This document shows, in pieces, positions 1-64,000 of a stretch of DNA of 64,000 nucleotides. A program made the translations under genes and the position numbers. Source of the DNA: Eubacteriales bacterium. Its GTDB lineage: Bacteria; Bacillota; Clostridia; Oscillospirales; CAG-272. Numbering within the stretch: the first letter of the stretch is position 1; each line of letters starts with the position of its first letter. The stretch covers positions 12,631 through 76,630 of the forward strand of contig JAZKYZ010000022.1 of assembly GCA_045612385.1 (NCBI GenBank), written 5' to 3'. The notes under the pieces were generated by a model. It saw nothing but the letters and a program-made list of their open reading frames with translations. It was not told the origin of the DNA and searched no databases.

Positions 1-502
1 TCTTTCCGAAGTAGTGAAAATGGCTGTTACGCTGGACGATACATTTTTCCGTTTCCTTGAGGAATGTGAGATGACAAACGAGGAAATGGATGCCATACTC
101 TATCACAGTGTTTTATTGAAAGCGCGCGTGGTTGAAGAGGACGAGCGTGAAGGCGGGAAACGAAAATTATTGAATTTCGGTCATACCTTCGGTCACGCAA
201 TCGAAATGGCGCTTGGTGGCAAGTGGACACACGGAGAATGTGTCGCGCTCGGTATGCTCGCCTTTTCTTCTTCGAGTGTCAGGGAAAGACTGTTGTCGCT
301 CTACAAAAAAATGGAGTTTCCGATATCCCTTCCCATTAAGGCGGAAGATGTGGTCGACCTTCTTTCGCTTGATAAAAAACGAGATGGCGCATTCGTTGAT
401 GCTGTTTTTGTAGATGAAATTGGCTCGGGAAGCATCCAGAGGATTTCCCTTGACGAGATCAAAAAGATTTTCCTAAAAACTTACGAAGGAGACGTCGTAT
501 GA
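1..502 (+). CDS. aroB: 3-dehydroquinate synthase, C-terminal part (5' end outside window)
   Basis: Frame is open from the window edge. Motifs LLNFGHTFGHAIE and HGECVALGM are typical of AroB. The stop overlaps the next start (ATGA at 499-502). Confidence 0.85.
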   Translation, partial: LSEVVKMAVTLDDTFFRFLEECEMTNEEMDAILYHSVLLKARVVEEDEREGGKRKLLNFGHTFGHAIEMALGGKWTHGECVALGMLAFSSSSVRERLLSLYKKMEFPISLPIKAEDVVDLLSLDKKRDGAFVDAVFVDEIGSGSIQRISLDEIKKIFLKTYEGDVV

Positions 503-1596
503 AAAACACATTTGGCCAAGGACTTTCCCTGACAATATTCGGCGAGAGTCACGGCGAGGCTGTCGGTGTCGTGCTTGACGGAATTGCGCCCGGACTTGTG
601 GTGCGAGAAGAAAGCATCCGAACTGCCCTGAATAAGCGCCGTCCTGCCGGATCATACTCCACGTCGCGTGTAGAGACGGATCCTTTTCGTATTCTGTCCG
701 GTGTCAAAAACGGACTTACCACAGGCGCACCCATTGCCCTGATTGTTCCCAATGAAAATATAAAGAGCGAGGACTATACCGAGAGCTGTATTCCCCGACC
801 CTCGCACGCAGACTATCCTGCGCACGTGAAGTATCACGGCTTTGAGGATCGTGCCGGAGGGGGACACTTTTCGGGCAGATTGACGGCTCCTGTGGTCGCA
901 GTTTGCGCAATTTTAGAGGATGCCCTTCGTGAGAAGTTTGGCATTCAAATTGGCACACATATTCTCTCGCTTCACGATATAAAAGACCAGACAATGCAGG
1001 GTACTTCAGAAGAAGTGGAGGCGCTCTCCCTTCTCGCATTTCCTGTGCTCTCGCACGAGGCGGGAGAACAAATGAAGCAAGAAATTCTCCGTGCGAAGGA
1101 GGCTGGTGATAGCGTCGGTGGCGTATTGGAAAGCGCCATTATTGGCGTACCTGTCGGTCTTGGAGAGCCGTACTTTGATTCAGTGGAAAGCGTGCTTTCT
1201 CACCTCTTGTTTTCGATTGGTGGTGTCAAGGGCGTGGAATTTGGCGAGGGCTTTGCCCTAACACATAAATTCGGCTCTGAAGCGAATGACCCTTATGTGC
1301 TTCAGGATGGTAAGGTGACCTGCGCGAGCAACGCGAATGGTGGCATTTTAGGTGGTCTCACCAATGGTATGCCCATTATCGTGAAATGCGCCGTTAAGCC
1401 AACGCCTTCCATCCACAAGGCGCAAAAAAGCGTAAATCTCGATACAATGGAAGAGGTTTCCTTGCAAATCGAAGGACGACACGATGGCGCTATCGTGCAC
1501 CGAGCCGCCACTGTGGTCAATGCCCTTCTCGCTTTTGGTATCGCTGACCTTCTCGTTACCCGATATGGTACAGATGTGCTGCGCGAGGGTGTGTGA
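499..1596 (+). CDS. aroC: chorismate synthase
   Basis: N-terminus FGQGLSLTIFGESHGEAVGVVLDG, plus GGGHFSGR and GRHD motifs; about 365 aa, the expected size. Confidence 0.95.
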   Translation: MKNTFGQGLSLTIFGESHGEAVGVVLDGIAPGLVVREESIRTALNKRRPAGSYSTSRVETDPFRILSGVKNGLTTGAPIALIVPNENIKSEDYTESCIPRPSHADYPAHVKYHGFEDRAGGGHFSGRLTAPVVAVCAILEDALREKFGIQIGTHILSLHDIKDQTMQGTSEEVEALSLLAFPVLSHEAGEQMKQEILRAKEAGDSVGGVLESAIIGVPVGLGEPYFDSVESVLSHLLFSIGGVKGVEFGEGFALTHKFGSEANDPYVLQDGKVTCASNANGGILGGLTNGMPIIVKCAVKPTPSIHKAQKSVNLDTMEEVSLQIEGRHDGAIVHRAATVVNALLAFGIADLLVTRYGTDVLREGV

Positions 1597-2846
1597 TGCA
1601 ATACGGCTGTATTGGTGAAAAACTCTCGCACAGTTTTTCCGTAGAAATTCACGAGGCGTTAGGCTCGTACTCCTATACGCTTGAGGAACTCGCGCAAGGT
1701 GAGGTCAAGACCTTCCTTCAGCAGAGAAACTTTCAGGCGATTAATGTGACCATTCCATACAAAGAAACGGTGATTCCCTACCTCGACGAAATCGACGAGG
1801 TGGCAGAAGAAATCGGCGCAGTCAATACCATTGTCAATCGTGAGGGAAGGCTGATTGGATATAACACCGACTTTTACGGTTTATGCGCTCTCTTTTCGCA
1901 TATAGCGCTATCACCCTGTGGCAAAAAGGTAGCCATTCTCGGAACGGGGGGCACATCCAAGACGGCCTTTGCCGTAACTCGTTTTCTTGGGGCAAGGGAA
2001 ATCCTCGTTGTTTCACGCGCGCCAAGCGAGGGACAAATCAGTTATGAAACACTGACAAAGGAACACCCAGACACCGAAATTATCATCAACACGACTCCTG
2101 TCGGAATGTACCCAAACAGCGAAGGTTGTCCTCTTGCTTTAGATGGTTTTTCTTCCCTTTTTTTGGTGGTGGATGCCGTTTACAATCCTCTTTGCACAAC
2201 ACTTGTCAGGGAAGCAAAAAAACTTGGCATTTTGGCAGAGGGAGGACTCTATATGCTTGTTGCGCAGGCAGTCCGCGCAAGCGAACTCTTCTTGTCTATG
2301 ACCTACCCCGAAGCAACGATAGATCGTGTTTTTGATGAGATCGTGAAAAAGAAAGAAAATATCGTTCTTGTCGGTATGCCGACGAGTGGAAAAAGCACCG
2401 TAGGAAGGATGCTTTCCGTAGCAATGTCACGTCCATTTGTTGACACGGACGAGCTGTTTTATAAAAGATTCGGGATCTCTCCTGAAGAACATATAGAAAA
2501 ATACGGCGAGGAGAGTTTTCGCGAAAAGGAAAGTCTTATCTGCCGTGAGGTTTCCTCAAATCTTGGCTGTGTGATTGCGACAGGGGGAGGCGTTGTACTT
2601 CGTGAAGGCAACCTTCACGCTCTTTCGCAAAACGGAACCATCGTCTTTCTTGACCGTCCCTTAGAGGACCTCATCCCGTCTGACAGTCACCCTCTTTCCC
2701 GAACGCCGGAGGCGCTCGCAATGCGATATCACGAAAGGATCGACAAATATCTCTCCTTCGCCGACATTACGGTGCGTGGCTCGCATACGGCAGAGGAAAC
2801 CGTCAGGATTATATTAGATAGAATTCAACAGAGGAATTCCAAATGA
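1596..2846 (+). CDS. aroE: bifunctional shikimate dehydrogenase / shikimate kinase fusion
   Basis: N-terminal about 255 aa is AroE-like (IGEKLSHSFS, NVTIPYKE, GYNTD, ILGTGGTSK). The C-terminal about 160 aa carries a shikimate kinase P-loop (IVLVGMPTSGKSTVGR). The ATG at 1596 shares one base with the aroC TGA; a GTG at 1593 is also in frame. Confidence 0.85.
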   Translation: MQYGCIGEKLSHSFSVEIHEALGSYSYTLEELAQGEVKTFLQQRNFQAINVTIPYKETVIPYLDEIDEVAEEIGAVNTIVNREGRLIGYNTDFYGLCALFSHIALSPCGKKVAILGTGGTSKTAFAVTRFLGAREILVVSRAPSEGQISYETLTKEHPDTEIIINTTPVGMYPNSEGCPLALDGFSSLFLVVDAVYNPLCTTLVREAKKLGILAEGGLYMLVAQAVRASELFLSMTYPEATIDRVFDEIVKKKENIVLVGMPTSGKSTVGRMLSVAMSRPFVDTDELFYKRFGISPEEHIEKYGEESFREKESLICREVSSNLGCVIATGGGVVLREGNLHALSQNGTIVFLDRPLEDLIPSDSHPLSRTPEALAMRYHERIDKYLSFADITVRGSHTAEETVRIILDRIQQRNSK

Positions 2847-3289
2847 AATTGTTTATCATCAACGGACCGAACCTGAATATGCTCGGCATCCGTGAACCAG
2901 AACTTTACGGCTCACAAACCTATTCCGACCTCCTATCGAAAATTGTCGAGTATGCAAAGGCGAAGCAAATCGCCGTCGAGTGTTATCAATCCAACCACGA
3001 GGGTGACCTTGTGGACTATATTCAAAAGGCATATTTTGAAGGAGCAGACGGCATTGTGATCAATCCCGGAGCATATACGCATACCTCAATCGCGCTTCTG
3101 GATGCGATTTTGGCAGTATCTCTGCCTGTGGTAGAGGTACATATTTCCGACCTCTCGGAGCGTGAGGATTTTCGCAAGGTGAGTTACATTCGCACATCGT
3201 GTGTCGCAAGCATTATCGGACACGGCACAAAGGGTTATTTAGAAGCCATAGATACCCTTTGCGCGCATTTGGGGGTGGAACGGGCGTGA
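2843..3289 (+). CDS. aroQ: type II 3-dehydroquinate dehydratase
   Basis: MKLFIINGPNLNMLGIREPELYG and HISDLSEREDFR motifs; ATGA overlap with the upstream gene. Confidence 0.95.
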   Translation: MKLFIINGPNLNMLGIREPELYGSQTYSDLLSKIVEYAKAKQIAVECYQSNHEGDLVDYIQKAYFEGADGIVINPGAYTHTSIALLDAILAVSLPVVEVHISDLSEREDFRKVSYIRTSCVASIIGHGTKGYLEAIDTLCAHLGVERA

Positions 3290-4506
3290 CGTATACCATA
3301 CTTCCCTCCTTTGCCAGAGGACACATAGATGCCCCAAAAAGCAAAAGCATTTCGCACCGTGTGGCGATTCTTTCGGCATTTGCAAATGGCACAAGTCAAA
3401 TACGTGGCATATCTATGTGCGAGGATGTGAAGGCGACGCTTTCCTCTCTCTCCACGCTTGGGGTGCATTTTGAGAGGACGGAAGATTGCCTGACGGTATC
3501 GGGAAAGGATATTTTTTCGTGCGAGCCGAGCGCTCCCTTATCGGTAGGCGCAAGCGCAAGCACCCTGCGTTTTCTCATTCCTCTCGCTCTTCTTTTAAAA
3601 TGCGAGATGACCTTTGTAGGAGAACCTTCGCTCTTTTGCCGTCCACTTACCGTTTATGAGGAACTATTCGCATCCCTTCGCTGTCCCTTTCGTGTGGAAG
3701 AGAACCGTTTACATGTAAATACGAGCGCTTTCGGAGAACTTCCCGAAGTCCTGCAAGTGGACGCCGACATCTCCAGCCAATTCATTACGGGACTGCTTTT
3801 CCTGTACGCCCTCTCGGGTGGTGGCAAAATTGTCCTTTCCAAAAAAGTGGCATCTCGCCCATACATTGACCTTACCCTATACACCCTATCGCTCTTTGGC
3901 GTACGTGCTTTTTTTGAAGGAGAGCATACCATTGTTATCCCAAAGGGACAAAAACTCGTTTCGTCCACAATGGATGTGGAAGGGGACGATTCCGGTAGTG
4001 CCTATGTCGAAGCGCTCAATCTTCTCGGTGGCGAGGTGACAATCGGTGGACTACCGAAGAGCACGTTTCAAGGGGACCATATCTATCACGAACTTTTCCC
4101 CCTGTTAGAAAAGGGAGCGCCTGTTTTAGATATTGTGGCCTGCCCAGACCTTGCGCCTATACTGATGGCTTTGGCATCTCATTTTCACGGCGCTACCCTT
4201 CTTTCGACCGACCGTCTTAAAATCAAGGAAAGCGATCGCGCGACAGCAATGGCAACGGAGCTTTCAAAGTTTGGCGCAAATATTGAACTTTGCCAAAACA
4301 AAATTGTCATTCATCCGTCCAATTTGCATTCGCCGACCGAGAAACTCAACGGACACAGAGATCACCGAATTGTGATGGCGCTTTCTGTTCTCTTGACAAG
4401 ATACGGTGGACAAATTACAGACGGAGAAGCCGTAGCAAAAAGCTATCCTCAATTTTTCCAAGATTTACAAAGGCTCGGTATTGAGATACATTCCGAGAGG
4501 AGATAA
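3286..4506 (+). CDS. aroA: 3-phosphoshikimate 1-carboxyvinyltransferase (EPSP synthase)
   Basis: KSISHRVAILSAF, GASASTLRFL and DHRIVMA motifs. The likely start is the GTG at 3286 overlapping the aroQ stop (GTGA). The longer track ORF from 3199 lies inside aroQ. Confidence 0.9.
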   Translation: MTYTILPSFARGHIDAPKSKSISHRVAILSAFANGTSQIRGISMCEDVKATLSSLSTLGVHFERTEDCLTVSGKDIFSCEPSAPLSVGASASTLRFLIPLALLLKCEMTFVGEPSLFCRPLTVYEELFASLRCPFRVEENRLHVNTSAFGELPEVLQVDADISSQFITGLLFLYALSGGGKIVLSKKVASRPYIDLTLYTLSLFGVRAFFEGEHTIVIPKGQKLVSSTMDVEGDDSGSAYVEALNLLGGEVTIGGLPKSTFQGDHIYHELFPLLEKGAPVLDIVACPDLAPILMALASHFHGATLLSTDRLKIKESDRATAMATELSKFGANIELCQNKIVIHPSNLHSPTEKLNGHRDHRIVMALSVLLTRYGGQITDGEAVAKSYPQFFQDLQRLGIEIHSERR

Positions 4507-4534
4507 CACCTTATTTGAAGAAAGGAGATATCTT

Positions 4535-5566
4535 ATGAATATGAATTTTCATCGCAAATTGCCAATTCCTATGGAAATCAAACAGCAATATCCTGTGACG
4601 GTTCGTGGCAAGCGCGCGCTCGCTCGCACGCTGGAGGAGGAGAAGGCGATTTTGGCAGGCGCATCCGAAAAGATGCTACTCGTTATCGGCCCCTGCTCTG
4701 CTGACCGTGAAGATGCTTTTATGGAATACATCACACGCCTTGCCAAAGTCAGTGAGCAAGTGCGAGAAAAACTGTTGATTATTCCAAGACTTTACACCAA
4801 CAAGCCACGTACCACAGGCGAAGGCTATAAGGGAATGCTTCACCAGCCAGACCCGTCTGGAGCGCCTGACCTGTTGCGTGGATTGATTGCCATTCGTCGA
4901 CTGCATATTCGAGCGCTGGAGGAAACCGGACTTGCTTGCGCAGATGAAATGCTGTATCCTGAAAACCACCGTTACCTATCTGATGTCATCGGTTATGTAA
5001 CCATTGGCGCAAGATCGGTGGAGGACCAGCAACACCGTCTGACGGCAAGTGGTTTGGATGTCCCTGTCGGTATGAAAAACCCAACCAGTGGTGACATTCA
5101 GGTGATGATGAATGCCATTCACTGCGCCCAGATGTCACACGTATTTTGCTATCGTGGCTGGGAGGTCGACACACTCGGCAACCCCTACACTCACGCCATA
5201 TTGCGTGGCTATGTAGATGCCTACGGGAAGAATTATCCCAATTACCACTACGAAGATCTTGAAAATTTAGCATCCCTGTATTTTGAAAGTGGGCTTGCCA
5301 ACCCTGCACTGATTGTAGACGTGAACCATTCAAACTCGGGAAAGCAATATTCCGAGCAACCAAGAATTGCCAAAGAAATATTAGAGAGCTGTCGTCGCAG
5401 TGACAATATTCGTCGTCTTGTCAAGGGACTGATGATTGAAAGTTACCTGGAAGATGGCTCGCAGATCATTGGCGAGAGTGATGTCTATGGCAGATCCATT
5501 ACCGACCCCTGTCTTGGCTGGGAAAAAACCGAGCGTCTGATTTATGAAATCGCAGATGCACTTTGA
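4535..5566 (+). CDS. aroG: 3-deoxy-7-phosphoheptulonate (DAHP) synthase, class I-alpha-like
   Basis: LLVIGPCSADRED, TNKPRTTGEGYKGML and VDVNHSNSGK motifs. RBS AAAGGAGA lies upstream of the ATG at 4535. Confidence 0.85.
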   Translation: MNMNFHRKLPIPMEIKQQYPVTVRGKRALARTLEEEKAILAGASEKMLLVIGPCSADREDAFMEYITRLAKVSEQVREKLLIIPRLYTNKPRTTGEGYKGMLHQPDPSGAPDLLRGLIAIRRLHIRALEETGLACADEMLYPENHRYLSDVIGYVTIGARSVEDQQHRLTASGLDVPVGMKNPTSGDIQVMMNAIHCAQMSHVFCYRGWEVDTLGNPYTHAILRGYVDAYGKNYPNYHYEDLENLASLYFESGLANPALIVDVNHSNSGKQYSEQPRIAKEILESCRRSDNIRRLVKGLMIESYLEDGSQIIGESDVYGRSITDPCLGWEKTERLIYEIADAL

Positions 5567-5584
5567 TATCTAAAGGAGATTTAT

Positions 5585-6334
5585 ATGAATTATCAAATTA
5601 ATTTTGGTCTGTACTACTCGATGTACGAAAGCGTTGGAAAGGGGCCGTTCTGGCTTTGGCTTGTATTCTTACTTTTGTCGATTATTGTCGCATACCTGCT
5701 CGGTAGCATCAACTCGGCGATTATCATTTCCAAAGTCTTTTACGGTGACGATATCCGTAAACACGGAAGTGGCAATGCCGGCACGACAAATATGCTCCGT
5801 ACCTATGGAAAAAAGGCGGCGCTATTTACCCTGATTTTCGATATGCTCAAAACCGTGCTCGCCATTGGATTTTGTGGCTTCTTGCTTGGCTTTTATTATG
5901 TTCCAGGCGCAATATCTGTTTCCGAAGTCTGCTATATCGCAGGATTGTTCGCCGTTATCGGTCACGTGTTCCCCATTTACTATCAAGGCAAGGGGGGCAA
6001 GGGCGTGCTCTGCGCTGCAACAATGGGCTTGATGCTCTCTCCTATCGTATTTGCCATTTTGATTTCATTATTTATTCTCATTGTCGCGCTGACAAAATAC
6101 GTTTCTCTCGGCTCTGTGGTTTCCATCGGACTTTATCCGGTCGCAATGCGTGGTTTTATGGCTGTGCTTTATCCTGAAAGACCGATGTCGGGATTGATTT
6201 CCTTGTCTGCGATTATCCTTGCGCTTTTGATTATTTATTGCCACCGTTCCAACCTCAAACGAATTATGGATCGTACGGAAAACCGTATTTCCTTTAAAAA
6301 GAAATCCGAAGATCCCGAAGAAAGCGAAGAATAA
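5585..6334 (+). CDS. plsY: glycerol-3-phosphate acyltransferase PlsY
   Basis: GSINSAIIISK...HGSGNAGTTNMLR and GGKGV motifs; polytopic membrane profile. Confidence 0.9.
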   Translation: MNYQINFGLYYSMYESVGKGPFWLWLVFLLLSIIVAYLLGSINSAIIISKVFYGDDIRKHGSGNAGTTNMLRTYGKKAALFTLIFDMLKTVLAIGFCGFLLGFYYVPGAISVSEVCYIAGLFAVIGHVFPIYYQGKGGKGVLCAATMGLMLSPIVFAILISLFILIVALTKYVSLGSVVSIGLYPVAMRGFMAVLYPERPMSGLISLSAIILALLIIYCHRSNLKRIMDRTENRISFKKKSEDPEESEE

Positions 6335-6336
6335 AA

Positions 6337-7509
6337 ATGATGAAACAAAGGTTTCTCGACCTCGTGCGTCGCACTTCAGCGCGCGAGGTAATGCGCAAGC
6401 TTGTCTTTTCGCGCCCCTTCAGCAAAGAAGGCCCAACGAAAGTAAGCTGTCGCGCCGTCTGTCACCGTTCCCAGCGTTTTTTTAGTTTGGAATACACCAT
6501 AGGGGATACTGTGTCACAGAAAAATGTGAAATTTGAAGAAGGGTATTCCCTCTTTCAAACCCTTCTCGACACCTACCAACAGGTCAACCTGATTACCTCG
6601 CTCGGTGATGTCGAATACAAGGTATCAAAATCGGGCAAATGCGTCCTGCTCGGTGATGGAGCGCTGGAGAAAAAGCTTTCCGGCGACCTCACAGGCTTTG
6701 CGATTGCCCCAGAAAGCCTGCAAAGGCAAAAGAACTACATTCTGAAGGGGGACGAGCCATTTTTATATGTGCTTGGTATCTCCGACAAAAGTGGACGCGT
6801 CCACGACAAAAAGCAAGGAAAATTCCGTCAGATTAACCGTTTTCTGGAATACTTTAATCAGGTATATGAAAACCTCCCCAAAGAAGGAACACTCACCATA
6901 TACGACCTGTGTTCAGGAAAAAGTTACCTTTCCTTTGCCGTATATCATCACCTGACAAATAACCTGCACAGAACGGTAAATCTTCTCGCTATTGACCTTA
7001 AGGCAGATGTGATTTCTGCGTGCGAGGGATATGCCAAAGAGGTGGGCTTTTCGGGAATGCATTTCCTCTGTGATGACGTAAAAAACACACCGAAGGACAT
7101 CTCGCCCGATCTGGTGATTTCTCTGCACGCCTGTGATGTCGCAACGGATATTGTGCTCGCCTGTGCCGTATCTCTCTCGGCAAAGGTGATTCTCTCTACC
7201 CCCTGCTGTCACAGGGAATTATCTCGTAAAATTGCGTGCGCCCCCCTCGCCTTTGCCACAAAGTTTGGCAAACTCTCCGACAAGATATGCGAGGGACTGA
7301 CAGACGGACTTCGTCTGCTGTATCTTGAGGGGTATGGTTATACGACAAATGCCTACGAACTTGTGGACCCTGAAGATACGCCAAAGAACACGCTCCTGGT
7401 TGCCGTAAAGAAAAAGAAAGAGGACGAGAAAAAGAAAAAAGAGTATTACGATACCCTTCATTTTTTGCTCGGTGACGGATCCACTTCCTATCTTAAAGGC
7501 ATAATTTGA
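6337..7509 (+). CDS. SAM-dependent methyltransferase family protein
   Basis: Class I methyltransferase motif I (IYDLCSGKSYLSF) and a downstream ISLHACDVATD motif; specific substrate unknown. Confidence 0.6.
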   Translation: MMKQRFLDLVRRTSAREVMRKLVFSRPFSKEGPTKVSCRAVCHRSQRFFSLEYTIGDTVSQKNVKFEEGYSLFQTLLDTYQQVNLITSLGDVEYKVSKSGKCVLLGDGALEKKLSGDLTGFAIAPESLQRQKNYILKGDEPFLYVLGISDKSGRVHDKKQGKFRQINRFLEYFNQVYENLPKEGTLTIYDLCSGKSYLSFAVYHHLTNNLHRTVNLLAIDLKADVISACEGYAKEVGFSGMHFLCDDVKNTPKDISPDLVISLHACDVATDIVLACAVSLSAKVILSTPCCHRELSRKIACAPLAFATKFGKLSDKICEGLTDGLRLLYLEGYGYTTNAYELVDPEDTPKNTLLVAVKKKKEDEKKKKEYYDTLHFLLGDGSTSYLKGII

Positions 7510-7536
7510 CAATAATTGTTTACAATAAGGACATAT

Positions 7537-7986
7537 ATGGATAACACAATTCTGACTTATTCTCCGAGCGATACCGAAGATGTCGGCTATCAAATGGCGA
7601 CGGCTCTAAAAGAAAAGAGGACGTTTGCTCACATTCGCCTTTATGGGGAAATGGGAGTAGGAAAGACAGCCTTTGTTCGTGGCTTTTGCCGAGCGTTTGG
7701 CATTTCGGGGGTAAAAAGCCCGACATACACAATGGTAAATGAATATCGTGGTGAGTGTCGAGTTTATCATTTCGATATGGTAAGAATCTCCTCAGAGGAC
7801 GATTTATACTCCATCGGCTTTGATGATTACACAGCCGACGAGCGTGCTTTTTTGCTATTCGAGTGGACGGAAAATATTGATGCATATCTCGGGAACGGGG
7901 GCATTTTTGTTACCATCTCTCGCACAGCAGAAAACGAAAACGCAAGAGAGATTACAATTCGTGTGGGTGATGGCTACACGGTATAG
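7537..7986 (+). CDS. tsaE: tRNA t6A37 biosynthesis ATPase TsaE
   Basis: LYGEMGVGKTAFVRG P-loop, SPTYTMVNEY and YHFDMVR motifs. The ATG at 7537 follows AAGGA; the track start at 7516 is a TTG. Confidence 0.85.
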   Translation: MDNTILTYSPSDTEDVGYQMATALKEKRTFAHIRLYGEMGVGKTAFVRGFCRAFGISGVKSPTYTMVNEYRGECRVYHFDMVRISSEDDLYSIGFDDYTADERAFLLFEWTENIDAYLGNGGIFVTISRTAENENAREITIRVGDGYTV

Positions 7987-7994
7987 GTGATGAT

Positions 7995-8714
7995 ATGAAG
8001 ATTTTAGCATTTGAAAGCAGCGCCAAAACGGCATCCGTCGCCCTCTCGGACGACGGCAGACTTCTTGCCTCTATGACCGTAGATGCCGGTCTGACACACA
8101 GTGAAATTCTTTTGCCGATGGCAGAGGACATATTAAAAGAAGCGAAGGTTTCCTTTGATGAGATTGACGGTTATGCCGTCACAACGGGGCCAGGTAGCTT
8201 TACCGGAATCCGAATCGGAGTAGCAACGGTCAAGGGGCTCGCCTTTGGTCGTGAGAAGCCTTGCTTCGGCATTTCCTCCCTGATGGGACTCGCATACAAT
8301 CTCAAGGGACTTCGTGGAATCTTTGTCCCGGTAATGGACTCTCGGCGAAACGAATGTTATACGGCAATTTTTTCGTCCGACGGCGAGAAAATTGTCAGGC
8401 TATGCGAGGATACGCAGATGCGTATTGTGGACCTCGCCCCGATTCTTTCCCAGTATTCAAATACTCCCATTTACCTGGTCGGAGATGCCTATGAGAAGGC
8501 AAAGTCCCTTCTCACCCCTCTGGGAATATTGACAGAGGTCACCCCTCCCGCTATGCGTCTTGCCAGTGCGACATCTCTTTTATGGATTGCGCAAGAGGGC
8601 ATAGCAACGGGACAATATCAAAATGACAGCGAGCTGACGGCAGTATATCTGAAGCCTGCCCAAGCAGAGCGCGAACGATTGGAAAAAGAAAAACAAACAC
8701 AAGGAGAAATATAA
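7995..8714 (+). CDS. tsaB: tRNA t6A37 biosynthesis protein TsaB
   Basis: MKILAFESS... and GPGSFTGIRIGVATVKGLA motifs; adjacent to tsaE. Confidence 0.85.
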   Translation: MKILAFESSAKTASVALSDDGRLLASMTVDAGLTHSEILLPMAEDILKEAKVSFDEIDGYAVTTGPGSFTGIRIGVATVKGLAFGREKPCFGISSLMGLAYNLKGLRGIFVPVMDSRRNECYTAIFSSDGEKIVRLCEDTQMRIVDLAPILSQYSNTPIYLVGDAYEKAKSLLTPLGILTEVTPPAMRLASATSLLWIAQEGIATGQYQNDSELTAVYLKPAQAERERLEKEKQTQGEI

Positions 8715-8715
8715 A

Positions 8716-9168
8716 ATGCGTAAAATTTACATTGGCGCAGACAGCGCAGGCTACCCTCTCAAGGAGGAAGTCAAGGAATACCTGATAGCAAAGGGCTATG
8801 AGGTTGTCGATTGTGGTACCGACTCCACAGCATCCTGCCACTATCCTGTTTTCGCAAGCGCTGTGGCGAGTGAGGTACAAAAGGCGCCGAACGAGGTATT
8901 CGGTATTCTTATCTGTGGTACGGGTATCGGTATGAGTATGTGCGCCAACAAATACAACGGTGTTCGCGCAGCGTGCTGTGGCGATACCTACTCTGCAAAA
9001 ATGACACGCGCGCACAATGATGCAAACGTCCTCTGTATGGGCGCAAGAGTCACCGGCTCCTGCCTTGCTTTAGATATTCTCGACGCCTTTTTGTCAGCAG
9101 AATATGAGGGTGGACGTCATTCAATTCGTGTCGGTATGATGGAAGAAATTGAGCAGAAGCAGAAATAA
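8716..9168 (+). CDS. rpiB: ribose-5-phosphate isomerase B
   Basis: IYIGADSAGYPLKE and ILICGTGIGMSMCANK motifs; 150 aa. Confidence 0.9.
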   Translation: MRKIYIGADSAGYPLKEEVKEYLIAKGYEVVDCGTDSTASCHYPVFASAVASEVQKAPNEVFGILICGTGIGMSMCANKYNGVRAACCGDTYSAKMTRAHNDANVLCMGARVTGSCLALDILDAFLSAEYEGGRHSIRVGMMEEIEQKQK

Positions 9169-9170
9169 TA

Positions 9171-9896
9171 TTATCCCGCAGGGAACAATTCTGTAATGCT
9201 GATGCGAGAGGTATGCTCCATAAGAAGCTCCTCCGTCATTTTTGAAAGTTCCTTTCCAAATTCACATAGAAACAAAAGTTGTGATACGGCTTGTGTATCT
9301 GCCTCATCAATGGCAAGGATGAAGGAATAGCACTCACAGCTCGTATGTAGGTTTTCTGTGCGATAAAGGCATAAAGAGGAGAGTTTTCTTGGAAGATGCT
9401 CGCATTCGGGGTTCTCCGTTTTACTCTCGGAGTGAAAAAAGAGATCATATACCTCTTTGGGCAATGTATGCTCACCGAGTGTCGTGGAATGCTCTGTCAC
9501 AATGTTATGCTCAACGGATGGATGATGCCCCTCCTCCTCTATGCCTTCGCCTGCCAGCGGACTTACTGTTTTGCTTTTTGCAAGCACATAAAGCGCGAAG
9601 GCAAGATGCTCCGCTGACTCAAATCCATAATAACGAAACGTGGACTTCCCTGTCCTTTTCTCCATAATTGGCTCCCCACTCACAAAAATATCGTATGAGC
9701 CATCCATTTTCGGATAGGTCTCTACGAGAAGTTTTTCCCACCCCTCGCCTTCCATCTGGCTTTTCAGCAAACGGCGAACGGTGGCGCATAAGTCCTTATT
9801 TGAAATTGTCCTGCCCCGACCGAGTCCGTATAACTGCGCCTCTTCAGCTGTCAGGGTCAGTTTCCATTTTCCCTCACGTATCTTTAAAATTTTCAT
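9171..9896 (-). CDS. MecA-like adaptor protein (tentative)
   Basis: The N-terminus (MKILKIREGKWKLTLTAEEAQLYGL) and C-terminal pattern (LYR..YSFILAI...LCEFGKEL...LMEH) resemble the MecA layout as I recall it. Weak similarity only. Confidence 0.4.
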   Translation of the reverse strand: MKILKIREGKWKLTLTAEEAQLYGLGRGRTISNKDLCATVRRLLKSQMEGEGWEKLLVETYPKMDGSYDIFVSGEPIMEKRTGKSTFRYYGFESAEHLAFALYVLAKSKTVSPLAGEGIEEEGHHPSVEHNIVTEHSTTLGEHTLPKEVYDLFFHSESKTENPECEHLPRKLSSLCLYRTENLHTSCECYSFILAIDEADTQAVSQLLFLCEFGKELSKMTEELLMEHTSRISITELFPAG

Positions 9897-9947
9897 AACA
9901 CCCCTCCTTTTTGTATTATACGAAAAAAAGGAATTGGGTGTGAATAT

Positions 9948-9990
9948 GGTGAGTTCGTGACCTTCCTCACCTAAAACAAAACTAAAGGAG
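9948..9990 (+). promoter_or_regulatory. preQ1-I riboswitch
   Basis: Stem GGUGAG/CUCACC is followed by the A-rich tail UAAAACAAAACUAAAGGAG. The loop CCUU can pair with the AAGG of the SD. It sits directly upstream of queT. Confidence 0.8.
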
Positions 9991-10002
9991 TTTACTTAAA
10001 AA

Positions 10003-10521
10003 ATGAACAAAAACACGAAAAAATCCCTACTTTTGTTGACAAGATGTGGCATTATTGCTGCTTTATACACTGCTTTAACCTATATCAGCTTCCTGTTCGG
10101 ATTGGCAAGTGGTCCGATACAATTCCGACTTTCCGAAGCGCTTTGTATCCTTCCCGTATTCCTCCCTGAAGCAACGATAGGACTTACGATCGGATGCCTG
10201 CTCTCCAACCTCATCACAGGAGGACACATTCTCGATATTCTCTTTGGAACGCTGGCAACAACGCTTGGCGCTTTAGGAACACGAGCGCTCTGTCGCTTCA
10301 AGCGTTTCCCTTATCTTCTCTATTCCCTGCCGACAGTGCTTTCTAACGCTGTCATTGTTCCACTGGTCCTCTGCTATACCCTAAACAATGGATTTTCTCA
10401 CGCCTTTTTCTGGCCGACGGTCGGCTCGGTGGCTTTGGGAGAAGGAGTGGTTTGCTTTTTACTCGGCACCCTTCTTTATCTCTCTATTAAAAAAAGGCCA
10501 GAGATTCTCGGGGTAAAGTAA
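10003..10521 (+). CDS. queT: queuosine precursor transporter QueT
   Basis: Small polytopic membrane protein (IIAALYTALTYI, FRLSEALCILPVF) preceded by a preQ1 riboswitch. Confidence 0.8.
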   Translation: MNKNTKKSLLLLTRCGIIAALYTALTYISFLFGLASGPIQFRLSEALCILPVFLPEATIGLTIGCLLSNLITGGHILDILFGTLATTLGALGTRALCRFKRFPYLLYSLPTVLSNAVIVPLVLCYTLNNGFSHAFFWPTVGSVALGEGVVCFLLGTLLYLSIKKRPEILGVK

Positions 10522-10604
10522 TAACCAAGCGCATATATGAGGGAAAGGATATCTGAAAAAATACACAGATTGCTATTCTGCGCTTTCACAGGGCAATCCT
10601 ACAC

Positions 10605-10636
10605 GACGGAGAGGCTTACGCTTCTCCGTCTTTTTT
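10605..10636 (+). terminator. intrinsic terminator after queT
   Basis: GACGGAGA/TCTCCGTC stem followed by TTTTTT. Confidence 0.8.
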
Positions 10637-10668
10637 CGTCCAAAAAACAAAAACTCCTAAAAAAATAC

Positions 10669-10697
10669 TTGACAAGTTCTTTATAGGATGATATAAT
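10669..10697 (+). promoter_or_regulatory. consensus sigma-A type promoter
   Basis: TTGACA (10669-74), 17-nt spacer, TATAAT (10692-97). Confidence 0.75.
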
Positions 10698-10739
10698 AAA
10701 TTTGAATAATTATAAGTATTTAAAAGATTTGGAGGGGTT

Positions 10740-11114
10740 ATGAAAAAACAGATTCGCGAAGTTCGTTTGGTCGACCTCGCCCAGTATCTTCTCCTCCCCT
10801 TCATCATTATCCTTGCGATATTCACTACTGTCGCACTCACCTGTCGGTGGTACCCCGATATACCGTCGGTATATTTCATCCTGATTGGCGCTGTGCTTTC
10901 GATATTTATGCTACGCAATTTCACGATTGGGCTGGTGCTTCTTTACAAAGCAGTAGCACCAATGTCGATGCGGGATCGTTGCCGTTTTGAGCCATCTTGC
11001 TCGACTTATATGATTATGGCGTTGCAAAAATATGGTTTTTTCGTCGGTGTTTATAAGGGCATTCGGCGAATTTGTCGTTGCCACCCACCGAATGGTGGCG
11101 AGGACCTGCCATAA
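10740..11114 (+). CDS. yidD: membrane protein insertion efficiency factor YidD with N-terminal two-TM extension
   Basis: C-terminal YidD signature CRFEPSCSTY...RRICRCHPPNGGEDLP. The first about 60 aa are hydrophobic and are not part of a canonical YidD. Confidence 0.8.
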   Translation: MKKQIREVRLVDLAQYLLLPFIIILAIFTTVALTCRWYPDIPSVYFILIGAVLSIFMLRNFTIGLVLLYKAVAPMSMRDRCRFEPSCSTYMIMALQKYGFFVGVYKGIRRICRCHPPNGGEDLP

Positions 11115-11158
11115 ATGATTTTTGATTTATTTGTCTCATTATGATAAGGAGATCTCAT

Positions 11159-13663
11159 ATGGATTCTATCAACCTCTATTTGAGTGGGCGTTGCCCCTAC
11201 TGCCATACGGTGCTCGACTATCTTGCGAGTGACGAGGCAGTGCATTGCCACGCGTGCGATCACGATGTGGCGACATCTTTGCTCTTGCTTGAATGTGTGA
11301 GCGAGGAAGAAGAAATTCTGGAAGAAGACCGTTTCGCTATGGAAAATGTTACGACGGTCAGCGCAGGACTTGTATATTTTAATCATTTCTGCGAGACGTT
11401 CGACTGGGATGCTTTTGCGACCTCATCTTCCCTGACTCTGCCAAGATTCAATGCGATTGCAGAATCCTATAAGCTGAAATTTGCGACCAATCCTTTGACG
11501 TATGTTTTGGATTTCCGTAGAATCGTCGTGCCTGTCGCGAAGAAAATCGAAGCGCTCAAAAAGATTGAGAACGAGCTGATTTCTCGTCGTGCATCCGATA
11601 TCTCTGTGCTTTACTCGTACTTTGATAAGTATTCCTGCCTTGCAGAATCTATCCACGAGGAAAAGGAAGCAATGAAGCGTACGCTTCTTCAGGACATTGA
11701 GTTGGCGCAAAAATACGGAGCAGACCCCGAAATCGTTGAAAATCTCAAAAAGAATTTTACGGAATTCGTTGCTGCTCTGGAAGCTGTGAAGCCTGCTGAT
11801 GATCTCAAGCAAAGTGGTGTATTCACTCGCTACAAGAACGAAAAGGACAACACGCTGGCACGTGAGTTAGCAGAGGTCGGCATTGACGCGCAAGCAACCT
11901 ATGAGAGAGCCATTTCTCTTCTGGACGGCGAGGATATCGAAAATGCCCTTCATCTGCTCCTTTCCATTCGTGGTTACAAGGACAGCGCTGCAATTATCGA
12001 AAAGCATTCTAAGGTCTTTACATACAACGGCGAGTTCATTGAGCTTGGTGGTAAGGTATTCTATCTGCGTGACGGTGTGAACACCTATTTTGATGTCAAT
12101 GACCCCACAGGATACAAGAAATGTGCCTGCAAGAATCTTTACGAAATCGTAGGTGGCGTTCCTGCTACAAGACCTACCGTAACGGGTATCACCCGTCTGC
12201 TCGGCGCTTTCGGTACTCGTATTTACTTTATCAAGAACGATACGAACATCTGCACATACAACACCAAGAAGAGTGACGTTTTCGTTCCAGAGCAGATTCT
12301 CTACACGGCTCCCGCCGGTGACTTTGCGATTGATGATGCGTACAATACCATAAAATACACAGAGGACGGTAGCCGTTTCTTCGTACGTAAGAAACTGCGC
12401 TCCCCCGAAGAAGAAAAGCGTGGTTGCGCTCTCTTCAAAAAGAAAAAGAAAACACCTCGTGTGGATCGCAGAAACAACTATACGATTGTCCTTGTCGATA
12501 TGGACAATGTAACGGCAAAAGAAATCCTGCCGGAAGTAATAGATGTTATGGACTACTTCGGCGACAGTATTTTCTACACCTACCTCTCTCCCGAAACAGC
12601 ACGTCCTTCCTTCCACGTTTTCAATATCAAGACAGAAAGCGACGAGGCGATTCTCGACTCCGACTGTGTCATCCACGCAATGATTGGCACGAAGATTATC
12701 TACTCGGTATATGCGCCGAACGCATACAACCTTGACCTTAATGTCATTGATCTTAAGACCAAACAGCCGACTCTGATTTGCAAAAATATATGTGCGTATT
12801 ATGCGAACTCCGGCGATAAGATTTTCTACACCGTAGGAAGCGCGAATCTGGCGCGTCTGTATTCTTATGATCTGAACACAGAGCAAAGCGCAGAAATGCT
12901 TGCTTCTATCGGAGATATCGTAAGTCTTGGAGAAGAATACCTTTACTATATGAAGGGCAACGATCGCAATGCTGTCCTGATGCGTGTTTCGACGGACGGC
13001 AAGGAAACGCTCCGTATCGCTTCTCGCGTATGTCGCATTGTTCGTATGTCGGCAGGTGTTATCTATTACGTCAACTCTCGTGACGAACTCCATATGGTTC
13101 GTACCGACGGTAGACACGACCACACCATTGCACGTGAGGTTTCTCGTGACGATATCATCATTGACGATAAGAACATTTATTATCTGCGTCGTGAGATGGT
13201 CGGTGACATCAGCACAGAAGCAGATGGTTATTCCTACTCGCTCTATACCACAACTCTTAAGGGTACGGAACTGAAGAAGGTAGCGTTCAATGTCGTGTCC
13301 ATCAAGGAATTCGACGAGAAGAACATTTACCTTTGCACAAAGGAAAATGCCTCCTTCACAATCACCCGTCCTGTGGACGTTGAGAACTTTGAGGTAGAAG
13401 AATACACTTCCCTTCTCACCTCTTATAAGAAGCTTTACAAACCGACAGGAAAAATTCTTGATGTCCTCACCATTGGTATTCCCACTGCGGAAAGCCGTGA
13501 ATTCCGTGTAGGTTGCGCTCTCTTTAAGAAAACAAAGACAGTAAATGGCTCTGTAATAAAGAACGTTCGCCGTGACACCTATGTACGTACCGGTGTTGCA
13601 CGTATCGGTGCTGTATACGACGAGGAACTTGCTGCATTGGCAACTGCAGAAGAAGAAGCCTAA
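11159..13663 (+). CDS. large zinc-ribbon / DUF5050-like beta-propeller repeat protein
   Basis: N-terminal CPYC-x17-CHAC zinc ribbon. The C-terminal half carries repeated IYY/IFY...DG blades (DKIFYTV, EEYLYYMKG..VSTDGKE, GVIYYVNS..VRTDGRHD, KNIYYL). RBS AAGGAGA lies 6 nt before the ATG at 11159. Confidence 0.6.
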   Translation: MDSINLYLSGRCPYCHTVLDYLASDEAVHCHACDHDVATSLLLLECVSEEEEILEEDRFAMENVTTVSAGLVYFNHFCETFDWDAFATSSSLTLPRFNAIAESYKLKFATNPLTYVLDFRRIVVPVAKKIEALKKIENELISRRASDISVLYSYFDKYSCLAESIHEEKEAMKRTLLQDIELAQKYGADPEIVENLKKNFTEFVAALEAVKPADDLKQSGVFTRYKNEKDNTLARELAEVGIDAQATYERAISLLDGEDIENALHLLLSIRGYKDSAAIIEKHSKVFTYNGEFIELGGKVFYLRDGVNTYFDVNDPTGYKKCACKNLYEIVGGVPATRPTVTGITRLLGAFGTRIYFIKNDTNICTYNTKKSDVFVPEQILYTAPAGDFAIDDAYNTIKYTEDGSRFFVRKKLRSPEEEKRGCALFKKKKKTPRVDRRNNYTIVLVDMDNVTAKEILPEVIDVMDYFGDSIFYTYLSPETARPSFHVFNIKTESDEAILDSDCVIHAMIGTKIIYSVYAPNAYNLDLNVIDLKTKQPTLICKNICAYYANSGDKIFYTVGSANLARLYSYDLNTEQSAEMLASIGDIVSLGEEYLYYMKGNDRNAVLMRVSTDGKETLRIASRVCRIVRMSAGVIYYVNSRDELHMVRTDGRHDHTIAREVSRDDIIIDDKNIYYLRREMVGDISTEADGYSYSLYTTTLKGTELKKVAFNVVSIKEFDEKNIYLCTKENASFTITRPVDVENFEVEEYTSLLTSYKKLYKPTGKILDVLTIGIPTAESREFRVGCALFKKTKTVNGSVIKNVRRDTYVRTGVARIGAVYDEELAALATAEEEA

Positions 13664-13681
13664 ATAGAAATGTGTTCACCT

Positions 13682-13719
13682 GACGGCAAAGAGGTTTTCC
13701 CTCTTTGCCGTCATTTTTT
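13682..13719 (+). terminator. intrinsic terminator
   Basis: GACGGCAAAGAGG/CCTCTTTGCCGTC stem followed by ATTTTTTG. Confidence 0.85.
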
Positions 13720-13785
13720 GATAAAACAAAAAAATCTCCCTTTACAACGTTTGTGTCCCCTTCAGCGAACAAGAAAAAGCATCTA

Positions 13786-13857
13786 CAAAAAACTACCGAA
13801 TATCGGTGCATATCAAAGAACAATTCCTTGATGCGTACCAATATTCGGTAGTTTTTT
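13786..13857. terminator. long bidirectional hairpin flanked by A- and T-runs
   Basis: AAAAAACTACCGAATAT ... ATATTCGGTAGTTTTTT. Confidence 0.55.
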
Positions 13858-13871
13858 GTCGAATGTTATGA

Positions 13872-13927
13872 TAAATAGGGAAAAAGAAAAGGGATGGAAA
13901 GGGGTAGCAGGTTACCCCTTTCCATCC
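13872..13927 (-). terminator. rplL terminator
   Basis: Perfect 15-bp stem GGATGGAAAGGGGTA/TACCCCTTTCCATCC just downstream of the rplL stop, followed on the minus strand by CTTTTCTTTTT. Confidence 0.8.
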
Positions 13928-13947
13928 TCAATGAAGATAGAATGAAA

Positions 13948-14322
13948 TTACTTAACTTCAACTTCTGCGCCTGCAGCCTTGAGCTGTTCAGCAACCTTTT
14001 CAGCCTCTTCTTTGGAAACGCCTTCCTTGATGGTCTTGGGAGCCGCTTCAACAAGATCCTTAGCGTCCTTAAGGCCGAGACCAGTAAGTTCGCGAACAAC
14101 CTTGATAACGTTGAGCTTGGAAGCACCAGCTGCCTTAAGAACAACGTCGAATTCGGTCTTTTCTTCTGCTGCGGGAGCTGCTGCTGCGCCAGGAGCTGCT
14201 GCAACTGCTACGGGAGCTGCGGATACACCGAACTCCTCTTCGAGTGCTTTAACAAGGTCTGCAAGTTCAAGAATGGTGAGACCTTTAACGAGTTCAAGAA
14301 TTTGAGTGGACTTTTCGTTCAT
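13948..14322 (-). CDS. rplL: 50S ribosomal protein L7/L12
   Basis: [20 protein letters not shown], an Ala-rich hinge, and [12 protein letters not shown]. Confidence 0.97.
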
Positions 14323-14372
14323 TTTTATAATCCTCCAAAATATTTATTCAAAAATTATTTATTATGCAGAGA

Positions 14373-14903
14373 TTACGCTTCTGCAGGCGCTTCGGTGGTT
14401 TCTTCGCCACCATTTTCTTTGTCGATCTTTCCTTGAAGAACATAAGCAAAACCATAAAGAGAGGACATAAGGCTGCCCATCATCTTTGCGATAAGAACTT
14501 CCTTAGAAGGTGTCGCTGCGAGTGCTTCAACAGCTGCTGCATCAATGACACCACCGTCAACAAAACCAGCTTTGATTTCAAAGGTCTGGATCTTGTCAGC
14601 GAAGGTCTTGATAATCTTAGCGGGAGCGAGAGGATCATCCTGGCTGATTGCGATAGCAGTCATACCACTGAGGTGTTCCTTCATCTCACCAAGACCAGCG
14701 ATTTCGCACGCTCTACCTGTGAGGGTGTTCTTCATGACAGTGTACTCAACGCCTGCTTTGCGGAGCGCAGCACGCAGTTCAGTATCCTGTGCAACGGTAA
14801 TGCCTTCGTACTTAACAAGAACGCCTGCCTGAGCGCTTTGCAACTTCTGTGCAAGAGTCTCAACGACCTGCTTCTTCTGTTCAAGAATCTTATTACTTGG
14901 CAT
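14373..14903 (-). CDS. rplJ: 50S ribosomal protein L10
   Basis: MPSNKILEQKKQVVETLAQKL... Start taken at the ATG at 14903 after GGAGG. Short acidic C-terminal tail. Confidence 0.93.
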   Translation of the reverse strand: MPSNKILEQKKQVVETLAQKLQSAQAGVLVKYEGITVAQDTELRAALRKAGVEYTVMKNTLTGRACEIAGLGEMKEHLSGMTAIAISQDDPLAPAKIIKTFADKIQTFEIKAGFVDGGVIDAAAVEALAATPSKEVLIAKMMGSLMSSLYGFAYVLQGKIDKENGGEETTEAPAEA

Positions 14904-15055
14904 TGTTCTACCTCCATTTAAATTCAAATAAAAAATCCCTTCCGGCATAAAGACATAACTATACCGAGAAAGGACACACAAACAAAATATTTGATTTGAT
15001 GTCGCCTCGGCAGGAAAGCTATGCTTTTACTGGAACCTGCTGTCTTAGGATAACA
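14904..15055 (-). promoter_or_regulatory. ribosomal protein L10 leader (autoregulatory attenuator), putative
   Basis: About 150-nt 5' UTR between a consensus promoter and rplJ. It contains CCUAAGACAGCAGG...CCUGCCGAGG helices and a terminator-like hairpin (UCCUUUCUCGGUAU/AUGCCGGAAGGGA) followed by U6 just before the SD. Confidence 0.55.
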
Positions 15056-15060
15056 CAAGT

Positions 15061-15089
15061 ATTATACACGATTGAACGCTGTTTGTCAA
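15061..15089 (-). promoter_or_regulatory. consensus promoter for rplJL
   Basis: Minus strand: TTGACA (15089-84), 17-nt spacer, TG-extended TATAAT (15066-61). Confidence 0.75.
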
Positions 15090-15204
15090 GGGGTTTTTGA
15101 AAAATTTTTCATCTTTTTTTCGACGCTTTTTTTCGCAGGGTACTTGCCCTTCGCCATTTCTTGTTGTATAATAGATGTATCTTATCGCTTGAGGTATAAA
15201 TAGT

Positions 15205-16386
15205 ATGAAACATATTGCGATTTTAGGCTTTGGCGTCGTCGGTGGTGGCGTGGCAAGCCTTCTTACAGATAACAAAAAAGAACTTACCTCTCTACTTGGG
15301 GACGAGGTGTCGATTGACTATATTTTAGATTTAAGAGAATTCCCCGACTCGCCCTTTGGTAGCAAGGTTGTACACGATTTCAACATTATATTAAATAGTG
15401 ATGTCGATACGGTGATTGAGGCTATGGGAGGCTCTCACCCTGCTTACGAATATACGGTGGCGTGCCTGAAGGCAAAAAAGAATGTGATTACCTCAAACAA
15501 GGAGGTTGTTTCACTATATCTGGATGAATTTCTCTCTTTGGCAAAGGAAAACGGCGTCGTTTATCGTTTTGAAGCGAGCGTAGGTGGTGGTATTCCTGTC
15601 ATTTCTCCTCTGATTTCTCTGCTTCGCCATAATAAAATAAAGGAAGTACGAGGAATTCTTAACGGAACGACAAACTATATTTTAACAAAGATGTTCTCTT
15701 TTGGCGAGAGTTTTGAAAATGCGCTCGCAGATGCGCAGGCAAGGGGCTATGCCGAGAGAATTCCGGATGCCGACGTGCTTGGCACTGACGCGGCAAGAAA
15801 AATATCCATTCTCGCTTCTTTGGTCGGAGAAAAACTGGTAGATGTCAGCGAGGTCTATACAGAGGGTATCACGAAAATTCGTGGCGAGGACATTGCAAGG
15901 CTGGCAAAATGTCATCACAGCGTAAAGCTGATTGGACGCGCTGTTTTTGAGGACTCGCTGACGGTTCTTGTATCCCCACACGCTGTGCCGAATGACAACC
16001 CACTCGCGAATGTAAAAGGTGTTTATAATGCGGTGGAGGTTGTGGCAGAGCCACTTGGAAATGTGATGTTTTACGGTCAGGGAGCAGGCGCCGGCGCGAC
16101 AGCCTCTGCAATGGTTTCCGACCTCACACTCACCTATCTTGAGGGAAGTCATTATGCTGTTCCTAAGGTAAAGGAGAAGGCTTCCATTTCATCTTTTTAT
16201 GCGATGCCCTGCCGTTTTTATGTCGTGGTGAAGGTTGGGGGCGCCTCTGTGATTCCTGAAGGATTCTTAGAGATAGAACGCACCGAAAGCGAAGTCGCCT
16301 ATTTTACTGACACAACAACATTACACAACCTTCTTCAAGTGGTAAATGCTACTGAAATGTTAACAATTCTTCCCATTCTTGAATAA
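15205..16386 (+). CDS. hom: homoserine dehydrogenase
   Basis: IAILGFGVVGGGV NAD-binding site and GILNGTTNYILTKM motif. Confidence 0.9.
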   Translation: MKHIAILGFGVVGGGVASLLTDNKKELTSLLGDEVSIDYILDLREFPDSPFGSKVVHDFNIILNSDVDTVIEAMGGSHPAYEYTVACLKAKKNVITSNKEVVSLYLDEFLSLAKENGVVYRFEASVGGGIPVISPLISLLRHNKIKEVRGILNGTTNYILTKMFSFGESFENALADAQARGYAERIPDADVLGTDAARKISILASLVGEKLVDVSEVYTEGITKIRGEDIARLAKCHHSVKLIGRAVFEDSLTVLVSPHAVPNDNPLANVKGVYNAVEVVAEPLGNVMFYGQGAGAGATASAMVSDLTLTYLEGSHYAVPKVKEKASISSFYAMPCRFYVVVKVGGASVIPEGFLEIERTESEVAYFTDTTTLHNLLQVVNATEMLTILPILE

Positions 16387-17682
16387 TTTAACAAAGAAAA
16401 AGCGACGTGTCCCTTTCGGATGCGTCCTTTTTTCTTTCAGCAATGTCGCAAAAATTGCAATCGAAGTGAGGGTGGATAGCACAGAGAGGGTGGCGTGTGA
16501 GAGGACAATCAAAAGGGTGCTTTCCGATGTGCCACCAAAGGAAAGCGCAAGGAGAAAGAAAAGAGTAAACACAGGCGCGCACTTATCCTGACGAAGGAAA
16601 TGCAACATACGTCTTGCATAGACAAGATAGCAAAGACTGGATGAGGTTGCGAGAAAAATGATGGAAAATAACAGGGGGATAATATAACCCTTTCCAAAGG
16701 TCGGGCAGAAGGCTTGATAAAGAATCTCTCCAGCGTTTTTCGCCCCCTTTACTCCACCACTGACAAGGAAAGTCAAGGCGCTGATGGTACAGAGAAACGT
16801 GGTATCAAAAAGGACCTCCAGAACGCCTACGCATCCTGATGTTTCTACTGTGGCACGTTCCTCCTGCGCGAGGGCAGATGTGCCTGCGCCTGCCTCGTTT
16901 GAAAGCAGACCAGCGAGGTATCCCTCCTTTACGGCATTTTTTGTGAGTGTTCCGACAACACCTGCAATGGAGGGACGAATTCCATCAAATGCGCTTTGAA
17001 GGATATTTAAAAAAACATTTGGAAGCTCTTTATAATGTGTCGAAAGAACAACGAAACACATCACAAGATAGACGATACTCGCAAGGGGCAAGGTAACAGA
17101 CAAGATATGTAGAATCCGTGAGATCCTTCCAAAAACAACAGGGGCAAAGAGAAGCGCCAGTATCATAGCAAGTTCACCTTTCCCGATTTTCAGGTGCAAC
17201 GAGGCATTTTCAATCATAGCGCTCCCCTGCACGGCGCCACCGAGAACGAGAGCGAGAAAAAGAAAGGCAAAGGCATAAAGCAAAGAGAAAAATTGACCGA
17301 CACCACCCCCAAAGGTTTTCCGAAGAACGCCAGCCATTCCTCCTCCTTCTCCGTTTTTTGCCGTCAAGGTGGCTTCGGCATATTTGAGAGAAATGGCAAG
17401 GATGCTGGATAAAAGCATCCAAAACACGCTCCCCTCTCCACCAAGCAACAATGCGGCGCCAACACCTGTAATGTTGCCAACGCCGAGCGTACCTGACAGG
17501 GCAAGGAGAAGGGTTTTTCTTGTTTGTTTTTTCTCCTTGCGATCGCCCATAACCAATGGTGAAAAGAGTTTTTTAGGAGAAAGTAAAGTAGAGCGATAAT
17601 GAAAAAGGGTAAATACACCTGTGCCAGTGAGCATAAGAGGAAGAAGGGAAAACATAAAAACCTCCACAAAAGCATTCGCCAT
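16360..17682 (-). CDS. alanine/glycine:cation symporter (AGCS) family
   Basis: GVGNITGVGAALLLGGEGSVFWM signature; polytopic. The 3' end overlaps hom by 27 nt, convergently. Confidence 0.8.
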   Translation of the reverse strand: MANAFVEVFMFSLLPLMLTGTGVFTLFHYRSTLLSPKKLFSPLVMGDRKEKKQTRKTLLLALSGTLGVGNITGVGAALLLGGEGSVFWMLLSSILAISLKYAEATLTAKNGEGGGMAGVLRKTFGGGVGQFFSLLYAFAFLFLALVLGGAVQGSAMIENASLHLKIGKGELAMILALLFAPVVFGRISRILHILSVTLPLASIVYLVMCFVVLSTHYKELPNVFLNILQSAFDGIRPSIAGVVGTLTKNAVKEGYLAGLLSNEAGAGTSALAQEERATVETSGCVGVLEVLFDTTFLCTISALTFLVSGGVKGAKNAGEILYQAFCPTFGKGYIIPLLFSIIFLATSSSLCYLVYARRMLHFLRQDKCAPVFTLFFLLALSFGGTSESTLLIVLSHATLSVLSTLTSIAIFATLLKEKRTHPKGTRRFFFVKLFKNGKNC

Positions 17683-17721
17683 TCATCCAGCGTCAATCCA
17701 TCTCAAAAATGAAAAAAAGGA

Positions 17722-17751
17722 TAAAAAAAGGTACATACAAGCGTATGCACC
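17722..17751 (-). terminator. intrinsic terminator
   Basis: Minus strand: GGTGCATAC-GCTT-GTATGTACC followed by TTTTTTT. Confidence 0.75.
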
Positions 17752-17762
17752 TTTTTGGATTT

Positions 17763-18722
17763 TTATGTAGAGATTGCCTTATCATAGGTACGCATTGTTC
17801 TCTCGGTGACGAGGAGATAGGGCTCTGGTGAGCGTGTACCATTTACCATATTGCAAAAGGCTTCGATTTCGTAGGTCATATTATTTTCTATATGACATTG
17901 ATAAAGCGTCTTTGGCGCTTTTCCTCGCAAGGCAAGGATGATGCTCTCGGTAGCATTGATCCGATCAATCAAAAGAGAGCCTTTTTCGCCCTCAATAAGA
18001 GAAGGGCGTTTTCCGTCGGTAATTTTAGAATAATCGACTGTGGCAAAAAAGCCTTTCTCCGTATAATCCAAAGCAAGATGACCACACCCCATAAAGCCAT
18101 TGTGGAGGCGAACAAACAAGGGAGTAACGGCGCTTGGCTCGCCAAAGAGGGCTACAAGCAGATGCAGTGGGTAGATACCAATATCTGCGAGAGAGGAATT
18201 GCCGATTTCGGGGTTGAATGCATTTTGCACCTCGCCCTGTAAAAAAGCATCATAACGAGAGGAATACTGACAGTATTCAAAGGCAACACGACGTATTTTT
18301 CCGACGAGGGGCAAGTTCTCCTTTAAAACAGCAAAGGCAGGATCAAAGTCCGGACGCATTGCTTCCAGCAAAACTACACCATATTTTTCGGCTTCCTTCT
18401 TTAAAAGAAGGAAATCAGACAAATTTTCGGTGATGATTTTCTCACATAAGACGTGCTTTCCTGCGCGAATGGCAAGGAGAGCAGTATCAAGATGGGCAAA
18501 ATTTGGGTTTGCGATATAAACGGCATTGATGGTTTCGCTTAAAAGGGCGTGCGAATAATCAGTATACCTTTGGGGAATGCTATGCCGATCGGCAAAGGCA
18601 TTCGCTCGCTCCTCAGTGCGTGAATAGATTGCCTCAACAGTTGCGCCATCCACCTGATGGATAGCATCTACAAATCGGTCGGAGATGAAGTTCGTTCCGA
18701 CAATGAGAAAAGATAACTTCAT
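17763..18722 (-). CDS. Gfo/Idh/MocA family oxidoreductase
   Basis: MKLSFLIVGTNFISDRF Rossmann N-terminus and a HVLCEK motif. Confidence 0.75.
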   Translation of the reverse strand: MKLSFLIVGTNFISDRFVDAIHQVDGATVEAIYSRTEERANAFADRHSIPQRYTDYSHALLSETINAVYIANPNFAHLDTALLAIRAGKHVLCEKIITENLSDFLLLKKEAEKYGVVLLEAMRPDFDPAFAVLKENLPLVGKIRRVAFEYCQYSSRYDAFLQGEVQNAFNPEIGNSSLADIGIYPLHLLVALFGEPSAVTPLFVRLHNGFMGCGHLALDYTEKGFFATVDYSKITDGKRPSLIEGEKGSLLIDRINATESIILALRGKAPKTLYQCHIENNMTYEIEAFCNMVNGTRSPEPYLLVTERTMRTYDKAIST

Positions 18723-18723
18723 C

Positions 18724-19206
18724 TTATACAAACCTTGAAACAATCATCCAGACGATATAGGCAACCACGCCAATACCAATACCGACCCAAGCCCAATTCA
18801 AAAAGGTATTAAGACGCTGTTCCTGCTCTTCTTCACGTCGATCCAGTTCACGGTCCTCTTCGGTTTCCATCATATCTTCGGTTAACTCAAATTCTTCTGT
18901 GTCTTCTTCATCCAGAGAAAAATCATATGTTCCCTCTTCAATCGCCTGCGCGCGTTTTTTTGCTCTACCGAGATGAGAGGTAACGGCAAGAATAACAGGG
19001 GTGTCCTCGCTGTCGCTCGCAGCAAGAATCTCGCCGAGCTTCGCTATGGCACTCTTCGCTTGATCGGGCTCAACTGCGCCGATCGCCTCATCCATAAGCG
19101 CTTCGCATTCGGGGCAGATATAACGTGGAGTCATTGAACGTCCCATTGTCAGGACAGACGGAGTCTCCGATTCAAAATCTCTTTTGCAAACAGAACAATA
19201 ATGCAT
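18724..19206 (-). CDS. hypothetical zinc-ribbon protein with acidic linker and C-terminal TM helix
   Basis: CSVC...CPEC pairs, a D/E-rich segment, and the hydrophobic tail WAWVGIGIGVVAYIVWMIV. Confidence 0.5.
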   Translation of the reverse strand: MHYCSVCKRDFESETPSVLTMGRSMTPRYICPECEALMDEAIGAVEPDQAKSAIAKLGEILAASDSEDTPVILAVTSHLGRAKKRAQAIEEGTYDFSLDEEDTEEFELTEDMMETEEDRELDRREEEQEQRLNTFLNWAWVGIGIGVVAYIVWMIVSRFV

Positions 19207-19235
19207 TGTATTTTCCTCGTTTTGCTAATAATAGT

Positions 19236-19394
19236 TTACTTTTGTTCGGGTTTTGTGCCACGAAGCTGGGCGCGAACTTCTGCCATATACTCTGCACGAA
19301 GATCACTCTGCTCTCTTTTTTCTTCTTCGCTCAACGGGCGTGTTTTCGCAAGGCGAGCAAGCTCGTTGATTCGATCTACTTTTTTCTTTTCCAT
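19236..19394 (-). CDS. DUF896 (YnzC-like) small protein
   Basis: MEKKKVDRINELARLAKTRPLSEEEKREQSDLRAEYMAEVRAQLRG, 52 aa. The longer track ORF extends upstream into non-coding repeats. Confidence 0.7.
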   Translation of the reverse strand: MEKKKVDRINELARLAKTRPLSEEEKREQSDLRAEYMAEVRAQLRGTKPEQK

Positions 19395-19451
19395 AAAAAC
19401 CTTCTTTTTATGCGATATTGCCTGATTTTCACAGGCTTTTGTACTTCTTGT

Positions 19452-19480
19452 ATTATAACATATGATTGCCATTTTGTCAA
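19452..19480 (-). promoter_or_regulatory. consensus promoter
   Basis: Minus strand: TTGACA (19480-75), 17-nt spacer, TATAAT (19457-52). Confidence 0.7.
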
Positions 19481-19502
19481 CAAATATATCGACCTCTTCT
19501 GC

Positions 19503-19545
19503 GAGAAAAATGAGGAGAGAGTTCAGTTGGGGGCCGAACTCTCTC
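19503..19545 (-). terminator. intrinsic terminator
   Basis: Perfect 11-bp stem GGAGAGAGTTC/GAACTCTCTCC followed on the minus strand by TCATTTTTCTC. Confidence 0.7.
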
Positions 19546-19582
19546 CTGAATTTAGAATTATTTATTTTGTCTGGTAGACTGT

Positions 19583-19662
19583 GGGACGGATGCAGACCAA
19601 TATGCTTGCTTTGCAAGCATTTGTTCCGAAGTGCGCTACCCCTGCCAAAACAAAAGGACGCA
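19583..19662 (+). repeat. 80-nt palindromic pseudo-tRNA element, copy A
   Basis: 77/80 identical to copy B. The centre is a perfect palindrome, ATGCTTGC-TTT-GCAAGCAT. The 3' 28 nt (19635-62) are identical to the reverse complement of 19864-91, which is the tRNA-Gln 3' end, CCA and trailer. Confidence 0.85.
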
Positions 19663-19677
19663 CAAAGGCGTTGCCTT

Positions 19678-19728
19678 CGCTGGGTTTTCGCCCTCGCTGG
19701 GTTTTCACCTTCGCTGGGTTTTCGCCTT
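19678..19728 (+). repeat. 3 x 17-nt tandem repeat
   Basis: CGCTGGGTTTTC(G/A)CC(C/T)T starts at 19678, 19695 and 19712. Confidence 0.9.
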
Positions 19729-19779
19729 CGGCGAATATCCTTGTCCCTTGCCGTTATCTCGCGAGCGGATATCGTCTAG

Positions 19780-19859
19780 GGGACGGATGCGGACCAATAT
19801 GCTTGCTTTGCAAGCATTTGTTCCGAAGTGTGCTACCTCTGCCAAAACAAAAGGACGCA
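19780..19859 (+). repeat. 80-nt palindromic pseudo-tRNA element, copy B
   Basis: Direct repeat of copy A, 197 nt downstream. Its 3' end forms an inverted repeat and terminator hairpin with the tRNA-Gln 3' end. Confidence 0.85.
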
Positions 19860-19881
19860 TTTCTGCGTCCTTTTGTTTTGG
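19842..19881. terminator. bidirectional terminator shared by tRNA-Gln and repeat copy B
   Basis: CCAAAACAAAAGGACGCA-TTTC-TGCGTCCTTTTGTTTTGG; the GC core is flanked by U-runs in both orientations. Confidence 0.8.
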
Positions 19882-19953
19882 CAGGGGTAGCTGGATTCGG
19901 ACCAACGAATGCAGGAGTCAAAGTCCTGTGCCTTACCGCTTGGCTATACCCCT
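19879..19953 (-). tRNA. tRNA-Gln (anticodon UUG), atypical
   Basis: The 75-nt cloverleaf is AGGGGUA UA GCC AAGCGGUAA GGC A CAGGA CUUUGAC UCCUG CAUUC GUUGG UCCGAAU CCAGC UACCCCU G CCA. CCA is encoded. It has an A1-U72 pair and C at position 55. Confidence 0.8.
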
Positions 19954-19970
19954 TTGAAATTAACATTCGA

Positions 19971-19999
19971 ATTATAACACAAATTTCAGGCAATGTCAA
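19971..19999 (-). promoter_or_regulatory. consensus promoter for tRNA-Gln
   Basis: Minus strand: TTGACA (19999-94), 17-nt spacer, TATAAT (19976-71), about 18 nt upstream of the tRNA 5' end. Confidence 0.75.
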
Positions 20000-20069
20000 G
20001 AGTAAATCAAGAAAAAGTACAAAATTCTGTTTTTCTACGTGCTTCTAAAGGGTAAAGAAGGTTTTATTC

Positions 20070-20098
20070 TTGAGATTTTGGCATATTCTTGCTACAAT
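20070..20098 (+). promoter_or_regulatory. possible promoter
   Basis: TTGAGA (20070-75), 17-nt spacer, TACAAT (20093-98). Confidence 0.4.
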
Positions 20099-20130
20099 AA
20101 AATTGCAACAACAAAGGAGGTTTTTTATTA

Positions 20131-20168
20131 AAAAAAGGGACACCTAAAGCTTTGGGTGTCCCTTTATC
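20131..20168. terminator. bidirectional hairpin terminator
   Basis: AAAGGGACACC/GGTGTCCCTTT stem. It is preceded by A7, which gives U7 on the minus strand, and followed by TTTAT. Confidence 0.7.
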
Positions 20169-20188
20169 GTTTCTTTATCAGAGGTCAC

Positions 20189-20217
20189 TTGACAAAGATG
20201 TAATCTTTGTGTATAAT
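20189..20217 (+). promoter_or_regulatory. consensus promoter driving the tRNA-mimic RNA and downstream ORF
   Basis: TTGACA (20189-94), 17-nt spacer, TG-extended TATAAT (20212-17). Confidence 0.8.
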
Positions 20218-20223
20218 AAAAAT

Positions 20224-20421
20224 GTGCTAATGGTGCTTACTTCATGTGGAAAGCGCAATAAGTGCCATATTTTCACACGGGCGGTTGCTATTCGGGTTTA
20301 CTTCTAACTTGTAAGGGCCGGAGGTTGTGGGTTCAAATCCCACCCTGTCCCACAGGGCAGGTGGCGCAACGGTAGCGCACCGGAATGGTTAATCCGGAAT
20401 TTTCATCCGCCCACCTTTTTT
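20224..20421 (+). ncRNA. structured RNA with circularly permuted, acceptor-capped tRNA-like core (YrlA / bacterial Y-RNA-like)
   Basis: 5' hairpin 20230-39/20259-68. Closing helix GGGCGG (20279-84)/CCGCCC (20407-12). The core at 20322-97 runs in this order: variable AGGUU, T arm GUGGG-UUCAAAU-CCCAC, acceptor 3' strand CCUGUCC, cap CACA, acceptor 5' strand GGGCAGG, UG, D arm GCGC-AACGGUA-GCGC, A, hairpin CCGGA-AUGGUUAA-UCCGG. U6 at 20416-21. Ends are predicted only. Confidence 0.65.
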
Positions 20422-20445
20422 AAATGATTGTTTTGGGAGGGAAAT

Positions 20446-22476
20446 ATGAAAAGCATTTTTGAAAAGTTTTTATTTTCCAAAGGGTATCTTATCGGCAAAG
20501 AAGTGTCGGAATATGCTTTTGAGTACGCTTTTGCAATGGCAAATATGTTTGGCGTTCGCCTTGTGCGTGGGCGTGAATATGCTTCGCAAGAGCATTTGGA
20601 ATTTCTGTCGCAAGAAATGGGCCGAGATGTACCTCCCTCTTTTTATCGTGGTTTCCCTGAGAGTGTAAAAAAACTCTCACGCGCCGAACTTTTCTTTGAC
20701 CAACTCCTCCATTATACCAAAACATACGGTTTTGGAGATTTTGAAAATCCTGATTATTCACGGTTTGAGGAAGATTTTGAGAGATGCGCTTTTAAGGAGG
20801 ACGTCACCCCTCGTGATTTTTCTATAATTAAAGAAGAAGAAGCCAAAGAGATTCTCACGTCGTTTGTAGAAGCGTTGCTGAATGGCTCGCGCCCACTCTC
20901 CACCGACCAATATAATGTGGTTCTGTCCTACTACAAGGAATACGAAGCTCTGCCCTGCGCTCCACACGCAAAGAATACAGCCATTCGTCTGTATGTAGAT
21001 ACCGGTGTGCTTGATTTTTGCGATTCGCTCTGGCTCTCAGACGTCATCAAGGTATGCGCCGAGATACAATATCGCAAGTATTTCAGCGAGGATCTTTGTG
21101 ATTTGCACCTGAAGGGTGCTGATAGAAAACTTCTTGCCGACCTCATTCATAAATTGATTGCTGATGGCAAGAGCAACATCACCGAGTGTTACGAAAAGAA
21201 GAAACTGTGGCAGGGAATGCTCCATCACATTCACCTGAAACCACAGAGCGAAGAGGAAATCGAATTCCTGAAGGCGATGCGTACTCGTGGAAATCACTCC
21301 ATCTATTCCACCGTAGAGCGCGCGCTTAAAAAGGGGGATATCCCCTTTGCCGTAACGACACTGTATGAAGGCAAGGGTGGTGGCGCTGTGCTTCGCGAGC
21401 TCAATTATCTCGTCAGTCGCGCCGAGGACAAAAACGATATTCGCTTTATTCTCTCACATATAGACGCCTCCCCAATTTTGCTCTTACAGTTATATTTGTC
21501 CTATATCACTTACGCCTTTGAGGGTGGCAGAGTTTTCCGTTTCACAAGATTTAACAGACTTTGCACGCACAATGAAACCGAAGAAGAAATTGAACACCGT
21601 CGCTCCAGACTGGATGAGAAAACGGTCGCATATCTGCGCGAATACTGCGAGGAAAAATTAAAGGAAATTCTCTGTGGCAAGGTAGGAAAGGTATACATTG
21701 ACAAGGAGATGTATCAAATCGCTCTGCCGATTTCCGAAGCGAGCACTAAGGGTGGCATAGGCGTTCTCCCACGTGGCTCACGCTTGCCCCTGCCAAAGGG
21801 AAAGAAAATACGCGCCTTCACCTATTGGGAGCAGGTCAACGACATTGACCTTTCTGTGCTCGGCTTTTCAGAGGACGGAACAATGAGCGAGTTTTCCTGG
21901 CGCACAATGTGGGAAAATCAAGGAAAATGCATCACCTTCTCAGGTGACCAGACCTCTGGCTTCCAGGGTGGCTCGGAATATTACGATATCGTATTTGACG
22001 CATTTACCAAGAAATATCCCAATACAGCGTACCTTGTCTTTGCTAACAATGTCTTTTCAAATATGCATTTCAATGAATGCGTATGTCGCGCAGGTTATAT
22101 GATGCGTGATACTCGTGATAGTGGACAGGTATTTGAGCCAAAGACGGTGGAATCGTCCTTTGTGATAGACGCCGACAGCACCTCAGCGTACCTTTTCGGC
22201 ATTGACCTGCTTCGGCGTGAGTTTGTTTGGCTTAATATGGCGAATCGCTCCGAGATGCACATTGCAGCGCTTCAGAACGCCTCCTTCCTTCTCGATTACT
22301 TCCATATCACCGAGCATATGAATGTCGGCAAGTTTTTTGAATGGATGGCAAAAGAGGTGGTTTCCGACCCGATGGACGCCGATATTGTCCTTGCTACGCA
22401 CGAGGTGCCACACCGTGAAGATGCTGAAGTAATCCGTCGTTTTGAATACGAAAAGATCCTCAAATATTTAGGATAA
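20446..22476 (+). CDS. 676-aa protein: N-terminal helical TROVE-like (Ro60/Rsr-like) region fused to a C-terminal TerD-fold domain
   Basis: SD GGGAGGG lies 4 nt before the ATG at 20446. Residues ~455-600 fit the TerD pattern (FTYWE..DIDLSVLGF..FSW..ITFSGDQTSGFQGGSEYYDIVF..YLVFANNVFS..CRAGYM..SAYLFGIDLLRREFVWLNM). Residues 225-355 carry TROVE-like motifs in order. The CDS itself is confident; the domain assignment of the N-terminus is inferential. Confidence 0.6.
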   Translation: MKSIFEKFLFSKGYLIGKEVSEYAFEYAFAMANMFGVRLVRGREYASQEHLEFLSQEMGRDVPPSFYRGFPESVKKLSRAELFFDQLLHYTKTYGFGDFENPDYSRFEEDFERCAFKEDVTPRDFSIIKEEEAKEILTSFVEALLNGSRPLSTDQYNVVLSYYKEYEALPCAPHAKNTAIRLYVDTGVLDFCDSLWLSDVIKVCAEIQYRKYFSEDLCDLHLKGADRKLLADLIHKLIADGKSNITECYEKKKLWQGMLHHIHLKPQSEEEIEFLKAMRTRGNHSIYSTVERALKKGDIPFAVTTLYEGKGGGAVLRELNYLVSRAEDKNDIRFILSHIDASPILLLQLYLSYITYAFEGGRVFRFTRFNRLCTHNETEEEIEHRRSRLDEKTVAYLREYCEEKLKEILCGKVGKVYIDKEMYQIALPISEASTKGGIGVLPRGSRLPLPKGKKIRAFTYWEQVNDIDLSVLGFSEDGTMSEFSWRTMWENQGKCITFSGDQTSGFQGGSEYYDIVFDAFTKKYPNTAYLVFANNVFSNMHFNECVCRAGYMMRDTRDSGQVFEPKTVESSFVIDADSTSAYLFGIDLLRREFVWLNMANRSEMHIAALQNASFLLDYFHITEHMNVGKFFEWMAKEVVSDPMDADIVLATHEVPHREDAEVIRRFEYEKILKYLG

Positions 22477-22481
22477 AAATG

Positions 22482-22520
22482 TCCCCACTGATGATTCGTT
22501 CGGTGGGGATATAATTTTTT
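22482..22520 (+). terminator. intrinsic terminator
   Basis: TCCCCACTG/CGGTGGGGA stem followed by a T-rich run (ATAATTTTTTATTTT). Confidence 0.8.
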
Positions 22521-22540
22521 ATTTTATTTTTCAAAAAGGC

Positions 22541-22569
22541 TTGCATTTGAATTCTGTTTGTGCTATGAT
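22541..22569 (+). promoter_or_regulatory. probable promoter
   Basis: TTGCAT (22541-46), 17-nt spacer, TATGAT (22564-69). Confidence 0.55.
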
Positions 22570-22675
22570 AATAGGCGTTGCCCTCTCGCCTTTGGCGAAC
22601 ACAACAAATATGCTATATTTGCTCCTTGGCGATACGCCATTTTTGACATACCACCTTGTGACGCTTGGAGAACTT

Positions 22676-23956
22676 ATGGAAATCTTACTTTCTCTTTCGA
22701 TCGCCCTTCTTGCGGGCTTGATGCTTTCTCGTGTTGCGAAACTCGTACAGTTACCTGCCGTAACGGCTTATCTTGTGGCAGGAATTTTAATCGGCCCTTA
22801 TTGTCTTGGCGCATTCGGTGTCAAGGGACTTGGCTTCATCTCGATTGAAAACGTCAAGGAATTTGAACTTCTCGCAGACATAGCACTCGGTTTTATTGCC
22901 TTCTCTATCGGCAACGAATTCCGTCTTTCGCAACTGAAAAAAATCGGAAAACAAGCAACGGTAATCGGCATTGTTCAAGCCGTTGTGGCAACGCTTCTTG
23001 TTGACGCTGCTTTGATTGTAGTGCATCTCATTTTAGGGGACAAATTCCCACTTCCTGTTGCCATTGTTCTTGGCGCAATCGCCTCTGCAACGGCGCCAGC
23101 AGCAACGCTGATGGTCGTTAAGCAATACAAGGCGAAGGGACCTTTAACCGACATTCTTCTGCCTGTGGTAGCGCTGGATGATGCTGTCGGACTTGTGCTT
23201 TTTGCGATTTCTTATGGTGTCGCAAGAGCTTTGGAGGCAGGAAAGCTTAACCTTGTTTCCGTGGCAGTAGAGCCTATTCTTGATGTAGTGCTCTCTCTCG
23301 CACTTGGCGCTTTGATGGGATACTTGTTCACGCTCGCAGAAAAACTTTTCCACTCACGCTCCAAACGAATGGCAATGTCTGTGACATTTGTGCTTCTGAC
23401 TGTGGCGCTCTCAAAGATTTCTTTTGAATTCGGTGGGGTGCATTTCGGCTTCTCTCCCCTGCTCGTGTGTATGATGCTCGGCACGGTATTCTGCAACATT
23501 TGTGATTTCTCGGAGGAACTGATGGACAGAATCGACCGTTGGACGGCGCCGATTTTCATTCTCTTTTTCGTGCTTTCGGGCGCAGAACTTGAACTTTCGG
23601 TATTTGAGGACCTGACGATTGTCGTTATCGGTCTTTTGTATATCCTCGCGCGCAGTGCCGGTAAATACGGTGGCTCATTCATCAGCGCAAAGGTGACAAA
23701 ATGCTCGCCTACCATCATTAAATATCTCGGTATTACTCTGCTTCCCCAAGCAGGTGTGGCGCTCGGTATGGCAATGAAGGCAAAGGATACGATTGCCGGT
23801 GGCACATTGATTTCAAACATTACGCTCTTCGCCGTATTGATTTATGAAATTGTCGGTCCTATGCTTACAAAGATTTGCCTTCTTCGCGCAGGGGAAATCA
23901 AACCTGAACATAAAACGACGCAAAGACACGAGGCAAATAAAAATGCAAAGGCATAG
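22676..23956 (+). CDS. cation:proton antiporter (CPA family, Kef/Nha-type membrane domain)
   Basis: MEILLSLSIALLAGLMLSRVAKLVQLPAVTAYLVAGILIGP is a typical Na_H_exchanger N-terminus; about 12 TM. The ATG at 22676 follows GGAGA. Confidence 0.8.
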   Translation: MEILLSLSIALLAGLMLSRVAKLVQLPAVTAYLVAGILIGPYCLGAFGVKGLGFISIENVKEFELLADIALGFIAFSIGNEFRLSQLKKIGKQATVIGIVQAVVATLLVDAALIVVHLILGDKFPLPVAIVLGAIASATAPAATLMVVKQYKAKGPLTDILLPVVALDDAVGLVLFAISYGVARALEAGKLNLVSVAVEPILDVVLSLALGALMGYLFTLAEKLFHSRSKRMAMSVTFVLLTVALSKISFEFGGVHFGFSPLLVCMMLGTVFCNICDFSEELMDRIDRWTAPIFILFFVLSGAELELSVFEDLTIVVIGLLYILARSAGKYGGSFISAKVTKCSPTIIKYLGITLLPQAGVALGMAMKAKDTIAGGTLISNITLFAVLIYEIVGPMLTKICLLRAGEIKPEHKTTQRHEANKNAKA

Positions 23957-24024
23957 TTTTTGCTCTCTGTGTAGCAAACCTTTCCCTTCGGCAAAATATT
24001 TTTGTGGAAATTTCAAAAAAGCCC

Positions 24025-24053
24025 TTGCATTTTTCAAATAGTTGTGATATAAT
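24025..24053 (+). promoter_or_regulatory. probable promoter for rpmB
   Basis: TTGCAT (24025-30), 17-nt spacer, TATAAT (24048-53). Confidence 0.6.
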
Positions 24054-24182
24054 ACTTGAGTAAATGTAGCGAAAGGTGCAAAAACGGTCAGATTGGTCGT
24101 GTTTTGCCTCATAATTCGTTGAGAAAAAATAAAAAATATATAAATCTTCGTTCCTATGGGACGGAATTTAGGAGGTGTCAAA

Positions 24183-24368
24183 ATGGCAAATTGTAGCATT
24201 TGCGGAAAAGGCGTTGCATTTGGTCACAACGTATCTCACTCGAACCGCAAGACGAACAGAACTTGGAAGCCCAACATCCGTAAGGTAAAGACAATCGTTA
24301 ACGGAACTCACACCACTGTGTATGTTTGCTCCCGTTGCCTTCGCTCCGGTAAGGTAGAGCGCGCATAA
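24183..24368 (+). CDS. rpmB: 50S ribosomal protein L28
   Basis: MANCSICGKGVAFGHNVSHSNRKTNRTWKPNI...; AGGAGG RBS before the ATG at 24183. Confidence 0.95.
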   Translation: MANCSICGKGVAFGHNVSHSNRKTNRTWKPNIRKVKTIVNGTHTTVYVCSRCLRSGKVERA

Positions 24369-24378
24369 GGTTCTATGA

Positions 24379-24410
24379 AAAAGACTGTCCCTTCCGGACA
24401 GTCTTTTTTC
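24379..24410 (+). terminator. intrinsic terminator
   Basis: AAGACTGTCC/GGACAGTCTT stem followed by TTTTC. Confidence 0.85.
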
Positions 24411-24508
24411 GTTTTGCATCATCTGTAAATGTTTTTACTTCAACCTTTTTGTAAAAAAAAGTTGAGGTCATTCTACTTCAATCAACCCCAAAAGTTCTGA
24501 GGAAAAAT

Positions 24509-25234
24509 ATGGTATATGTGTTTTATGACTTTCGTGCGCCGAGCGAGGTGTATGAAAAACTTAGTCAAATGGGATTTGTTCCACTCAAGGTCGAAAAAAG
24601 CGAGAGCCTTTCCGGGCCAGTATGCGGACACGCAGATCTTAGTGTAGCGAAGATTGGAAAAACGCTACTTATACGTGGAGAGGTTGCCCGTCGCTATCCT
24701 TTTCTCGCATCTCTTGAGGGGGTATTTGTGAGTGATGAGGACGTCGGAGAGGAATATCCAAGCGAGGCGAAGTTCTGCGTGAAGGTGGTCGGAGATACCC
24801 TCTACCACGGCAAGGTAGTAGCAGAAGATGCTCTGCGAATAGCGAAGGCAGAGGGCCTTTCCACCTCTGCCGTCCGTCAAGGATACGTGGCGTGTAACCT
24901 TTTGGTTCTCGACGCCCATCACGTCATTACCTCCGACCTCTCCCTTGCGAATGCGCTGTCTTTAAGAGGCGTAAAGGTTCTGCGCATACGGGAGGGGGGA
25001 ATTTCCCTGCCTCCGTATCCGTATGGATTTATCGGAGGAGCGAGTGGTGTATATGGGAATACCGTCTACTTTCTCGGTGATGTGATGAGGCATCCCGACG
25101 GAGAAAAAATAATGCAGTTTGTCGCTTCGTGCGCAATGGAGGTCTGCTGTCTATATGATGGTGAATTATTCGACGGCGGTGGCCTTGTATTCTGGGAGAG
25201 TCGTTTTCCCCCAACCGTCGGTGAGAACTCTTAA
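24509..25234 (+). CDS. hypothetical protein
   Basis: Long ORF with a plausible RBS and no motif I can assign with confidence. The last about 23 codons overlap the convergent ytvI-like gene. Confidence 0.5.
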   Translation: MVYVFYDFRAPSEVYEKLSQMGFVPLKVEKSESLSGPVCGHADLSVAKIGKTLLIRGEVARRYPFLASLEGVFVSDEDVGEEYPSEAKFCVKVVGDTLYHGKVVAEDALRIAKAEGLSTSAVRQGYVACNLLVLDAHHVITSDLSLANALSLRGVKVLRIREGGISLPPYPYGFIGGASGVYGNTVYFLGDVMRHPDGEKIMQFVASCAMEVCCLYDGELFDGGGLVFWESRFPPTVGENS

Positions 25235-26239
25235 TATGACGGTAAAAAGTGGAATCAGCACAACGCCGAACAAACCAAAGACACCGTAACTTACATAGAG
25301 CAAAACCAAAGAGAGTATGGGGGATATGCCAAGACTATCCCCTATAATTTTTGGCTCGATAAACTGACGAAGAATGGCATTGAAGGCAAAGAGGACGAGC
25401 AAGGAAATTCCAAGACGTGTATCTCCAAGCAACAGTCGGACAACACCCCAAGGAACAAGAACAGTACCGACGCCAATGACCGGCAGGGCATCCAAAAGAG
25501 CGACGAGAAGAGCGAGAGCGAGAGCATATTCGACCCCCAAGAAAACAAAGGCAAGCGTCATAATACCGAAGGTAATCAACCCTAACATCAGGTAAGAATA
25601 GAGGTAACGCACTGCCGTTTTTAAAAATCCGTCCTTGAAGCGAACGAGCCATTCCCCCACACGGCGAGGAAGAATACGCAAGGTTTTCTGATTGATGTTT
25701 TCAAGATCCAAAGCAAAATAGACAGAGGAAATCACGCTGACGAGAAGAAAAAGCAATAGTTCCGGAATTGCGCCTGCTACCTTTCCCAAAAGAGAGGCAA
25801 CGCTTGAGGCGAGGGTGGATAAAACAGAGGTCAGGGCGTCCTTCGCTCCCTCCTCAAAGCCACCAAGCGTACCGTCGGGAAACAGTTTTTCAAGTGGCGC
25901 AAACAGGGCGACAAGAAGTCGAGAAAAGGCATCTGATGATGCGAGATCTCGTGTGAGCCGAATTACCTCCGAGAGGACACGAAAGAGAAAGAAGCCAAGC
26001 AAAGAAAGCGCTCCTACGGTAAAAAGCAAGGCAAAAAAGACACGAAGTGGCGCTTCGGGCAGATGGAGCCGTTTTCCGAGCTTAAACGACAGGGGGCGAG
26101 CAAGAAACGCCACTGCCCAACCGATAAGAAAGGGGAGAGCGAGGGGAAAGAGATATTTTGCGCCAATATAGAGGGCAGCAAGGGCGCCGAGCGCCGATAT
26201 AACGAGCGCTTCCAGCGTTCGGAGCTTTGATGTTTTCAC
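25166..26239 (-). CDS. ytvI: AI-2E family transporter (sporulation membrane protein YtvI-like)
   Basis: Polytopic protein; the LDALPVIGVGTVLVPWG motif is typical of the AI-2E/PerM family. Confidence 0.75.
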   Translation of the reverse strand: MKTSKLRTLEALVISALGALAALYIGAKYLFPLALPFLIGWAVAFLARPLSFKLGKRLHLPEAPLRVFFALLFTVGALSLLGFFLFRVLSEVIRLTRDLASSDAFSRLLVALFAPLEKLFPDGTLGGFEEGAKDALTSVLSTLASSVASLLGKVAGAIPELLLFLLVSVISSVYFALDLENINQKTLRILPRRVGEWLVRFKDGFLKTAVRYLYSYLMLGLITFGIMTLAFVFLGVEYALALALLVALLDALPVIGVGTVLVPWGVVRLLLGDTRLGISLLVLFAFNAILRQFIEPKIIGDSLGISPILSLVLLYVSYGVFGLFGVVLIPLFTVILRVLTDGWGKTTLPEYKATAVE

Positions 26240-26336
26240 TTTTTCCTCCTTTTTTTATAGGTACTTTACTTTTGGAAAAATTTATGATACAATAAGTATA
26301 TGGATATTTTATTAAATTATACTCAAGGAGGATATT

Positions 26337-26807
26337 ATGGTTATTATTGAAATGGAACACGGTGGTGTGATTAAACTTGAACTTTATCCAGAGGTTGCTC
26401 CAAAGACGGTAGCGAACTTTGAAAAGCTCGTGAAGGCTGGCTTTTATGACGGCTTAACCTTCCATCGCATCATTCCCGGCTTTATGATTCAAGGGGGAGA
26501 CCCTCTCGGAAATGGTATGGGAGGCGCAGAAGAAAATATCGTTGGTGAATTCCGTCAGAATGGTTTTGCCAATGACTTAAAGCACGAGCGTGGCGTGATT
26601 TCAATGGCGAGAGCGTATGACCCGAACTCGGCTTCCTCTCAATTCTTTATTATGCACAAAAATGCGCCCCATCTGGATGGCGCGTATGCGGCTTTCGGCA
26701 GAGTAATAGAAGGTATGGAAACGGTAGACGAGATTGCCTCCATTCCCACAGACTACTCCGACAGACCAAAAATTGCAGTCAGAATGAAGAAGGTTTACCT
26801 CGCATAA
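26337..26807 (+). CDS. ppiB: peptidyl-prolyl cis-trans isomerase, cyclophilin type
   Basis: [15 protein letters not shown] and SQFFI motifs. Confidence 0.93.
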
Positions 26808-26812
26808 TTTCA

Positions 26813-26843
26813 AAGGCGCTGTGGCATACACAGCGTCTTTTTC
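26813..26843 (+). terminator. intrinsic terminator
   Basis: GGCGCTGTG/CACAGCGTC stem followed by TTTTT. Confidence 0.8.
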
Positions 26844-26868
26844 TGTTGAAAAATCTCCCGACAACTTC

Positions 26869-26898
26869 TTGACAGCGCCACAAAATCTTTGGTATAAT
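26869..26898 (+). promoter_or_regulatory. probable promoter
   Basis: TTGACA (26869-74), 18-nt spacer, TATAAT (26893-98). Confidence 0.65.
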
Positions 26899-26925
26899 AT
26901 AAGGTAGAAAAGACTGGAGGATGCT

Positions 26926-27987
26926 ATGAAATTTTTACATATATCCGATTTACATATTGGCTCCCCGCTGACAACGCACCTTGCGCCAAAGCAGGTGACA
27001 GAGCGAGGACGAGAAATCATTGACACCTTTGTTCGCGCCATAGAGTTTGGCGTACAGAGTGGTGTGGACGCTGTGCTGATTGCCGGTGATCTTTTTGACA
27101 CCTCTGGGATTGGTCCTCGAAAACTTGCGAGGGTGCGCGAGGTCATTCGCGCGAATGCAAAGATTCCCTTCTTTTATGTATCAGGAAATCACGAGGGGGA
27201 CGCCTTTTTAGAAACGGGAAAAACACTCGATAATTTCTATACGTTTGGAGATACCTTCCAATATTACGATCTTGGAAATGTGAGAATTCACGGCGCAAAC
27301 GCAACCTCCCCTGATATGTTTTCTGCCTTAGAAATCGACAGAGATAAAAAGAACATTGTCCTCCTACACGGCGAATGGAGCGATCATAGCGCATATGATG
27401 GCGCCATTGGTCTACGTGAGTTGGAGGGACGAGGAGTAGACTATCTTGCGCTCGGACATTATCACTCCTTTATGACGCGTGAAATTCGTGGTGGGGGCAT
27501 TGCTGTTTATTGTGGAACGCCCGAAGGACGTGGCTTTGATGAGGCAGGAAAAAAAGGAGTTGTCATTTTCGATAGTGTGGATTGCCAACCTCATTTTTAC
27601 CCAATGTGCAAAAGAGAGATACACGTGGTGGAGGTGGATACGAAGGGCGCCAAAACACGTGATGAGATTGTCGATCGCTCAAACAAAGCAGTCGCCTCCA
27701 TTCCACACGACGACCTTGTACAGATGATTATGGTCGGAGAATGTGATACCAACATTCTTTTGAATGAAGATTTTTTCCGTTCGCTTTATACAAATCAATT
27801 TTGGTACTTTGACTGGAAGAACAAGACTAAATTTGCCATTTCCATAGAGGATTTAAAATACGACCGTTCCATTCAGGGAGAGTTTATTCGTCAGGTCCTC
27901 TCGGACGGCACGCTTTCGGAGGAGGAAAAACGTAATATCATTGAGTGTGGTATTCTGGCAATGAAAGGAGAGAGATGGTTCGAATGA
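26926..27987 (+). CDS. metallophosphoesterase, SbcD/YhaO-like DNA repair exonuclease
   Basis: MKFLHISDLHIGS, GDLFD, GNHE and GHYH motifs. Confidence 0.8.
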   Translation: MKFLHISDLHIGSPLTTHLAPKQVTERGREIIDTFVRAIEFGVQSGVDAVLIAGDLFDTSGIGPRKLARVREVIRANAKIPFFYVSGNHEGDAFLETGKTLDNFYTFGDTFQYYDLGNVRIHGANATSPDMFSALEIDRDKKNIVLLHGEWSDHSAYDGAIGLRELEGRGVDYLALGHYHSFMTREIRGGGIAVYCGTPEGRGFDEAGKKGVVIFDSVDCQPHFYPMCKREIHVVEVDTKGAKTRDEIVDRSNKAVASIPHDDLVQMIMVGECDTNILLNEDFFRSLYTNQFWYFDWKNKTKFAISIEDLKYDRSIQGEFIRQVLSDGTLSEEEKRNIIECGILAMKGERWFE

Positions 27988-30251
27988 AGATTTTAGAATT
28001 GCATATCAACCATTTTGGCGCGCTCCAAGACCAGAGATTCACCTTCACGGACGGTTTGAATGTGCTTTGCCACGAAAACGGTTTTGGAAAATCGACGCTC
28101 CTTTCCTACGTCAAGGCTATGTTTTATGGCTTCAATGACACACGGTCGCAATCCCTTGAGGAAAACGACAGAAAAAAATACCTCCCTTGGGGCGGTGGCA
28201 CCTGTGGTGGCTCTCTCATCTTTGAGTTGGAAGGGACGCGCTATCGCATTGAGCGTGTGTTCGGCAAACGCGCGTCGGAGGACACCCTCACGGTCTATAA
28301 TGAAACACGTGGAACGATCACTCCTCATTTTGGAGAGAATCCAGGTTTAAGTATATTTAAAATTGATGCAGAGGGGTTTCTTCGCACGCTTGCCTTGAGT
28401 GAGAGAGTGTTCCGAGAAGAAGAAAACAAAAGTGTCTCAGGCAGACTCTCCGAAGTCGTTGGTACCGGTGGCGCAATGGATGGTTTACAAGAGGCGCTCA
28501 ACCTGCTTTCTAAGCAACAGAGTGAGTTGACAAAACGAAGCAGAAGGGGCGTTCTTGACACAATAAAGGAAAAAATTGCAGAGGATGAAGCAGAGCTTCA
28601 ACGAATTACACAACAGACGCAGAGCCTTCCCCTGCTGATGAAAAGCATTGAGCAGACGAGGGGTGAGATCGAGGCTGTGGAAGGCGAACTTTCTCGTCTG
28701 CAAAAGGAACTGATGGAGGACACTTCCGTTGGTGAGGAAGCGCTGAGGAAAAAACAACTGGATGACGTACAGAAAAAACTCAATGAGTTAAGACAAAAAT
28801 TCTACGTCGGTGTGCCGACGGAAGAAGAAATCGACGAAATCCAACGCTGTGACGGACTTTATTCCGAAAGCGAAATAAAAGCCTATCAGGCGCTACGTAG
28901 CCGTTTCGAGGGCAGAACGAATCAACAGGAAATCGAAGCCTATCAAACAGAACTTCTCACGATAGAAACGAACGCTTCGGCGGATGACGGTCTCGCATTT
29001 TTGGGCGCGCACCCCACACTGAACGCATTAGACGGTATCGGTGAAAGCGAAATACGAGAATATCCAAAAACACTTATGAAGGGAAGGTTTCTTTCCCTTG
29101 CCGTCATTCTTCTTGTCACAGGCGCGCTTTTCTTACTGGGTGGTTTCTTTGTCGCCCCCCTGTTTTTTGTGAGTGTTGTCCTTTGGGTGGCTTGTGCGCT
29201 GGTATTTGCGCTACGGCCCAAAGCGAGCATCTCTGATGCGACAGCGAAAACCATTCAAGAGGTACTGCTCGCAGAAGGTATCACAGATATCGAGGCACTT
29301 CTTACCCTTCAAAGAGAAAGGGAGAAGGCAATACGAAACGCCGATATGGCAAAGGAGCGAGAAGAAAAAAAGGCAAATATTCTTGCCTTCCTCGCAAGGC
29401 TCGGCTATACAGGAACGCCTTTGAAGGAATGCTTTGCACAGCTGACGAGCGATTTTAGTCGATACAATGCCTTTTGCATTCGTGAGTTTGATAAGGCAGA
29501 ACGGATTTCGGCACGAGTAAAGACGTTTCTTGACAAATATTCTCATTTCGGTACACCTCCCTACAACCAGTTACGTACCGACCTCTTCCAACTCAAAACA
29601 CTGGAAAAACAGGAATTGCAAATGCTGAGTGCTCCCGTATTTGACGCTATGGCAGAGCGAAAGCAAAAGGAATTGTATGTGGTAGAACTTCGGGCAAGAA
29701 TTGCACAATTACAAGAGGCAATCAATGCTATGACAGTGGAGCGTGAGAAAATCGAAGAAAAAGACGACAAACGCCAAGAGCTTCTCTCTTCTATGGAGGA
29801 AAGCCGTATGGAGATGGAAAAATATCAATCCCGACTTCGTGTTTTAGAGCAAGCAGAGGAAAAACTCAAGTTGGCGAAGGAAGAAATGCAAAGTTCTTAC
29901 CTGATGCCGACAAGAGAACGCTTTGATGCCATTTTGCAAATGCTGACCGATTTGAATGCCGGAGATGTTTATCTCGGCAGCGATTTCAAACTCGCCTACA
30001 AAAAGCAGGGGGGATTGAGCCACGATATGACGGCAATGAGCCGAGGTGAGCGTGATTTGTATCTATTGATTGCTCGATTTGCGATTGTAGATACACTTTA
30101 CCCTGACGGAACGCTACCTCCCATCCTTCTTGACGATCCCTTCGTCGCATTTGACGATGGTCGTGTGACAAAAGCGCTCGGATACCTTGATGCGCTCGCA
30201 GAAAAAAGGCAGATTCTATATTTCACTTGCTCAGGGGCAAGAGCAAAATAA
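27984..30251 (+). CDS. AAA/SMC-like ATPase, YhaN/SbcC-like
   Basis: Walker A ENGFGKSTLL, long coiled-coil middle with a TM pair, and C-terminal LLDDPFVAFD (Walker B). The ATGA overlaps the upstream stop. Confidence 0.75.
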   Translation: MKILELHINHFGALQDQRFTFTDGLNVLCHENGFGKSTLLSYVKAMFYGFNDTRSQSLEENDRKKYLPWGGGTCGGSLIFELEGTRYRIERVFGKRASEDTLTVYNETRGTITPHFGENPGLSIFKIDAEGFLRTLALSERVFREEENKSVSGRLSEVVGTGGAMDGLQEALNLLSKQQSELTKRSRRGVLDTIKEKIAEDEAELQRITQQTQSLPLLMKSIEQTRGEIEAVEGELSRLQKELMEDTSVGEEALRKKQLDDVQKKLNELRQKFYVGVPTEEEIDEIQRCDGLYSESEIKAYQALRSRFEGRTNQQEIEAYQTELLTIETNASADDGLAFLGAHPTLNALDGIGESEIREYPKTLMKGRFLSLAVILLVTGALFLLGGFFVAPLFFVSVVLWVACALVFALRPKASISDATAKTIQEVLLAEGITDIEALLTLQREREKAIRNADMAKEREEKKANILAFLARLGYTGTPLKECFAQLTSDFSRYNAFCIREFDKAERISARVKTFLDKYSHFGTPPYNQLRTDLFQLKTLEKQELQMLSAPVFDAMAERKQKELYVVELRARIAQLQEAINAMTVEREKIEEKDDKRQELLSSMEESRMEMEKYQSRLRVLEQAEEKLKLAKEEMQSSYLMPTRERFDAILQMLTDLNAGDVYLGSDFKLAYKKQGGLSHDMTAMSRGERDLYLLIARFAIVDTLYPDGTLPPILLDDPFVAFDDGRVTKALGYLDALAEKRQILYFTCSGARAK

Positions 30252-30327
30252 AAAATCCGATCGAGTAGGAGTTGTCCTCGATTATGACAGAGAACAAAGT
30301 GCGCTTTGTCTGTGCCTGAAAGCAAAA

Positions 30328-30367
30328 TAAAAACTCTTGTAGTCAAATGCTACAAGAGTTTTTTTCT
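30328..30367. terminator. bidirectional terminator
   Basis: AAAAACTCTTGTAG/CTACAAGAGTTTTT. Confidence 0.85.
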
Positions 30368-30403
30368 TTGGTAGATAATTCAGTGAAGGATTGTCGCATT
30401 CTA

Positions 30404-31021
30404 TTAAGCGTGAGCGTGCGAGAAAAGATAGGTAGTTTCGGTGATGGTGAGAATCCCATAGGTGTGCGAGGCGCTACCAATCGAGCCAGGATTAAACAGG
30501 GTAACTGGGCGTTCTTCGGGGGTGTATGGTGTTTCTTCGGTAAGGACGCGCTCTACTGCATTTTGCAGTATGGCATCTGGGGCGCTTTGGGGCGCATCCT
30601 CTGACACGAGGGGAGCGTCTGCGCGCGACAGAGTGGAGGAATCAAGGACATAGCGAAAGGACTCGACAGGGATATGGGTATGTCCGAAAAGGACGAGGTC
30701 GGCACCCTCCTCGATGGCGAGGCGCAAGAGCCCTCCTTCTCCATATTTGGCGCCGTAGAGATCACCGTGTGTGAGGACAATGGTTTTTCCCATCAGGGTG
30801 ATTTTTTCCACCTTTCTGACAAGGCTTCCTGCAAAAACGCCAGAAAAATCACAGTTTCCCCGAACGGCAAGGACCATCATATTTTTGGGAAGGGTCAAGG
30901 CATCCAAGTCGCTAAGACCGTCACCAAGAAAGAAGATCACCTCAGCATCTCGGTGCGTACGTATCGCACGATCCAAAGAGGTAATATCTCCGTGACTATC
31001 AGAAAATATAAGACATTTCAT
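30404..31021 (-). CDS. YfcE/MJ0936-family metallophosphoesterase with internal insertion
   Basis: MKCLIFSDSHGD, FLGDG, GNCD and GHTHIP motifs. About 50 extra residues separate GHTH from NPGS. Confidence 0.8.
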   Translation of the reverse strand: MKCLIFSDSHGDITSLDRAIRTHRDAEVIFFLGDGLSDLDALTLPKNMMVLAVRGNCDFSGVFAGSLVRKVEKITLMGKTIVLTHGDLYGAKYGEGGLLRLAIEEGADLVLFGHTHIPVESFRYVLDSSTLSRADAPLVSEDAPQSAPDAILQNAVERVLTEETPYTPEERPVTLFNPGSIGSASHTYGILTITETTYLFSHAHA

Positions 31022-31125
31022 AGGCGCCTCCTGTTGTTTGCTCTTGATGTGGATTTACGAAAGAAGTGGATTTCGATTCACCTTTTTTCTCGGCTTTCAT
31101 ACACTGAAAACAGAACGAAAACGAG

Positions 31126-31362
31126 GTGAAGAAAATGAGATTTGATAAAGAAAAAATACAACGGCTCGCCGCCCTGCCTGATGATGCTCTTTGGGCAGAG
31201 ATACGCACAATGCTATCACGTCACGGCATCCACCTACCCGATCGCATTCCCTCACACGAGGATATGACAAGACTACGTGAGGCGTTCACGCTTGGGGAGG
31301 GCATTTCGCCAATGGAAGCAGCAAGATTTATCGGTGAATATAAAAGAAAATATATGAGGTGA
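31126..31362 (+). CDS. hypothetical small protein
   Basis: 78-aa ORF, first of three same-strand small ORFs; no recognisable motif. Confidence 0.4.
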   Translation: MKKMRFDKEKIQRLAALPDDALWAEIRTMLSRHGIHLPDRIPSHEDMTRLREAFTLGEGISPMEAARFIGEYKRKYMR

Positions 31363-31365
31363 GAT

Positions 31366-31704
31366 ATGGAGAACCCTTTGGATTTGTCCTCTGTGGTTTC
31401 CTTAATAATGAAGCATCCTGAGTTAATTGAGGAAATCGCTGCATTAGCAAAAAGCGAAGTGGAAACAAAGAGTGAGCCAACGGTGGTTGAAACAGAAGGC
31501 ACAGGAAGCAAGCAAGGTGAAGAGTGGGAGGCGCCACGTGTGGTAGAGCCAGTGAGCGAAGCAAGCACGCAACCAATCGTGAGTAGAAGGGAAAACCGTA
31601 AAAAACTCTTCTCTGCCATTCGTCCGTTTCTCTCGGAGGAACGCGCGAGGACGCTTTCCAGCGTCGAGGCTGTGGTGTCCATTCTCGACAGTTTACATTC
31701 GTAA
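31366..31704 (+). CDS. hypothetical protein
   Basis: 112-aa ORF, 3 nt after the previous stop; no recognisable motif. Confidence 0.45.
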   Translation: MENPLDLSSVVSLIMKHPELIEEIAALAKSEVETKSEPTVVETEGTGSKQGEEWEAPRVVEPVSEASTQPIVSRRENRKKLFSAIRPFLSEERARTLSSVEAVVSILDSLHS

Positions 31705-31713
31705 AGGAGGGAT

Positions 31714-32058
31714 ATGGTGTATCAGCGAAGTTATCCTGATGGGTATTCTATCCCAGAAAATTATAGTGGAATTGCCGTAGAGGAATGCACATCTTACCCA
31801 GAGGAGTGCGAGGAGGTGGAAATACATAGCACGCCAAGACGTGAGTGTGAAGAGGAGACTCCCTGCGCTTGTAGAGAAAAAAAGCGTTTTCCCCTATGGG
31901 AGAAAGCAACATCACTCTTTTCACGCTTACCGTTTCATTTGCCTCGCTTTGAGGGAGATGACTTTCTTATTCTTGGTGTAGCTGTACTGTTATTCTTTTC
32001 ACGGGATGGAGATAAAGAATGCGCTCTCCTTTTGCTTTTACTCCTGTTTATCGGATAA
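31714..32058 (+). CDS. hypothetical protein with acidic Cys/Glu-rich middle and C-terminal TM
   Basis: 114-aa ORF preceded by AAGGAGG; hydrophobic tail ILGVAVLLFF...LLLLLLLFIG. Confidence 0.45.
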   Translation: MVYQRSYPDGYSIPENYSGIAVEECTSYPEECEEVEIHSTPRRECEEETPCACREKKRFPLWEKATSLFSRLPFHLPRFEGDDFLILGVAVLLFFSRDGDKECALLLLLLLFIG

Positions 32059-32076
32059 ATGCTAATAATAGTTTGC

Positions 32077-32110
32077 AAAATGAGCAAGAAATACTTTCTT
32101 GCTCATTTTT
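32077..32110. terminator. bidirectional terminator
   Basis: ATGAGCAAGAAA/TTTCTTGCTCAT stem flanked by A/T runs. Confidence 0.8.
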
Positions 32111-32143
32111 GTTTGGATATGGAAGGGCGTTTTCTTTTCTTTA

Positions 32144-35100
32144 TCAGAAGAAGGAAAACTGGTTGGTTTCGGTCAGGTCATCTAAAACGTGATTGCGACG
32201 TAGGATTTCAATGACCGTTTTTGAAATTCCTGTTCGCTCACGAAGTTCTTGTACGGAATAGATGTCGTAGGTGTCTCTTGCTTCTACAATCTTCTCGGCC
32301 GCCGTATCCCCAAGACCAGGCAGAGAGTTAAATGGCATACGAATTTGTCCGTTTTCGGGAAGGAAATATCTTGAATCCGAGCGTTTGAGTGAAACACCCA
32401 AGAATTTGATTCCTCTTGCCATTGCCTCGCGAACAAGTTGGAGGGTGGCGAGAAGTTCCTTATCCTTTTGCGTGGCATCCTTATCCATCTTCTCCAGCTC
32501 ATCAATTTTTGCGCTGACACCTTCATAGCCTGTACCGACGATTTCGGCATCAAAGCCACCCGGTGCAACGGAAAGGAAAGCGGCATAGAATTCCATTGGA
32601 TAGTAAATTTTATACCAACAAAGACGAATTGCTGACATATCGTATGCGGCAGCGTGCGCCTTCGGGAACATATATTTGATTTTCTTACAGGAGCCGATAT
32701 ACCACTGGGGGACACCGTGATCGAGCATCTCCTTTTCGTATTCAGGCTTAAGGCCCTTACCCTTACGGACGTCCTCCATAATTTTGAAGGCAGTGGAGTT
32801 ATCGAGTCCTTTTTGAATGAGGTAAAGCATAATGCCGTCACGTGTTCCCACAACCTCAGAAATCGTACAGATCCCTTCTTTAATCAAATCCTGCGCATTG
32901 CCAAGCCATACGTCAGTACCGTGTGTCAAGCCTGAAATCTGGAGAAGGTCGGCAAAGGTACGTGGCTGGGCATCCTCAAGCACTTGTTGAATGAAGCGAG
33001 TACCCATTTCAGGGATACCGAAGGTGCCAAGCTTAACGCCACCGATTTGCTCCGGCGTAATACCGAGAGGTTTGGTAGACCAGAAAAGCTCATAAGCGCT
33101 TCGGTCATTCATTTTGACATCAAGCACAGAGGTGTTCGTGTACTTTTCAAGCATACGATATTTGGTCGGAATATCGTGACCAAGCTCATCGAGTTTCAGT
33201 ATCGTATCGTGGAGATAGGTAAACTGGAAGTGGGTGGTGATGATATCGGAATGTGGGTCATCCGCAGGGTGCTGTATCGGTGTAAAATCGTAAATTTCGT
33301 ATTCACGTGGGACAACGATAATGCCACCTGGGTGCTGACCTGTGGTACGCTTGATGCCCACAAGACGTGTCACCATATGGGAGATTTCGGCATCTGGAAT
33401 ACGCACTTCCCTCTCGTCGAGGTATTTGGTAATATAGCCGTAGGCAGTCTTGTCGGCAAGGGTACCCGTAGTACCTGCACGGAATACCTGTCCTTTACCA
33501 AAAAGTTCTTCGGTATACTTGTGGACCTTACCCTGCACATCACCTGAGAAGTTCAGGTCGATATCGGGGGACTTATCTCCATAGAAGCCAAGGAAGGTTT
33601 CAAACGGAATGTCGTGACCATCCACAATCATCATTGTGCCACAATCGGGACACGCCTTATCCTCAAGGTCAAAGCCTGATCCGACGGAGCCATCGGTGAA
33701 AAATTCGGTATGACAGCACTTTGGGCAACGATAGTGTGGTGGTAGGGGGTTAACTTCGGAAATACCTGACATTGTCGCAACGAAGGAGGAACCAACTGAG
33801 CCACGAGAGCCAACCTGATAGCCAAGACTTTCGGAGTAGGCAACCAATTTCACGGCAATCATATACAGAACGGCAAAGCCATTTCCGATAATAGAGTCAA
33901 GTTCTCGTTTCAGACGATTTTCGACAAGTTCTGGCAAGGGGTCACCGTACCATTCCTTCGCGCGTTTCCAACAGGAACTTTGGAGGTCCTCCACAGCACC
34001 CTCTAAGGAGGGCTCATATCTTCCCTCCGGAATCGGGCGAATTCTCTCGCACATCTCGGCGATTTTATTCGGGTTATCAATGACGACTTCCTCGCAAGCA
34101 TCCTCTCCGAGATAACGGAATTCCTCAAGCATTTCTTCTGTCGTACGCAGGTAAATACCTATGTCACGGTCAGCGTCCTTAAATTTTTGTCCTGCGAGCA
34201 AAATTTTACGATAGATTTCGTCCTCGCGATTGAGAAAGTGCGCATCACAGGTCGCGCAGACGGGCTTACCAAGTTTTTTACCGAGCGCATAGATTCTGCG
34301 ATTGAGTTCTCGCAGGGCCTCCTCAGACGCCACCTTACCCTCGTCAATCAAGAAGGTATTGTTGCAAATCGGTTGAATTTCAAGGTAATCGTAAAATTCG
34401 GCAATTTCTTCAATTTCCTGCTCGCTTCGACCGTCCAAAATGGCGCGAAACAGCTCGCCTGACTCACACGCAGAGCCGAGAATCAATCCTTCTCTATGCT
34501 CCTCAAGAACGGTTTTAGGAATACGTGGAAAACGTCTGTAATAATCCAGATAGGAACGAGAAATGAGTTTATAGAGATTTTTAAGTCCCACAAGATTTTT
34601 CGCAAAAATTACCATATGGTAGGTATTGAGTTTTGTGGGGTCTGTCTTTTCGCTCATTGCGGCGATCATACTCTCAAAGTTGGTAATTCCCTCCTCGCGC
34701 AGACGTGTTTGCATCACGAAGAAGATGTGCGCAAGCGTACGCGCGTCGTCGGAGGCACGGTGATGATGAAATTCCTCGAGCTTATAATGCTCGGCAATCA
34801 GATTGAGCTTATGACGTTTGAGTTCAGGGTTGACGTACTTGGAAAGTCCGACGGTGTCAAGAAAGGTATTGGTAAAGGGGATATTATGACGCGCAGCAGC
34901 CACACGAATAAATCCAACGTCAAAGGAGGCGTTGTGGGCAATCAGCATTCTGTCCCCTACAAAATCAAAGAAAATGCGAAGCGCCTCTTCTTCCTTAGGC
35001 GCTCCCTGAACCATCTCATCCGTAATGGAGGTGAGGGTGGTAATTTCCTCAGGAATCGGCTCTTCCGGATCGACGAAAATATCCATTTCCTCCACGACCT

Positions 35101-36553
35101 CGCCATCTCGGATTTTCACTGCGCCGATTTCAATAATCTTGCAGGTGAGGTTAGAGAGACCTGTGGTTTCAATGTCGAATACAATCATTTCATCCTCAAA
35201 TGCCGGATATTTTGAGCCAAATACGCAACGGGCAGTATCGTTGACAAAATAGGCTTCCATACCGTAGAGAATTTTAAGATTCGGATCCTTGCTCTTTTCA
35301 AGAGCCAACATAATTTCAGGGAAGCACTGCACATTACCGTGATCGGTAATGGCAATGGCAGGATGTCCCCAGCGAATTGCCGTTGAAACAATTTCTTCGG
35401 GAGAAATCAGGGCATCCATCTGCGACATACGTGAGTGAAGATGCAATTCGACACGCTTACGAGGAGCGTTATCCTCTCGTTCGACCTTCTTAATTTTTTT
35501 CATTGCCTGAAGCTGCATAAACAGTTCATTGGTGAACTTATCTCGTTGCACTCTACCATAGGCAGCAATGTGCATTCCCGACTTAATGCCCTTCATAAAG
35601 CCACATTCCTCAGGAGGAAGTCCTCGACGTTTGAGATAAATGCCCGTCGTTCCGTCAGAAATACCAATCGTACAGGTCATACGATCTCCCTGACGGTTGG
35701 CTTTGGTTTCGGTCATAAAGACGGTGCCAAGAAAAATAGCGCGTTGCACCTTTGAGGCATCTGCCACAGACACAGGGTCAAGGATGTCAAAATCCTCGCC
35801 GAAGATGAGTTCTGCGCCAGAGGTATTGTAGGTCGTGATACCCATACGGAAGGTAGTGGCATCATATGCGACAACCGTACCCGTTTCAGCAAGAATTCCA
35901 CTCTGACGCTTGAAGTCATAACGAGGGTCCTCTTCTCTTTGTCTTTGCTCTACTTCCCTTTGATGCTCCTCGTATTCACGACGATTTTTTTCTATGGTTT
36001 CTTCCTCTGCGCGACGCATACGCTCTTCATAGCGCTTTGCGCGACGTGCGTCACCTGCGGCCCTACCGACACTGTCTTCCAGCAGACGAATGTTTCTTGT
36101 AATACCGTAACGAGAGAAAAGAATATTTTTCAAAATCTGAGTGGTGTTTCCATTTTCCACAAATTCAAGTCCGAGAGAGCCGAAGGGGAGATAACAAAGA
36201 ATCTCCTCGCCATTATCCTCATAAATGGCATCATTGAAAAAGCCCTTCGTGAAAGCGCCACACATTGACGCCTCTGTAGTAATTTCATTAAAGTAGTCGA
36301 TACGGAAAGATTCGGGAGGAAAGTGAGGGATAATACGGAACACTTCTGCTTCGTAAAATGCTCGACATTCTTCCTCTGCTATGTAAAAAAGAAAAGAATC
36401 TTCGTGTGATGGATAAAACAAATTGACCTCGACAATCAGGGGGTCTTTATCATAACGGGCAAGCTGTACCCTTTCAGCGCGTGAAAGAAGATCGTAAAGT
36501 TCGGGATCGGGGCGATAGCGCTTGAACAGATCAAAAAAGTTCTTAACTTCCAT
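32144..36553 (-). CDS. polC: DNA polymerase III, PolC-type alpha subunit
   Basis: 1469 aa with PHP, an inserted DEDD exonuclease (VFDIETTGLS...HNASFDVGF...HHRASDDA) and polymerase core motifs. Confidence 0.97.
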   Translation of the reverse strand: MEVKNFFDLFKRYRPDPELYDLLSRAERVQLARYDKDPLIVEVNLFYPSHEDSFLFYIAEEECRAFYEAEVFRIIPHFPPESFRIDYFNEITTEASMCGAFTKGFFNDAIYEDNGEEILCYLPFGSLGLEFVENGNTTQILKNILFSRYGITRNIRLLEDSVGRAAGDARRAKRYEERMRRAEEETIEKNRREYEEHQREVEQRQREEDPRYDFKRQSGILAETGTVVAYDATTFRMGITTYNTSGAELIFGEDFDILDPVSVADASKVQRAIFLGTVFMTETKANRQGDRMTCTIGISDGTTGIYLKRRGLPPEECGFMKGIKSGMHIAAYGRVQRDKFTNELFMQLQAMKKIKKVEREDNAPRKRVELHLHSRMSQMDALISPEEIVSTAIRWGHPAIAITDHGNVQCFPEIMLALEKSKDPNLKILYGMEAYFVNDTARCVFGSKYPAFEDEMIVFDIETTGLSNLTCKIIEIGAVKIRDGEVVEEMDIFVDPEEPIPEEITTLTSITDEMVQGAPKEEEALRIFFDFVGDRMLIAHNASFDVGFIRVAAARHNIPFTNTFLDTVGLSKYVNPELKRHKLNLIAEHYKLEEFHHHRASDDARTLAHIFFVMQTRLREEGITNFESMIAAMSEKTDPTKLNTYHMVIFAKNLVGLKNLYKLISRSYLDYYRRFPRIPKTVLEEHREGLILGSACESGELFRAILDGRSEQEIEEIAEFYDYLEIQPICNNTFLIDEGKVASEEALRELNRRIYALGKKLGKPVCATCDAHFLNREDEIYRKILLAGQKFKDADRDIGIYLRTTEEMLEEFRYLGEDACEEVVIDNPNKIAEMCERIRPIPEGRYEPSLEGAVEDLQSSCWKRAKEWYGDPLPELVENRLKRELDSIIGNGFAVLYMIAVKLVAYSESLGYQVGSRGSVGSSFVATMSGISEVNPLPPHYRCPKCCHTEFFTDGSVGSGFDLEDKACPDCGTMMIVDGHDIPFETFLGFYGDKSPDIDLNFSGDVQGKVHKYTEELFGKGQVFRAGTTGTLADKTAYGYITKYLDEREVRIPDAEISHMVTRLVGIKRTTGQHPGGIIVVPREYEIYDFTPIQHPADDPHSDIITTHFQFTYLHDTILKLDELGHDIPTKYRMLEKYTNTSVLDVKMNDRSAYELFWSTKPLGITPEQIGGVKLGTFGIPEMGTRFIQQVLEDAQPRTFADLLQISGLTHGTDVWLGNAQDLIKEGICTISEVVGTRDGIMLYLIQKGLDNSTAFKIMEDVRKGKGLKPEYEKEMLDHGVPQWYIGSCKKIKYMFPKAHAAAYDMSAIRLCWYKIYYPMEFYAAFLSVAPGGFDAEIVGTGYEGVSAKIDELEKMDKDATQKDKELLATLQLVREAMARGIKFLGVSLKRSDSRYFLPENGQIRMPFNSLPGLGDTAAEKIVEARDTYDIYSVQELRERTGISKTVIEILRRNHVLDDLTETNQFSFF

Positions 36554-36658
36554 TTTTTCATACCTACTTTAAAATTTAATCATTCTTCGGGATTGAATTT
36601 TTAATTCCGACAATCCCTATTTTTATTTCTCAATATACGTTATTTTGCTATGATTTAT

Positions 36659-37726
36659 TTACATTTTAATGATTTCTTCTATCAAAGCATCTACCAAATG
36701 CTCTTCTTTTACCTTATAGAGAATTTGTCCCTTCTTAAAGAGGAGACCTTCTCCCTTTCCTCCTGCGATACCGATATCGCACTCACGCGCTTCACCAGGG
36801 CCATTGACGGCGCAACCCATCATAGCAACCTTAATATTGCGTTCAAGCAAACCAAGCGCACGTGCGCGCGAGGTAAATTCCTCTACAAGAGGGATAAGAT
36901 CAATTTTTGTACGTCCACAGGTGGGACAGGAAATGATGTCCATTCTTCCCTTCGTATATAGTCCGAGAGAGGAAAGAATTTCCTTTGCGAACTCGACCTC
37001 CTCTGTGGGATGGTCTGTCAGAGAAACACGTATGGTATCGCCAATGCCTTCGGCAAGCAGGGTACCAATACCGACAGAGGATTTGACAATGGCCGAGCGT
37101 CCTGCGCCCGCTTCGGTAACGCCAAGATGTATGGGGTAATCCACACGCTCGGCGAGCAGACGATTGGCGAGGATGGTTTCTTTCACGCTCGACGCTTTGA
37201 TGGAAATACAGATATCAAAAAAGTCGCATTCCTCAAGCAGGGACGTATGATAGAGGGCGCTTTCTACCAGCGCGCTCGCACAGGGCGATCCATATTTTCT
37301 CAAGATGCTTTCCTCTAAAGAACCTGCATTGACACCAATACGAATCGGTACACCGTGCGCCTTCGCCTCTCTCGCTACCTCACGAACTCGCTCCTGTGAG
37401 CCGATATTTCCAGGATTGATACGGATTTTGTCTGCGCCACATTCCATGGAGGCGAGGGCGATACGATAATCGAAATGGACGTCAGCGACAAGGGCGACCT
37501 TTACGCCCTTTTCTTTAAGATAAGAAAAGACGCTTGCCGATTCCAGCGTGGGAACGGCAAGGCGTACGATATCACATCCTGCCTCCTCCAAAGCGACAAC
37601 CTGACGATAGGTCAACTCAAAGTCCTCGCTCGGCGTATTGGTCATTGATTGTATAGAGATTGGCGCACCGGCACCGATCGTTATATTTCCGACGGTGACG
37701 GCACGTGTTATTTTCCTTTGTAGCAT
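36659..37726 (-). CDS. ispG: 4-hydroxy-3-methylbut-2-enyl diphosphate synthase
   Basis: ISIQSMTNT, VRLAVP, RINPGNIG and CPTCGRT motifs. Confidence 0.95.
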   Translation of the reverse strand: MLQRKITRAVTVGNITIGAGAPISIQSMTNTPSEDFELTYRQVVALEEAGCDIVRLAVPTLESASVFSYLKEKGVKVALVADVHFDYRIALASMECGADKIRINPGNIGSQERVREVAREAKAHGVPIRIGVNAGSLEESILRKYGSPCASALVESALYHTSLLEECDFFDICISIKASSVKETILANRLLAERVDYPIHLGVTEAGAGRSAIVKSSVGIGTLLAEGIGDTIRVSLTDHPTEEVEFAKEILSSLGLYTKGRMDIISCPTCGRTKIDLIPLVEEFTSRARALGLLERNIKVAMMGCAVNGPGEARECDIGIAGGKGEGLLFKKGQILYKVKEEHLVDALIEEIIKM

Positions 37727-37733
37727 AAATCAC

Positions 37734-38783
37734 CTAAATAAAGATTTGTACAATGTCCTTGATCAAAATGACAAAGGAGAGTCCTAAAAGAAGGACAAGT
37801 CCTACGGCATTGATCATTCCCTCCACCTTTGTTGGGATTTTTTTACGTGTAACCATCTCGATGAGCAGTGTGAGAAGTCTACCACCGTCCAATGCGGGAA
37901 GAGGAAGAAGATTCATCACGCCAAGATTGATGGAAATTAAGGCGACAAGAGAGAGCAAGGGGGCAACACCAGCAGAAGCAGCATCACCAAGCGCTCCAGA
38001 GATACCAACGGGACCCGAAACGGCGCCGAAGGAATATCTGCCCGTAATCAAGTCAAAGAGAGATTCCCAGACCATACGGACGGTGAGCGCAGATTTGGAG
38101 AGGGCGTAGGAGATGGTGCCACCAAAGGTCTTTTCCTTCGCATAGACACGGAAGTCCATCATACCAAAGGTCTGTCCCTGTTCCTCAAGCACCGGGAAGG
38201 AAACGTTAGAAAGAAGAAGCTCTTTTCCATCACGAAGGACAAGAATATCCACCGGCTTATTACCACGTCGCATAATCTCATAGGAGATTTCATCCGGAAA
38301 ACGAACACGTTTGCCATCAATCTTCAGGATTTCATCATTGACGGCAAGACCTGCGTCCGCAGAGGAAATTTCGTATTCTGTTTCAGGGAAGTCGGCAACA
38401 ATCGTCGTACCGAGAGGAACGGAGGCGCTCGCAGCAAAGATGGTCATAATCAAGACGCCTGCGACAAGGTTGACAAAGGCGCCAGCGGCAGTGACAATAA
38501 AGCGTTGCCAAGCAGGCTTTTTATCAAAGGCATTCGGGTCATCCGTTTCCTCCATTTCGCCCGTCATTGCAACGTAACCACCAATAGGAAACATAGCAAG
38601 CGAATAGCGAATGCCTGTCTTTTTTGAATCGTACCAGAGGAGGCGAGGTCCCATACCGATAGAAAATTCAGTGATGGAAACACGGAAGATACGAGCCATA
38701 ATATAGTGACCGAACTCGTGAATGAAGATAAGGAAGCCGAAAACGAGGACGGCGACAAGAATGGTAAGAAGTGTGTTGTTCAA
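37734..38783 (-). CDS. rseP: RIP metalloprotease RseP
   Basis: HEFGHY zinc motif, PDZ-like middle, and NLLPLPALDGG motif. Confidence 0.92.
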   Translation of the reverse strand: MNNTLLTILVAVLVFGFLIFIHEFGHYIMARIFRVSITEFSIGMGPRLLWYDSKKTGIRYSLAMFPIGGYVAMTGEMEETDDPNAFDKKPAWQRFIVTAAGAFVNLVAGVLIMTIFAASASVPLGTTIVADFPETEYEISSADAGLAVNDEILKIDGKRVRFPDEISYEIMRRGNKPVDILVLRDGKELLLSNVSFPVLEEQGQTFGMMDFRVYAKEKTFGGTISYALSKSALTVRMVWESLFDLITGRYSFGAVSGPVGISGALGDAASAGVAPLLSLVALISINLGVMNLLPLPALDGGRLLTLLIEMVTRKKIPTKVEGMINAVGLVLLLGLSFVILIKDIVQIFI

Positions 38784-38827
38784 GTGATTTTCCTTTCTTT
38801 TAGGGGGAATATGTTAGAAGCGCTTGT

Positions 38828-39982
38828 CTATGGAAGATAGGTCGTTGCAAAAATGCGAGCTTCTTTAGAAAGCGTACGGATTTCGTCAAGGGATTTCTTT
38901 CCACAGGCGTAGGGCTTCATATAGGCGAAGGTTTCTTCTAAAAGTTTAAAGATGGAAAGGAAGGAGATTTCGCCTGATAGATGTCTTGCGACGGCAATCT
39001 CATCTGTCGCATTGAGGACAGCGCCCATTGCGCCACCCAGCCTTACTGCCTCGCGCGCAAGGGCAAGAGGGGAGAAGGTGTCTTTGTCGGCGTGAGCAAA
39101 AGTGAGCGTGCCGACAGAAAAGAGGTCGAGGGGTTTTATACTTGCCTCCATTCTATGGGGATAATCGACGGCGTACTGGACGCACGCGCGCATATCCGGA
39201 ACAGAAAGTTCAGCAATGACGGTATTATCAATGTATTCAACGGCAGAGTGAATTATACTCTCTCTATGGACGAGAACCTCCACTTGGCTCTCATCAAGGG
39301 AGAAAAGATGTACTGCCTCTATGATTTCAAAGCCCTTATTCATCATCGTCGCAGAATCGACGGTGATTTTTTTACCCATATTCCAAGTCGGATGACAGAG
39401 GGCTTCGGCAAGGGAAACCTTTTGCAGTTCTGCGCGTGTTTTTCCATAGAAGGGGCCACCGGATGCTGTGAGAAGAATACGCTTGACTTCCCTTCTCTCT
39501 CCTGCGTGTAGGCACTGAAAAATGGCAGAGTGTTCGCTATCGACGGGGAGAATTTCTGCGTGTGTTTCCTTCGCGCGCGCCATCACATACTCGCCAGCGC
39601 AGACGAGAGTTTCTTTATTGGCAAGGGCAAGGCGCTCCCCTTTTTCGATTACGGAAAGAGAAGGTGAAAGCCCTGCTTCTCCTAAAATCGCATTGAGGAA
39701 GGTCGTTCCCTGTTCGGTTTTTTCAATGGCTTCCAAAAGACCTTCTTCTCCAGAATACACCTGACACGCCGTGTCAGCGAGGGCAAGACGAAGTTCTCTT
39801 GCGCGTTGTGGATTGGTGACGGCTACGCATTTCGGGGAAAATTCACGAACGGCATCCTCAAGCGCTTTGATGTTTTCGTGCGCTGAAAGCAAGGGGATTT
39901 CATAGTGATGCTGGCGAGCGACATCCAGCGCCTGTCTACCGACAGAACCTGTCGCGCCTAAAATAGCAACCTTTTTTGACAT
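38828..39982 (-). CDS. dxr: 1-deoxy-D-xylulose 5-phosphate reductoisomerase
   Basis: KKVAILGATGSVG, LANKE and PVDSEHSAIFQC motifs; start taken at MSKK. Confidence 0.95.
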   Translation of the reverse strand: MSKKVAILGATGSVGRQALDVARQHHYEIPLLSAHENIKALEDAVREFSPKCVAVTNPQRARELRLALADTACQVYSGEEGLLEAIEKTEQGTTFLNAILGEAGLSPSLSVIEKGERLALANKETLVCAGEYVMARAKETHAEILPVDSEHSAIFQCLHAGERREVKRILLTASGGPFYGKTRAELQKVSLAEALCHPTWNMGKKITVDSATMMNKGFEIIEAVHLFSLDESQVEVLVHRESIIHSAVEYIDNTVIAELSVPDMRACVQYAVDYPHRMEASIKPLDLFSVGTLTFAHADKDTFSPLALAREAVRLGGAMGAVLNATDEIAVARHLSGEISFLSIFKLLEETFAYMKPYACGKKSLDEIRTLSKEARIFATTYLP

Positions 39983-40075
39983 AGCCTGATCTCCTTTCTG
40001 AACATTTACATAAAGCATATGCGCTTTCGTTTTAAAGAGGCTGTCTCAAACTTTCATCCGAGCCAGCCTCAAATA

Positions 40076-40921
40076 TTAACCAATCGGGGGGAAGAATGTA
40101 CAAATCACCATAAGAATGGTGGAAACGGCAATGACAGAGTCAAAGCGATCTACCACGCCACCGTGTCCCGGAAAGAGATTTCCGTAGTCCTTGACACCAT
40201 GCTCTCTTTTCACAAGGGAGCAGGAGAGGTCTCCAATCTGTGAAATGACAGAGAGGAGGAAGCCCGAGAGTGCGAGGTACAGGTAATTGGCGCTGGGAGC
40301 GCCGAAGAAGGTAACAACGAGATAACCATAAAGCACAAAGCAAAGGGTACATCCCAAAGTACCTGCGATAGCACCCTCAATGCTCTTTTTGGGGCTGACA
40401 ATGGGCGCCAGTTTATGCTTACCAAAGAAAGAGCCGAAGAAATAGGCGAAAATGTCCGTCGCCCAAGCGGCAATAAAGACGAGGGCGATAAAATATCCAC
40501 CGTTTTCGATATAGCGAATGATACCGAGCGAGGTGAAGGAAAGGGTGACAAATGCAGTGATGAAAAAGCATTTCATCACATCCACGCTTCCTATCGTTTC
40601 ATAGCGATAATTCAAGACGGCAACGAAAAACGCATAGAACATATACACAACAAGCGCGAGGGCGATATAGGAAAGCGCCGTCAGAGGGGCAGTTCCCTTT
40701 TTGAGAAGAAAATAAGCAAGGGTGGGAAACGCTGTACCGATCAGGTAGGTCGGTACGGTGAGCCATAGTTTCTTCTCTACTCCCATCACTCGGTAAAACT
40801 CATACAGCGCAAACAGCGCAAGTATACCAAGCACAATGGGGTATATGATTAAATGCGAAAAGATAAGGAGTGGTATGCCGAACAAGGCAATGCCAAGCCC
40901 TGTGAGAATGCGTACTTTCAT
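40076..40921 (-). CDS. cdsA: phosphatidate cytidylyltransferase
   Basis: SPKKSIEGAIAG and KREHGVKDYGNLFPGHGGVVDRFDS motifs. The ATG at 40921 follows GAAGGA. Confidence 0.9.
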   Translation of the reverse strand: MKVRILTGLGIALFGIPLLIFSHLIIYPIVLGILALFALYEFYRVMGVEKKLWLTVPTYLIGTAFPTLAYFLLKKGTAPLTALSYIALALVVYMFYAFFVAVLNYRYETIGSVDVMKCFFITAFVTLSFTSLGIIRYIENGGYFIALVFIAAWATDIFAYFFGSFFGKHKLAPIVSPKKSIEGAIAGTLGCTLCFVLYGYLVVTFFGAPSANYLYLALSGFLLSVISQIGDLSCSLVKREHGVKDYGNLFPGHGGVVDRFDSVIAVSTILMVICTFFPPIG

Positions 40922-40934
40922 AGTTGTTCCTTCA

Positions 40935-41660
40935 TCATACAGTTGTTTCTGTATCCAATCCGCCATAGCGACGGCGTCTTCTTGCAAATTCCGCAACGCA
41001 TCTGTCTAGTTCCGTATCATCAAAATCTGGCCAGAGGGTGTCGGTGAAAATCAATTCGGTATAAGAGAGTTGCCAAAGCAAAAAATTCGATATACGACGC
41101 TCGCCACCTGTTCGAATCAGCAGATCGGGAGAGGGCGAATGCGCTGTATAGAGATAACGTGAAACGATATCCTCATCAAGGACGGTATGTCCGTCACGAA
41201 TGGCAGAATTCACAGCGTTCAAAAGTTCATCCCGACCACCATAGTTTAAGGCAATATTCAGAAAAAACTTTCCATCAGGATTCTTTTCCTCTGCGAGCAG
41301 ACACGCTTCACGAAGTGAGGGAGGCAAGGGCCCCTTGTCCCCAACAAAACGAACGGCAAAATCCTCCCGTTCACATAGCGCAGGCAGAAGTCTATCACGT
41401 ATCATACGTTCAATGAGATGCATCAGCGCCCCCACTTCTTCTTTCGGTCTTTTCCAGTTTTCCGTAGAAAAAGCAAAGACACTCAGGTGCTCTACGCCAA
41501 GCGTACGTATTTTTTTCAGGATATTCACAAGGGCTTTGGCTCCCTCGCGATGACCACTGACACGAGGCAGACCTCGTTTGGTCGCCCACCTACCATTGCC
41601 GTCCATAATAATAGCAATGTGGTGAAGGGAAAGTTTTTGCGCAACAGTTTCGTTTGCCAA
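40935..41660 (-). CDS. uppS: isoprenyl transferase (undecaprenyl diphosphate synthase)
   Basis: HIAIIMDGNGRWA, FSTENWKRP and RTGGERRISNFLLWQ motifs. Confidence 0.95.
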   Translation of the reverse strand: MANETVAQKLSLHHIAIIMDGNGRWATKRGLPRVSGHREGAKALVNILKKIRTLGVEHLSVFAFSTENWKRPKEEVGALMHLIERMIRDRLLPALCEREDFAVRFVGDKGPLPPSLREACLLAEEKNPDGKFFLNIALNYGGRDELLNAVNSAIRDGHTVLDEDIVSRYLYTAHSPSPDLLIRTGGERRISNFLLWQLSYTELIFTDTLWPDFDDTELDRCVAEFARRRRRYGGLDTETTV

Positions 41661-41683
41661 TGTATATTCTCCGTAAAATGGAA

Positions 41684-42238
41684 TTATACCGCCATAACCT
41701 CTTTGGTTTTTTCAGCAGTGATTGCATCAATTTCCTTGATAAATCTGTCGGTGAGATCCTGAACAGCCTTGTCGCCACTCTTTGCCTCATCCTCAGTAAG
41801 TTCGGAATTCTTCTTCATTGCCTTGATCTTATCGTTAGCATCACGGCGAATGTTACGAATCGCAACCTTAGCATCTTCACCAAGTTTTGCAACCTGTTTA
41901 GAAAGCTCACGTCTTCTTTCCTCTGTTGTGGGAGGGAAGGAAAGACGAATGCAGGTGCCATCATTTTGAGGATGAATACCGAGATCGGAGGTCATAATTG
42001 CTTTTTCAATGCCCTTCATTGCGCTCTTGTCCCAAGCAGTGATAACAATGGTACGAGCATCAGCAACTTTAATTTCTGCAATGGCAGAGATGGGTGTGGG
42101 AGAACCATAGTAGTCTACGGTAATCTTTTTCAAAACATCAGGGTTTGCTCTACCTGCACGAATCGACGAGAGGTTATCGCGAAAGGCCTCGATGGTCTTT
42201 TTCATTTTTTCTTCATAAGGCTTGGTATCAAATTTCAT
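41684..42238 (-). CDS. frr: ribosome recycling factor
   Basis: 184 aa with SIRAGRANPDVL, LPPTTEERRRE and IRNIRRDAND motifs. Confidence 0.95.
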   Translation of the reverse strand: MKFDTKPYEEKMKKTIEAFRDNLSSIRAGRANPDVLKKITVDYYGSPTPISAIAEIKVADARTIVITAWDKSAMKGIEKAIMTSDLGIHPQNDGTCIRLSFPPTTEERRRELSKQVAKLGEDAKVAIRNIRRDANDKIKAMKKNSELTEDEAKSGDKAVQDLTDRFIKEIDAITAEKTKEVMAV

Positions 42239-42261
42239 TTTTCTATCTCCTTAATATGTAT

Positions 42262-42960
42262 TTAATCTGCAGTTACAATGGTACCGACCTTCTCACCACG
42301 AAGGGCGCGTACAATGTCTTCGGGAGTGGAAAGACCGAAGATGTGAATGGGGAGACCGACCGACTGACAAAATGCAGCGGCGGTAGCATCAATGGCGCGA
42401 AGTCCACGAGCGAGGATTTCGGAGCAGGAAACGGTAAGAAGCTTCTCTGCTGTGGGGTCGACACGAGGATCTGCCGTATAAATGTAGTCAATGTTCTTCG
42501 CCATAAACATAGCGTCTGCCTGAATTTCAGCGGCACGAACAGCGCCAGCCGTATCTGTGGAAACAAAGGGCATACCAAGTCCAGCGCCAAAGACAACGAT
42601 TTCACCCAAAGAAAGTTTTTTCATTGCTTCCTCTGCCGAATAGGGCGTGGTGAAGGGTGACATTGGAATGGCAGTCATTACGGTGCATTTACCACCAGCG
42701 CGAACGATAGCATCTTTGAGGCAAAGCGAGTTAATAACGGTAGCGAGCATTCCCATATGGTCTGCGGTCGCACGATCCATTTCTCCACCCTGTCTGCCAC
42801 GCCAGATATTACCTGCGCCGACAACAACGGCAACCTCGAAGCCTTCTTTCTGAGAGGTGATAAGGGCGTTCGCCACACGGTCAACAAAAGCGTTATCATA
42901 AAGTTCGCCATTTTTGCCTGAAAGAGCCTCGCCCGAGAGTTTGAGTAAAACGCGTTTCAT
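42262..42960 (-). CDS. pyrH: UMP kinase
   Basis: KRVLLKLSGEAL, VVGAGNIWRG and DTAGAVRAAEI motifs. Confidence 0.95.
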   Translation of the reverse strand: MKRVLLKLSGEALSGKNGELYDNAFVDRVANALITSQKEGFEVAVVVGAGNIWRGRQGGEMDRATADHMGMLATVINSLCLKDAIVRAGGKCTVMTAIPMSPFTTPYSAEEAMKKLSLGEIVVFGAGLGMPFVSTDTAGAVRAAEIQADAMFMAKNIDYIYTADPRVDPTAEKLLTVSCSEILARGLRAIDATAAAFCQSVGLPIHIFGLSTPEDIVRALRGEKVGTIVTAD

Positions 42961-43154
42961 CGTATATTTCTCCCATCATACTTTTTCATCCTATATTGTA
43001 CTACATTTTCTCCCATTTGTAAACACCTTTTTAAAATCTTTTTTATATTTTTTGTAAATATTTAAAGGTGGGGCCGCTTGGAAGCGACGAGAGATGCAAG
43101 GCGCTCCGAGATGTATTTTTCCGTCAGAGATTTTTCGCCTTCGCCGAGAATGAC

Positions 43155-43188
43155 GAAAAAAGCCACGCACCGTAAAAGTGCGTGGCTT
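43155..43188 (-). terminator. intrinsic terminator after transketolase genes
   Basis: Minus strand: AGCCACGCAC/GTGCGTGGCT stem followed by TTTTTT. Confidence 0.8.
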
Positions 43189-43318
43189 CAGGTTAGGATT
43201 TACTGTTTTCTGCTCTGTAAAGAGTCACTCCATAGGGTGGGTGGTATGCAGAATAATACACATAACCACTTATTTCTTCTGCATCATTCACTCAAGAAAC
43301 AGAAATGTTCCATCTCTA

Positions 43319-44269
43319 TTATTTTTTCGCAATGGCACGCTTCGCTGCCGCGACGATCTCTTCAGCAGTAAGACCATAATGCTTCATCAACTCGGGAACC
43401 GTACCACTTCTGCCATACAGATCCTGTACGCCAACACGTACTACGGGAACGGGAGCATCCTCAGCGACAACCTCACAAACGGCAGAGCCAAGACCACCAA
43501 TGACGTTATGCTCTTCGGCAGTAACGATAGCGCCAGTCTCGCGCGCAGCCTTGATAATGATTTCTTTATCAATGGGCTTGATGGTATGAATGTTAATCAC
43601 GCGAGCAGAGATTCCCTCTTCCGCAAGCATCTTTGCCGCATCATAAGCGAAGGAACTCATCACGCCTGTGGCAATCAGGGTAACGTCGGTACCGTCACAA
43701 TAGGTGACGCCTTTTCCAAGTTCAAACTTATAGCCCTCAAGGTCAGCAGTAAAATCCGGAACGGCATATCTGCCAAAGCGAAGGTAAACGGGTCCTTCGT
43801 GAAGAAGCGCAGCCTCGACAGCCGCATAGGCTTCGGTCGCGTCAGCAGGGTTGATAATCACCATTCCTGGAATGGTGCGCATCAGGGCGAGGTCCTCATT
43901 ACACTGGTGGGTCGCTCCATCTTCACCTACGGTGATACCAGCGTGGGTCGCGCCGATTTTTACATTCAGGTGAGGGTAGCCAATGCAGTTGCGCACCTGC
44001 TCAAAGGCGCGTCCTGCAGCGAACATTGCAAAGGAGGAGGCAAAGACAGGCTTTCCTGTCGAGGCGATTCCTGCGGCAACGCACATCATATTGCCCTCTG
44101 CAATACCACAATCAAAAAATCTTTCGGGATATTTCTTCTGAAAAACGGCTGTTTTGGTTGATGCGGCGAGGTCAGCATCAAGTACAAAAAAATCATGTTT
44201 TGCGCCAAGATCGGCAAGCGCCTGACCATAGGCTTCTCTGGTTGCTTTCTTATCTGCCATCTTATTCAC
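43319..44269 (-). CDS. tkt: transketolase, C-terminal (pyrimidine-binding) subunit
   Basis: REAYGQAL..., FDCGIAEGNM and GATHQCNEDLA motifs; split-type arrangement. Confidence 0.9.
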   Translation of the reverse strand: MNKMADKKATREAYGQALADLGAKHDFFVLDADLAASTKTAVFQKKYPERFFDCGIAEGNMMCVAAGIASTGKPVFASSFAMFAAGRAFEQVRNCIGYPHLNVKIGATHAGITVGEDGATHQCNEDLALMRTIPGMVIINPADATEAYAAVEAALLHEGPVYLRFGRYAVPDFTADLEGYKFELGKGVTYCDGTDVTLIATGVMSSFAYDAAKMLAEEGISARVINIHTIKPIDKEIIIKAARETGAIVTAEEHNVIGGLGSAVCEVVAEDAPVPVVRVGVQDLYGRSGTVPELMKHYGLTAEEIVAAAKRAIAKK

Positions 44270-44270
44270 C

Positions 44271-45110
44271 TCATTTCAACGTTTCGCCAAGCGCTACGAG
44301 CTCAGCAATCGCCTGCTCAAACTGCTCTTTCTTGGGTGCCTGACCGTGCCACTCAGCACGATCCTCCATAAAGGAAACACCTTTTCCCTTGATGGATTTT
44401 GCAATAATCGCAGTAGGCTTTCCCTTTGTTTCTCTCGCTTCCTTCAGCGCTGCCTCAATTTCAAGGAAATTATGGGCGTCAATGGAAATAACGTGCCAAC
44501 CGAATGCACGGAATTTTTCGTCGTGAGGGGTGGGGTTCATAACCTCTGTAACCTTACCATCAATTTGCAGACCGTTCCAGTCAACAAAGCAAACGAGGTT
44601 ATCAAGATGATAGTGGGCAGCAAACATAGCTGCTTCCCAAACCTGACCTTCTTCACTTTCGCCATCACCAATGGCAGTATATACACGATAAGAGAGATTA
44701 TCTACCTTAGCACGCAATGCCATACCACAAGCAGCAGAGATGCCAAGTCCAAGAGAACCTGTCGACATATCGACACCAGGCACGCCCTTCATATCGGGGT
44801 GACCCTGCAAGCGAGAGTCAAAACGGCGAAGCGTCACAAGTTCTTCTACGGGGAAGAAGCCTCTGTGAGCAAGTGTCGCATACAGCGCAGGCGCGCAATG
44901 TCCTTTGGAAAGAACAAAACGGTCACGCATAGGTTGATCGGGAGTTTTAGGGTCGATATTCATTTCCTCAAAATAAAGATACGTCAGAATATCGGCAATG
45001 GAAAGAGATCCACCTGGATGTCCACATCCAGCGCTGAATACAGCAGTCAAAGCGCCAATACGCACATCATTTGCGACGCGACGAAGTTCAAGAAGGCGAG
45101 AGGATTGCAT
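44271..45110 (-). CDS. tkt: transketolase, N-terminal (TPP-binding) subunit
   Basis: GHPGGSLS, SKGHCAPALYA and GDGESEEGQVWEA motifs. Confidence 0.9.
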   Translation of the reverse strand: MQSSRLLELRRVANDVRIGALTAVFSAGCGHPGGSLSIADILTYLYFEEMNIDPKTPDQPMRDRFVLSKGHCAPALYATLAHRGFFPVEELVTLRRFDSRLQGHPDMKGVPGVDMSTGSLGLGISAACGMALRAKVDNLSYRVYTAIGDGESEEGQVWEAAMFAAHYHLDNLVCFVDWNGLQIDGKVTEVMNPTPHDEKFRAFGWHVISIDAHNFLEIEAALKEARETKGKPTAIIAKSIKGKGVSFMEDRAEWHGQAPKKEQFEQAIAELVALGETLK

Positions 45111-45257
45111 AGGTTTCTCCTTAATATATTTTTATGAAAATATTTTACACTATTTTTCCCCTGTTGTCAAGGTTTTTTGCAAAGAAAAGGCGACAAATAC
45201 AAAAGAGAAAAAAGAAAAAAGCAAGAACTCGCGTTCTTGCTTTTTTTGTTTTTTAAA

Positions 45258-45956
45258 TTAATATCTCTTTCTGGTCTTAACCTGGATAATGAAACCAACG
45301 AGAGCAATGATACCCATTACTACATAGTGAGGAATCACACCAAAGCCGGAGAGGAAGGAGATGTTGCAGATGTTGTAAACGTATGCAAGGGAAAGAGCGA
45401 AGCAGTAACCACCGAGTGCAGCGGTGCCGAGCATCTCAATCCACTTGAGAAGGAGAAGAACGAGAACGATAGCAACAACAGCAACGATTACGGAGTAAAG
45501 AAGGTTACCCTTTGTGAAGTTGAACACCTGAGGAAGGTATGTAGCACTGTAAGCGCAGAAGTATGCAGCGTAACCAACGCCAACAACTACAACTACATAG
45601 TACAAGAACTTGATAAGGAGTGCAACAACAAGACCTACAACGAGACCAACGATCCAACCAGGGATGAAGGAAACCATAGGTGCGAGGAGAGCAACGCCCA
45701 CGCAGAAACCAGCAGCGAAGCCGCCGAGGAACTTAAGAACACCGTAAAGACGCTTACCAAAGAGTGCAACAACAAGTGCAAGCACCATAAAAGCGTAGTA
45801 ACGATATTCCCAAACGGGAGCGAGGAGAGACTTAACCCACTCAATGCCAGCAGCAACATCAGTGTTTGCAAGAGTGGTCGTTACCAAATTCTTGAGATAT
45901 CCGAAGATACCTTCAAGGGTAATGGTAGCATTTTTAATGGATTCAAGAAATGCCAT
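45258..45956 (-). CDS. hypothetical polytopic membrane protein
   Basis: About 7 predicted TM helices. The ATG at 45956 follows AAAGAGG. Confidence 0.55.
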   Translation of the reverse strand: MAFLESIKNATITLEGIFGYLKNLVTTTLANTDVAAGIEWVKSLLAPVWEYRYYAFMVLALVVALFGKRLYGVLKFLGGFAAGFCVGVALLAPMVSFIPGWIVGLVVGLVVALLIKFLYYVVVVVGVGYAAYFCAYSATYLPQVFNFTKGNLLYSVIVAVVAIVLVLLLLKWIEMLGTAALGGYCFALSLAYVYNICNISFLSGFGVIPHYVVMGIIALVGFIIQVKTRKRY

Positions 45957-46533
45957 TTGATTTACCTCTTTCTTTGCATACAAGTATGCTAATATTTTTA
46001 ATCTGGATATAGTATAGCATATCCTTTTTAAAATTTCAAGGGGTTTTATGAATTTTCCTTTAATAATTATGAATTTTTTTTAATAATTTTCTCTCTTGCA
46101 TTTTTTTCAAAAAAGTTGGGATAAAAATGAGTAGATTTTCTGTCGAGAACTTTACTTTTTTCTTTCTCTTGTACGCGCAAACTCTGCGTTTTAGAGGTTA
46201 ATAATGTAAACATTTATTTACCTATAACAAAAAATCCCAAAAATTGCCATAATTGTTCGCGGCTTTAAGAAAGGAGAAAGCAAGCGAGTTTGTTTTTTAT
46301 ATTCTTCGATTCCTTCTTTTTTCCCTCGTCTTTTCTCTGCCACAGGAAGGCTCACGGACAAAAAATCAAGTCCTGTTCGTCAGCGCAACGACAAGCGTGT
46401 AGCGAAAGCGCTTTGCACAAAGGACGGAGAGTCCATACCAATTCCTTTCTTTCAATGCATTTGTGCATACGTTTTTCCTTCGTCACTCTACCACGTCAAT
46501 CGAATTTTCTCAACAAAAACTTTTTCCTTTTTC

Positions 46534-46562
46534 TTGACAATAGAGAAAAAGCGTTTTATAAT
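46534..46562 (+). promoter_or_regulatory. consensus promoter
   Basis: TTGACA (46534-39), 17-nt spacer, TATAAT (46557-62). Confidence 0.7.
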
Positions 46563-46593
46563 AATAATATAAATGTAGAAAAGGAGTGATGAG

Positions 46594-47073
46594 ATGGGAG
46601 AATACCACGCTTGCGCATTCAGTGGGCATCGCACGATTCCCTATGGTGAGCTTAACACCCTTCGTGGGCTAATCGACCGAGCAATCGCATATGCCTATCA
46701 AATGGGATGTCGCACGTTTTATAATGGTGGCGCCATTGGGTTTGATATCGAAGCAGCAGAGCGCGTGCTTCTCTTTCGCGAAAGTCACGATGACCTGCGT
46801 CTTGTCCTTCTTCTTCCCTGCAAAAACCAGGATGAAAAATGGAACAGCGCGCAAAAGAAGCGATATCACAGCGTCCTCTCCTCTGCCGACGAGGTGCAAT
46901 ATATCAGCGACAGTTATACCCCAGACTGTATGAGAGAGAGAAATGCCGCGCTCGTCAAGAATGCCGATATGCTAATCGCTTATCTCTCTCATTATCATTC
47001 AGGGGCTGCGCAAACGGTCAATATGGCAAAACGAAAGGGCATCCCCACCTACAACCTTTATAATCAAAAGTAG
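46594..47073 (+). CDS. SLOG-fold DUF1273 (YpsA-like) protein
   Basis: FSGHR..., GGAIGFDIEAAE and LLLPCKNQDEKW layout, like the YpsA family. Confidence 0.65.
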   Translation: MGEYHACAFSGHRTIPYGELNTLRGLIDRAIAYAYQMGCRTFYNGGAIGFDIEAAERVLLFRESHDDLRLVLLLPCKNQDEKWNSAQKKRYHSVLSSADEVQYISDSYTPDCMRERNAALVKNADMLIAYLSHYHSGAAQTVNMAKRKGIPTYNLYNQK

Positions 47074-47154
47074 CAATTCCTCTTGACATTTGATTTCTTC
47101 TCATTTATAATGTTTCGTATAGTAAAGCGCTAAATCGTTCGTGGAGGATACAGA

Positions 47155-47457
47155 ATGAAAAATGTATTTGATGAAAACACAAATGCTCTTTTTGAGGCGA
47201 TTCTTTCCCTGAAAACCACTGAAGAATGCGAAATGTTTTTCCAGGATATTTGCACCATCAAGGAGATTCAGGATATCTCGCAGAGATACGAGGTTGCCAG
47301 AATGCTCGCCGAAGGAATTTCCTATCAGGAAATCGCTGGTGTTACGGGCGCCTCTACGGCGACCATCAGCCGTGTCAACAAGGCGATACAATATGGCGAG
47401 GGTGGTTATCAGATTGCGCTTGAGCGAAGAAAGAAAAGTAAAACGAAAAAGCAGTAG
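47155..47457 (+). CDS. YerC/YecD family TrpR-related protein
   Basis: ISQRYEVARML..GISYQEIAGVTGASTATISRVNKAIQYG. Confidence 0.8.
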   Translation: MKNVFDENTNALFEAILSLKTTEECEMFFQDICTIKEIQDISQRYEVARMLAEGISYQEIAGVTGASTATISRVNKAIQYGEGGYQIALERRKKSKTKKQ

Positions 47458-47517
47458 TTTAAAAGCGCAAACCTCACCAAACAGCCGAAAAAAATCTTAT
47501 GATTTATAATATCAGAT

Positions 47518-47557
47518 AAAAAAAGTTGCCTCGACAGTATCGAGACAACTTTTTTTA
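47518..47557. terminator. bidirectional terminator
   Basis: AAAAAAGTTGCCTCGA/TCGAGACAACTTTTTTT with one mismatch. Confidence 0.8.
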
Positions 47558-47568
47558 TTCAATTGTGA

Positions 47569-47997
47569 TTACTTGAATACGAACCACAGGAGTATGTAAA
47601 GTAAAATCAGGAAAGGTGTGCAGAAAAGGAAAATCAAAATACCTGTGGTGATTTTGTCCCAAATTGCTGCCTTCTGTTTTCTGGTGAGGGTCGGGAGATG
47701 TAATTTCTTTTTCACCCATTCCCAGCCTTTGTCCAGAGCCTTATGACATTTGCCAAATATATTTTCAGCATATACCTTCGGGTAATAGTACGCTTCTTCG
47801 TCTTCTTCATCTCGGGGTTGCACTTCAACTTTGGATTCCTCTGCACTCTCATCCTGCGCGATAGGGGAGTCCTCCTCAAAGGATACTTCGGCCGTGCTAT
47901 CCACCGTTTCTTCAGAAACGACTTCACTTTCAGGTGTCACATCAGCAGCTTCTGCCACCTCTACTTCCACCTCTGTGGTATTGGTTGTGTCGCCCAT
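47569..47997 (-). CDS. hypothetical acidic protein with C-terminal TM helix
   Basis: E/D/T-rich N-terminal half and the hydrophobic tail ILIFLFCTPFLILLYILLWFVF. GGAGGA RBS lies before the ATG at 47997. Confidence 0.5.
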   Translation of the reverse strand: MGDTTNTTEVEVEVAEAADVTPESEVVSEETVDSTAEVSFEEDSPIAQDESAEESKVEVQPRDEEDEEAYYYPKVYAENIFGKCHKALDKGWEWVKKKLHLPTLTRKQKAAIWDKITTGILIFLFCTPFLILLYILLWFVFK

Positions 47998-48185
47998 TGG
48001 CCTATCCTCCATTATCAATCATTGCGATTTATCTTAATGCAAGAGCAAACCCTTGCAGTAAACTTCGCTTTCTGTCTTAATTATAGCATATAATCTTTAG
48101 TAAGTCAATAATTTTTTATAATTTTTTTCTATTGTTTATCTACTTGCTTTTTTTGCGTATTTATGATAAAATAAAAGGGTAGAAG

Positions 48186-48713
48186 ATGAAAGGAGATGTT
48201 GTTATTATGGCAGTCGCAATCGAAACCGAGAAAAAGTTTATTATCAGGATACCTTCCGTTTCTCTTTTGGAAAAAGAGGAGGGGTACCGAAAGAGCGAAA
48301 TTACCCAGACATATTTCTTTTCGCCCTCAGGCGTGACACACCGTGTCAGAAAAAGAGAGTTTGAAAACGAGGTCATCTATACCGAAACGAAAAAAACACG
48401 AATCTCAAAAATGAGCGTGATTGAGGACGAAAGAGCGCTTTCAAGCGAAGAATACGAGGAGCTTCTCGCCACGCAGGAGATCATTGGCACACCTCTTTCT
48501 AAAACCAGACATATTTTTCACTACGATTCACATACAATCGAAATTGACATCTACCCATTTTGGAAAAAAAGTTGCATCCTTGAGGTAGAACTAAAGAGCG
48601 AGGACGAACAAATTTCCCTTCCCCCATACATTGAAATTATCGAGGACGTGTCCGGCTCGCGCGAATATTCCAACTATACAATGTCACTGGCTTTTCCAAA
48701 GGAAAGAATTTAA
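48186..48713 (+). CDS. CYTH domain protein (triphosphatase/CyaB-like)
   Basis: N-terminal IETEKKFII (ExExK) signature. Alternative start at the ATG at 48207. Confidence 0.7.
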   Translation: MKGDVVIMAVAIETEKKFIIRIPSVSLLEKEEGYRKSEITQTYFFSPSGVTHRVRKREFENEVIYTETKKTRISKMSVIEDERALSSEEYEELLATQEIIGTPLSKTRHIFHYDSHTIEIDIYPFWKKSCILEVELKSEDEQISLPPYIEIIEDVSGSREYSNYTMSLAFPKERI

Positions 48714-48723
48714 GTTTAACAAC

Positions 48724-48756
48724 AAAAAGGAAGACTCACCGGGAGTCTTCCTTTTT
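48724..48756. terminator. bidirectional terminator
   Basis: AAAAAGGAAGACTC/GAGTCTTCCTTTTT. Confidence 0.85.
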
Positions 48757-48833
48757 ATTATACAAGCGCAAGGAGCGCCTCGTGAAGTGCAAGGAGGGGG
48801 GGCTGCTGATGTTGAAAGTAAAACAAAAAAAGG

Positions 48834-48870
48834 ACTATCACCGAGCGATAGTCCTTTTTTAAATTGCCAA
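48834..48870. terminator. bidirectional terminator
   Basis: AAAAAAAGGACTATC/GATAGTCCTTTTTT. Confidence 0.85.
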
Positions 48871-48880
48871 TAGCGAAAAA

Positions 48881-49471
48881 TCATTTGTTTGTGTCAATAT
48901 GAGGCAGGTATGCCTTCAAGTAATCCATACCGGAGAATACGGTCGAAAATGCCATAATTCCCATAATAACATAGGAGGCAATTCTTCCCTCCCAAACAAG
49001 GGGCTCTATGAGAATGATAACCGTACCGACCATTTGGGAGACCGTCTTGATCTTACCAAACAGACTGGCGGCAACCACGATACCACTTTTACCAGCAACC
49101 ACAAGGCGAAGGCTCGTCACAGCGAGTTCACGGAAGAGGATCAGCAGAACGAGAGAGAGGAATATGTAAGCGCAGGTGGTTTCTCCTCTGATAAACATTA
49201 AGGCATTGATGGCTATCATTGAGGCGATTACCATAAACTTATCTGCCAGTGGGTCAATGAATTTTCCAAAGTCGGTAACAAGATTATATTTTCTTGCGAT
49301 TTTACCATCCAGCATATCGGTCAAGGCAGTGAGCGCATAAACGATAGTCGGTACGATCGCGCCCCAAAGATAGATATCCCGCATCATAAGAAGCGAAACA
49401 ACAAATACGGGAACAAGGAGAACACGAACAAACGAGAGAATATTCGGAACATTTAAAGCAGTACTTTTCAT
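48881..49471 (-). CDS. pgsA: CDP-diacylglycerol--glycerol-3-phosphate 3-phosphatidyltransferase
   Basis: PNILSFVRVLLVP and TDMLDGKIARKYNLVTDFGKFIDPLADK motifs. An alternative start at 49492 overlaps the rimO stop. Confidence 0.9.
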   Translation of the reverse strand: MKSTALNVPNILSFVRVLLVPVFVVSLLMMRDIYLWGAIVPTIVYALTALTDMLDGKIARKYNLVTDFGKFIDPLADKFMVIASMIAINALMFIRGETTCAYIFLSLVLLILFRELAVTSLRLVVAGKSGIVVAASLFGKIKTVSQMVGTVIILIEPLVWEGRIASYVIMGIMAFSTVFSGMDYLKAYLPHIDTNK

Positions 49472-49491
49472 TATGATTTCCTTTCTGTCCA

Positions 49492-50820
49492 TTATCCAAG
49501 ACGGAAGCCCCAGAGGTCATAGTCGACAGCTTCATTTATCTTCACCTTGACGAAGGTGCCTTCAGGAATGCGAGTTTTGGAGGTGAAATAGATTTTCGCG
49601 TCTACATCAGGAGCATCTCCATACGAGCGTCCGTAGTGACACTCTGCAACAGGGTCATAGCCCTCGACAAGAACGGTATAGGTTTTTCCGATTTTCTTTT
49701 GATTTTGCTCCTCTGTAATGGTGAGCTGTGTTTGCATCAGGATATCGTATCTATCCTGCTTCACCTGCGCATCCACTGCGCCATCAAACTCATAGGCAGG
49801 GGTGCCTTCTTCCGGAGAATAGGTGAAGGCGCCAAAGCGCTCGAACTTCGTTTTCTTCACGAACTCGCAAAGTTCAGCGAAGTCCTCCTCCGTTTCACCA
49901 GGGAACCCGACCATTGCCGTAGTACGGAGAACGATATCAGGTACACGACGGCGAAGTTTTTTGATGGTGTCGACAATCAGCGCTTTTCCACCGTGACGAT
50001 TCATTCTCGTCAGGACACTGTCGGAAATGTGCTGAATGGGAATATCCATATAAGAAAGAAGCCTATCGTTTTTCGCCATCTCCTCAATGAGATCGTCGGT
50101 AATTTTATCGGGATAACAATAAAGCAAACGAATCCAAGGAATTTTCGTTTCTCGGCAAATGGCACGAACCAGATCGGCGAGTTTGTATTCCCCGTAAATA
50201 TCCAATCCGTAACGAGTGGTGTCCTGCGCAATGAGGTTAAGTTCCTTAACGCCAAGCGCTTCCAGTTCCTTTGCCTCTGCGACGATATCTTCTATCGTAC
50301 GGCTACGCATTCTGCCTCGTATCAGGGGAATGGCGCAATAGGTGCAACGGTTGTCGCATCCCTCGCCAACCTTGAGGTAGGCAGTATATTCGGGCGTGGT
50401 CAAAATGCGCTCGCCACCAAGTGGAGAGGTTTCCTTATCCAAAAAGGAAGAATACTTTTCCCCACGCATAACGGCATCACACGCCTCACGAATTTTCGTA
50501 AGACTTCCGACGCCAAGTATCGCATCAATCTCGGGCATTTCTTTCATTACTTCTTCCCGATAACGCTCAACAAGGCATCCTGTTGCTATGATATGTTTAC
50601 ATTTTGCGTGTTTTTTCAGCCACGCGATGTCTAAAATATTTTCAATCGACTCTTGTTTGGCACTCTCAATAAAACCACAGGTATTGATAACAACAATCTC
50701 TGCTTCCGTTTCATCAGGGGTAATCTCGTACCCACCTTCATAGAGAATGCGTAGCATCACTTCGGTATCTACAAGATTTTTAGAACAACCAAGTGATACA
50801 AAACCGACTTTTGTTTTCAT
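49492..50820 (-). CDS. rimO: ribosomal protein S12 methylthiotransferase RimO
   Basis: VGFVSLGCSKNLVD, radical-SAM CDNRCTYCAIP and a C-terminal TRAM domain; rimO-pgsA adjacency. Confidence 0.85.
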   Translation of the reverse strand: MKTKVGFVSLGCSKNLVDTEVMLRILYEGGYEITPDETEAEIVVINTCGFIESAKQESIENILDIAWLKKHAKCKHIIATGCLVERYREEVMKEMPEIDAILGVGSLTKIREACDAVMRGEKYSSFLDKETSPLGGERILTTPEYTAYLKVGEGCDNRCTYCAIPLIRGRMRSRTIEDIVAEAKELEALGVKELNLIAQDTTRYGLDIYGEYKLADLVRAICRETKIPWIRLLYCYPDKITDDLIEEMAKNDRLLSYMDIPIQHISDSVLTRMNRHGGKALIVDTIKKLRRRVPDIVLRTTAMVGFPGETEEDFAELCEFVKKTKFERFGAFTYSPEEGTPAYEFDGAVDAQVKQDRYDILMQTQLTITEEQNQKKIGKTYTVLVEGYDPVAECHYGRSYGDAPDVDAKIYFTSKTRIPEGTFVKVKINEAVDYDLWGFRLG

Positions 50821-50857
50821 ACGTTACTCCCTTCGGGCTATGCCCAATTTTTGCTTT

Positions 50858-51412
50858 TTAATGGATGTGGAACATTTTTAAAATCTTCTCTCTGAAGCGT
50901 GAGAGGTAGATGCGCACAAGGACGCCAATCAAGAGATCATAACAGATAAAAGAGAGATTGGAAAGTCCATACAGCACCCATATCATCCACGAAGGACCAC
51001 CCTCCGTCAGGTCGACACCGAGAAGAAGGGTGACGAGGAAGAAGATAATAACGAGGGTGACATTGAGCCACACAAGTTTAAGCGGCCACCAGAAAATACG
51101 CTTCGTTTTTTCAATCCATCCTTTCAGGATGGGATAAAAGCCAAAGAGAAATAAATAGACCACCCAAAAATACCTTGTCGGGAAAAAGAGGAAGGACAAA
51201 AGTGAACTGGCAAGCCAGGTGAGATAGGTATATGGAGGTCCGATTTCGACATAGACAAAAACCATAAAGAGCGAAGAGAGCATCAATACAGAAAGGTCAA
51301 TGTCACCGAGAAAGGATGCGACGGCGAGCATCGCCACCGTCATTGCGCACATCAAGGCGCTAAAGGTAAGTTTTTTTACCTCACCCGACGCTGTTTGTTT
51401 TCGTTTTTTCAT
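50858..51412 (-). CDS. hypothetical membrane protein
   Basis: About 5-6 TM helices. Start taken at MKKRKQ, 2 nt after the J-domain gene stop. Confidence 0.5.
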   Translation of the reverse strand: MKKRKQTASGEVKKLTFSALMCAMTVAMLAVASFLGDIDLSVLMLSSLFMVFVYVEIGPPYTYLTWLASSLLSFLFFPTRYFWVVYLFLFGFYPILKGWIEKTKRIFWWPLKLVWLNVTLVIIFFLVTLLLGVDLTEGGPSWMIWVLYGLSNLSFICYDLLIGVLVRIYLSRFREKILKMFHIH

Positions 51413-51414
51413 AA

Positions 51415-52086
51415 TTACAAGCAAGGAATGAGGTCGCCACCAAAGCATTCGCAAATACAATCGCAAAGGGCAAGGTGTAAACAAGTATCACAAGCATCAT
51501 TTGAGTTACAGCAGCCATCTGCGCATCCGGAAGATGTTGTGGTGGCGTTCGTATCGGTGCCAAAGTAGGTACTTCCGTAACCATTGGCGCCGGTGTTAAA
51601 CATTTGCTTTGCTTTCTGATATTCTGTATTTGAGGGGTCAGCCATACAAGCAATTTCAAGCTCACGCATTGCATCATTGACACGACCACGTTTAAAAAGA
51701 ACAAGGCTGTAAAGGTAATGCCATTCGGCAATTCGCTCTTCCTGTGCGACAGATTCCAGAAGTTTCTCTGCCTCCATAATTCGTCCGTGATTGATTTTAT
51801 CACGAATGGTCGCATAGAAGGGGGGAATGTTATCCCACGCGCCACCTGCTGATGAAAAATGGCTACCCGAATGAAATTCGCCTTTGCCACTCGCCTGACG
51901 CATACGCATAATTTCTTCGTATGCCTCATTGATTTGTTGCATTTTTTCGGTGGCGAGTTCCTTCAGGGGGTTGGAGTCATCATAATTGTCTGGGTGATAT
52001 TTACGCGCCAGCGCACGATATGCCGCTTTCACTTCATCATCGGTGGCGTTTTTTGATATCCCAAGAATCTCATATGGGTCTTTCAC
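51415..52086 (-). CDS. J-domain protein with TPR-like middle and Cys-string tail
   Basis: DPYEILGISKNATDDEVKAAYRALARKYHPD J-domain. There are 10 Cys in the last 37 residues. Confidence 0.8.
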   Translation of the reverse strand: MKDPYEILGISKNATDDEVKAAYRALARKYHPDNYDDSNPLKELATEKMQQINEAYEEIMRMRQASGKGEFHSGSHFSSAGGAWDNIPPFYATIRDKINHGRIMEAEKLLESVAQEERIAEWHYLYSLVLFKRGRVNDAMRELEIACMADPSNTEYQKAKQMFNTGANGYGSTYFGTDTNATTTSSGCADGCCNSNDACDTCLHLALCDCICECFGGDLIPCL

Positions 52087-52943
52087 TTTTTTTCTCCTTT
52101 CAAAAATGCAATTCTCTCACGAAGGCCAAGCGTAACGATATTGGACAGGATGCGACGTAGCGTTTCCTTTTTTCCAAAGTCGATAAAAGAAAGTGCCTCC
52201 TCCATTCGCGAGATGTGGAAAATTAAGGCAGTGTGAATATCCTCCCTCTCGCCCTCTGTCAGTGCTTTGCCCTGATACATAAGCAAAAGGGGGTTAAATC
52301 TTCCTTTTTGAAGGTCCTGTGGATAATCCTCTGCCGCATCTGCAATGTAAATAAAAATACCGAGATGCCGACCGAGCTCACGCAGGACGCACGCCGTACT
52401 TTTATCTTCGACGCCGTAGGCAAAAACTTCGCCAAGCAACTCGCCAAAGGGGGCAGCGCAGAGGTCCACAGAGGGACATCCTTCACTTTCAAGCCGAGCA
52501 ATATGGTCAAGTTTCTCTTTCATTAAAAGAGCCAATTCGGGGCAAAGACCACTGCGAGATCTCGCCCGACGAACGGTGGGACGTGCCAGACGCTTTGCCA
52601 TTCGGACAGCGCCTCCCTCATCCACCAGATCATCCTCAAGTTTGAGGTAGGTTAGTTCGGCAAAGACACGTACGGTATAATCGAGAGCGTCATTACCGTC
52701 TAATACATTTCGTTTTTTTATCGGGTGCAAAGCGCATCTTCGCATCTTCGCCGAAATTTGAGCATCGGGAACGAGAGCCATACGCACAAGCGCTAAAAAA
52801 ACGCTATCATACGTCAGTGTCGCCGTAGAGAGAGGCCCAAGCAAAGCCTTCATTCTTTTACAGATACCACAATAGGTGGCCTTGTAAAAAGCGTCGTCCT
52901 TGATTTTCAGTTCCTCTCTTTTCGGCTTAACGTACCCAAACAT
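52083..52943 (-). CDS. DUF5685 family protein
   Basis: MFGYVKPKREELKIKD..YKATYCGICK N-terminus, typical of this family; ATGA-type overlap with the J-domain gene. Confidence 0.65.
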   Translation of the reverse strand: MFGYVKPKREELKIKDDAFYKATYCGICKRMKALLGPLSTATLTYDSVFLALVRMALVPDAQISAKMRRCALHPIKKRNVLDGNDALDYTVRVFAELTYLKLEDDLVDEGGAVRMAKRLARPTVRRARSRSGLCPELALLMKEKLDHIARLESEGCPSVDLCAAPFGELLGEVFAYGVEDKSTACVLRELGRHLGIFIYIADAAEDYPQDLQKGRFNPLLLMYQGKALTEGEREDIHTALIFHISRMEEALSFIDFGKKETLRRILSNIVTLGLRERIAFLKGEKK

Positions 52944-55120
52944 TATTTGTTGCCCATTCCCTTACGGGTGAGTGCAATTCTGTGTTTTACTTTATCTACC
53001 GATTTAATACGCACTTCGATCACATCACCGACCGAGAAAAGCTCGGAGGGGTGCTTCACAAAGCGATCTGCCATTTCCGAAATATGGAGAAGGCCATCGT
53101 GATGAACGCCGATATCGACAAAGCAACCAAAGTCAACTACATTACGAACGGTACCGGTAAGGCACATATCCTCTTTCAGGTCATCAATTTCAAGAACCTC
53201 CGTAGAGAGGACAGGCGCCGGCGCATCATCACGAATGTCACGACCAGGTTTTTCAAGTTCGGTCACGATATCCTCAAGCGTGGGCTCACCACATCCGAGT
53301 TCACGCGCAAGCTTCGCCATACCAAACTGCTCTGCCTTGAAACGAAGAAGAGGAAGGCTACCGGAGCGAACATCCTCCGTAGAATAGCCAAACTTCTTCA
53401 AGAGAGCTTCGGCAATCAGGTAAGATTCTGGGTGAACGCCAGTCGAATCAAAGACCTCGCGCGCGCCAGGAATACGAAGGAAGCCAGCGCACTGGATAAA
53501 GGCCTTTTCACCGATTTTAGGCACCTTGAGAAGTTGCTTTCTGGAGGTGAATTCACCATTTGCCTCACGATAAGCGACAATGTTTTTCGCAGCAGTGAGG
53601 TTGATGCCGGAAACGTAGGAAAGAAGCGAATAGGATGCCGTATTTAAGTCAACACCTACGGCGTTAACGCAATCCTCGACCACGCCACCCAAAGCTTCGG
53701 TCAGGCGAGCAGGCTTCATATCGTGCTGATACTGACCAACACCGATTGCCTTCGGCTCGATTTTAACAAGTTCAGCAAGGGGGTCTTGCAGACGGCGAGC
53801 AATAGAGATTGCAGAGCGCTGCATTACATCAAAATCCGGAAATTCCTGCTCAGCAAGCTTGGATGCCGAATAAACGGAAGCGCCAGATTCGGAAACAATG
53901 GTATATTTTACGCCACGTGGGCAGGTGGGATCCTTCAGGACATCATTTGCGATAAAGGCTTCCGACTCGCGGGAAGCCGTACCGTTACCGATAGAGATGA
54001 TATCGACACCGTGTTTTTTGATAAGACCAAGCACAATTCTCTTGGATTTTTCGATTTCGGAGCGAGGCTTGGTGGGGTAAATCACGGCAGTGTCGAGCAC
54101 CTTACCAGTTTTATCGACAACAGCAAGTTTACAGCCGTGTGCGTAACCAGGGTCGTAACCGAGCACAACTTTTCCCTTGATGGGAGAAACAAGAAGGAGG
54201 TTACGGAGGTTCTCTGAGAATACCTTTAATGCGCCCTCGCAAGCGTCATCAAAGAGGGTGGTACGAATCTCACGCTCAATCGCTGGGAACAGAAGTCTGT
54301 CATAGGCATCACGCAGGGTTTCCATAAGATAAGGAAGGGCGGGAGAATTCTGGTTTGTGATGATACGGGAAACGAGCTGCGCTACACCGTCCTCCACAGG
54401 AAGGGTGACAGCCACTTTGAGAAAATCCTCCTTTTCGCCACGATTGATCGCAAGGACACGGTGAGGACGAAGCTTAGCGATTGGCTCCTCAAAGTTATAG
54501 TAGGTTTCATAAACGCTGCTTTCCTCTGTGGTCCCCTTAGCGCAAAGAGAGCCATAGCGTGTGGTGTACTCACGAAGCATTTTACGGATTTCGGCATCAT
54601 TGGAAACATCCTCTGCGTTGATATCGGATGCGCCCTGAAGGGCTGCCTTTACGTCAGGCACTTCCTTTCCCTCTTCCATAGAGATGAACTGCTCTGCATA
54701 CACATCAATCGCAGGGTCATACGCATCTCTCTGTTCCATAATATATTTTGCCAAAGGCTCAAGCCCCTTCGCGCGAGCGATAGAAGCACGTGTCGTTCTC
54801 TTGGGACGGAAAGGACGATAGATGTCCTCAAGCTCGACAAGGGTAGCTGCTGCGCCAAGCGCAAAGGTGATTTCGGGAGTGAGTTTTTCCTGCGCTTCAA
54901 TAAGGTTGGAAATCTCACCACGTCTTTCATCCAGCTTACGAAGATATGTGAGTCTATCAAAAAGGTCACGAAGCGTACCGTCATCAAGACTTCCCGTCAC
55001 CTCTTTACGGTAACGTGAGATAAAGGGAATGGTATTTCCCTCATCAATCAAAGCGATGGTATTTGACACCTGCTCCTCTTTGATGTTAAATTCTTCTGCT
55101 AATACTTTTACAATGTCCAT
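52943..55120 (-). CDS. tex: Tex-like transcription accessory protein (S1 domain)
   Basis: NTIPFISRYRKE, a YqgF-like middle, HhH, and a C-terminal S1 domain (GTVRNVVDFGCFVDIG). Confidence 0.92.
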   Translation of the reverse strand: MDIVKVLAEEFNIKEEQVSNTIALIDEGNTIPFISRYRKEVTGSLDDGTLRDLFDRLTYLRKLDERRGEISNLIEAQEKLTPEITFALGAAATLVELEDIYRPFRPKRTTRASIARAKGLEPLAKYIMEQRDAYDPAIDVYAEQFISMEEGKEVPDVKAALQGASDINAEDVSNDAEIRKMLREYTTRYGSLCAKGTTEESSVYETYYNFEEPIAKLRPHRVLAINRGEKEDFLKVAVTLPVEDGVAQLVSRIITNQNSPALPYLMETLRDAYDRLLFPAIEREIRTTLFDDACEGALKVFSENLRNLLLVSPIKGKVVLGYDPGYAHGCKLAVVDKTGKVLDTAVIYPTKPRSEIEKSKRIVLGLIKKHGVDIISIGNGTASRESEAFIANDVLKDPTCPRGVKYTIVSESGASVYSASKLAEQEFPDFDVMQRSAISIARRLQDPLAELVKIEPKAIGVGQYQHDMKPARLTEALGGVVEDCVNAVGVDLNTASYSLLSYVSGINLTAAKNIVAYREANGEFTSRKQLLKVPKIGEKAFIQCAGFLRIPGAREVFDSTGVHPESYLIAEALLKKFGYSTEDVRSGSLPLLRFKAEQFGMAKLARELGCGEPTLEDIVTELEKPGRDIRDDAPAPVLSTEVLEIDDLKEDMCLTGTVRNVVDFGCFVDIGVHHDGLLHISEMADRFVKHPSELFSVGDVIEVRIKSVDKVKHRIALTRKGMGNK

Positions 55121-55153
55121 TAGGGTTCCTTTCTGCTTTTGCAGTGTATATAA

Positions 55154-55876
55154 TTATTTTGAATTTCGATTTTGATGCGATAGAAGAATTGCTACTTCCT
55201 CCTCGCAAAGTTCTCGCCACTCGCCAAGTGCAAGCGTCGGATCAAGGGGAATGGTGGCGAAGCGAATGCGTTTCAAAGTGACAATGCGATTGTCAAGGGC
55301 TTCCATCATTCGTTTGATTTCGTGATACTTTCCTTCCGTCAGGACAATCACGCCACCCATACGGTCGGCATCAGCCACAAGACGAGCGCTCTTACATCTT
55401 TCTCCACCATCAATAACGATTCCTTCAAGAAGTTTCTCCTCTGCTTGTGGCGCAAGGGGGACTTGTGTGGTGAAGCGATACTCCTTTTCCACGTGATGCT
55501 TCGGGGAGAGAAGGTCGTGGGCGAGGGTGCCGTTATTGGTGAGAATCATCAAACCTGTGGTATCACGGTCAAGACGTCCGACAGGGAAAAGCCCCATTTT
55601 CTGATGCTCTGGGGAAAGCAACTCCAGAACGTACGGCAGACGTGTATCTTCTGTGGCGCTCACATAGCCTGTCGGCTTATTCAGCATTACGTATGTAAAT
55701 GCCTGATAGCGAAGCGCTCTGCCAAGATAGGTAATGGTGCTATTTTCGGGATCAATATGCTTTGAGGGGTCTTTGATGACAATGCCATCCACAAGGATGC
55801 CACCACTTTTAGCCACCTTAGCAATCTCGCGACGCGAGGCAATGCCCATAGAAGATATGATTTTATCAATACGCAA
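55154..55876 (-). CDS. RsuA/RluB-family pseudouridine synthase
   Basis: N-terminal S4 domain (RIDKIISSMGIASRREI) and catalytic GRLDRDTTGL. The likely start is the TTG at 55876 after AAAGGAGA; the track ORF extends to 55921. Confidence 0.85.
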   Translation of the reverse strand: MRIDKIISSMGIASRREIAKVAKSGGILVDGIVIKDPSKHIDPENSTITYLGRALRYQAFTYVMLNKPTGYVSATEDTRLPYVLELLSPEHQKMGLFPVGRLDRDTTGLMILTNNGTLAHDLLSPKHHVEKEYRFTTQVPLAPQAEEKLLEGIVIDGGERCKSARLVADADRMGGVIVLTEGKYHEIKRMMEALDNRIVTLKRIRFATIPLDPTLALGEWRELCEEEVAILLSHQNRNSK

Positions 55877-56087
55877 AGCACATTCTCCTTTCCCCAAATT
55901 TTCCTTTATATATTCTAACACAAAATTATATATTTGTAAAGGGAATTCATAAAATATTTTATATTTTTTTATTTAATCATATTCACTAAACACGACACGA
56001 ATTTATGCAGATTTTGGCAAGGATAAAGTGGTGTGGAAAGGAAAAAATACGCCTTGAAACCCATAAAAACACACAGAGGAGATTGTT

Positions 56088-57419
56088 ATGAAAAAACTGG
56101 GAATATTACTCTCTTTGTTGACTCTTCTTTTTTTCGCCACATTTTTTGTCGGTTGCAAAAAGGAAGAAGGCGACAGCATTCGTTTTCTGAATTTCAAACC
56201 GGAAATTGCAGAACGCTACAAAGAACTATCGGAAATTTATTATAAGGAAACGGGCGTACGTGTCATTGTAGATACAGCGGCGTCCGGCACGTATGAACAG
56301 ACGCTTGCATCCAAAATGTCCACTGGGGAGCGCCCTGTGATTTTCCAAGTGAACGGACCACGTGGCTATCAGAACTGGAAGGATTACTGCGCAGATCTTT
56401 CAAAAACACAACTTTACAGCATACTCAGCGACAAATCTCTTGCGCTGAAGGACGGCAATGCCGTTGTCGGCATTCCTTATGTTGTAGAAGGCTACGGCAT
56501 TATATACAACAAGGCATTGACAGACAAGTATTTTGCACTTCCAAACAGGCAGAAAAATGTCAATTCTATGGTAGAAATCAAAGATTTTGTCACATTAAAG
56601 ACGGTTGTAGAGGATATGACAAAGCATAAGAGTGAACTTGGGATTGACGGTGTTTTTGCAACAACCTCCCTCAAAAGTGGCGAGGACTGGCGATATAACA
56701 CACATCTATTCAACATTCCTCTGAGCTACGAATTTGAGGATCGAGAACTTGACCTTAGCAAGGAGGGTGCGCTTGACACCATTCTTTTCTCTCACGAAGG
56801 AGAAATGAAAAACATTTTCGATCTTTATATTAACAACTCGGTGAGCGAAAAGGGTATGCTCGGAACCAAGACCGTCAGTGATTCTATGGCAGAATTTGCT
56901 CTGGAAAAATGCGTAATGGTACAAAACGGCAACTGGGCTTGGGCGCAAATTGCGAACGTCGACGGCAACCGTGTTAAGGCAGAGAATGTTGCCTTTCTTC
57001 CGATTTATACAGGAGCGAAGGGTGAGGAAAATCGTGGACTCGCCATAGGTACGGAAAACTATATTTGTATTAACGACAAGGCGAGCGAAAAGGAACGTGA
57101 GCTGGCTGCCGATTTTCTCTACTGGCTCTTCTCCTCCGATACAGGAAAAAAATATGTAACTGACTATTTCGGCTTCATCTCCCCCTTCTCTACCTTCAAG
57201 GATGACGAATTGCCGAAGGATCCTCTCGCCAAAGAGGTCATCCGATACACGAAAATGGAGAACACGACAAGTGTTCCCTGGAATTTCACGCTTTTCCCCT
57301 CGCAGGCATTCAAGGATGCTTTGGGCGCCTCTTTGCTTCGTTATGCTCAAGGAGCGAAGGAGTGGTCTGCCGTAGTTTCTGACACGGTGAAAAAGTGGGA
57401 GAGTGAGATGAAGCAATGA
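56088..57419 (+). CDS. ABC transporter substrate-binding lipoprotein (sugar, CUT1-like)
   Basis: Signal peptide with lipobox FFVGC; size and context match a sugar-binding protein, with two permeases downstream. Confidence 0.8.
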   Translation: MKKLGILLSLLTLLFFATFFVGCKKEEGDSIRFLNFKPEIAERYKELSEIYYKETGVRVIVDTAASGTYEQTLASKMSTGERPVIFQVNGPRGYQNWKDYCADLSKTQLYSILSDKSLALKDGNAVVGIPYVVEGYGIIYNKALTDKYFALPNRQKNVNSMVEIKDFVTLKTVVEDMTKHKSELGIDGVFATTSLKSGEDWRYNTHLFNIPLSYEFEDRELDLSKEGALDTILFSHEGEMKNIFDLYINNSVSEKGMLGTKTVSDSMAEFALEKCVMVQNGNWAWAQIANVDGNRVKAENVAFLPIYTGAKGEENRGLAIGTENYICINDKASEKERELAADFLYWLFSSDTGKKYVTDYFGFISPFSTFKDDELPKDPLAKEVIRYTKMENTTSVPWNFTLFPSQAFKDALGASLLRYAQGAKEWSAVVSDTVKKWESEMKQ

Positions 57420-58303
57420 CACGTTCAGAACGGAGAAGGTTCTTCCCTGTTTTCGTCTTACCGACCTTACTTTGCTACACGTTGCTCTTTCTCGTCCCTC
57501 TCGCACTCGGTATCTACCTCTCCTTCTGCCGTTTTTCGACAGTAGAGAATGCGACATTTGTCGGCCTTAAGAACTATATTCAGGTCTTTTCCTCAGGGGA
57601 CGGTTTTCTTCGTTCAATGCTATTTGGCTTGTTCTTTGCCCTGATGTCGGTGATATGTGTTAATCTGGTGGCGCTCGCCCTCGCCCTGCTCCTTACAAGA
57701 AAGGTGCGAGGGAGTGGCGTGTTTCGTTCGGTGTTCTTTATGCCCAACCTGATCGGTGGTATCGTGCTTGGTTATGTCTGGAATTTGTTAGTGAATGGTA
57801 TTCTATCCAATTTCGGTGTCGACATCACCTATCACGCCTCCTACGGTTTTTTGGGACTTCTCACGCTGAATATCTGGCAACTCGGTGGATATATGGCAGT
57901 GATTTATATTGCGGCGCTGTTAGCAGTACCGAAGGAAACACTGGAGGCCTCCACCATTGACGGCGCTTCCCCTTGGCAAACGCTCTTATTTGTGAAGTTG
58001 CCACTGATTCTCCCCTCTATTGTGATTTGCGCATTTCTGACCTTCACAAATGCCTTTAAGATGTTCGACCAGAACCTTGCCCTGACCGGTGGCGCTCCTG
58101 AGGGAGAAACAATGCTCCCAGCGCTCAACATCTTTAACACATTTTATGGCAAAGTGGGAGCGCAGGGAGTAGGACAAGCAAAGGCTGTCATTTTCCTGAT
58201 TGTGGTCGCACTCTGCTCTTCCCTGCAATTTATCAAAAGAAAGGAAAAAGGTGAAAATGCAAAGAAAAATGCACTCGCGAGCACGCTTCCTTTCAAAAAA
58301 TAA
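57416..58303 (+). CDS. sugar ABC transporter permease (MalF-like)
   Basis: 6 TM and an EAA-like loop (EASTIDGASPWQTLLFVKLPL). Confidence 0.85.
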   Translation: MTRSERRRFFPVFVLPTLLCYTLLFLVPLALGIYLSFCRFSTVENATFVGLKNYIQVFSSGDGFLRSMLFGLFFALMSVICVNLVALALALLLTRKVRGSGVFRSVFFMPNLIGGIVLGYVWNLLVNGILSNFGVDITYHASYGFLGLLTLNIWQLGGYMAVIYIAALLAVPKETLEASTIDGASPWQTLLFVKLPLILPSIVICAFLTFTNAFKMFDQNLALTGGAPEGETMLPALNIFNTFYGKVGAQGVGQAKAVIFLIVVALCSSLQFIKRKEKGENAKKNALASTLPFKK

Positions 58304-59123
58304 GGAAGAAGTCCTGACGCTATCCCTTCTCATTCCTCTCGCGCTTCTCTTCCTTTTTCCGATATTCCTCGTCTTTTACAACTCCTTGAAGGGCTCGATT
58401 TATATTTCCAACGAGCCCTTTGCCCTCCCAACAAAGGAAAGTTTTGTCGGACTGACAAACTACCTGACGGGACTTAGGCAATCGGGATTTTTCGGAGCTT
58501 TGTGGCGTTCCTTCTTTATCACAGTGGCTTCGGTTTTTCTTCTTGCTTTGTGTAGCGCAATGTGCGCGTGGTTCCTTTATCGGATGAAAAGCACCCTCTC
58601 CAAAGTCATTCTCGTTACGCTTATTGTAGGTATGGTGGTCCCCTTTCAGATGGTGATGTATACGACGACCTTTATTACAGAAAGACTCGGTCTTTCCAAC
58701 GTGCTGGGTATGCCTCTTTTATATCTCGCCTTCGGCGCCAGCCTATCGGTTTTTATTCTTTCTGGCTTTGTGCGTGGCATACCACACGCTGTGGAGGAGG
58801 CGGCGACAATAGATGGCTGTGGAATTTTTCGTATGTTTTTTGGGGTAGTGCTCCCCCTGCTCACTCCTGCCATTATTACAGTTTCCGTACTCAACGCTAT
58901 GTGGATATGGAATGACTATCTCTTGCCCTATCTTGTGCTTGGATCCGATAAGCGAACCATCCCCGTAGCCATACAGCTTTCTATGACGGGCGCCTATGGT
59001 TCTACCAATCTCGGAGGGCTTATGGCAATGCTTATTTTCTCAATGATTCCGATTGTTGTGTTTTATATCTTCTCTCAAAAGTATATCATCAGTGGCGTTA
59101 GTCAAGGGGCAGTTAAGGGGTAA
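58257..59123 (+). CDS. sugar ABC transporter permease (MalG-like)
   Basis: EAA loop EEAATIDGCGIFRMFFGVVLPL. The ATG at 58257 follows AAAGGTGA and overlaps the upstream gene. Confidence 0.85.
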   Translation: MQRKMHSRARFLSKNKEEVLTLSLLIPLALLFLFPIFLVFYNSLKGSIYISNEPFALPTKESFVGLTNYLTGLRQSGFFGALWRSFFITVASVFLLALCSAMCAWFLYRMKSTLSKVILVTLIVGMVVPFQMVMYTTTFITERLGLSNVLGMPLLYLAFGASLSVFILSGFVRGIPHAVEEAATIDGCGIFRMFFGVVLPLLTPAIITVSVLNAMWIWNDYLLPYLVLGSDKRTIPVAIQLSMTGAYGSTNLGGLMAMLIFSMIPIVVFYIFSQKYIISGVSQGAVKG

Positions 59124-59167
59124 TTTGAATATAATTGTTTACAAATTTATCGTTATTTCAGGATTTT

Positions 59168-59211
59168 TCGCAGAGTGTGTCCAAACAGGTCGCACCCTGC
59201 GATTGTTTTTT
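59168..59211 (+). terminator. intrinsic terminator after ABC operon
   Basis: TCGCAGAGTGTG...CGCACCCTGCGA stem followed by TTGTTTTTT. Confidence 0.7.
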
Positions 59212-59310
59212 CAAAGAGGTATTTCCCATTTTCCATTTTTGTTTTTCTCATACCTGAAAACGCCTGTTTCATTTTTATTTAAAAAATGGGAGGAATTTTC
59301 AAAAAACCTC

Positions 59311-59339
59311 TTGACATTTTGAAAATAAAGTTATATAAT
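59311..59339 (+). promoter_or_regulatory. consensus promoter for yceD-rpmF
   Basis: TTGACA (59311-16), 17-nt spacer, TATAAT (59334-39). Confidence 0.75.
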
Positions 59340-59421
59340 AATGTGTACGAATTTGGTGGTATAGCCTAAACTATGCCCAAATGCGAAAAAGTCATTTCAT
59401 CATTGACAGGGAGGATATTTC

Positions 59422-59964
59422 GTGAAGTTGGATCTCAGACCGCTTTTAGCGGGCGAACGCTATTTGAGTTTTGATTACGAACTGCCACTGGATATCTCAC
59501 CCGAAGATTCTTACAGTTTCCTTCAAGGAACACGTTTTCCTTCTCCCGTGAAGGTTAGCGGTGATATCACCAACACTGCAGGATATATGAGAATGGTGCT
59601 TACCCTTTCGGTGGAATATGAAACCGAATGTGGTCGTTGCCTTGCTCCGGTATCTGGCAGTTTCACCCTTGACCTTGAGAAAACGGTTGCTCCAAGAACG
59701 TTACTGGAGGATCTTACAGAGGACAGACTGGATGAGTACGCAATTATCGAGGATGGTTTTCTCGATATGGACACACAACTGATGGAGCAACTCGAAATGG
59801 AGTTTCCCGTTCGCTTTTTGTGCCACGAGGATTGCAAGGGTCTGTGCCAGAGATGCGGAAAGAATTTGAATGAAGGCGCGTGTGGTTGTGTCGAAAGAGA
59901 AATTGACCCAAGACTTGCTCCTCTGCAAAAAATTCTTGACCAAATGAATGAAGAAAATAAATAA
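59422..59964 (+). CDS. yceD: YceD family (DUF177) protein
   Basis: CHEDCKGLCQRCGKNLNEGACGC motif; GTG start after GGAGGA; upstream of rpmF. Confidence 0.85.
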   Translation: MKLDLRPLLAGERYLSFDYELPLDISPEDSYSFLQGTRFPSPVKVSGDITNTAGYMRMVLTLSVEYETECGRCLAPVSGSFTLDLEKTVAPRTLLEDLTEDRLDEYAIIEDGFLDMDTQLMEQLEMEFPVRFLCHEDCKGLCQRCGKNLNEGACGCVEREIDPRLAPLQKILDQMNEENK

Positions 59965-60009
59965 TTATACAGAACGACGTGATGTTGTTCATCCAAGGAG
60001 GAAAGAAAA

Positions 60010-60195
60010 ATGGCAGTACCAAAGAGAAAAACATCTCATTCGAGAAAAATGAAGAGACGCTCCAGTGTTTGGAGACTTGAAAACCCCACCAACATCGTGA
60101 AATGCCCCCAGTGCGGTGAATACAACCGTGCTTACCGTGTTTGCAAATCCTGCGGTTTCTACAAGGGCGTTAAGGTTCTTGATGTTGAGGCATAA
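60010..60195 (+). CDS. rpmF: 50S ribosomal protein L32
   Basis: MAVPKRKTSHSRKMKRRS and CPQCGE..CKSCG motifs. Confidence 0.95.
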   Translation: MAVPKRKTSHSRKMKRRSSVWRLENPTNIVKCPQCGEYNRAYRVCKSCGFYKGVKVLDVEA

Positions 60196-60221
60196 GTTCA
60201 AAGTTGTCATTTGAACAAAAG

Positions 60222-60252
60222 AAAAAGGAGTACGGACGCGTACTCCTTTTTC
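60222..60252. terminator. bidirectional terminator
   Basis: AAAAAGGAGTACG-GACG-CGTACTCCTTTTT. Confidence 0.85.
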
Positions 60253-60382
60253 TTTTGCTTGAGATTTCTTTTCTTCCTTTTGATAAAAAGGAAACGAGAG
60301 AACTTTATGGATTTTCTCTTTTTTCGGGTGCATCGGCTTGGGAAGATTAAAAAAACGTGTGATTTTATGCTGAATGGCGCTT

Positions 60383-61036
60383 CTATTCCACCAATACAGA
60401 GGGGATGTCAGCGACAGAATGGACGAAGGTATCAAAGCCTGCGCCCTCTACTTCTTCCAGGGAACCGTAGCCATAGGTGACACCAATCGAATGGATGCCT
60501 GTTTGATGTGCGCCGTCGGCATCAAAGTGACGGTCGCCAACAATGACAGTGCGCTCACGAAGGATTTTGGGATAGTGCGCAAGAACGTACTCAATAACCT
60601 CCCATTTTTTATCTCTGGTTTTATCGGTATCTGCTGCGCCGAGAAAATCAATGAAGGGAGTGATACCAAAAAGGTCACAGATAGGCTTTGCATAGACCAT
60701 CGGCTTGCTTGTAGCGAGCGCCACAATAAAGCCCATTTCCTTTACCTTTTTGAGCATCGGAAGTATCCCTTCGTAGGGAATGTTATCGTTCCAGCCACGC
60801 TCACCAAAATAATCGTGAAAGTGGTCGAGCGCAAGGTCGCATTCCTCATTGGAAAAACCAAATTCTTCAATCCACGTATCATAAAGTGGGGGGCCGATAA
60901 AACGACGGAGAGATTCATAGCTTCCATAATCTACTCCCATTTTTTCAAGGGCATAGTGAAAGGACTTCATCAATCCTGCGCCAGGATCGGTCAGAGTGCC
61001 GTCGAGGTCAAAAAGGACAAGATCGTATTTATTCAT
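60383..61036 (-). CDS. HAD-superfamily hydrolase (phosphoglycolate phosphatase-like)
   Basis: YDLVLFDLDGTLTD motif I, ATSK motif II, and VGDRHFD motif IV. Confidence 0.8.
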   Translation of the reverse strand: MNKYDLVLFDLDGTLTDPGAGLMKSFHYALEKMGVDYGSYESLRRFIGPPLYDTWIEEFGFSNEECDLALDHFHDYFGERGWNDNIPYEGILPMLKKVKEMGFIVALATSKPMVYAKPICDLFGITPFIDFLGAADTDKTRDKKWEVIEYVLAHYPKILRERTVIVGDRHFDADGAHQTGIHSIGVTYGYGSLEEVEGAGFDTFVHSVADIPSVLVE

Positions 61037-61073
61037 TGTTTACTCCTGTATTTTTTACTTCAGATATTTGCTT

Positions 61074-61538
61074 TTATAAAAGGGCGTCAGCCTCATCTTC
61101 GTTCAAAACGGTTATGCCATCGGAAAGAAGCGCATCCACAAGAACACCATTACCGTCAGTGAGCGTACCTGTGTGCGTGCCATCATATATCTTTCCCTTG
61201 CCACAAGCAGGACTTTTGGCTTTGGTCAGGGCGATTTTAATGTCGAGAGTGTGACAAAGGGAAAGTCCGAGTGTCGCGCCAAGAGAATATTCTTTGGTAA
61301 CATCTCTGCCATCCTTCCCAAGCACTCGATCACCGACGCGCTCGGAGGGAATGCGAGGGGTGGGAAGTCCTCCGTAGATTTCAGGGCAGTACGGAACAAG
61401 GGTATATCTCTCCTCAAGGAGAGGAAGGAATGCAGAAAGCGTCAAGGCATCCTTGCCAAATACACCCTCTTTTCTTTTGCCATCATAACGGCACGGAATG
61501 CCGAGAAGGCAAGCGCTGATTAAAAGTGCTTTTTTCAT
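61074..61538 (-). CDS. DUF523 domain protein
   Basis: ISACLLGIPCRYDG N-terminal signature. Confidence 0.75.
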   Translation of the reverse strand: MKKALLISACLLGIPCRYDGKRKEGVFGKDALTLSAFLPLLEERYTLVPYCPEIYGGLPTPRIPSERVGDRVLGKDGRDVTKEYSLGATLGLSLCHTLDIKIALTKAKSPACGKGKIYDGTHTGTLTDGNGVLVDALLSDGITVLNEDEADALL

Positions 61539-61577
61539 TTTATAATCCTTTTTATTTATTTTGACTTTATAGTAGCA

Positions 61578-63008
61578 TTAAATGGAAACAAATGTTTGCA
61601 TTTTTATAATTTCGTTCTTGATATCGGTAAGGTCACCTGCGCCCATAAGGACAATGGGACAATTCTCATTTTCCATTTCCGACACACAATTCTCCACAGA
61701 CGAAAAGAGAGAAGCACGCTTACCGATCGCCTCTGCGAATGCGAGGCTTGTGATCCCTTCTATGGGAGCCTCTCTTGCTGCTGTGATGGGACAGAGATAG
61801 ACTCGTCTTGCCAAAGAGAAGGCTCTCACAAACTCACTCCAGAGGTCACGTGTACGCGAATAGGTATGTGGGGCAAAAATGACAACAGGGGGCTCTCCAT
61901 AACGTTCAGCAATGGTGGAAAGCGTCGCGCGAATTTCCGTCGGATGGTGCGCAAAATCGTAGTAAAGAGGATGCAAAGCAAGTGTACCAAGCCGTTCCAA
62001 GCGTCGCGCAATGGGAGGAAGCGAGGAGATAATATCTGCGCACTTTTGAACATCGTAGCCGAGATGCGTGAGCAGTGTCAGGGTGGCGAGGGTATTGTAT
62101 ATACCAACCTCTCCCTCAATGGTGGGGGTGATTGTTGCTTTCAGTTTTCCGTTATGATAGAAGGCATACGTACGCTTTCCCTTCGCGCCGTCCACCTTTA
62201 CGCCATAATACTCGCCTTTCTCACCTTCCTGCGAAAACTCCTCATAAAGGTAATAGGGGATGGCACAATCAGGCAGGTCATCTTTGATGGCAGATAAGCC
62301 GTTATCAAAAGCAAAATACAAAACTACATCTGCTAATTTAGAAAAATCTATAAAAGATGCTTGCAATGCCGAAAGATTTGGGAAAAAGTCGGTGTGGTCG
62401 AGGTCTAAATTTAAAATCAAGGAATGCGTAGGGGATGTGTAGAGAAAGGAATTCTGATATTCGCAACACTCATAGAGGAAAATATGTCCATCCCCGAGCG
62501 TGAATGGCCCCACTCCATCTCCAAGATCGGCGCCTGAAAGTGTCGTGGGATGCTCCCCCAAAGCAATCAACGTCCGGTGGACGAGGGAGGTCACTGTACT
62601 TTTTCCATGTGCGCCAGCTACGGCAATACGTATGGGGAAATCGAGCATCAAAGCGCCGAGCAACTGCGCTCTTGAGCAATGAGGAATGTCCTCTCGGATC
62701 AGTGGATGTCCTGTCGGAATCGCTAAGGAGTAAACCGTAAGGGCAACATTGGAAAGATGCCCCTCCAAAACATTGTCAAATACGGCAATGCCCTCCGAGC
62801 GTAGGCGCTGATATTCTCCCTCTCGGGAGGCGTCATAGCCGAGCACTAAATGTCCCTCTTTATGGAGCATCCGAGCGAGAGCGCTCATTCCCGTACCACA
62901 AATTCCAAGAAAGAGAATAATTTTCTTTCCTTTGGCATATAGTAAAGTGTCACGTATTTCAGTAGGTGTGATTTTTGAGTGAAACATATCTCCTGTTCGT
63001 GTGTTCAT
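61578..63008 (-). CDS. murC: Mur ligase, UDP-N-acetylmuramate--L-alanine ligase-like
   Basis: FLGICGTGMSALARML N-terminal Rossmann fold and GAHGKSTVTSL P-loop. I cannot exclude an Mpl-type ligase. Confidence 0.65.
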   Translation of the reverse strand: MNTRTGDMFHSKITPTEIRDTLLYAKGKKIILFLGICGTGMSALARMLHKEGHLVLGYDASREGEYQRLRSEGIAVFDNVLEGHLSNVALTVYSLAIPTGHPLIREDIPHCSRAQLLGALMLDFPIRIAVAGAHGKSTVTSLVHRTLIALGEHPTTLSGADLGDGVGPFTLGDGHIFLYECCEYQNSFLYTSPTHSLILNLDLDHTDFFPNLSALQASFIDFSKLADVVLYFAFDNGLSAIKDDLPDCAIPYYLYEEFSQEGEKGEYYGVKVDGAKGKRTYAFYHNGKLKATITPTIEGEVGIYNTLATLTLLTHLGYDVQKCADIISSLPPIARRLERLGTLALHPLYYDFAHHPTEIRATLSTIAERYGEPPVVIFAPHTYSRTRDLWSEFVRAFSLARRVYLCPITAAREAPIEGITSLAFAEAIGKRASLFSSVENCVSEMENENCPIVLMGAGDLTDIKNEIIKMQTFVSI

Positions 63009-63156
63009 TATTCGTTCATATTAAATTTTCACTCTTCTAACAAAAACTTAAACAATTATCTGTATTCCGCTTGTATATTTTTCACACTTTTTATGTATAA
63101 TATATGAAGTTAATATCCAAATGATGACAAGTCAGGAAGGGAAAGGAAAAAGCTCA

Positions 63157-63450
63157 ATGCAAATTACCGACATTAAAATCAGAAAGTTTTTCGACGAAGG
63201 ACCTATGAAAGCGATTGTTTCGGTGACCTTTAATGACTGTCTCGCTGTTCATGACATCAAAGTAATTTACGCCAGAGACCGTTATTTTATAGTCATGCCC
63301 TCTCGCAAAAACCCAGACGGTTCATATCGCGATATCGTTCATCCGATTAACGCTTCGTTCCGAGAAGAACTTGAAAATGCCGTCATTGATGCTTACCACG
63401 TTCAACTGGTAGCGCAAGAACATGACGAAGCGCAAGCAAGCGTACTTTAA
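63157..63450 (+). CDS. spoVG: septation protein SpoVG
   Basis: MQITDIKIRKF...MKAIVSVTFNDCLAVHDIKVI...VMPSRKNPDGSYRDIVHPIN. Confidence 0.95.
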   Translation: MQITDIKIRKFFDEGPMKAIVSVTFNDCLAVHDIKVIYARDRYFIVMPSRKNPDGSYRDIVHPINASFREELENAVIDAYHVQLVAQEHDEAQASVL

Positions 63451-63464
63451 TATTATTGTACAAC

Positions 63465-63503
63465 AAAAAGACCTCCGTGTCAAGCGGTGGTCTTTTTGTT
63501 TTT
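63465..63503 (+). terminator. intrinsic terminator
   Basis: GACCTCCG/CGGTGGTC stem followed by TTTTTGTTTTT. Confidence 0.8.
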
Positions 63504-63575
63504 AATTCTTTCGTGTATTTCTTTTTCCTACGGGAAAACTAAAGTGGATAAAAGAATTCTGCAAGGAGCGAGAGA

Positions 63576-64000
63576 ATGAAAATACTGATGATTGGCGAGG
63601 GGATGGATATCGGGGGTTGTGAAACACATATTTATGAGTTGACAAGGGGGCTGATAAACGAGGGACACGAGGTCGTTTTACTCTCTGCCAAAGGTAGGTT
63701 TGCGACATCTTTAGAGGAGCAGGGGGTGAGGGTGGAGTATGCGCCAACAAACAAACGTACCCCCTTCGCGCTGATACGGAGCGCATTCCGTATCCGAAGG
63801 CTTTTGCGCGAGCATTTTGACGTCGTGCATACGCATACAAGAGGGATGAGTACCCTTTTACATTTTCTCAGTAGGGTGGCGCACACAATGACCGTACACC
63901 TCGATTTTTCTGTGGGAAGATGGAGTCGAAAATTGTGCCGTTTCGGAGATAGTACACTTGCTGTCAGCGAGGACATTCGGGACTACTTGATTCGTGAATA
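63576..64000 (+). CDS. glycosyltransferase family 4, N-terminal part (runs off window)
   Basis: My own translation from the ATG at 63576 after AAGGAG gives MKILMIGEGMDIGGCETHIYELTRGL..GHEV..DVVHTHTRG. The frame is open to the window end; this ORF is not in the supplied track. Confidence 0.7.
   Translation, partial: MKILMIGEGMDIGGCETHIYELTRGLINEGHEVVLLSAKGRFATSLEEQGVRVEYAPTNKRTPFALIRSAFRIRRLLREHFDVVHTHTRGMSTLLHFLSRVAHTMTVHLDFSVGRWSRKLCRFGDSTLAVSEDIRDYLIRE

Follow-up and report, generated by a model that had tools for sequence, protein, structure and literature searches.

The closest described systems are the bacterial Ro60 protein (Rsr) with its Y RNAs YrlA and YrlB (Chen et al. 2014, PMC4201824; YrlA structure, bioRxiv 10.1101/312249) and the Thermus phage phiLo, in which two Y-like RNAs (Yrl1/Yrl2) are encoded directly upstream of the Ro60 gene and are bound by the protein (PMC12135203). 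Within a 64-kb stretch of DNA from an Eubacteriales bacterium (the window), we observed a self-contained cassette comprising one promoter and two small structured RNAs, directly followed by the gene for an uncharacterised 676-aa protein. As this pairing of RNAs and protein recurs in hundreds of gut Clostridia and in the tRNA gene clusters of large phages, the cassette looks like an undescribed counterpart of the Ro60/Y RNA particle.

The likeness concerns the RNAs and their arrangement. As in Y RNAs, the 5′- and 3′-ends pair to form a long stem with an internal loop as the putative protein platform, and a variable effector module is placed above it. The tRNA-like RNAs share with YrlA the permuted order of T arm, closed acceptor-like stem and D arm, the lack of an anticodon loop and a CCA end, and a YUAY element after the basal stems. 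Moreover, several paralogous RNAs adjoin the protein gene in tandem on the same strand, and the systems are found in many bacterial phyla and in large phages. The Rfam YrlA model also matches these RNAs, below threshold, at 31 to 47 bits. However, in place of the Ro-binding motif GNCGAAN0-1G of Y RNAs they have (C)AGCUA 5′ and RAUAUC 3′, and the sequence UUACUUC is nearly invariant. In contrast to the Ro60 systems, a cassette locus can contain up to six modules, one class of which has a T-arm hairpin only, and it shows no linkage to rtcBA or other RNA-repair genes. A permuted tRNA body is present in at least one RNA per locus.

The features of the 3-kb block at positions 19452-22520 are given below.

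19480-19452, minus strand: sigma-70 promoter, 12/12 match
19513-19547, minus strand: terminator-like hairpin
19583-19662: hairpin element A, a copy of element B (96% identical) without the full terminator
19673-19730: tandem repeat, 17 nt x 3.4
19780-19859: hairpin element B, lineage-specific, with a bidirectional terminator (19840-19875) common to it and tRNA-Gln
19879-19953, minus strand: tRNA-Gln(UUG) with encoded CCA (ARAGORN; Rfam tRNA, 63 bits)
19999-19971, minus strand: sigma-70 promoter of tRNA-Gln, 12/12 match
20070-20165, plus strand: promoter-like site (20070-20098, 10/12 match), GGAGG Shine-Dalgarno-like box and strong hairpin (20134-20165)
20189-20217, plus strand: sigma-70-type cassette promoter, TTGACA-17-TATAAT, 12/12 match, predicted start near 20224
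20223-20278, plus strand: small RNA module 1, simple type
20279-20412, plus strand: small RNA module 2, YrlA-type, permuted tRNA mimic
20446-22476, plus strand: gene for the 676-aa protein, ribosome binding site GGGAGGG 6 nt upstream of the ATG
22479-22512, plus strand: intrinsic-terminator-like hairpin ending the cassette

All features listed in the original prediction were found again close to where it had placed them, some in corrected form; module 1, located between the cassette promoter and the mimic, had been missed. The strong terminators correspond to the hairpins at 19513-19547, 19840-19875, 20134-20165 and 22479-22512, and 16 terminator-like hairpins were observed in 5 kb vs 5.8 +/- 2.5 in shuffles. 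Three promoters match sigma-70 at 12/12 positions, but the 'orphan promoter' at 20070-20098 matches at 10/12 only. The block is best explained as two unrelated things lying side by side, a tRNA-Gln locus (19452-20170) and the RNA-protein cassette (20189-22512).

Both RNAs are built on a common platform consisting of P1, GCUA, an 8-bp P2 and UUACUUC, followed by P2′, AUAUC and P1′. In module 1, P1 (UGUG/CACA) is followed by GCUA, by P2 (20230-20238 pairing with 20260-20268), by UUACUUC, by an apical loop of 16 nt and by AUUUUC. The covariance model R1, built from 52 simple modules including module 1 as a seed sequence, has a single match in the window (20219-20281, 46.3 bits, E 5e-8). Across these 52 modules, 86.8% of the cells in P1 and P2 are paired vs 31-43% with slid partners, and the covariation score is 0.80 vs 0.28 in shuffles. 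In module 2, P1 (GGGCGG/CCGCCC), UUGCUA and P2 (20291-20298 pairing with 20391-20398) are followed by UACUUC and by a circularly permuted tRNA-like domain, which consists of a 4-bp anticodon-stem-like helix, a T arm with GGUUCAAAUCC, a closed 7-bp acceptor-like stem and a D arm; the T and D loops are present, and neither an anticodon nor a CCA end is found. The proposed permuted tRNA mimic is thus borne out: 20278-20416 matches the Rfam family YrlA (RF02553) with 37 bits and E 1e-5, although the gathering score of 69 is not reached. Model R2, likewise with module 2 as a seed sequence, finds it as the sole match in the window (20280-20411, 102.6 bits). In 44 tRNA-like modules all six helices are supported, with 94.2% of the cells paired and compensatory changes on both sides at 29 of 34 pairs. 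Taken together, the base-pair covariation is strong and shows the RNA structure. The architecture of T loop and D loop imitates the tRNA elbow, as in tmRNA and viral tRNA-like structures. In contrast to these, the mimic lacks a free CCA end as well as any sign of aminoacylation, coding or anticodon function, and it is loop-closed and grafted onto a putative protein-binding stem.

The open reading frame downstream of the RNAs is real, as it has 822 homologues at E <= 1e-3, and its family comprises 2452 clusters at 50% identity. The AF2 model (pLDDT 80.7) displays helical repeats at residues ~130-410, a beta-sandwich at 440-610 and then a small C-terminal alpha/beta part, in contrast to the HEAT ring and vWA domain of Ro60. 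The original prediction had termed the protein Ro-like, for which neither Pfam, nor a profile search of PDB sequences, nor Foldseek gave a TROVE signal or a match to Ro60; hence, TROVE features are absent, and the protein is not of the TROVE/vWA type. The second half of the designation, TerD, is weakly supported. The beta-sandwich aligns in the correct register with the motifs of TerD from the tellurite-resistance (Ter) stress systems (D-x-D-L-S, G-D-x-T-G...E and hydrophobic strands), and some database entries call homologues 'TerD family protein' or 'tellurium resistant like protein'. However, the Pfam TerD model misses the protein of the window, reaches at best E 0.002 in 3 of 46 homologues and gives E 0.12 with hhalign; the Ter operon context (terZABCDE, TelA, vWA) is absent, and classical TerD proteins lack the 430-residue N-terminal helical domain. 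No Pfam domain and no recognisable RNA-binding domain were found in the protein, and Foldseek returned generic helical-repeat matches only. NCBIfam NF041916 matches partially (104 bits vs a cut-off of 600), phrog_33734 matches at 2e-24, and PADLOC yielded only a marginal BrxB match (E 3e-4). The protein carries an invariant C-x-E...LLHHxH motif (C248, E250, H260, H261, H263), so that an enzymatic function, instead of one as a scaffold, is conceivable.

A strict motif scan of 81 bacterial loci (~0.8 Mb, both strands) yielded 132 modules, 126 of which are located 40-750 nt upstream of a homologous gene on the same strand, in 71 loci with 1-3 modules each. About 10 of the 81 loci lack a detectable module within 750 nt, the upstream sequence being incomplete in some; L066 has modules that were missed by the regular expression, and in L070 they are placed 2.6 kb upstream of the gene. 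Since R1 and R2 were built from bacterial sequences only, the phage loci represent an independent test. The models match approximately 19 of 21 IMG/VR viral loci encoding a homologue, and there all 42 R1 matches and 41 of 42 R2 matches directly adjoin the gene on its strand, the exception being a partial R2 match over a tRNA. RNAs of this kind were likewise present beside homologues in the five GenBank phage records examined: R2 matches at full length in Rhodococcus phage Weasels2 (67.8 bits, E 1e-12) and Rhodobacter phage RcXuper (53.7 bits, E 2e-9), and upstream of the homologue Mycobacterium phage WXIN carries five tandem variant modules and Lactobacillus phage LpeD two. At the level of gene order, the linkage of RNA and protein genes across phyla and phages is shown to be strict, which substantiates the predicted functional unit of the mimic and the downstream protein. 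A conserved protein-coding neighbour of the cassette was not found. tRNA arrays enclose the cassette in 8 of 21 viral loci as well as in Weasels2, RcXuper and the fecal phage L092. Among 80 bacterial loci, 12 have a tRNA gene no further than 1 kb from the cassette, a modest enrichment. Together with the phage arrays, this renders the suggested tRNA-related role plausible.

We consider it fairly likely that the cassette encodes a ribonucleoprotein like that of Ro60 and Y RNAs, in which another protein takes the place of Ro60 and whose function is tRNA-related. One promoter would give rise to two Y-RNA-like small RNAs and, by read-through, to the mRNA of the protein; the RNAs would be released by processing and bound by the protein. 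The putative binding site is the basal platform, i.e. P1, the asymmetric internal loop (5′ GCUA / 3′ AUAUC-like), the 8-bp P2 and UUACUUC. The apical parts differ, and the closed, circularly permuted tRNA body, as opposed to the plain hairpin, might offer a tRNA-handling factor a surface of tRNA shape and thus serve as a tether, decoy or gate, a function that has been put forward for YrlA on Ro60. Given that the cassette lies inside the tRNA clusters of large phages, its role would most likely be tRNA surveillance, repair or protection in phage-host conflict or stress.

The position of the bacterial modules raises the question whether they are instead cis-acting 5′-UTR leader elements that control transcription read-through or translation, either as autoregulatory operator sites or as sensors of a tRNA-handling factor. 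They are co-oriented with the gene and directly upstream of it; the last module ends a median of only 34 nt before the start codon, and a U-run follows only 24 of 70 last modules, which suggests that the bacterial RNAs belong to the 5′-UTR and might act in cis. In the window, no other promoter-like site is present between the cassette promoter, which is kept in L081 and L087, and the open reading frame 20446-22476. U-runs reminiscent of a terminator or attenuator are found after P1′ of module 2 (20416-20421) and, overall, after 42 of 122 modules, about a third. We nevertheless regard a purely cis-acting role as unlikely, as the modules of Weasels2 and of the distant viral loci L127-L129 are located downstream of the gene and those of L070 far upstream, and an additional module of L080 is encoded on the other strand. 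Moreover, their number varies from 1 to at least 6 per locus with types mixed, a conserved expression platform is not visible, and a simple operator hardly accounts for an entire tRNA body whose T and D loops are conserved. Leader activity would also be compatible with the ribonucleoprotein, since autoregulation via its own leader requires the same contact between protein and RNA. The tandem structured RNA units directly upstream of the gene on the same strand, sometimes set apart by a terminator-like U-run, are reminiscent of the ToxIN layout of type III toxin-antitoxin systems, in which case the RNAs would restrain an enzyme with toxic potential and release it upon phage infection or RNA damage. 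The invariant Cys/Glu/His-rich motif could be a metal or active site, and the cassette occurs in phages and once beside a conjugation gene. However, the modules are divergent paralogues with differing stems, some of them tRNA mimics, rather than near-identical repeats. The protein of ~680 aa is much larger than, and without similarity to, ToxN, AbiE or CptN, and in the lineage of the window the cassette is stably chromosomal and syntenic among housekeeping genes. We therefore hold a toxin-antitoxin module to be very improbable.

The original prediction had interpreted the 3-kb block as a single functional or mobile island, or as the remnant of an element inserted at tRNA-Gln. Three perfect promoters and several strong terminators lie within 1 kb, and the tRNA 3′-end copies containing GCTACCCCTGCCA, of which three occurrences are observed vs 0.05 expected, superficially look like att-site duplications. 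However, these copies are inverted and not direct with respect to the tRNA, and an integrase or recombinase was not found in the block. Its G+C content of 0.44-0.48 does not differ from that of the flanks, and the order DUF896 - tRNA-Gln - RNAs - protein - Na+/H+ exchanger is kept in relatives with proteins 61-81% identical, both of which contradict a recent insertion. Only the small RNAs and the protein travel together (80 genomes, >25 phage loci), and 76 other bacterial genomes have the cassette without tRNA-Gln or hairpin elements. When metagenomes were scanned for the conserved core of the linker hairpin adjoining the hairpin elements, only chance matches resulted. The island reading is thus largely refuted and scarcely credible, and tRNA-Gln is a neighbour of the conserved cassette, not a part of it.

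Only L001, L081, L083 and L087, the closest relatives, share features of the tRNA-Gln locus, i.e. the tRNA gene itself, both hairpin elements, the tandem repeat and the 'orphan' promoter with its terminator, and even in these neither the expansion of the repeat nor the 'orphan' promoter is conserved. The predicted pseudo-tRNA palindromes are present as elements A and B, yet they constitute an 80-nt direct repeat without further copies in the window. The 3′-terminal 42-51 nt of this repeat are 86% complementary to the tRNA-Gln 3′-end and trailer, of which they form an inverted copy. tRNA-Gln(UUG) is probably expressed, and its 3′-end and terminator have probably been duplicated in inverted orientation to yield one or two structured, lineage-specific hairpin elements. 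On the plus strand of element B, an acceptor-like stem closes a long hairpin ending in GCUACCUCUGCCA. Together with the terminator hairpin, which was identified by folding, it is far more stable than shuffled sequence (z = -8.3 on the plus and -8.0 on the minus strand), and three relatives retain it, its central hairpin showing three compensatory pairs. Element A alone folds no better than shuffled sequence (z = -0.2 and -1.1); L081 retains it, and L083 has a degenerate version. A conserved small hairpin (UUUUCGCC-UUCG-GCGAA), single-copy in the relatives, has one arm locally expanded to the 17-nt repeat in this genome only. The segment 20070-20165 is poorly conserved, being absent in L083 and diverged in L081 and L087, and is probably an insulator upstream of the cassette promoter. 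The tRNA-Gln itself, which had been described as atypical, has a canonical cloverleaf and is invariant in L001, L081, L083 and L087; its single oddity, a C instead of U at T-loop position 55 (GGUCCGAAUCC), is kept in all four relatives.

The gene for the 676-aa protein lies behind a promoter and two small RNA modules, the first of which had been overlooked in the original prediction. Together, these features constitute the cassette in the right half of the block:

20189-20217, + strand: cassette promoter, a perfect sigma-70-type match
about 20223-20278, + strand: module 1, a plain module behind the perfect promoter
20279-20412, + strand: module 2, a tRNA-like module behind the same promoter
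20446-22476, + strand: ORF of the 676-aa protein, downstream of the modules

Apart from the site at 20189-20217, no further promoter-like site was found ahead of the ORF. We fetched 80 genomic loci with homologues of the protein and read their upstream regions. In nearly all of them, one to three tandem modules precede the protein gene, and these follow a common plan comprising P1, (C)AGCUA, an 8-bp P2, UUACUUC, a variable apical part, P2', RAUAUC, and P1'. A strict motif scan yielded 132 modules, 126 of which are located 40-750 nt upstream of the gene on the same strand (71 of 81 loci), a zone that makes up about 3.5% of the sequence scanned. They comprise 54 plain hairpins, 28 intermediate forms, many with a lone T-arm hairpin, and 44 permuted tRNA-like modules with an insert of 80-90 nt. 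In addition, a tRNA gene is present within 1 kb in 12 of the 80 bacterial loci, and three loci are embedded in large tRNA arrays. In these three Lachnospiraceae loci (L040 3067-8952, L044, and L056), the cassette interrupts the middle of an array of co-directional tRNA genes, which number up to 28. One module from an Anaerolineae-labelled MAG (L065 2794-2924) carries a tRNA-like insert in the normal order of D arm, anticodon-like arm, and T arm, placed on the usual GCUA/UUACUUC platform.

The proposed helices are borne out by covariation. In 52 plain modules, which were aligned without structural information, with P2 partners picked for pairing and P1 taken at fixed offsets, P1 and P2 are 86.8% paired as compared to 31-43% when the partners are slid, and 13 of 14 pairs show changes on both sides. 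The 44 tRNA-like modules were tested with RNAalifold and a six-helix model consisting of P1, P2, an anticodon-stem-like helix, the T arm, a 7-bp closed acceptor-like stem, and the D arm. Here, 94.2% of cells are paired versus 37-45% in the slid controls, compensatory changes occur in 29 of 34 pairs, and none of the five measures was equalled by any shuffle. The covariance model of the tRNA-like modules (R2), the seed of which contains bacterial sequences only, has a single match within the window. Outside the seed, it recovers the bacterial loci L100 (115.6 bits) and L103 (95.6 bits), as well as full-length tRNA-like modules in the phages Weasels2 (67.8 bits) and RcXuper (53.7 bits). R2 also scores moderately at junctions of adjacent genuine tRNA genes, for instance at L040 5046-5174, where the T arm of one tRNA and the D arm of the next give rise to false positives; partial matches in tRNA arrays were therefore disregarded.

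The original prediction had described the second module as a permuted tRNA mimic. The six covarying helices uphold this description, although the score remains below the gathering threshold of YrlA, the Rfam family it resembles. In a permissive search, positions 20278-20416 reach 37 bits (E 1e-5) with YrlA (RF02553), the gathering score of which is 69, and ten related modules reach 31-47 bits, all below threshold. Likewise, Rfam 15 holds no family that matches these RNAs at threshold. YrlA contains a circularly permuted tRNA and a YUAY element following the basal stems (PMC4201824; bioRxiv 312249). The modules share this YUAY element, the order of T arm, closed acceptor stem, and D arm, and the placement of the permuted tRNA domain on a long stem formed by the paired 5' and 3' ends. 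In contrast, the motif GNCGAAN0-1G bound by Ro60/Rsr is absent near the 5' end, where the window reads GGCGGUUGCUA; the family consensus has CAGCUA opposite RAUAUC in its place. Moreover, YrlA is expected on the same strand within about 4 kb of a TROVE-domain Ro60 orthologue, whereas the protein encoded by the adjacent and strictly linked gene shows no TROVE features.

This protein has 822 homologues at E <= 1e-3, chiefly in Lachnospiraceae and other Clostridia, which are either unnamed in the databases or called "hypothetical" or "TerD family protein", and an exhaustive profile search returned 2452 clusters at 50% identity. The window protein contains no Pfam domain. Its AF2 model (pLDDT 80.7) shows an all-beta sandwich as C-terminal domain, and a model of the N-terminal domain (pLDDT 81.9) gave generic helical-repeat matches to TPR, 14-3-3, Pumilio, and designed repeats, all at E > 0.07. 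The designation "Ro-like" did not hold. Pfam TROVE was found neither in the window protein nor in 46 homologues or 10 distant members, and the family profile retrieved nothing from PDB sequences, with Ro60 missing even at E <= 10. With Foldseek against the PDB, the full model gave nothing significant, the best E values of the full and N-domain models being 0.03-0.08, and there was no Ro60 among the matches listed for either model. Unlike Ro60, in which a HEAT-repeat ring is followed by a vWA domain with a MIDAS, the protein has the beta sandwich as its C-terminal domain. The designation "TerD" is only weakly supported. The window protein itself does not match Pfam TerD (PF02342), and TerD structures are missing among the PDB Foldseek matches listed; 3 of 46 homologues attain a best E of 0.0021 with the Pfam TerD model. 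An hhalign comparison with a bona fide TerD sequence, which scores 293 bits with Pfam TerD, gave a weak match in the expected register (E 0.12 over 112 columns). Any relationship of the beta sandwich to TerD is weak. A further match, to the NCBIfam family NF041916 (MXAN_6230/SCO0854 RING-domain family), attains 104 bits against a cut-off of 600 bits and is confined to model positions 385-715 of 842, which speaks against full-length membership including the N-terminal RING domain.

The invariant residues of the family include many Arg and Lys as well as a cluster of C248, E250, H260, H261, and H263. The motif C-x-E-K-K...G-L-L-H-H-x-H (C248, E250, K252, H260, H261, H263; residues 248-263, window 21187-21234) is invariant in 46 of 46 aligned homologues. 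It could represent a metal-binding or catalytic site, so that the protein may be an enzyme and not a pure scaffold. A search for defence systems with PADLOC returned only a marginal BrxB match, and no protein-coding neighbour is conserved, be it RtcB, PNPase, a nuclease, or any other.

The cassette is likewise present in phages. When the AF2 model was compared with BFVD using Foldseek, full-length phage proteins were retrieved (best E 6.5e-41, TM 0.81), other matches being those of the Campylobacter phages IBB35 and CP21 and the Lactobacillus phage LpeD; this search with the full model returned members of the same family only. By tblastn, homologues were found in 15 phage records, all but one of which are large phages of 115-485 kb, and 3 of 3 proteins scanned match phrog_33734, a family of unknown function. 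The RNA modules accompany the phage genes as follows:

Mycobacterium phage WXIN: five tandem variant modules (CAGGCUC-N8-CUUUCAU...UUUCCCUG) upstream of the homologue
Lactobacillus phage LpeD: two modules with GCUUACUUC upstream of the homologue
Rhodobacter phage RcXuper: at least four modules, one of them tRNA-like, upstream; a nucleotidyltransferase gene and tRNA-Tyr after the gene
Rhodococcus phage Weasels2: four modules, one of them tRNA-like, directly downstream; four tRNA genes upstream

A protein-based scan of IMG/VR added 21 viral loci with homologues on contigs of 18-233 kb. There, all 42 matches of R1, the covariance model of the plain modules, and 41 of 42 R2 matches adjoin the gene on the same strand; the sole exception is a partial R2 match over a tRNA (L110). 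The modules, up to six per locus, are mostly located upstream, and downstream in three loci with just 23-24% protein identity. In eight of the 21 loci, the cassette is part of an array of 3-12 tRNA genes. Searching IMG/VR for exact matches to the clostridial module consensus gave none. In a fecal phage contig (MT835874; L092 710-2090), tRNA-Met, a tmRNA (tag ANNRCLAAA), tRNA-Trp, tRNA-Glu, and tRNA-Met immediately precede four variant modules (motif UUCCUUCU) and a homologue of the protein. On a metagenome contig (L103 7406-12034), a 1323-aa ORF and the gene of a TraG/VirD4-type coupling protein come after the cassette, an arrangement that suggests a conjugative element as its location.

The strict and evolutionarily deep linkage of the RNA and protein genes, together with a common basal platform that bears interchangeable apical modules, argues that the two form a functional pair. 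The closest analogue is Ro60 and the Y RNAs; phage phiLo encodes two Y-like RNAs immediately ahead of its Ro60 gene, and these bind the Ro60 protein (PMC12135203). Given the gene linkage, the shared platform, and this analogy, we propose a ribonucleoprotein, in which the GCUA/UUACUUC platform would serve as the binding site of the protein and the tRNA mimic would interact with a tRNA-handling factor. Its likely role would be tRNA surveillance or protection under stress or in phage-host conflict. The main rival explanation is that the modules regulate the gene in cis. In bacteria, a median of 34 nt separates the end of the last module from the start codon, and a U-run follows only about a third of the modules. 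This reading is at odds with the downstream modules in several phages and with locus L070, where two modules (3209-3514) follow a tRNA-Leu gene directly, and some 2.5 kb of interposed sequence separates them from the protein gene downstream. Moreover, a ribonucleoprotein and cis-regulation can coexist by means of autoregulation.

A "gated effector" resembling type III toxin-antitoxin systems is possible but less likely. Such systems combine near-identical tandem RNA repeats with a ToxN/AbiE-like endoribonuclease; here, the modules differ in stem sequence and type, and PADLOC gave no ToxN-like match. Returning to the ribonucleoprotein, we see an even chance that it represents a second, hitherto unrecognised class of the Y-RNA type, in which proteins of about 680 aa bind modular RNA arrays via the GCUA/UUACUUC platform. 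The protein of this class (phrog_33734; about 2,450 clusters at 50% identity) may consist of helical repeats and a TerD-like sandwich, and the class may be common among gut Clostridia and in other phyla. Large phages may carry it inside their tRNA clusters, with tRNA-handling enzymes or tRNA-targeting toxins as its possible targets. It may have arisen independently of Ro60, or the protein may have replaced Ro60 as the partner of YrlA-like RNAs.

Y RNAs and their tRNA-mimicking bacterial relatives have hitherto been defined by their partnership with Ro60. Here, a structurally homologous RNA family is strictly linked to another protein in hundreds of gut bacteria and in large phages, and a YrlA-type tRNA mimic is here combined with a different protein partner and a putative binding platform of its own. 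We found no description in the literature of a TerD-like or phrog_33734 protein tied to Y-like or tRNA-like RNAs, though an earlier mention is possible. If the proposal is true, the stem platform with its tRNA mimic is a reusable RNA module and no peculiarity of Ro60, and a large protein family without known function obtains its first functional handle. Since phages place the cassette inside tRNA gene clusters, the data also point to an aspect of phage-host biology that centres on tRNA and is as yet unexplored. In addition, the two covariance models describe unannotated structured RNAs that Rfam currently misses.

The original prediction had assigned the entire stretch 19452-22520 to one functional or mobile unit dealing with tRNA, or to the remnant of an element inserted at the tRNA. 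The listed components, namely the tRNA-Gln, two hairpin elements, a tandem repeat, promoters, terminators, the mimic, and the ORF, are all there, with three perfect sigma-70-type promoters and several terminator-like hairpins within the block; their union in one unit is contradicted by 76 more distant genomes, in which no left-half feature accompanies the protein gene. The closest relatives, three gut metagenome contigs (L081, L083, and L087) and a sheep-colon Clostridia MAG (L001), encode proteins 61-81% identical to the window protein and share the order DUF896 gene, tRNA-Gln, small RNAs, 676-aa gene, and Na+/H+ exchanger. The block is therefore resident and no recent insertion. The suggested comparison of G+C revealed no deviance between block and flanks, the repeats are inverted relative to the tRNA, and there is no integrase or recombinase ORF in the block, the last point as originally noted. 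Taken together, synteny, composition, and repeat orientation refute a mobile island or integrative element at the tRNA gene. The left half contains the following features:

19583-19662: element A, an 80-nt direct repeat with 96% identity to element B
19673-19730: tandem repeat, 3.4 copies of a 17-nt unit
19780-19859: element B, an 80-nt direct repeat with 96% identity to element A
19879-19953, - strand: tRNA-Gln(UUG), found by ARAGORN and by Rfam tRNA (63 bits), the sole tRNA in the 64-kb window
20134-20165, + strand: 14-bp hairpin, its 5' arm overlapped by a possible mini-ORF

The tRNA-Gln, previously called atypical, has a canonical cloverleaf with a UUG anticodon and deviates only at T-loop position 55, which is nearly always U (Psi55) in tRNAs and here is C (GGUCCGAAUCC). 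This C55 is kept in four relatives, and in an intergenic alignment the tRNA is almost unchanged, with one substitution in L081. The final 42-51 nt of the hairpin elements A and B are an inverted copy of the tRNA-Gln 3' end and trailer (86% complementary), and for this reason GCTACCCCTGCCA occurs three times against 0.05 expected. Within the 64-kb window, the 80-nt repeat has no further copies. On the plus strand, element B forms a long hairpin closed by an acceptor-like stem, followed by a shared bidirectional terminator (z = -8.3), and the minus strand folds nearly as well (z = -8.0); element A alone folds no better than shuffled sequence. Element B is kept in relatives, with three compensatory pairs in the central stem of the intergenic alignment (AUGCUUGC/GCAAGCAU to GCUCUUGC/GCAAGAGC). 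ARAGORN did not report either element as a tRNA, and Rfam gave only spurious matches to microRNA-type hairpins.

The 17-nt unit is single-copy in relatives. The site termed an orphan promoter exists as a 10/12 match only, and the promoter/terminator segment has diverged among relatives and is missing in L083. At 20100-20170 (+ strand), a strong Shine-Dalgarno-like box (AAAGGAGG) precedes the possible 6-codon mini-ORF (AUU AAA AAA AGG GAC ACC UAA); this segment is weakly conserved among relatives, and L083 lacks it. When metagenomes were scanned for the core CTGGGTTTTCGC..GCGAATAT of a small linker hairpin, seven chance matches resulted, all in coding regions; in the intergenic alignment this hairpin (UUUUCGCC-UUCG-GCGAA) is kept in relatives. 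Elsewhere in the window, a ribosomal protein L10 leader at 14921-15067 (- strand; Rfam RF00557, 51.6 bits versus a gathering score of 44) represents an ordinary cis-regulatory element with no relation to the cassette.

What the first reader, a model, noticed from the sequence alone, without database searches (positions are those of the whole stretch)
20224..20421. Circularly permuted, acceptor-capped tRNA mimic (YrlA/Y-RNA-like) RNA
The 76 nt at 20322-20397 contain every tRNA element in permuted order. The order is: variable-loop AGGUU; T arm GUGGG-UUCAAAU-CCCAC (20327-43); acceptor 3' strand CCUGUCC (20344-50); 4-nt cap CACA; and acceptor 5' strand GGGCAGG (20355-61), which pairs 7/7 including one G-U. 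Then come U8-G9, D arm GCGC-AACGGUA-GCGC (20364-78), A26, and the anticodon-like hairpin CCGGA-AUGGUUAA-UCCGG with an 8-nt loop. The canonical tertiary-interaction residues are all present: U8, A14, A15:U48, G18G19, A21, U54-U55-C56 and A58. This argues for selection to keep the L-shaped elbow. The acceptor ends are joined by a loop and there is no CCA, so the RNA cannot be charged and must be a mimic. The core is enclosed by the GGGCGG/CCGCCC helix (20279-84/20407-12), preceded by a 10-bp hairpin (20230-68), and followed by U6. Bacterial YrlA-class Y RNAs are described as having exactly this T-arm, capped-acceptor, D-arm tRNA-like module and are encoded next to the Ro60 ortholog. The gene downstream here carries Ro60-like motifs.
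Basis: partly seen in the sequence, partly recalled or inferred. Interest (0 to 1): 0.9.

Follow-up and report, generated by a model that had tools for sequence, protein, structure and literature searches.

The report
Y-RNA-like tRNA mimic, non-Ro60 partner
Two small structured RNAs, one carrying a rearranged tRNA look-alike, sit directly in front of a large uncharacterised protein gene; the pairing recurs in gut and rumen Clostridia and resembles the Ro60/Y-RNA particle, but the protein is not a detectable Ro60.

Summary
The permuted tRNA-like module is real at the stated coordinates. A covariance model built from 36 relatives, excluding this window and its closest relative, finds 20279-20411 at 92 bits (E 3e-19), the only hit in 64 kb.

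In 39 homologous RNAs six helices covary: 95% of cells pair against about 40% for slid controls, and 29 of 34 pairs show compensatory changes. The Levitt 15:48 pair switches G:C to A:U, and U8, A14, G18, A21 and T54-A58 are invariant.

- The "anticodon-like hairpin" is not conserved. Those bases form long-range helices P2 and P3.
- The "preceding hairpin" (20224-20276) is a second, short RNA of the same family.
- The RNA is YrlA-like but not a YrlA member: Rfam gives 37 bits against a cut-off of 69, and the GNCGAA motif is absent. Its own scaffold is P1 / AGCUA / P2 / UUACUUC ... GAUAUC.
- The downstream 676-aa protein is not a detectable Ro60. It has no TROVE or vWA domain, hhalign probability is at most 3%, and Foldseek finds no Ro60. 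It combines a helical repeat with a TerD-like domain.

RNA and protein are tightly linked: 72 of 80 genome loci, 6 of 6 viral contigs, and 30 of 39 testable RNA-first metagenome hits. RtcB is the only recurrent neighbour. Phage-like contigs carry orphan copies of the scaffold RNA inside tRNA arrays.

Best reading: a new Ro60/Y-RNA-like ribonucleoprotein variant.

The parts
20189..20217 (+). Sigma-70 promoter: TTGACA (20189-94), 17-nt spacer, TATAAT (20212-17). The predicted start is G20224.
   Evidence: 12/12 consensus match. Promoter-like sites lie before the first RNA unit in 23/64 related loci.
20224..20276 (+). RNA unit 1, the short scaffold-only form (analogous to YrlB). P1 is GUG 20224-26 / CAC 20274-76. 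CUA is at 20227-29. P2 is 20230-37 / 20261-68. The conserved UUACUUC is at 20237-43.
   Evidence: It aligns with 51 other short units. P1 and P2 pair in 92% of cells against 33-45% for slid controls, and 13/14 pairs covary. Model R1 scores it at 37.4 bits, but it is a seed member of that model.
20279..20412 (+). RNA unit 2, the long form: the scaffold with a permuted tRNA-like module inserted at its apex.
   Evidence: Leave-out model R2 gives 92.2 bits, E 3e-19. Rfam YrlA gives 37 bits, below the gathering score.
20279..20284 (+). P1 5' strand GGGCGG. It pairs with CCGCCC 20407-20412.
   Evidence: Helix 1 covaries in 6/6 pairs.
20285..20290 (+). 5' internal loop UUGCUA (family consensus CAGCUA). 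It lies opposite the 3' internal loop AUUUUCAU 20399-20406 (family consensus GAUAUC).
   Evidence: GCUA is invariant in 39/39 long units. AGCUA is present in 86/91 units.
20291..20298 (+). P2 5' strand UUCGGGUU. It pairs with AAUCCGGA 20391-20398.
   Evidence: Helix 2 pairs in 98% of cells and 7/8 pairs covary. The Rfam YrlA alignment picks the same pairing.
20298..20304 (+). The conserved UUACUUC motif. It contains the YUAY that starts the V region in YrlA.
   Evidence: Present in 91/91 units. Several of its columns are invariant.
20318..20321 (+). P3 5' strand CCGG. It pairs with CCGG 20380-20383 and is the analogue of the anticodon stem.
   Evidence: Helix 3 has 4/4 covarying pairs and 88% of cells paired.
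20322..20343 (+). Variable loop AGGUU (20322-26) and T arm GUGGG-UUCAAAU-CCCAC (20327-43).
   Evidence: T stem pairs in 99% of cells. G53, T54, T55, C56, A58 and C61 are invariant, and U48 covaries with A15.
20344..20361 (+). Closed acceptor-stem hairpin CCUGUCC-CACA-GGGCAGG: 7 bp, a cap loop, no CCA.
   Evidence: 7/7 pairs covary and 98% of cells pair. Loop sequence and length vary between loci.
20362..20379 (+). U8-G9, D arm GCGC-AACGGUA-GCGC (20364-78), and A26.
   Evidence: U8, A14, G18 and A21 are invariant. The Levitt pair 15:48 is G:C in 22, A:U in 15, with 2 exceptions.
20416..20421 (+). U6 tract, 3 nt after P1. It may be a leaky terminator or a 3'-end signal.
   Evidence: Read from the sequence. 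A T-run follows the last unit in 21/67 loci. The terminator scan does not call a classical terminator here.
20435..20441 (+). Ribosome-binding site GGGAGGG of the partner gene.
   Evidence: Read from the sequence. There is no room for a separate promoter between the RNA and the ORF.
20446..22476 (+). Partner protein, 676 aa. Residues 1-120 are conserved but modelled with low confidence. A helical repeat covers about 130-355. A TerD-like beta-sandwich covers about 413-600. A small alpha/beta tail ends the protein.
   Evidence: AF2 pLDDT is 82 for the full length and 88.5 for the domain-only model. The single-protein Pfam scan finds no family; across the family, Pfam TerD matches weakly in 5/60 members. 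NCBIfam NF041916 gives a partial 104-bit match. PHROG 33734 matches. The family has 2458 50%-identity cluster representatives.
22479..22512 (+). Intrinsic terminator that ends the RNA-plus-protein transcription unit.
   Evidence: A 13-bp stem followed by a T-run.

Best explanation
The locus is one transcription unit, in this order:
1. A consensus promoter.
2. A short scaffold RNA (20224-20276).
3. A long scaffold RNA whose apex carries a permuted, closed-acceptor tRNA mimic (20279-20412).
4. A U tract.
5. A 676-aa protein made of a helical repeat and a TerD-like domain.

Shown here: the RNAs belong to a conserved modular family. The constant part is the scaffold: P1, an AGCUA/GAUAUC internal loop, P2, and UUACUUC. 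The apex varies. It can be nothing, a hairpin, a T arm alone, a permuted tRNA body, or once a normal-order tRNA body.

Inferred:
- The RNAs are released from the leader as stable small RNAs.
- The encoded protein binds them through the invariant scaffold loops.
- The result is a ribonucleoprotein that works like Ro60/Y RNA. The scaffold anchors the protein. The L-shaped tRNA mimic tethers or decoys tRNA-recognising enzymes such as RtcB ligase, modification enzymes or nucleases.
- The likely setting is tRNA/RNA damage, repair or surveillance during stress or phage conflict.
For: Structure under selection:
- Six helices pair in 95.2% of cells against 36-45% for slid controls. 29/34 pairs have compensatory changes, and 0/500 shuffles reach the observed values.
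- The short forms give the same result for P1 and P2.
- The tertiary Levitt pair covaries and the tRNA elbow residues are invariant.

Family membership:
- The leave-out model gives 92 bits, E 3e-19.

Linkage, protein to RNA:
- 127 motif-defined units lie within 800 nt upstream of the gene, on the same strand, in 67/80 genome loci.
- Covariance models raise this to 72/80.
- Six independent viral contigs with 39-47% identical proteins all carry 3-6 tandem units directly upstream.

Linkage, RNA to protein:
- A DNA-pattern scan of metagenomes gave 45 loci validated by the model.
- 30 of these have the protein 13-192 nt downstream on the same strand. 6 have no room for it.

Co-transcription:
- The median gap from the last unit to the start codon is 38 nt.
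- In the window no promoter fits between the RNA and the ORF.

Modularity:
- 41 long, 8 T-arm-only and 67 short units share one scaffold.
- L066 carries a non-permuted tRNA body in the same scaffold.

Relation to Y RNA:
- Rfam YrlA aligns over the full model.
- My model cross-hits a genuine rsr-linked RNA at 36 bits, through the tRNA-like module only.

RNA-repair theme:
- RtcB is the only recurrent neighbour: 8/81 loci, same strand.
- RtcB is also the known neighbour of rsr/yrlA (bioRxiv 10.1101/312249).

Phage link:
- Full-length structural homologues of the protein occur in phages.
- Orphan scaffold RNAs lie inside tRNA arrays of phage-like contigs.
Against: - There is no expression, processing or binding data. 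RNA-protein binding is inferred only from linkage.
- The protein has no recognised RNA-binding domain and no significant structural match in the PDB.
- A position in the 5' leader, with a T-run in 21/67 loci, is also what a cis-regulatory element would show.
- Of the 80 protein loci, 5 with adequate upstream sequence lack any RNA unit.
- 9 RNA-bearing contigs have no partner protein nearby, so the pairing is not obligatory in cis.
- RtcB adjacency is only about 10%.
Confidence: 0.65

Rival explanations
1. One reading: this is a true YrlA Y RNA, and the downstream gene is a highly divergent but homologous Ro60/Rsr ortholog. On this view the locus is an ordinary Ro60/Y-RNA locus.
For: - Rfam YrlA aligns end to end at E 1e-6 in a local scan.
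- The gene order is the same as in rsr loci, with RNAs upstream on the same strand, and RtcB occasionally adjacent.
- YUAY is present.
- hhalign repeatedly picks one local alignment, family 'LLRNLNYLLSRC..NPI.L.QLL..Y' against TROVE 'LLRNLGNL.R.G..RIHPI..L.AL.TY', at a similar position near the end of the helical domain.
- A crAss-like phage TROVE protein appears at rank 18 in BFVD (E 0.036, probability 0.72).
Against: - YrlA scores 37 bits against a gathering score of 69.
- GNCGAAN0-1G is present in 0/91 units.
- Pfam TROVE and vWA_Ro60 match 0/60 and 0/29 members, while every Rsr relative retrieved carries both.
- hhalign probabilities are 0.14%, 0.56% and 3%.
- hmmsearch of the family profiles against PDB sequences finds no Ro60.
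- Foldseek against the PDB, with full-length and domain-only models, puts no Ro60 in the top 50, although five distinct Ro60/Rsr/TROVE chain sequences are present in the PDB sequence file.
- The C-terminal domain is a TerD-like beta-sandwich, not a vWA domain.
Confidence: 0.15
2. The RNAs are cis-acting 5' leader elements of the downstream mRNA. They could be an autoregulatory binding site for the protein or a tRNA-related sensor. They would control termination or translation and would not act as free small RNAs.
For: - The RNAs always lie 12-521 nt upstream of the ORF on the same strand (median 38 nt).
- A T-run follows the last unit in 21/67 loci.
- In the window a U6 tract follows P1, and the ribosome-binding site follows 13 nt later.
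Against: - One to six tandem copies with different apical modules share one leader.
- In L071 the units lie about 2.6 kb from the gene.
- Nine loci, mostly phage-like, carry the RNA inside tRNA arrays with no partner ORF.
- No conserved alternative pairing with the ribosome-binding site or a terminator was seen. The terminator scan does not call a P1-based terminator between RNA and ORF.
- Preservation of the tRNA elbow, including Levitt covariation, is typical of trans-acting tRNA mimics.
Confidence: 0.12
3. The element is a tRNA-derived relic or a permuted tRNA gene. It would be a pseudo-tRNA, a mobile-element remnant, or a gene processed into a functional tRNA, and the neighbouring protein would be there by coincidence.
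For: - Rfam tRNA gives a sub-threshold 24.5 bits at 20355-20413.
- A tRNA-Gln gene lies 270 nt away on the other strand.
- Phage copies lie in tRNA arrays.
Against: - ARAGORN calls nothing here.
- There is no anticodon loop. The anticodon-stem analogue continues into the scaffold, the acceptor is closed by loops of variable sequence, and no CCA is conserved.
- Strong compensatory covariation rules out a decaying relic.
- Linkage to one protein family recurs across dozens of genomes assigned to different taxa.
- No integrase or transposase recurs among the neighbours.
Confidence: 0.03

Closest known systems
YrlA / YrlB bacterial Y RNAs with Rsr (Ro60) (Rfam RF02553; Chen et al. 2014, PMC4201824; Wang et al. 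2018, bioRxiv 10.1101/312249)
   Same: - Overall design: a terminal stem, an asymmetric internal loop, a second stem, YUAY, then a tRNA-like domain in the order V, T arm, closed acceptor hairpin, D arm. The anticodon-stem analogue leads back into the protein-binding stem.
- The same conserved tRNA tertiary residues, including Levitt-pair covariation.
- A second, smaller RNA without the tRNA body sits next to it (like YrlB). Some versions carry a T arm only (like Yrn1 and M. smegmatis YrlB).
- The RNAs lie upstream of, and on the same strand as, a large helical-repeat protein.
- RtcB is occasionally adjacent.
- Phages carry copies.
   Different: - It fails the Rfam gathering score (37 against 69 bits).
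- It lacks the GNCGAAN0-1G Rsr-binding motif. It has its own invariant AGCUA, UUACUUC and GAUAUC motifs.
- The partner protein has no detectable TROVE or vWA domain and carries a TerD-like domain instead.
- Tandem arrays of up to six units occur.
- Genuine rsr-linked RNAs match my model only through the tRNA-like module (36 bits), with the scaffold positions deleted.
[quoted passage not shown]
   Same: A tRNA-like non-coding RNA paired with a non-Ro60 'scaffold' protein and sometimes with RtcB. This is a precedent for the tRNA-mimic module being exchanged between different protein partners.
   Different: b7a-tRNA is described as closely resembling an authentic tRNA. It is not a permuted module inside a stem/internal-loop scaffold. 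Its partner is a Band-7 protein, not a helical-repeat/TerD-like protein. RtcB was the only gene family recurring in more than 5 of the 81 loci here, and the neighbours were not scanned for Band-7.
TerD-domain proteins of the Ter stress-response system, and the MXAN_6230/SCO0854 RING-domain family (NCBIfam NF041916)
   Same: The C-terminal beta-sandwich carries a TerD-like G-D-x-T-S-G...G-G-S-E...D motif. It matches Pfam TerD weakly in 5/60 members. Some GenBank records name these proteins 'TerD family protein'. Residues 282-608 match NF041916 positions 385-715 at 104 bits.
   Different: No Ter operon partners (TerB, TerC, TelA) recur as neighbours. The score is far below the NF041916 cut-off of 600. 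There is no RING domain. No RNA partner is reported for TerD proteins in the literature I could search.
Other bacterial tRNA mimics (tmRNA tRNA-like domain, viral 3' tRNA-like structures)
   Same: An L-shaped tRNA fold reused outside decoding.
   Different: Those have a free CCA end and are aminoacylated. Here the acceptor is closed by a loop, as in YrlA.

Membership tests
YrlA (Rfam RF02553) | Reaches the Rfam gathering score (69 bits). | tested here: not met
   37.0 bits at 20278-20416, seen only in E-value mode. It is not listed at gathering threshold. None of 15 related loci reached the threshold either.
YrlA (Chen et al. 2014) | A tRNA-like domain with V region, T arm, closed acceptor stem-loop and D arm, and with conserved tertiary-interaction residues. 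| tested here: met
   All helices covary. U8, A14, G18, A21, G53, T54, T55, C56, A58 and C61 are invariant, and Levitt 15:48 covaries 22 G:C / 15 A:U.
YrlA (Chen et al. 2014) | The GNCGAAN0-1G motif near the 5' end (the proposed Rsr contact). | tested here: not met
   0/39 long and 0/52 short units have it in the first 30 nt, and it is absent from window 20224-20421.
YrlA (Chen et al. 2014) | A conserved YUAY at the start of the V region. | tested here: met
   UUAC lies within the invariant UUACUUC in 91/91 units. Rfam aligns it to the model's CUAc.
YrlA (Chen et al. 2014) | Encoded within 4 kb of a Ro60 ortholog, on the same strand. | tested here: not met
   A TROVE HMM built from 28 Ro60/Rsr sequences finds nothing in any window ORF of 80 aa or more. 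The adjacent protein is not TROVE.
YrlA (Chen et al. 2014) | Bound by Rsr; carries pseudouridine 55 and dihydrouridine; is a substrate of RNase P and tRNA enzymes. | not testable with these tools
   Needs RNA immunoprecipitation, CMC/primer extension and in-vitro cleavage assays.
Ro60 / Rsr (partner protein) | A TROVE domain (Pfam PF05731). | tested here: not met
   0/60 and 0/29 family members match, even at permissive E-values. All 120 Rsr relatives retrieved carry PF05731 plus PF25045.
Ro60 / Rsr (partner protein) | A C-terminal vWA domain (PF25045). | tested here: not met
   There is no vWA hit. The C-terminal domain is a beta-sandwich with weak TerD matches.
Ro60 / Rsr (partner protein) | Profile-profile homology to Ro60. 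| tested here: not met
   hhalign probabilities are 0.14% (A1), 0.56% (A5) and 3.0% (A6, helical domain only). The same 52-53-column local alignment recurs in the last two comparisons (A5 and A6).
Ro60 / Rsr (partner protein) | The ring-shaped HEAT-repeat fold of Ro60. | tested here: inconclusive
   Foldseek against the PDB finds no Ro60 among the top 50 for the full-length model (pLDDT 82) or the domain-only model (pLDDT 88.5). Only generic alpha-solenoids appear, at E of 0.012 or higher (full-length) and 0.09 or higher (domain-only). A weak BFVD hit to a phage TROVE protein has E 0.036 and TM 0.19. The model coordinates could not be inspected.
tRNA (Rfam RF00005 / ARAGORN) | A cloverleaf with open acceptor ends and an anticodon loop, scoring at or above threshold. 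| tested here: not met
   24.5 bits against a threshold of 29, using a chimeric alignment. ARAGORN calls nothing at the locus. The local anticodon-like hairpin is not conserved.
Scaffold RNA family defined here (P1 / AGCUA / P2 / UUACUUC ... GAUAUC / P1) | Matches a covariance model built without this sequence, and lies upstream of the 676-aa protein family. | tested here: met
   R2 gives 92.2 bits, E 3e-19. The partner gene starts 34 nt after P1 (20412 to 20446). The same arrangement holds in 72/80 genome loci and 6/6 viral loci.
TerD domain (Pfam PF02342) | A significant Pfam TerD match. | tested here: inconclusive
   No hit for the window protein. Weak hits in 5/60 relatives, best E 0.007. 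GenBank names some relatives 'TerD family protein'.
Known anti-phage defence proteins (PADLOC) | A match to a PADLOC model shared across the family. | tested here: not met
   Only a BrxB match of 18.8 bits in 1/60 members.
Band-7-associated tRNA system | An SPFH/Band-7 protein as a neighbour. | tested here: inconclusive
   Clustering of 450 flanking ORFs found RtcB as the only family present in more than 5 loci. The neighbours were not scanned against Pfam for Band-7.

The most novel reading that the evidence does not exclude
This would be a previously undescribed ribonucleoprotein class of Clostridia and their phages.
- A helical-repeat/TerD-like protein, either unrelated to Ro60 or diverged beyond recognition, is paired with modular Y-RNA-like small RNAs.
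- The constant scaffold of these RNAs binds the protein.
- The exchangeable apex presents a tRNA mimic, which can be permuted, normal-order, or a T arm only.
- Phages encode orphan scaffold RNAs inside their tRNA arrays, and sometimes the protein itself. They would use these to hijack or neutralise the host particle.

If so, 'protein scaffold plus tRNA-mimic RNA' is a recurrent solution with at least three protein partners (Ro60, Band-7 and this one) for tRNA damage, repair or phage conflict.
Probability: 0.45. Interest if true: 0.85.

Novelty: new variant of a known kind. Interest (0 to 1): 0.74.

Why it matters
- Bacterial Y RNAs are known only as partners of Ro60, which, as quoted from Chen et al. 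2014, is recognisable in about 5% of sequenced bacterial genomes. What the tRNA-like domain of YrlA recognises is still unknown.
- Here the same tRNA-mimic design is attached to a different, strongly conserved scaffold. It is linked to a different protein family: 2458 representatives at 50% identity, mostly Lachnospiraceae and other gut and rumen Clostridia.
- This suggests that the tRNA mimic is the functional constant and the protein anchor is exchangeable. Comparing the two systems could help answer what the mimic binds.
- Several record titles among the related loci name isolate strains (L009, L016, L024, L030, L051).
- The family contains natural variants: no apex, a T arm only, a permuted tRNA body, and a normal-order tRNA body. 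These variants amount to a ready-made structure-function series.
- Orphan copies in phage tRNA arrays point to a role in host-phage conflict over tRNAs.
- Practically, the family is absent from Rfam 15 and the protein from Pfam, so both are currently annotated as nothing.

Tried and rejected
- **Rfam at gathering threshold.** Nothing at the locus in the window or in 15 related loci. Short units have no Rfam hit at E up to 1.
Rejected: 50% of cells pair, which equals the shuffle level.
- **Single-sequence minimum-free-energy fold.** It recovers the T, acceptor and D arms and P1, but z is only -1.9 and it mis-pairs the P2/P3 region. It is not informative without comparative data.
- **Ro60 identity of the protein.** Tested by Pfam, NCBIfam, PDB phmmer and hmmsearch, three hhalign runs and three Foldseek runs. 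All were negative or non-significant.
- **PADLOC.** The BrxB hit is spurious, present in 1/60 members.
- **Viral-contig scan with the 14-base pattern CAGCTAGN6TTACTTC.** It gave 117 hits, of which only 1 (L177) is a real scaffold. The rest are chance matches.
- **Lactobacillus phage LpeD homologue region.** No scaffold RNA and no tRNA nearby.
- **Burroughs & Aravind 2016 and Sim et al. 2020.** Neither paper is held in the library. No supplement of Chen et al. 2014 is held. I therefore could not check whether any Clostridial locus was already listed.
- **Model R1 on the window's long unit.** R1 cannot find it, because of the 100-nt apical insertion. This required the separate model R2.
Full report
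**1. The observation**

- variable loop AGGUU 20322-26
- T arm 20327-43
- CCUGUCC / CACA / GGGCAGG 20344-61
- U8-G9 20362-63
- D arm 20364-78
- A26 20379
- outer helix GGGCGG 20279-84 / CCGCCC 20407-12
- U6 20416-21

ARAGORN sees only a tRNA-Gln on the other strand at 19879-19953.

Rfam at curated thresholds reports nothing at the locus. In E-value mode the best match is YrlA (RF02553). It covers 20278-20416 and model positions 1-114, at 37 bits against a gathering score of 69, E 1e-6. A sub-threshold tRNA match of 24.5 bits follows.

**2. It is a member of a large conserved RNA family**

The downstream ORF (20446-22476, 676 aa) has more than 800 homologues, mostly in Lachnospiraceae and other Clostridia. 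I fetched 80 genome loci that encode it.

Most of these loci carry one to four copies of a conserved RNA within 800 nt upstream, on the same strand: 127 motif-defined units in 67 loci.

All units share one scaffold, in this order:
- stem P1
- AGCUA
- stem P2 (7-8 bp)
- UUACUUC
- a variable apex
- AAU, then the P2 3' strand
- GAUAUC
- the P1 3' strand

The apex defines three classes:
- 41 long units (about 125-135 nt) carry the permuted tRNA-like module.
- 8 units carry only a T arm.
- 67 short units (about 55-80 nt) carry a loop or a simple hairpin.

In one locus (L066) the same scaffold carries a normal-order tRNA body (D arm, anticodon arm, T arm). Rfam tRNA detects this at 49.9 bits over model positions 6-65.

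The tRNA mimic (20279-20412) is a long unit.

**3. Structure**

On 39 aligned long units (A2) I tested six helices: P1, P2, P3, T arm, acceptor and D arm.
- 95.2% of cells form standard pairs, against 36-45% when partners are slid by 1-3 columns.
- 29 of 34 pairs show compensatory double changes.
- 0 of 500 shuffles reach the observed values.
- RNAalifold independently recovers P1, P2, the T arm and the acceptor.

The acceptor hairpin covaries at all 7 pairs, and its loop varies in sequence and length. No CCA is conserved.

The tertiary Levitt pair 15:48 switches between G:C (22) and A:U (15), with two exceptions. U8, A14, G18, A21, G53, T54, T55, C56, A58 and C61 are invariant in 39/39.

In the window those bases do the following:
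- AAUCCGGA 20391-98 pairs with UUCGGGUU 20291-98 (P2).
- CCGG 20380-83 pairs with CCGG 20318-21 (P3, the anticodon-stem analogue).

The Rfam YrlA alignment also chooses this topology.

In 52 short units, P1 and P2 pair in 92% of cells against 33-45% for slid controls, and 13/14 pairs covary.

**4. Independent membership test**

I built a covariance model from 36 long units, leaving out the window and its closest relative L001. It finds 20279-20411 at 92.2 bits, E 3e-19. This is the only hit in the 64-kb window.

**5. RNA-protein linkage in both directions**

Starting from the protein:
- With both models, 72 of 80 genome loci carry units.
- Of the 8 without, two have under 220 nt of upstream sequence and one has an assembly gap.
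- Six viral-collection contigs encode 39-47% identical proteins. None were in any seed alignment. All have 3-6 tandem units immediately upstream.

Starting from the RNA:
- A DNA-pattern scan of metagenome contigs gave 73 stretches, of which 45 contain model-validated units.
- 30 of these 45 have the protein 13-192 nt downstream on the same strand.
- 6 have no room for it.
- 9 have room but no protein, and an A1 HMM search on these is negative.

Spacing and signals:
- The median gap from the last unit to the start codon is 38 nt.
- A T-run follows the last unit in 21/67 loci.
- A promoter-like site precedes the first unit in 23/64 loci.

In the window there is no room for a promoter between the U6 tract and the ribosome-binding site (20435-41). 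The RNAs and the ORF must therefore share the 20189-20217 promoter. The unit ends at the terminator at 22479-22512.

**6. The partner protein is not a detectable Ro60**

Sequence-family searches:
- Pfam finds nothing in the window protein.
- TROVE matches 0/60 and 0/29 family members. TerD matches weakly in 5/60.
- NCBIfam gives only a partial match to the MXAN_6230/SCO0854 RING-domain family: 104 bits against a cut-off of 600, residues 282-608.

Profile comparison with Ro60:
- I assembled a Ro60/Rsr profile from human and Xenopus Ro60 plus 26 bacterial Rsr relatives. The 26 bacterial relatives, like all 120 retrieved, carry Pfam TROVE and vWA_Ro60.
- hhalign against three versions of the family profile gives probabilities of 0.14%, 0.56% and 3%.
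- The last two comparisons (A5 and A6) pick the same local alignment: family 'KG..ALLRNLNYLLSRC...NPI.L.QLL..Y' against TROVE 'LT.LLRNLGNL.R.G...RIHPI..L.AL.TY'. It lies near the end of the helical domain in both proteins. This is suggestive but not significant.

Structure:
- The AF2 models have pLDDT 82 (full length) and 88.5 (residues 120-432).
- Neither has a significant PDB match. Ro60 is not in the top 50, and only generic alpha-solenoids such as Pumilio, 14-3-3 and PCI appear.
- In BFVD there are full-length phage homologues:
  - a Siphoviridae 'putative tellurium resistant like protein', E 5e-42, TM 0.80
  - a Campylobacter virus IBB35 protein
  - the Lactobacillus phage LpeD 'cytoplasmic protein'
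- A phage TROVE protein appears only at rank 18 (E 0.036).

Other checks:
- PADLOC shows no family-wide match.
- A TROVE HMM and an RtcB query find nothing elsewhere in the window.
- The family has 2458 representatives at 50% identity with E up to 1e-3.

**7. Relation to YrlA**

Chen et al. 2014 (PMC4201824) define YrlA by four features:
- proximity to a Ro60 ortholog (within 4 kb, same strand)
- a 5' GNCGAAN0-1G motif
- a YUAY at the start of the V region
- the T, AS and D elements

This RNA has the tRNA-like domain and the YUAY (91/91 units). It lacks GNCGAAN0-1G (0/91 units), lacks a Ro60 neighbour, and fails the Rfam threshold.

The cross-test is symmetric. In a genuine rsr locus (L282) my model hits the upstream YrlA-type RNA at 36 bits. 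The match runs through the tRNA-like module only, and the P2/UUACUUC positions are deleted. Family members score 66-123 bits. The two families therefore share the mimic and the overall architecture, but differ in the presumed protein-binding scaffold.

**8. Functional context**

The only neighbour gene family present in more than 5 of the 81 loci is RtcB RNA ligase: 8/81 loci, same strand, in one locus (L004) ending 4 nt before the first RNA unit. RtcB is also the known neighbour of rsr/yrlA and of the Band-7/b7a-tRNA pair (bioRxiv 10.1101/312249).

The nine 'orphan' RNA loci look phage-like:
- a terminase large subunit in L201
- DnaB-like helicases in L227 and L230
- PHROG families of unknown function in L205 and L206

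In several of them the scaffold RNA lies inside a tRNA array. In L227 the order is tRNA-Tyr, Lys, Glu, then the scaffold RNA, then Gln(UUG), Leu.

**9. Interpretation**

The best-supported reading is a Ro60/Y-RNA-like ribonucleoprotein with a different protein.
- The small RNAs are co-transcribed with the protein and probably excised from the leader.
- They are anchored to the protein by the invariant scaffold loops.
- They present a tRNA mimic that tethers or decoys tRNA-recognising enzymes, in an RNA-repair, surveillance or phage-conflict setting.

The following are shown: the RNA structure, its family membership, its modularity, the genomic linkage and the co-transcription geometry. The following are inferred: RNA release, protein binding, and the function.

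The rivals are:
- a truly homologous but extremely divergent Ro60
- a cis-regulatory leader
- a tRNA relic

They are weighed in the rival section. I found no paper describing this RNA-protein pair.

**10. Verdict**

It is wrong about YrlA membership, the anticodon hairpin, and the Ro60 neighbour.

I classify the finding as a new variant of a known kind, and score interest at 0.74. The reasons:
- It extends the tRNA-mimic RNP idea to a new scaffold and a new protein family.
- The protein family is widespread in gut and rumen Clostridia.
- Several related loci come from records of isolate strains.
- Natural apex variants exist.

Noticed in passing
window 19879-19953 (-), promoter 19999-19971 (-): A tRNA-Gln(UUG) gene with its own 12/12 consensus promoter lies divergently, about 270 nt from the RNA locus. 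tRNA-Gln(UUG) also lies right after orphan scaffold RNAs in phage-like contigs (L227 767-842, L230 467-541) and occurs in L201. This may be coincidence or a hint about the tRNA involved.
   Followed up: partly
L201, L205, L206, L210, L215, L227, L230, L262, L269 (metagenome contigs); L177 (IMG/VR): Model-validated scaffold RNAs occur with no partner protein nearby. The contexts are phage-like (terminase, DnaB-like helicase, PHROG families), and several of the RNAs are embedded in tRNA gene arrays. They may be phage-encoded decoys or hijackers of the host protein.
   Followed up: partly
L066 about 2793-2925: The same scaffold carries a normal-order tRNA body (D arm, anticodon arm, T arm) with the scaffold stem in place of the acceptor stem. 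Rfam tRNA gives 49.9 bits over model positions 6-65. Both tRNA topologies have therefore been grafted onto one scaffold.
   Followed up: partly
L201 8588-8677 (-): Directly after an orphan scaffold RNA, ARAGORN calls an odd tRNA-like gene (tRNA-???, 4-nt anticodon 'cgag'). Its expanded anticodon region contains UUUACU, which resembles the scaffold's UUACUUC motif.
   Followed up: no
L278 (phage record MT835874) 710-1611, upstream of the distant protein homologue at 2294-4003: An array of tRNA-Met, tmRNA, tRNA-Trp, tRNA-Glu and tRNA-Met lies upstream of a 26%-identical homologue of the partner protein. No scaffold RNA was found there.
   Followed up: partly
L279 1747-2465 and 3690-3753; L282 70-2506 (genuine rsr loci): True Rsr (TROVE+vWA) genes in these loci are preceded by long tRNA arrays. 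The Rfam YrlA model does not reach its gathering score there. A nematode stem-bulge (Y-RNA-type) model, ceN72-3_ceN74-2, hits at 52.8 bits just upstream of rsr in L279. Rfam's coverage of bacterial Y RNAs appears to be patchy.
   Followed up: no
window 20134-20165 (+): A strong 14-bp GC-containing hairpin (AAAGGGACACC...GGTGTCCCTTT) lies between the divergent tRNA-Gln and RNA promoters. It is flanked by A and T runs and looks like a bidirectional terminator or insulator.
   Followed up: no
window 14921-15067 (-): The ribosomal protein L10 leader (RF00557, 51.6 bits) is an ordinary annotated cis-regulator and is unrelated to the finding.
   Followed up: no
partner protein residues 282-608; NCBIfam NF041916: The C-terminal half of the helical domain plus the TerD-like domain is shared with the MXAN_6230/SCO0854 RING-domain family. 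From memory, those locus tags are Myxococcus xanthus and Streptomyces coelicolor. Homologues of the C-terminal half occur in Mycobacterium, Rhodococcus, Rhodobacter and Ruegeria phages. I did not check whether those relatives also have upstream RNAs.
   Followed up: no
L276 2479-2971; L272 1520-1865: Up to six tandem scaffold units lie in a single leader in low-GC relatives. In these arrays all units are of the short type, with no tRNA-like module.
   Followed up: partly

Follow-up and report, generated by a model that had tools for sequence, protein, structure and literature searches.

Y-like RNAs beside the gene of a TerD-domain protein in Clostridia: a candidate relative of the Ro60/Y-RNA particle

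Organization of the Locus

The features of the locus are listed in Table 1, and "the window" denotes the whole 64,000-nt stretch of DNA that was analysed. The open reading frame proposed in the initial annotation was genuine, with an ATG start, a ribosome-binding site and an identical 676-aa protein in the database. Transcription is predicted to start near 20224, and the transcript would cover the two RNA modules and extend into the protein gene by read-through. The stretch from the 3′ end of the RNA (20421) to the ATG (20446) was too short for a second promoter. The U-tract behind the long module is likely to be the 3′ end of a small RNA or an attenuator. Taken as a whole, the succession of promoter, short RNA, long RNA and protein mRNA is read here, with slight preference, as one transcription unit that would encode a ribonucleoprotein module.

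Table 1. Features of the locus and of the encoded protein (positions in the window).
Feature	Position	Strand	Basis
Sigma-70-type promoter	20189..20217	+	TTGACA-17 nt-TATAAT, 12/12 matches
Short Y-like RNA module (hairpin type, without tRNA-like part)	20224..20277	+	
Long Y-like RNA module	20278..20418	+	Rfam YrlA and covariance model R1
U-tract immediately 3′ of the closing stem of the long module	20416..20421	+	
Ribosome-binding site GGGAGGG	20435..20441	+	4 nt 5′ of ATG
CDS, 676-aa protein	20446..22476	+	ATG start, ribosome-binding site, database twin
N-terminal alpha/beta unit (residues 1-60) and conserved segment (residues 61-116)	20446..20793	+	AlphaFold, conservation
Helical-repeat (alpha-solenoid) region, residues 117-355, about 14 helices	20794..21510	+	Model pLDDT 86
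TROVE-ring-similar stretch, residues 257-324	21214..21417	+	hhalign, weak but reproducible
Linker, residues 356-440: two beta-hairpins and a long helix	21511..21765	+	AlphaFold
TerD-like beta-sandwich domain, residues 445-605	21778..22260	+	hhalign against TerD profile
C-terminal alpha/beta tail, residues 613-676	22282..22473	+	AlphaFold
Intrinsic-terminator-like hairpin and T-run, closing the transcription unit	22479..22512	+	

Protein Family and Domain Architecture

The protein belonged to a large family, with at least 2456 clusters (50% identity) matching at E ≤ 1e-3 and relatives in 289 species-level genomes. The carriers were gut and rumen Clostridia (Lachnospiraceae and Oscillospiraceae) and their large phages; among them are the cultivable Eubacterium uniforme ATCC 35992, E. 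ruminantium FB3002 and Lachnospiraceae C6A11 and AC2029. In the databases, one member was named "TerD family protein" (a single source) and one phage homolog "tellurium resistant like protein".

Pfam assigned no family to the 676-aa protein at E ≤ 10, nor did it reveal TROVE, vWA or any further informative domain in 49 diverse members or in three phage homologs. Searches of the PDB sequences with the single sequence and with a profile returned only irrelevant entries such as DegV and Nup188, at E ≥ 0.03. The AlphaFold model had an overall pLDDT of 81. Residues 61-116 were strongly conserved (consensus VPxPFYRGFPxSV...DQLLHYxxTYGFG), and their pLDDT was below 50.

The linker was part of a core common to PHROG 33734 and NF041916, the MXAN_6230/SCO0854 family of RING domain-containing proteins. 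Residues 282-608, which take in the last part of the helical region as well as the linker and TerD-like domain, matched positions 385-715 of the NF041916 profile (E = 6e-30). However, the match scored 104 bits, where the cutoff is 600, and the RING-bearing N-terminal part of this 842-position profile had no counterpart here. No publication on NF041916 (SCO0854/MXAN_6230) was found in the literature searched.

TerD-like C-Terminal Domain

The C-terminal domain was TerD-like and stood where Ro60 and Rsr carry their vWA domain, as had been proposed from the sequence. Profile alignment by hhalign with TerD/TerE/TerZ gave a probability of 93.6-96.6% (E = 2e-7 to 6e-10, about 90 columns), and null comparisons scored 10-15. 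The pairings of FTYWE with GLGWD, DIDLS with DLDAS, FSGDQTSGFQGGSE with HTGDNRTGEGDGDDE and YLVFANN with IIFVVT, all named in the initial annotation, were reproduced. With a small TerD HMM, the 676-aa protein ranked first among the 173 open reading frames of the window, and family members reached up to 21.6 bits. Pfam TerD matched 3 of the 49 members weakly (E ≥ 2.4e-4) and under the gathering score, and solved TerD structures were absent from the top 50 Foldseek matches of the full-length model. The vWA domain and its DxSxS motif were indeed missing: Pfam vWA and PF25045 gave no match, and hhalign against the Ro60 vWA domain stayed at the null level.

Like members of the TerD family (PF02342; Klebsiella TerD 2kxt and Streptomyces 3ibz), the protein possessed GLGWD-, DxDxS- and GDxxxG-type motifs, and residues ~445-605 matched about the first 100 positions of the profile. 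The acidic positions D466, D468, E511, D501 and D514, together with G500, were invariant or nearly so. It was different from TerD in that the acidic Ca2+-binding run GEGDGDDE was replaced by G(Y/F)xGGSEY in the family, the Pfam threshold was not reached, and the domain formed one part of a 676-aa multidomain protein, whereas TerD is a stand-alone protein of about 190 aa. Moreover, the setting of true ter operons was missing, and the window contained no terZABCDEF, TerB/TerC or vWA neighbours.

Comparison of the Helical Region with the TROVE Ring

The N-terminal ~440 residues had been described as all-helical, with four motifs of the TROVE ring in order. The AlphaFold model agreed for the helical repeats of residues 117-355 and differed for the alpha/beta unit of residues 1-60 and the beta-hairpins of residues 356-440. 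Two of the four motifs, LWQGMLHHIHLKP and AVLRELNYLVS, came into register in the profile–profile alignment, and the other two remained unaligned.

Membership of the TROVE family was not established. Pfam and HMMER gave no match to the family, although a precomputed match to PF05731 is missing also from many genuine Rsr proteins of the Rhizobium clade. With its filters off, the TROVE HMM scored the protein near 0 and the positive control at 930 bits. By hhalign, the helical region matched the TROVE ring with a probability of 1.9-2.3% (P = 0.02-0.03), and broader profiles raised this to 11.4% (P = 0.0026, score 30.4); all these values lie below accepted thresholds. The nulls (reversed ring, vWA and TerD) scored 10-18 (P = 0.18-0.9). 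The alignment was identical in each run, setting residues 257-324, the only stretch with reproducible profile similarity, against ring positions 182-282, with GLLHHIHxKP paired to (D)xLRLxHPKP and GALLRNL to GALLRNL. The similarity to TROVE was only marginally above chance.

The structural comparison was mixed. For the full-length model, Foldseek returned 9kop, a genuine TROVE and vWA protein, as the top PDB match (E = 0.013, TM 0.19/0.25), and 2nvo ranked 39th. The helical region alone had been expected to sharpen this match; instead the match vanished. For that query, no TROVE entry (Ro60, Rsr or 9kop) was among the top 50, and the matches were generic solenoids at E ≥ 0.3, such as PUF, PPR and designed repeats. 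That the protein is a Ro60/Rsr-like TROVE protein is an unproven hint, and the helical region may be either a TROVE ring that has diverged very far or a solenoid of independent origin.

Structure and Covariation of the RNA Modules

A tRNA-mimic RNA does adjoin the gene, as had been claimed. The long module scored 99.7 bits with R1, a covariance model built on 25 upstream elements, and was its sole match across the 64-kb window. It has the outer stem GGGCGG/CCGCCC, the internal loop (UU)GCUA/AUUUUCAU and the helix UUCGGGUU/AAUCCGGA followed by UACUUC. Next comes the T-arm GGUUCAAAUCC, which resembles that of a tRNA, then a variable hairpin and lastly the D-arm GGCGCAACGGUAGCGC. The short module follows the plan GCUA-AUGGUGC-UUACUUC...GUGCCAU-AUUUUCAC and carries the family signature GCTA-N7-TTACT. 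It recurred at the nearest homolog locus, and the same type was found at many loci. Its score with R1 was weak (17.7 bits, local E = 6e-4), and it was the weakest-supported part of the locus.

The covariation of the RNA family was very strong. In an alignment made without structural guidance, 23 of 30 pairs showed compensatory changes, and 96.4% of the pairing cells could pair compared with about 40% in slid controls (0/500 shuffles). The covariation persisted across all 105 matches of R1. The homolog loci carried one to three such units, and every unit was a stem structure complete and closed in itself. Ordinary tRNA genes did not account for the T-loop motifs upstream of the genes, since of 76 such upstream regions ARAGORN assigned a tRNA to just one.

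Relationship to Y RNAs

The Rfam search gave no non-trivial match other than YrlA (RF02553), which covered 20278-20416 with 37 bits (E = 1e-5) compared with a gathering score of 69. At the gathering score, YrlA was absent from 16 homolog loci and from the whole window. The match spanned the full-length model (positions 1-114). Like YrlA, the long module has a closing stem, handle helix, T-arm, variable stem and D-arm in this order, with the T-arm and D-arm enclosed by the terminal stem; it differs in handle sequence and in the associated protein family. Conversely, R1 recognized bona fide Y RNAs that neighbour bona fide TROVE genes in Nonomuraea, Rhizobium, Picosynechococcus and Bosea, the Rhizobium one lying between rsr and rtcB.

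The handle of the family combined an outer stem, an internal loop (AGCUA/GAUAUC) and UUACUUC with a helix that was fixed at 8 bp in length but free in sequence. GCUA-N7-UUACU was present in 63 of 76 upstream regions, with 3 matches on the reverse strand, and it took the place of the absent 5′ GNCGAA(N)G motif for Rsr recognition. In previous work, canonical Y RNAs were found to carry GNCGAA (PMC4201824), which was also observed in the canonical examples examined here. As the handle differs from GNCGAA, it would fit a different protein partner, and since it is unlike the known Ro-binding site, the analogy with Ro is one of architecture only.

Linkage of the RNAs to the Gene

R1 gave 105 matches (E ≤ 0.01) in 718 kb, every one on the strand of the gene. 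Most of them (95) lay within 500 nt upstream of a homolog, covering 69 of 80 bacterial loci, with a median RNA-to-gene gap of 43 nt. The same arrangement was present in 14/14 viral contigs from IMG/VR. Furthermore, the alphaproteobacterial phage RcXuper, which encodes a distant homolog, had a Y-like RNA that scored 49 bits and lay some 500 nt upstream of the homolog. The pairing with an adjacent tRNA-mimic RNA that had been proposed was borne out as a tight and widespread tie between gene and YrlA-like RNA. The phage copies were situated in tRNA arrays, adjoining tmRNA and nucleotidyltransferase, and they resemble phage-borne pairs of Ro and Y RNA.

Links to rtcB or PNPase, which the initial annotation had suggested looking for, were not found among the flanking ORFs. 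When the flanking ORFs of 81 loci were clustered, no recurring protein partner such as RtcB, PNPase or a nuclease appeared, the best family reaching 8/81. Neither the window nor the flanks of 80 loci contained a canonical TROVE ORF. The chromosomal neighbourhoods of the homologs consisted of housekeeping genes and were not defence islands.

The RNAs might instead form a cis-regulatory leader, that is, a 5′ UTR attenuator or riboregulator with no trans-acting ribonucleoprotein; the RNA might sense a tRNA-binding factor, or the protein might bind the RNA for autoregulation. A leader would equally well account for the constant upstream position on the same strand near the gene, for the lack of space for a separate gene promoter in the window, and for the U-tract, since a T4+ run ended the last module in 28 of 69 homolog loci (41%) compared with a background of 11.5%, which is the layout of a transcription attenuator. 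However, 59% of the loci had no U-tract after the last module, and leaders are normally single, whereas one to three modular closed units were found here. In addition, the long unit shares homology with Y RNAs that act in trans, and canonical Y RNAs likewise adjoin rsr; in M. smegmatis the Y RNA is encoded upstream of rsr and co-transcribed with it (PMC4201824). Autoregulation would also be compatible with a ribonucleoprotein role. A purely cis-acting leader is considered unlikely.

The order of tandem RNA modules, U-tract and protein gene also recalls type III toxin–antitoxin systems. In ToxIN-type systems, the protein processes RNA repeats and is neutralised by them. A module of this or another conflict type, serving phage defence or counter-defence, would suit the homologs in large phages, a weak PADLOC match to BrxB (E = 2.8e-4, residues 230-328) and the C-terminal core common to NF041916. 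The RNA units, however, are diverged modules that differ in length and helix sequence, one with a tRNA-like insert, and not the near-identical direct repeats found upstream of the small endoribonuclease toxin in ToxIN. For the 676-aa protein, none of Pfam, NCBIfam and PADLOC gave a nuclease match, and the housekeeping neighbourhoods speak against a defence function. This explanation is very improbable.

The least probable explanation, which we regard as a slender chance, is that of an ordinary Ter-type stress protein binding Ca2+ or a ligand, with unrelated small RNAs or tRNA relics sharing its promoter. The confirmed TerD-like domain and the two database names agree with it. However, this domain makes up only about 160 of the 676 residues, ter operon context was missing, and the RNA accompanied the gene in bacteria, viruses and RcXuper across wholly different neighbourhoods. 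Because the linkage was kept in spite of these differences, chance or hitch-hiking is no explanation.

A Candidate Ro-like Ribonucleoprotein

Ro60–Y RNA particles have been studied as RNA quality-control machines and as autoantigens in lupus and Sjögren syndrome. Since the present gene lies almost always just 3′ of Y-like RNAs, the pair looks like a cousin of the Ro60/Y-RNA particle. Known systems of this kind (YrlA/YrlB and Yrn1) include those of Salmonella Typhimurium, Deinococcus radiodurans, Mycobacterium smegmatis and mycobacteriophages. Like them, the locus combines a large protein gene with tightly linked small structured RNAs, one to three and on the same strand, whose termini form a stem bearing a conserved handle of a type matched to the protein, and the pair occurs in both bacteria and phages. 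Previous findings also showed that Y RNA loci hold more than one Y RNA each, one tRNA-like and one hairpin-like, 5′ of the protein (PMC4201824); the T-arm/D-arm module and the simple hairpin are in agreement with this. In both proteins, helical repeats precede a globular domain at the C terminus, and look-alikes of two TROVE signature motifs stand in register in the weak profile alignment.

It was different from Ro60 and Rsr in several respects. There was no Pfam/HMMER match to TROVE and the profile–profile probability was at most 11%; the C-terminal domain was TerD-like in place of vWA with its MIDAS site; the first 116 residues had no counterpart in Ro60; the handle was AGCUA/8-bp helix/UUACUUC/GAUAUC in place of GNCGAA(N)G; and linkage to rtcBA or PNPase was missing. 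The hosts are anaerobic Clostridia, which lay outside the 2014 survey of Y RNAs in TROVE-annotated genomes. Bacterial Ro and Y RNA have so far been sought only where a genome has an annotated TROVE protein (PMC4201824).

We lean slightly towards reading the locus as a ribonucleoprotein that resembles Ro/Y RNA but has another protein, or an extremely diverged one, at its core. That the pair works like Ro and its Y RNA is a well-founded reading of the genomic linkage, from which we infer RNA binding. One promoter would yield a short and a long structured RNA and then, by read-through of the U-tract, the protein mRNA. The protein would bind the RNA handle, as canonical Y RNAs are bound by Ro60/Rsr through their GNCGAA helix, and the tRNA-like module may tether a tRNA- or RNA-processing enzyme to the particle. 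The TerD-like domain at the place of vWA may be a module for ligand or Ca2+ sensing or for partner binding. The particle would serve to survey or repair RNA, with tRNA as its probable substrate, both in Clostridia and in the course of large-phage infections; since no PNPase, RtcB or other effector was linked, this pathway is a guess.

For the family, the probability seems evenly balanced that it is the dedicated partner of a second, hitherto unrecognized class of Y-like RNAs in bacteria and phages, defined by the AGCUA/8-bp helix/UUACUUC/GAUAUC handle, in a Ro-like surveillance particle in which a TerD-type sensor would replace vWA and the RNA-binding scaffold would be an extremely diverged TROVE ring or a solenoid that evolved independently. 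In the literature searched (TROVE with TerD, SCO0854/MXAN_6230 and YrlA), the combination of such a protein with a tRNA-mimic RNA had no prior description, in line with its presumed novelty.

A large family here keeps the tRNA-mimic RNA while both the RNA handle and the protein change. If the proposed particle exists, tRNA-mimic Y RNAs would serve as a modular platform and have become joined, during evolution, to proteins of more than one family, and gut and rumen Clostridia with their large phages, hitherto outside Ro biology, would own a version of it. A big family of hypothetical proteins in these bacteria would gain a testable function, and the poorly understood TerD domain would be tied to RNA metabolism. 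Because the tRNA-like module is the conserved part, the family would also offer a natural experiment on its purpose in Y RNAs. The compact 55-nt handle motif is a ready reagent for binding studies.

Y-like RNA upstream of the gene

The features of the gene, its upstream RNAs and the product are listed in the table below. The translation start at 20446 was adopted because an identical 676-aa protein exists in the protein collection. At the Rfam gathering thresholds, the whole window gave tRNA-Gln and the L10 leader, and nothing else. In the more sensitive E-value mode, YrlA, the bacterial Y RNA family, was found at 20278-20416 over the full model length (37 bits vs a gathering score of 69). Across the 80 fetched homolog loci, GCTA-N7-TTACT occurred in one to three copies on the gene strand in 63 of 76 upstream regions, with 3 matches on the opposite strand, and a tRNA-like T-loop, often following it, was seen in 39 of 75. 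Ordinary tRNAs were rejected as its source, ARAGORN calling one in a single upstream region.

Features of the Y-like RNA/protein unit, its surroundings and the predicted structures
Feature	Position	Strand	Remark
L10 leader (RF00557)	14921-15067	-	51.6 bits, above gathering score
80-nt direct repeat	19583-19662, 19780-19859		96% identical
Tandem units	19674-19730		three, 17-nt-spaced
Rfam 'mir-3122' match	19832-19891		hairpin of repeat copy
tRNA-Gln	19879-19953	-	
Promoter-like site	20070-20098		10/12 matches
Terminator hairpin	20134-20165		strong, 14 bp
Sigma-70 promoter	20189-20217	+	perfect: TTGACA, 17 nt, TATAAT
Short Y-like module	20224-20277	+	GCUA-AUGGUGC-UUACUUC...GUGCCAU-AUUUUCAC
Long Y-like module	20278-20418	+	R1, 99.7 bits
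GGGAGGG, ribosome-binding-site-like	20435-20441	+	precedes ATG
ORF, 676-aa protein	20428/20446-22476	+	ATG at 20446
Terminator-like hairpin	22479-22512	+	downstream of gene
Small alpha/beta unit	residues 1-60		AlphaFold2
Low-confidence segment	residues 61-116		strongly conserved; AlphaFold2
Repeat of about 14 helices	residues 117-355		AlphaFold2
Long helix, two beta-hairpins	residues 356-440		AlphaFold2
Beta-sandwich	residues 445-605		AlphaFold2
Alpha/beta tail	residues 613-676		AlphaFold2
RNA outer stem			6 bp; RNAalifold, 25 elements
RNA internal loop			5' (A)GCUA, 3' GAUAUC; RNAalifold
RNA helix			8 bp; RNAalifold
RNA UACUUC			single-stranded; RNAalifold
RNA T-arm, variable hairpin, D-arm			in this order after UACUUC; RNAalifold

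The structure was predicted from 25 full-length elements aligned by MAFFT without structural guidance. Compensatory double changes were present in 23 of the 30 predicted pairs, and 96.4% of the alignment cells could pair, compared with 39-44% with slid partners; none of 500 shuffles reached the observed values. R1, the covariance model of this alignment, was searched against the window and the 80 loci (718 kb, both strands). All 105 matches at E<=0.01 were on the strand of the gene, and the pair statistics held across all of them, long and short. Approximately half were short modules of 55-90 nt, consisting solely of the outer stem, loop, helix and a hairpin initiated by UUACUUC. The 64-kb window held exactly one R1 match, the long module, which agrees with the tRNA-mimic RNA described beside the gene in the initial annotation. 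The short module scored weakly (17.7 bits, local E=6e-4) and was conserved in the closest homolog locus.

Linkage of the RNA to the gene

Within 500 nt upstream of a homolog, 95 R1 matches were found, in 69 of the 80 loci (one module in 46 loci, two in 20 and three in 3), and the last module ended a median of 43 nt before the gene. Two of the 11 loci lacking a nearby match had less than 110 nt of upstream sequence. Furthermore, all 14 IMG/VR contigs with 36-47% identical homologs carried one to three same-strand R1 matches in the roughly 350 nt before the gene, so the survey of homolog neighbourhoods suggested in the initial annotation did find the RNA. No protein family was shared by the neighbourhoods to a comparable degree, the most frequent reaching 8 of 81 loci. 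What is conserved is a promoter followed by one or more Y-like RNAs and then the protein gene.

Homologs were also detected by tblastn in large phages (LpeD, RcXuper, RpAliso, WXIN, Weasels2, XacN1, SCTP-2, S-CRM01, S-CBWM1 and a 485-kb uncultured phage), and several IMG/VR homolog genes were embedded in phage tRNA arrays. The RcXuper homolog, with about 25% identity over query residues 221-598, sits in a tRNA cluster adjoining a nucleotidyltransferase, and a Y-like RNA (R1 49 bits, Rfam YrlA 40.7 bits) lies about 500 nt upstream, immediately following the phage tmRNA. The linkage thus survives great evolutionary distance.

The RcXuper tmRNA (OP186293.1, 2104-2520, 106-108 bits) is unannotated and of the alphaproteobacterial, permuted type; the Y-like RNA occupies 2532-2673, and both lie inside the phage tRNA cluster. 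In the locus labelled Leptolinea MAG (L066, 275-2897), five R1 matches were scattered along the 2.6 kb preceding the gene. Both matches of L072 (1312-1521) were 2.5 kb upstream of the gene and not adjacent to it.

Protein family and predicted structure

The family comprised at least 2456 proteins at E<=1e-3 and 760 at E<=1e-30, searched among representatives clustered at 50% identity; most were 670-720 aa long and matched end to end. With each species represented by a single genome, a scan gave 289 loci, nearly all in Lachnospiraceae, Oscillospiraceae and other Clostridia of rumen and gut, including the isolates Eubacterium uniforme, E. ruminantium and Lachnospiraceae C6A11, AC2029 and AC2031. 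Most members were named 'hypothetical protein' and one 'TerD family protein'. No member had a precomputed Pfam domain, and the Pfam search with the 676-aa protein returned nothing even at E<=10. Residues 282-608 partly matched the NCBIfam MXAN_6230/SCO0854 RING-domain family (104 bits vs a cutoff of 600), and residues 413-603 an unannotated PHROGs family. The sole PADLOC match was a weak one to BrxB of BREX systems (E=2.8e-4, 18.8 bits, residues 230-328, window 21133-21429).

Long antisense ORFs of up to 706 aa in the codon-aligned frame lay opposite the homolog gene in 55 of 81 loci (e.g., L047 3974-6091, L060 3908-5944 and L059 3926-5845), probably a codon-usage 'shadow ORF' effect; those in the window were all <=90 aa.

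The AlphaFold2 model, built with 52 homologs, had a mean pLDDT of 81 and a pTM of 0.73. The N-terminal 440 residues, initially described as all-helical, were mostly but not wholly so, since an alpha/beta unit (residues 1-60) and beta-hairpins (within 356-440) were modelled there. In the BFVD structure library, full-length structural matches were a 'tellurium resistant like protein' (TM 0.81) and a Campylobacter phage IBB35 protein (TM 0.59). Residues 61-116 (window 20626-20793) had pLDDT <50 yet were rich in invariant residues, many of them aromatics and prolines (P63, F66, Y67, F70, P71, D85, Q86, Y90, Y94, E108 and F116); they may fold only when bound to a partner or RNA.

TerD-like domain

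The Klebsiella TerD query was verified against 2kxt (419 bits) and annotated terD genes (100% identity). With this single sequence, hhalign gave a pairwise E of 8.5e-4 for the family alignment and reproduced the motif pairings on which a C-terminal TerD fold had been proposed. Against a profile that combined a Streptomyces TerD domain with annotated Klebsiella and Pseudomonas TerD, TerE and TerZ, the probability was 93.6% (E=2e-7), and domain-restricted and broader alignments gave 95.8-96.6% (E down to 6e-10), which confirms the assignment. Reversed-sequence, vWA and TROVE-ring nulls scored 10-15. The Pfam TerD model matched weakly in 3 of 49 diverse members. The acidic Ca2+-binding run was kept in part. 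No ter operon was found near the gene, and a plain Ter stress protein fits poorly.

Relationship to TROVE

The human Ro60 query, confirmed at 1224 bits to 9nen, served to retrieve plasmid-borne bacterial TROVE genes; the resulting alignments were broadened with the divergent Rhizobium clade. With filters off, the TROVE HMM scored near 0 in HMMER for all family members and three phage homologs (positive control, 930 bits). The hhalign probability was 2.3% for the full alignments, 1.9% for the helical region against the ring (P=0.026), and 11.4% for 59 family and 35 TROVE sequences (P=0.0026, score 30.4, nulls 10-18), well below accepted thresholds. Each run aligned the same segments, residues 257-324 with ring positions 182-282. 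Two of the four proposed TROVE motifs were paired there (GLLHHIHxKP with xLRLxHPKP, GALLRNL with GALLRNL), whereas the other two were not. A signal rising with broader profiles would be expected of real remote homology, yet it stayed below any accepted threshold. The weak BrxB match overlaps this stretch.

The fold evidence is ambiguous. In a Foldseek search of the PDB, the full-length model matched 9kop best (E=0.013, probability 0.93, TM 0.19/0.25), and D. radiodurans Rsr ranked 39th. 9kop is itself a true but divergent TROVE+vWA protein, matching the TROVE profile at E=8e-31. Residues 117-440, modelled separately with high confidence (pLDDT 86), had no TROVE structure among their best 50 matches and resembled generic solenoids alone (designed repeats, PUF, PPR and 14-3-3; E>=0.3). 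Pfam absence weighs little either way, because roughly half of the genuine Rhizobium-clade Rsr proteins (P0391-P0510) had PF25045 (Ro60-type vWA) alone without PF05731 (TROVE), so that Pfam under-detects true members; several carried no more specific name than 'RNA-binding protein' or 'vWA domain-containing protein'. A TROVE N-terminus was not established, and descent of the central helical region from TROVE is conceivable but on balance doubtful. No canonical TROVE ORF was found in the window or the flanks of the homolog loci.

Comparison with Ro/Rsr systems

R1 also found Y RNAs beside genuine TROVE genes, in Nonomuraea (upstream of rsr, 47.5 and 35 bits), Rhizobium rhizogenes (between rsr and rtcB, 46 bits), Picosynechococcus and Bosea. 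In alignments, the tRNA-like module was the part common to Clostridial and canonical Y RNAs. Canonical Y RNAs carry GNCGAA(N)G (e.g., GACGAAUG in Rhizobium), the presumed site of Rsr contact (PMC4201824), whereas the Clostridial RNAs have AGCUA/UUACUUC instead. The latter thus present the shared tRNA mimic on another handle, as expected if a different protein holds them. In both systems a locus has several Y or Y-like RNAs, of which one resembles a tRNA and another a hairpin; they lie next to the protein gene and on its strand, and both systems occur in phages. In M. smegmatis, the Y RNAs are upstream of rsr and co-transcribed (PMC4201824). The parallels are thus numerous, and they are architectural.

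Because of these parallels, we lean slightly towards an Rsr-like RNP, in which the protein would hold the AGCUA/helix/UUACUUC handle and the tRNA-like module would recruit another factor. The main rival, a purely cis-acting leader or attenuator, is favoured by the upstream location of the RNAs and by a U-tract following the last module (window 20416-20421; 41% of loci vs 11.5% background), but is rather unlikely given that the RNAs are modular and homologous to trans-acting Y RNAs. Both readings could hold together, since a protein that bound its own leader would exert feedback. A module of the type III toxin-antitoxin kind fits poorly. Every such functional reading draws on comparative genomics.

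In the full texts searched, Y-like RNAs were nowhere described as linked to a protein with a TerD domain or to any protein other than TROVE, and nothing appeared on the SCO0854/MXAN_6230 family; earlier mention may exist elsewhere. The 2014 bacterial Y RNA survey covered solely genomes with an annotated TROVE protein (PMC4201824) and would therefore have missed the Clostridial RNAs.

Other features of the window

The neighbouring genes were ordinary chromosomal ones (Na/Ala symporter, GFO/IDH/MocA oxidoreductase, Na/H exchanger, ribosomal protein L28, cyclophilin and tRNA-Gln), and the L10 leader was likewise ordinary and unrelated to the unit. The repeat region 19583-19905 also contained a 42-nt inverted repeat. 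Because its right arm overlaps the 3' end of tRNA-Gln, each 80-nt copy ends in a sequence like the tRNA-Gln 3' half, in opposite orientation, plus a hairpin. These repeats may be what is left of a tRNA duplication or of an integration event at tRNA-Gln. No ORF >=60 aa lies between the promoter-like site and the 14-bp terminator hairpin, so that 20070-20171 may specify a very small transcript or peptide, immediately preceding the promoter of the Y-like RNAs.
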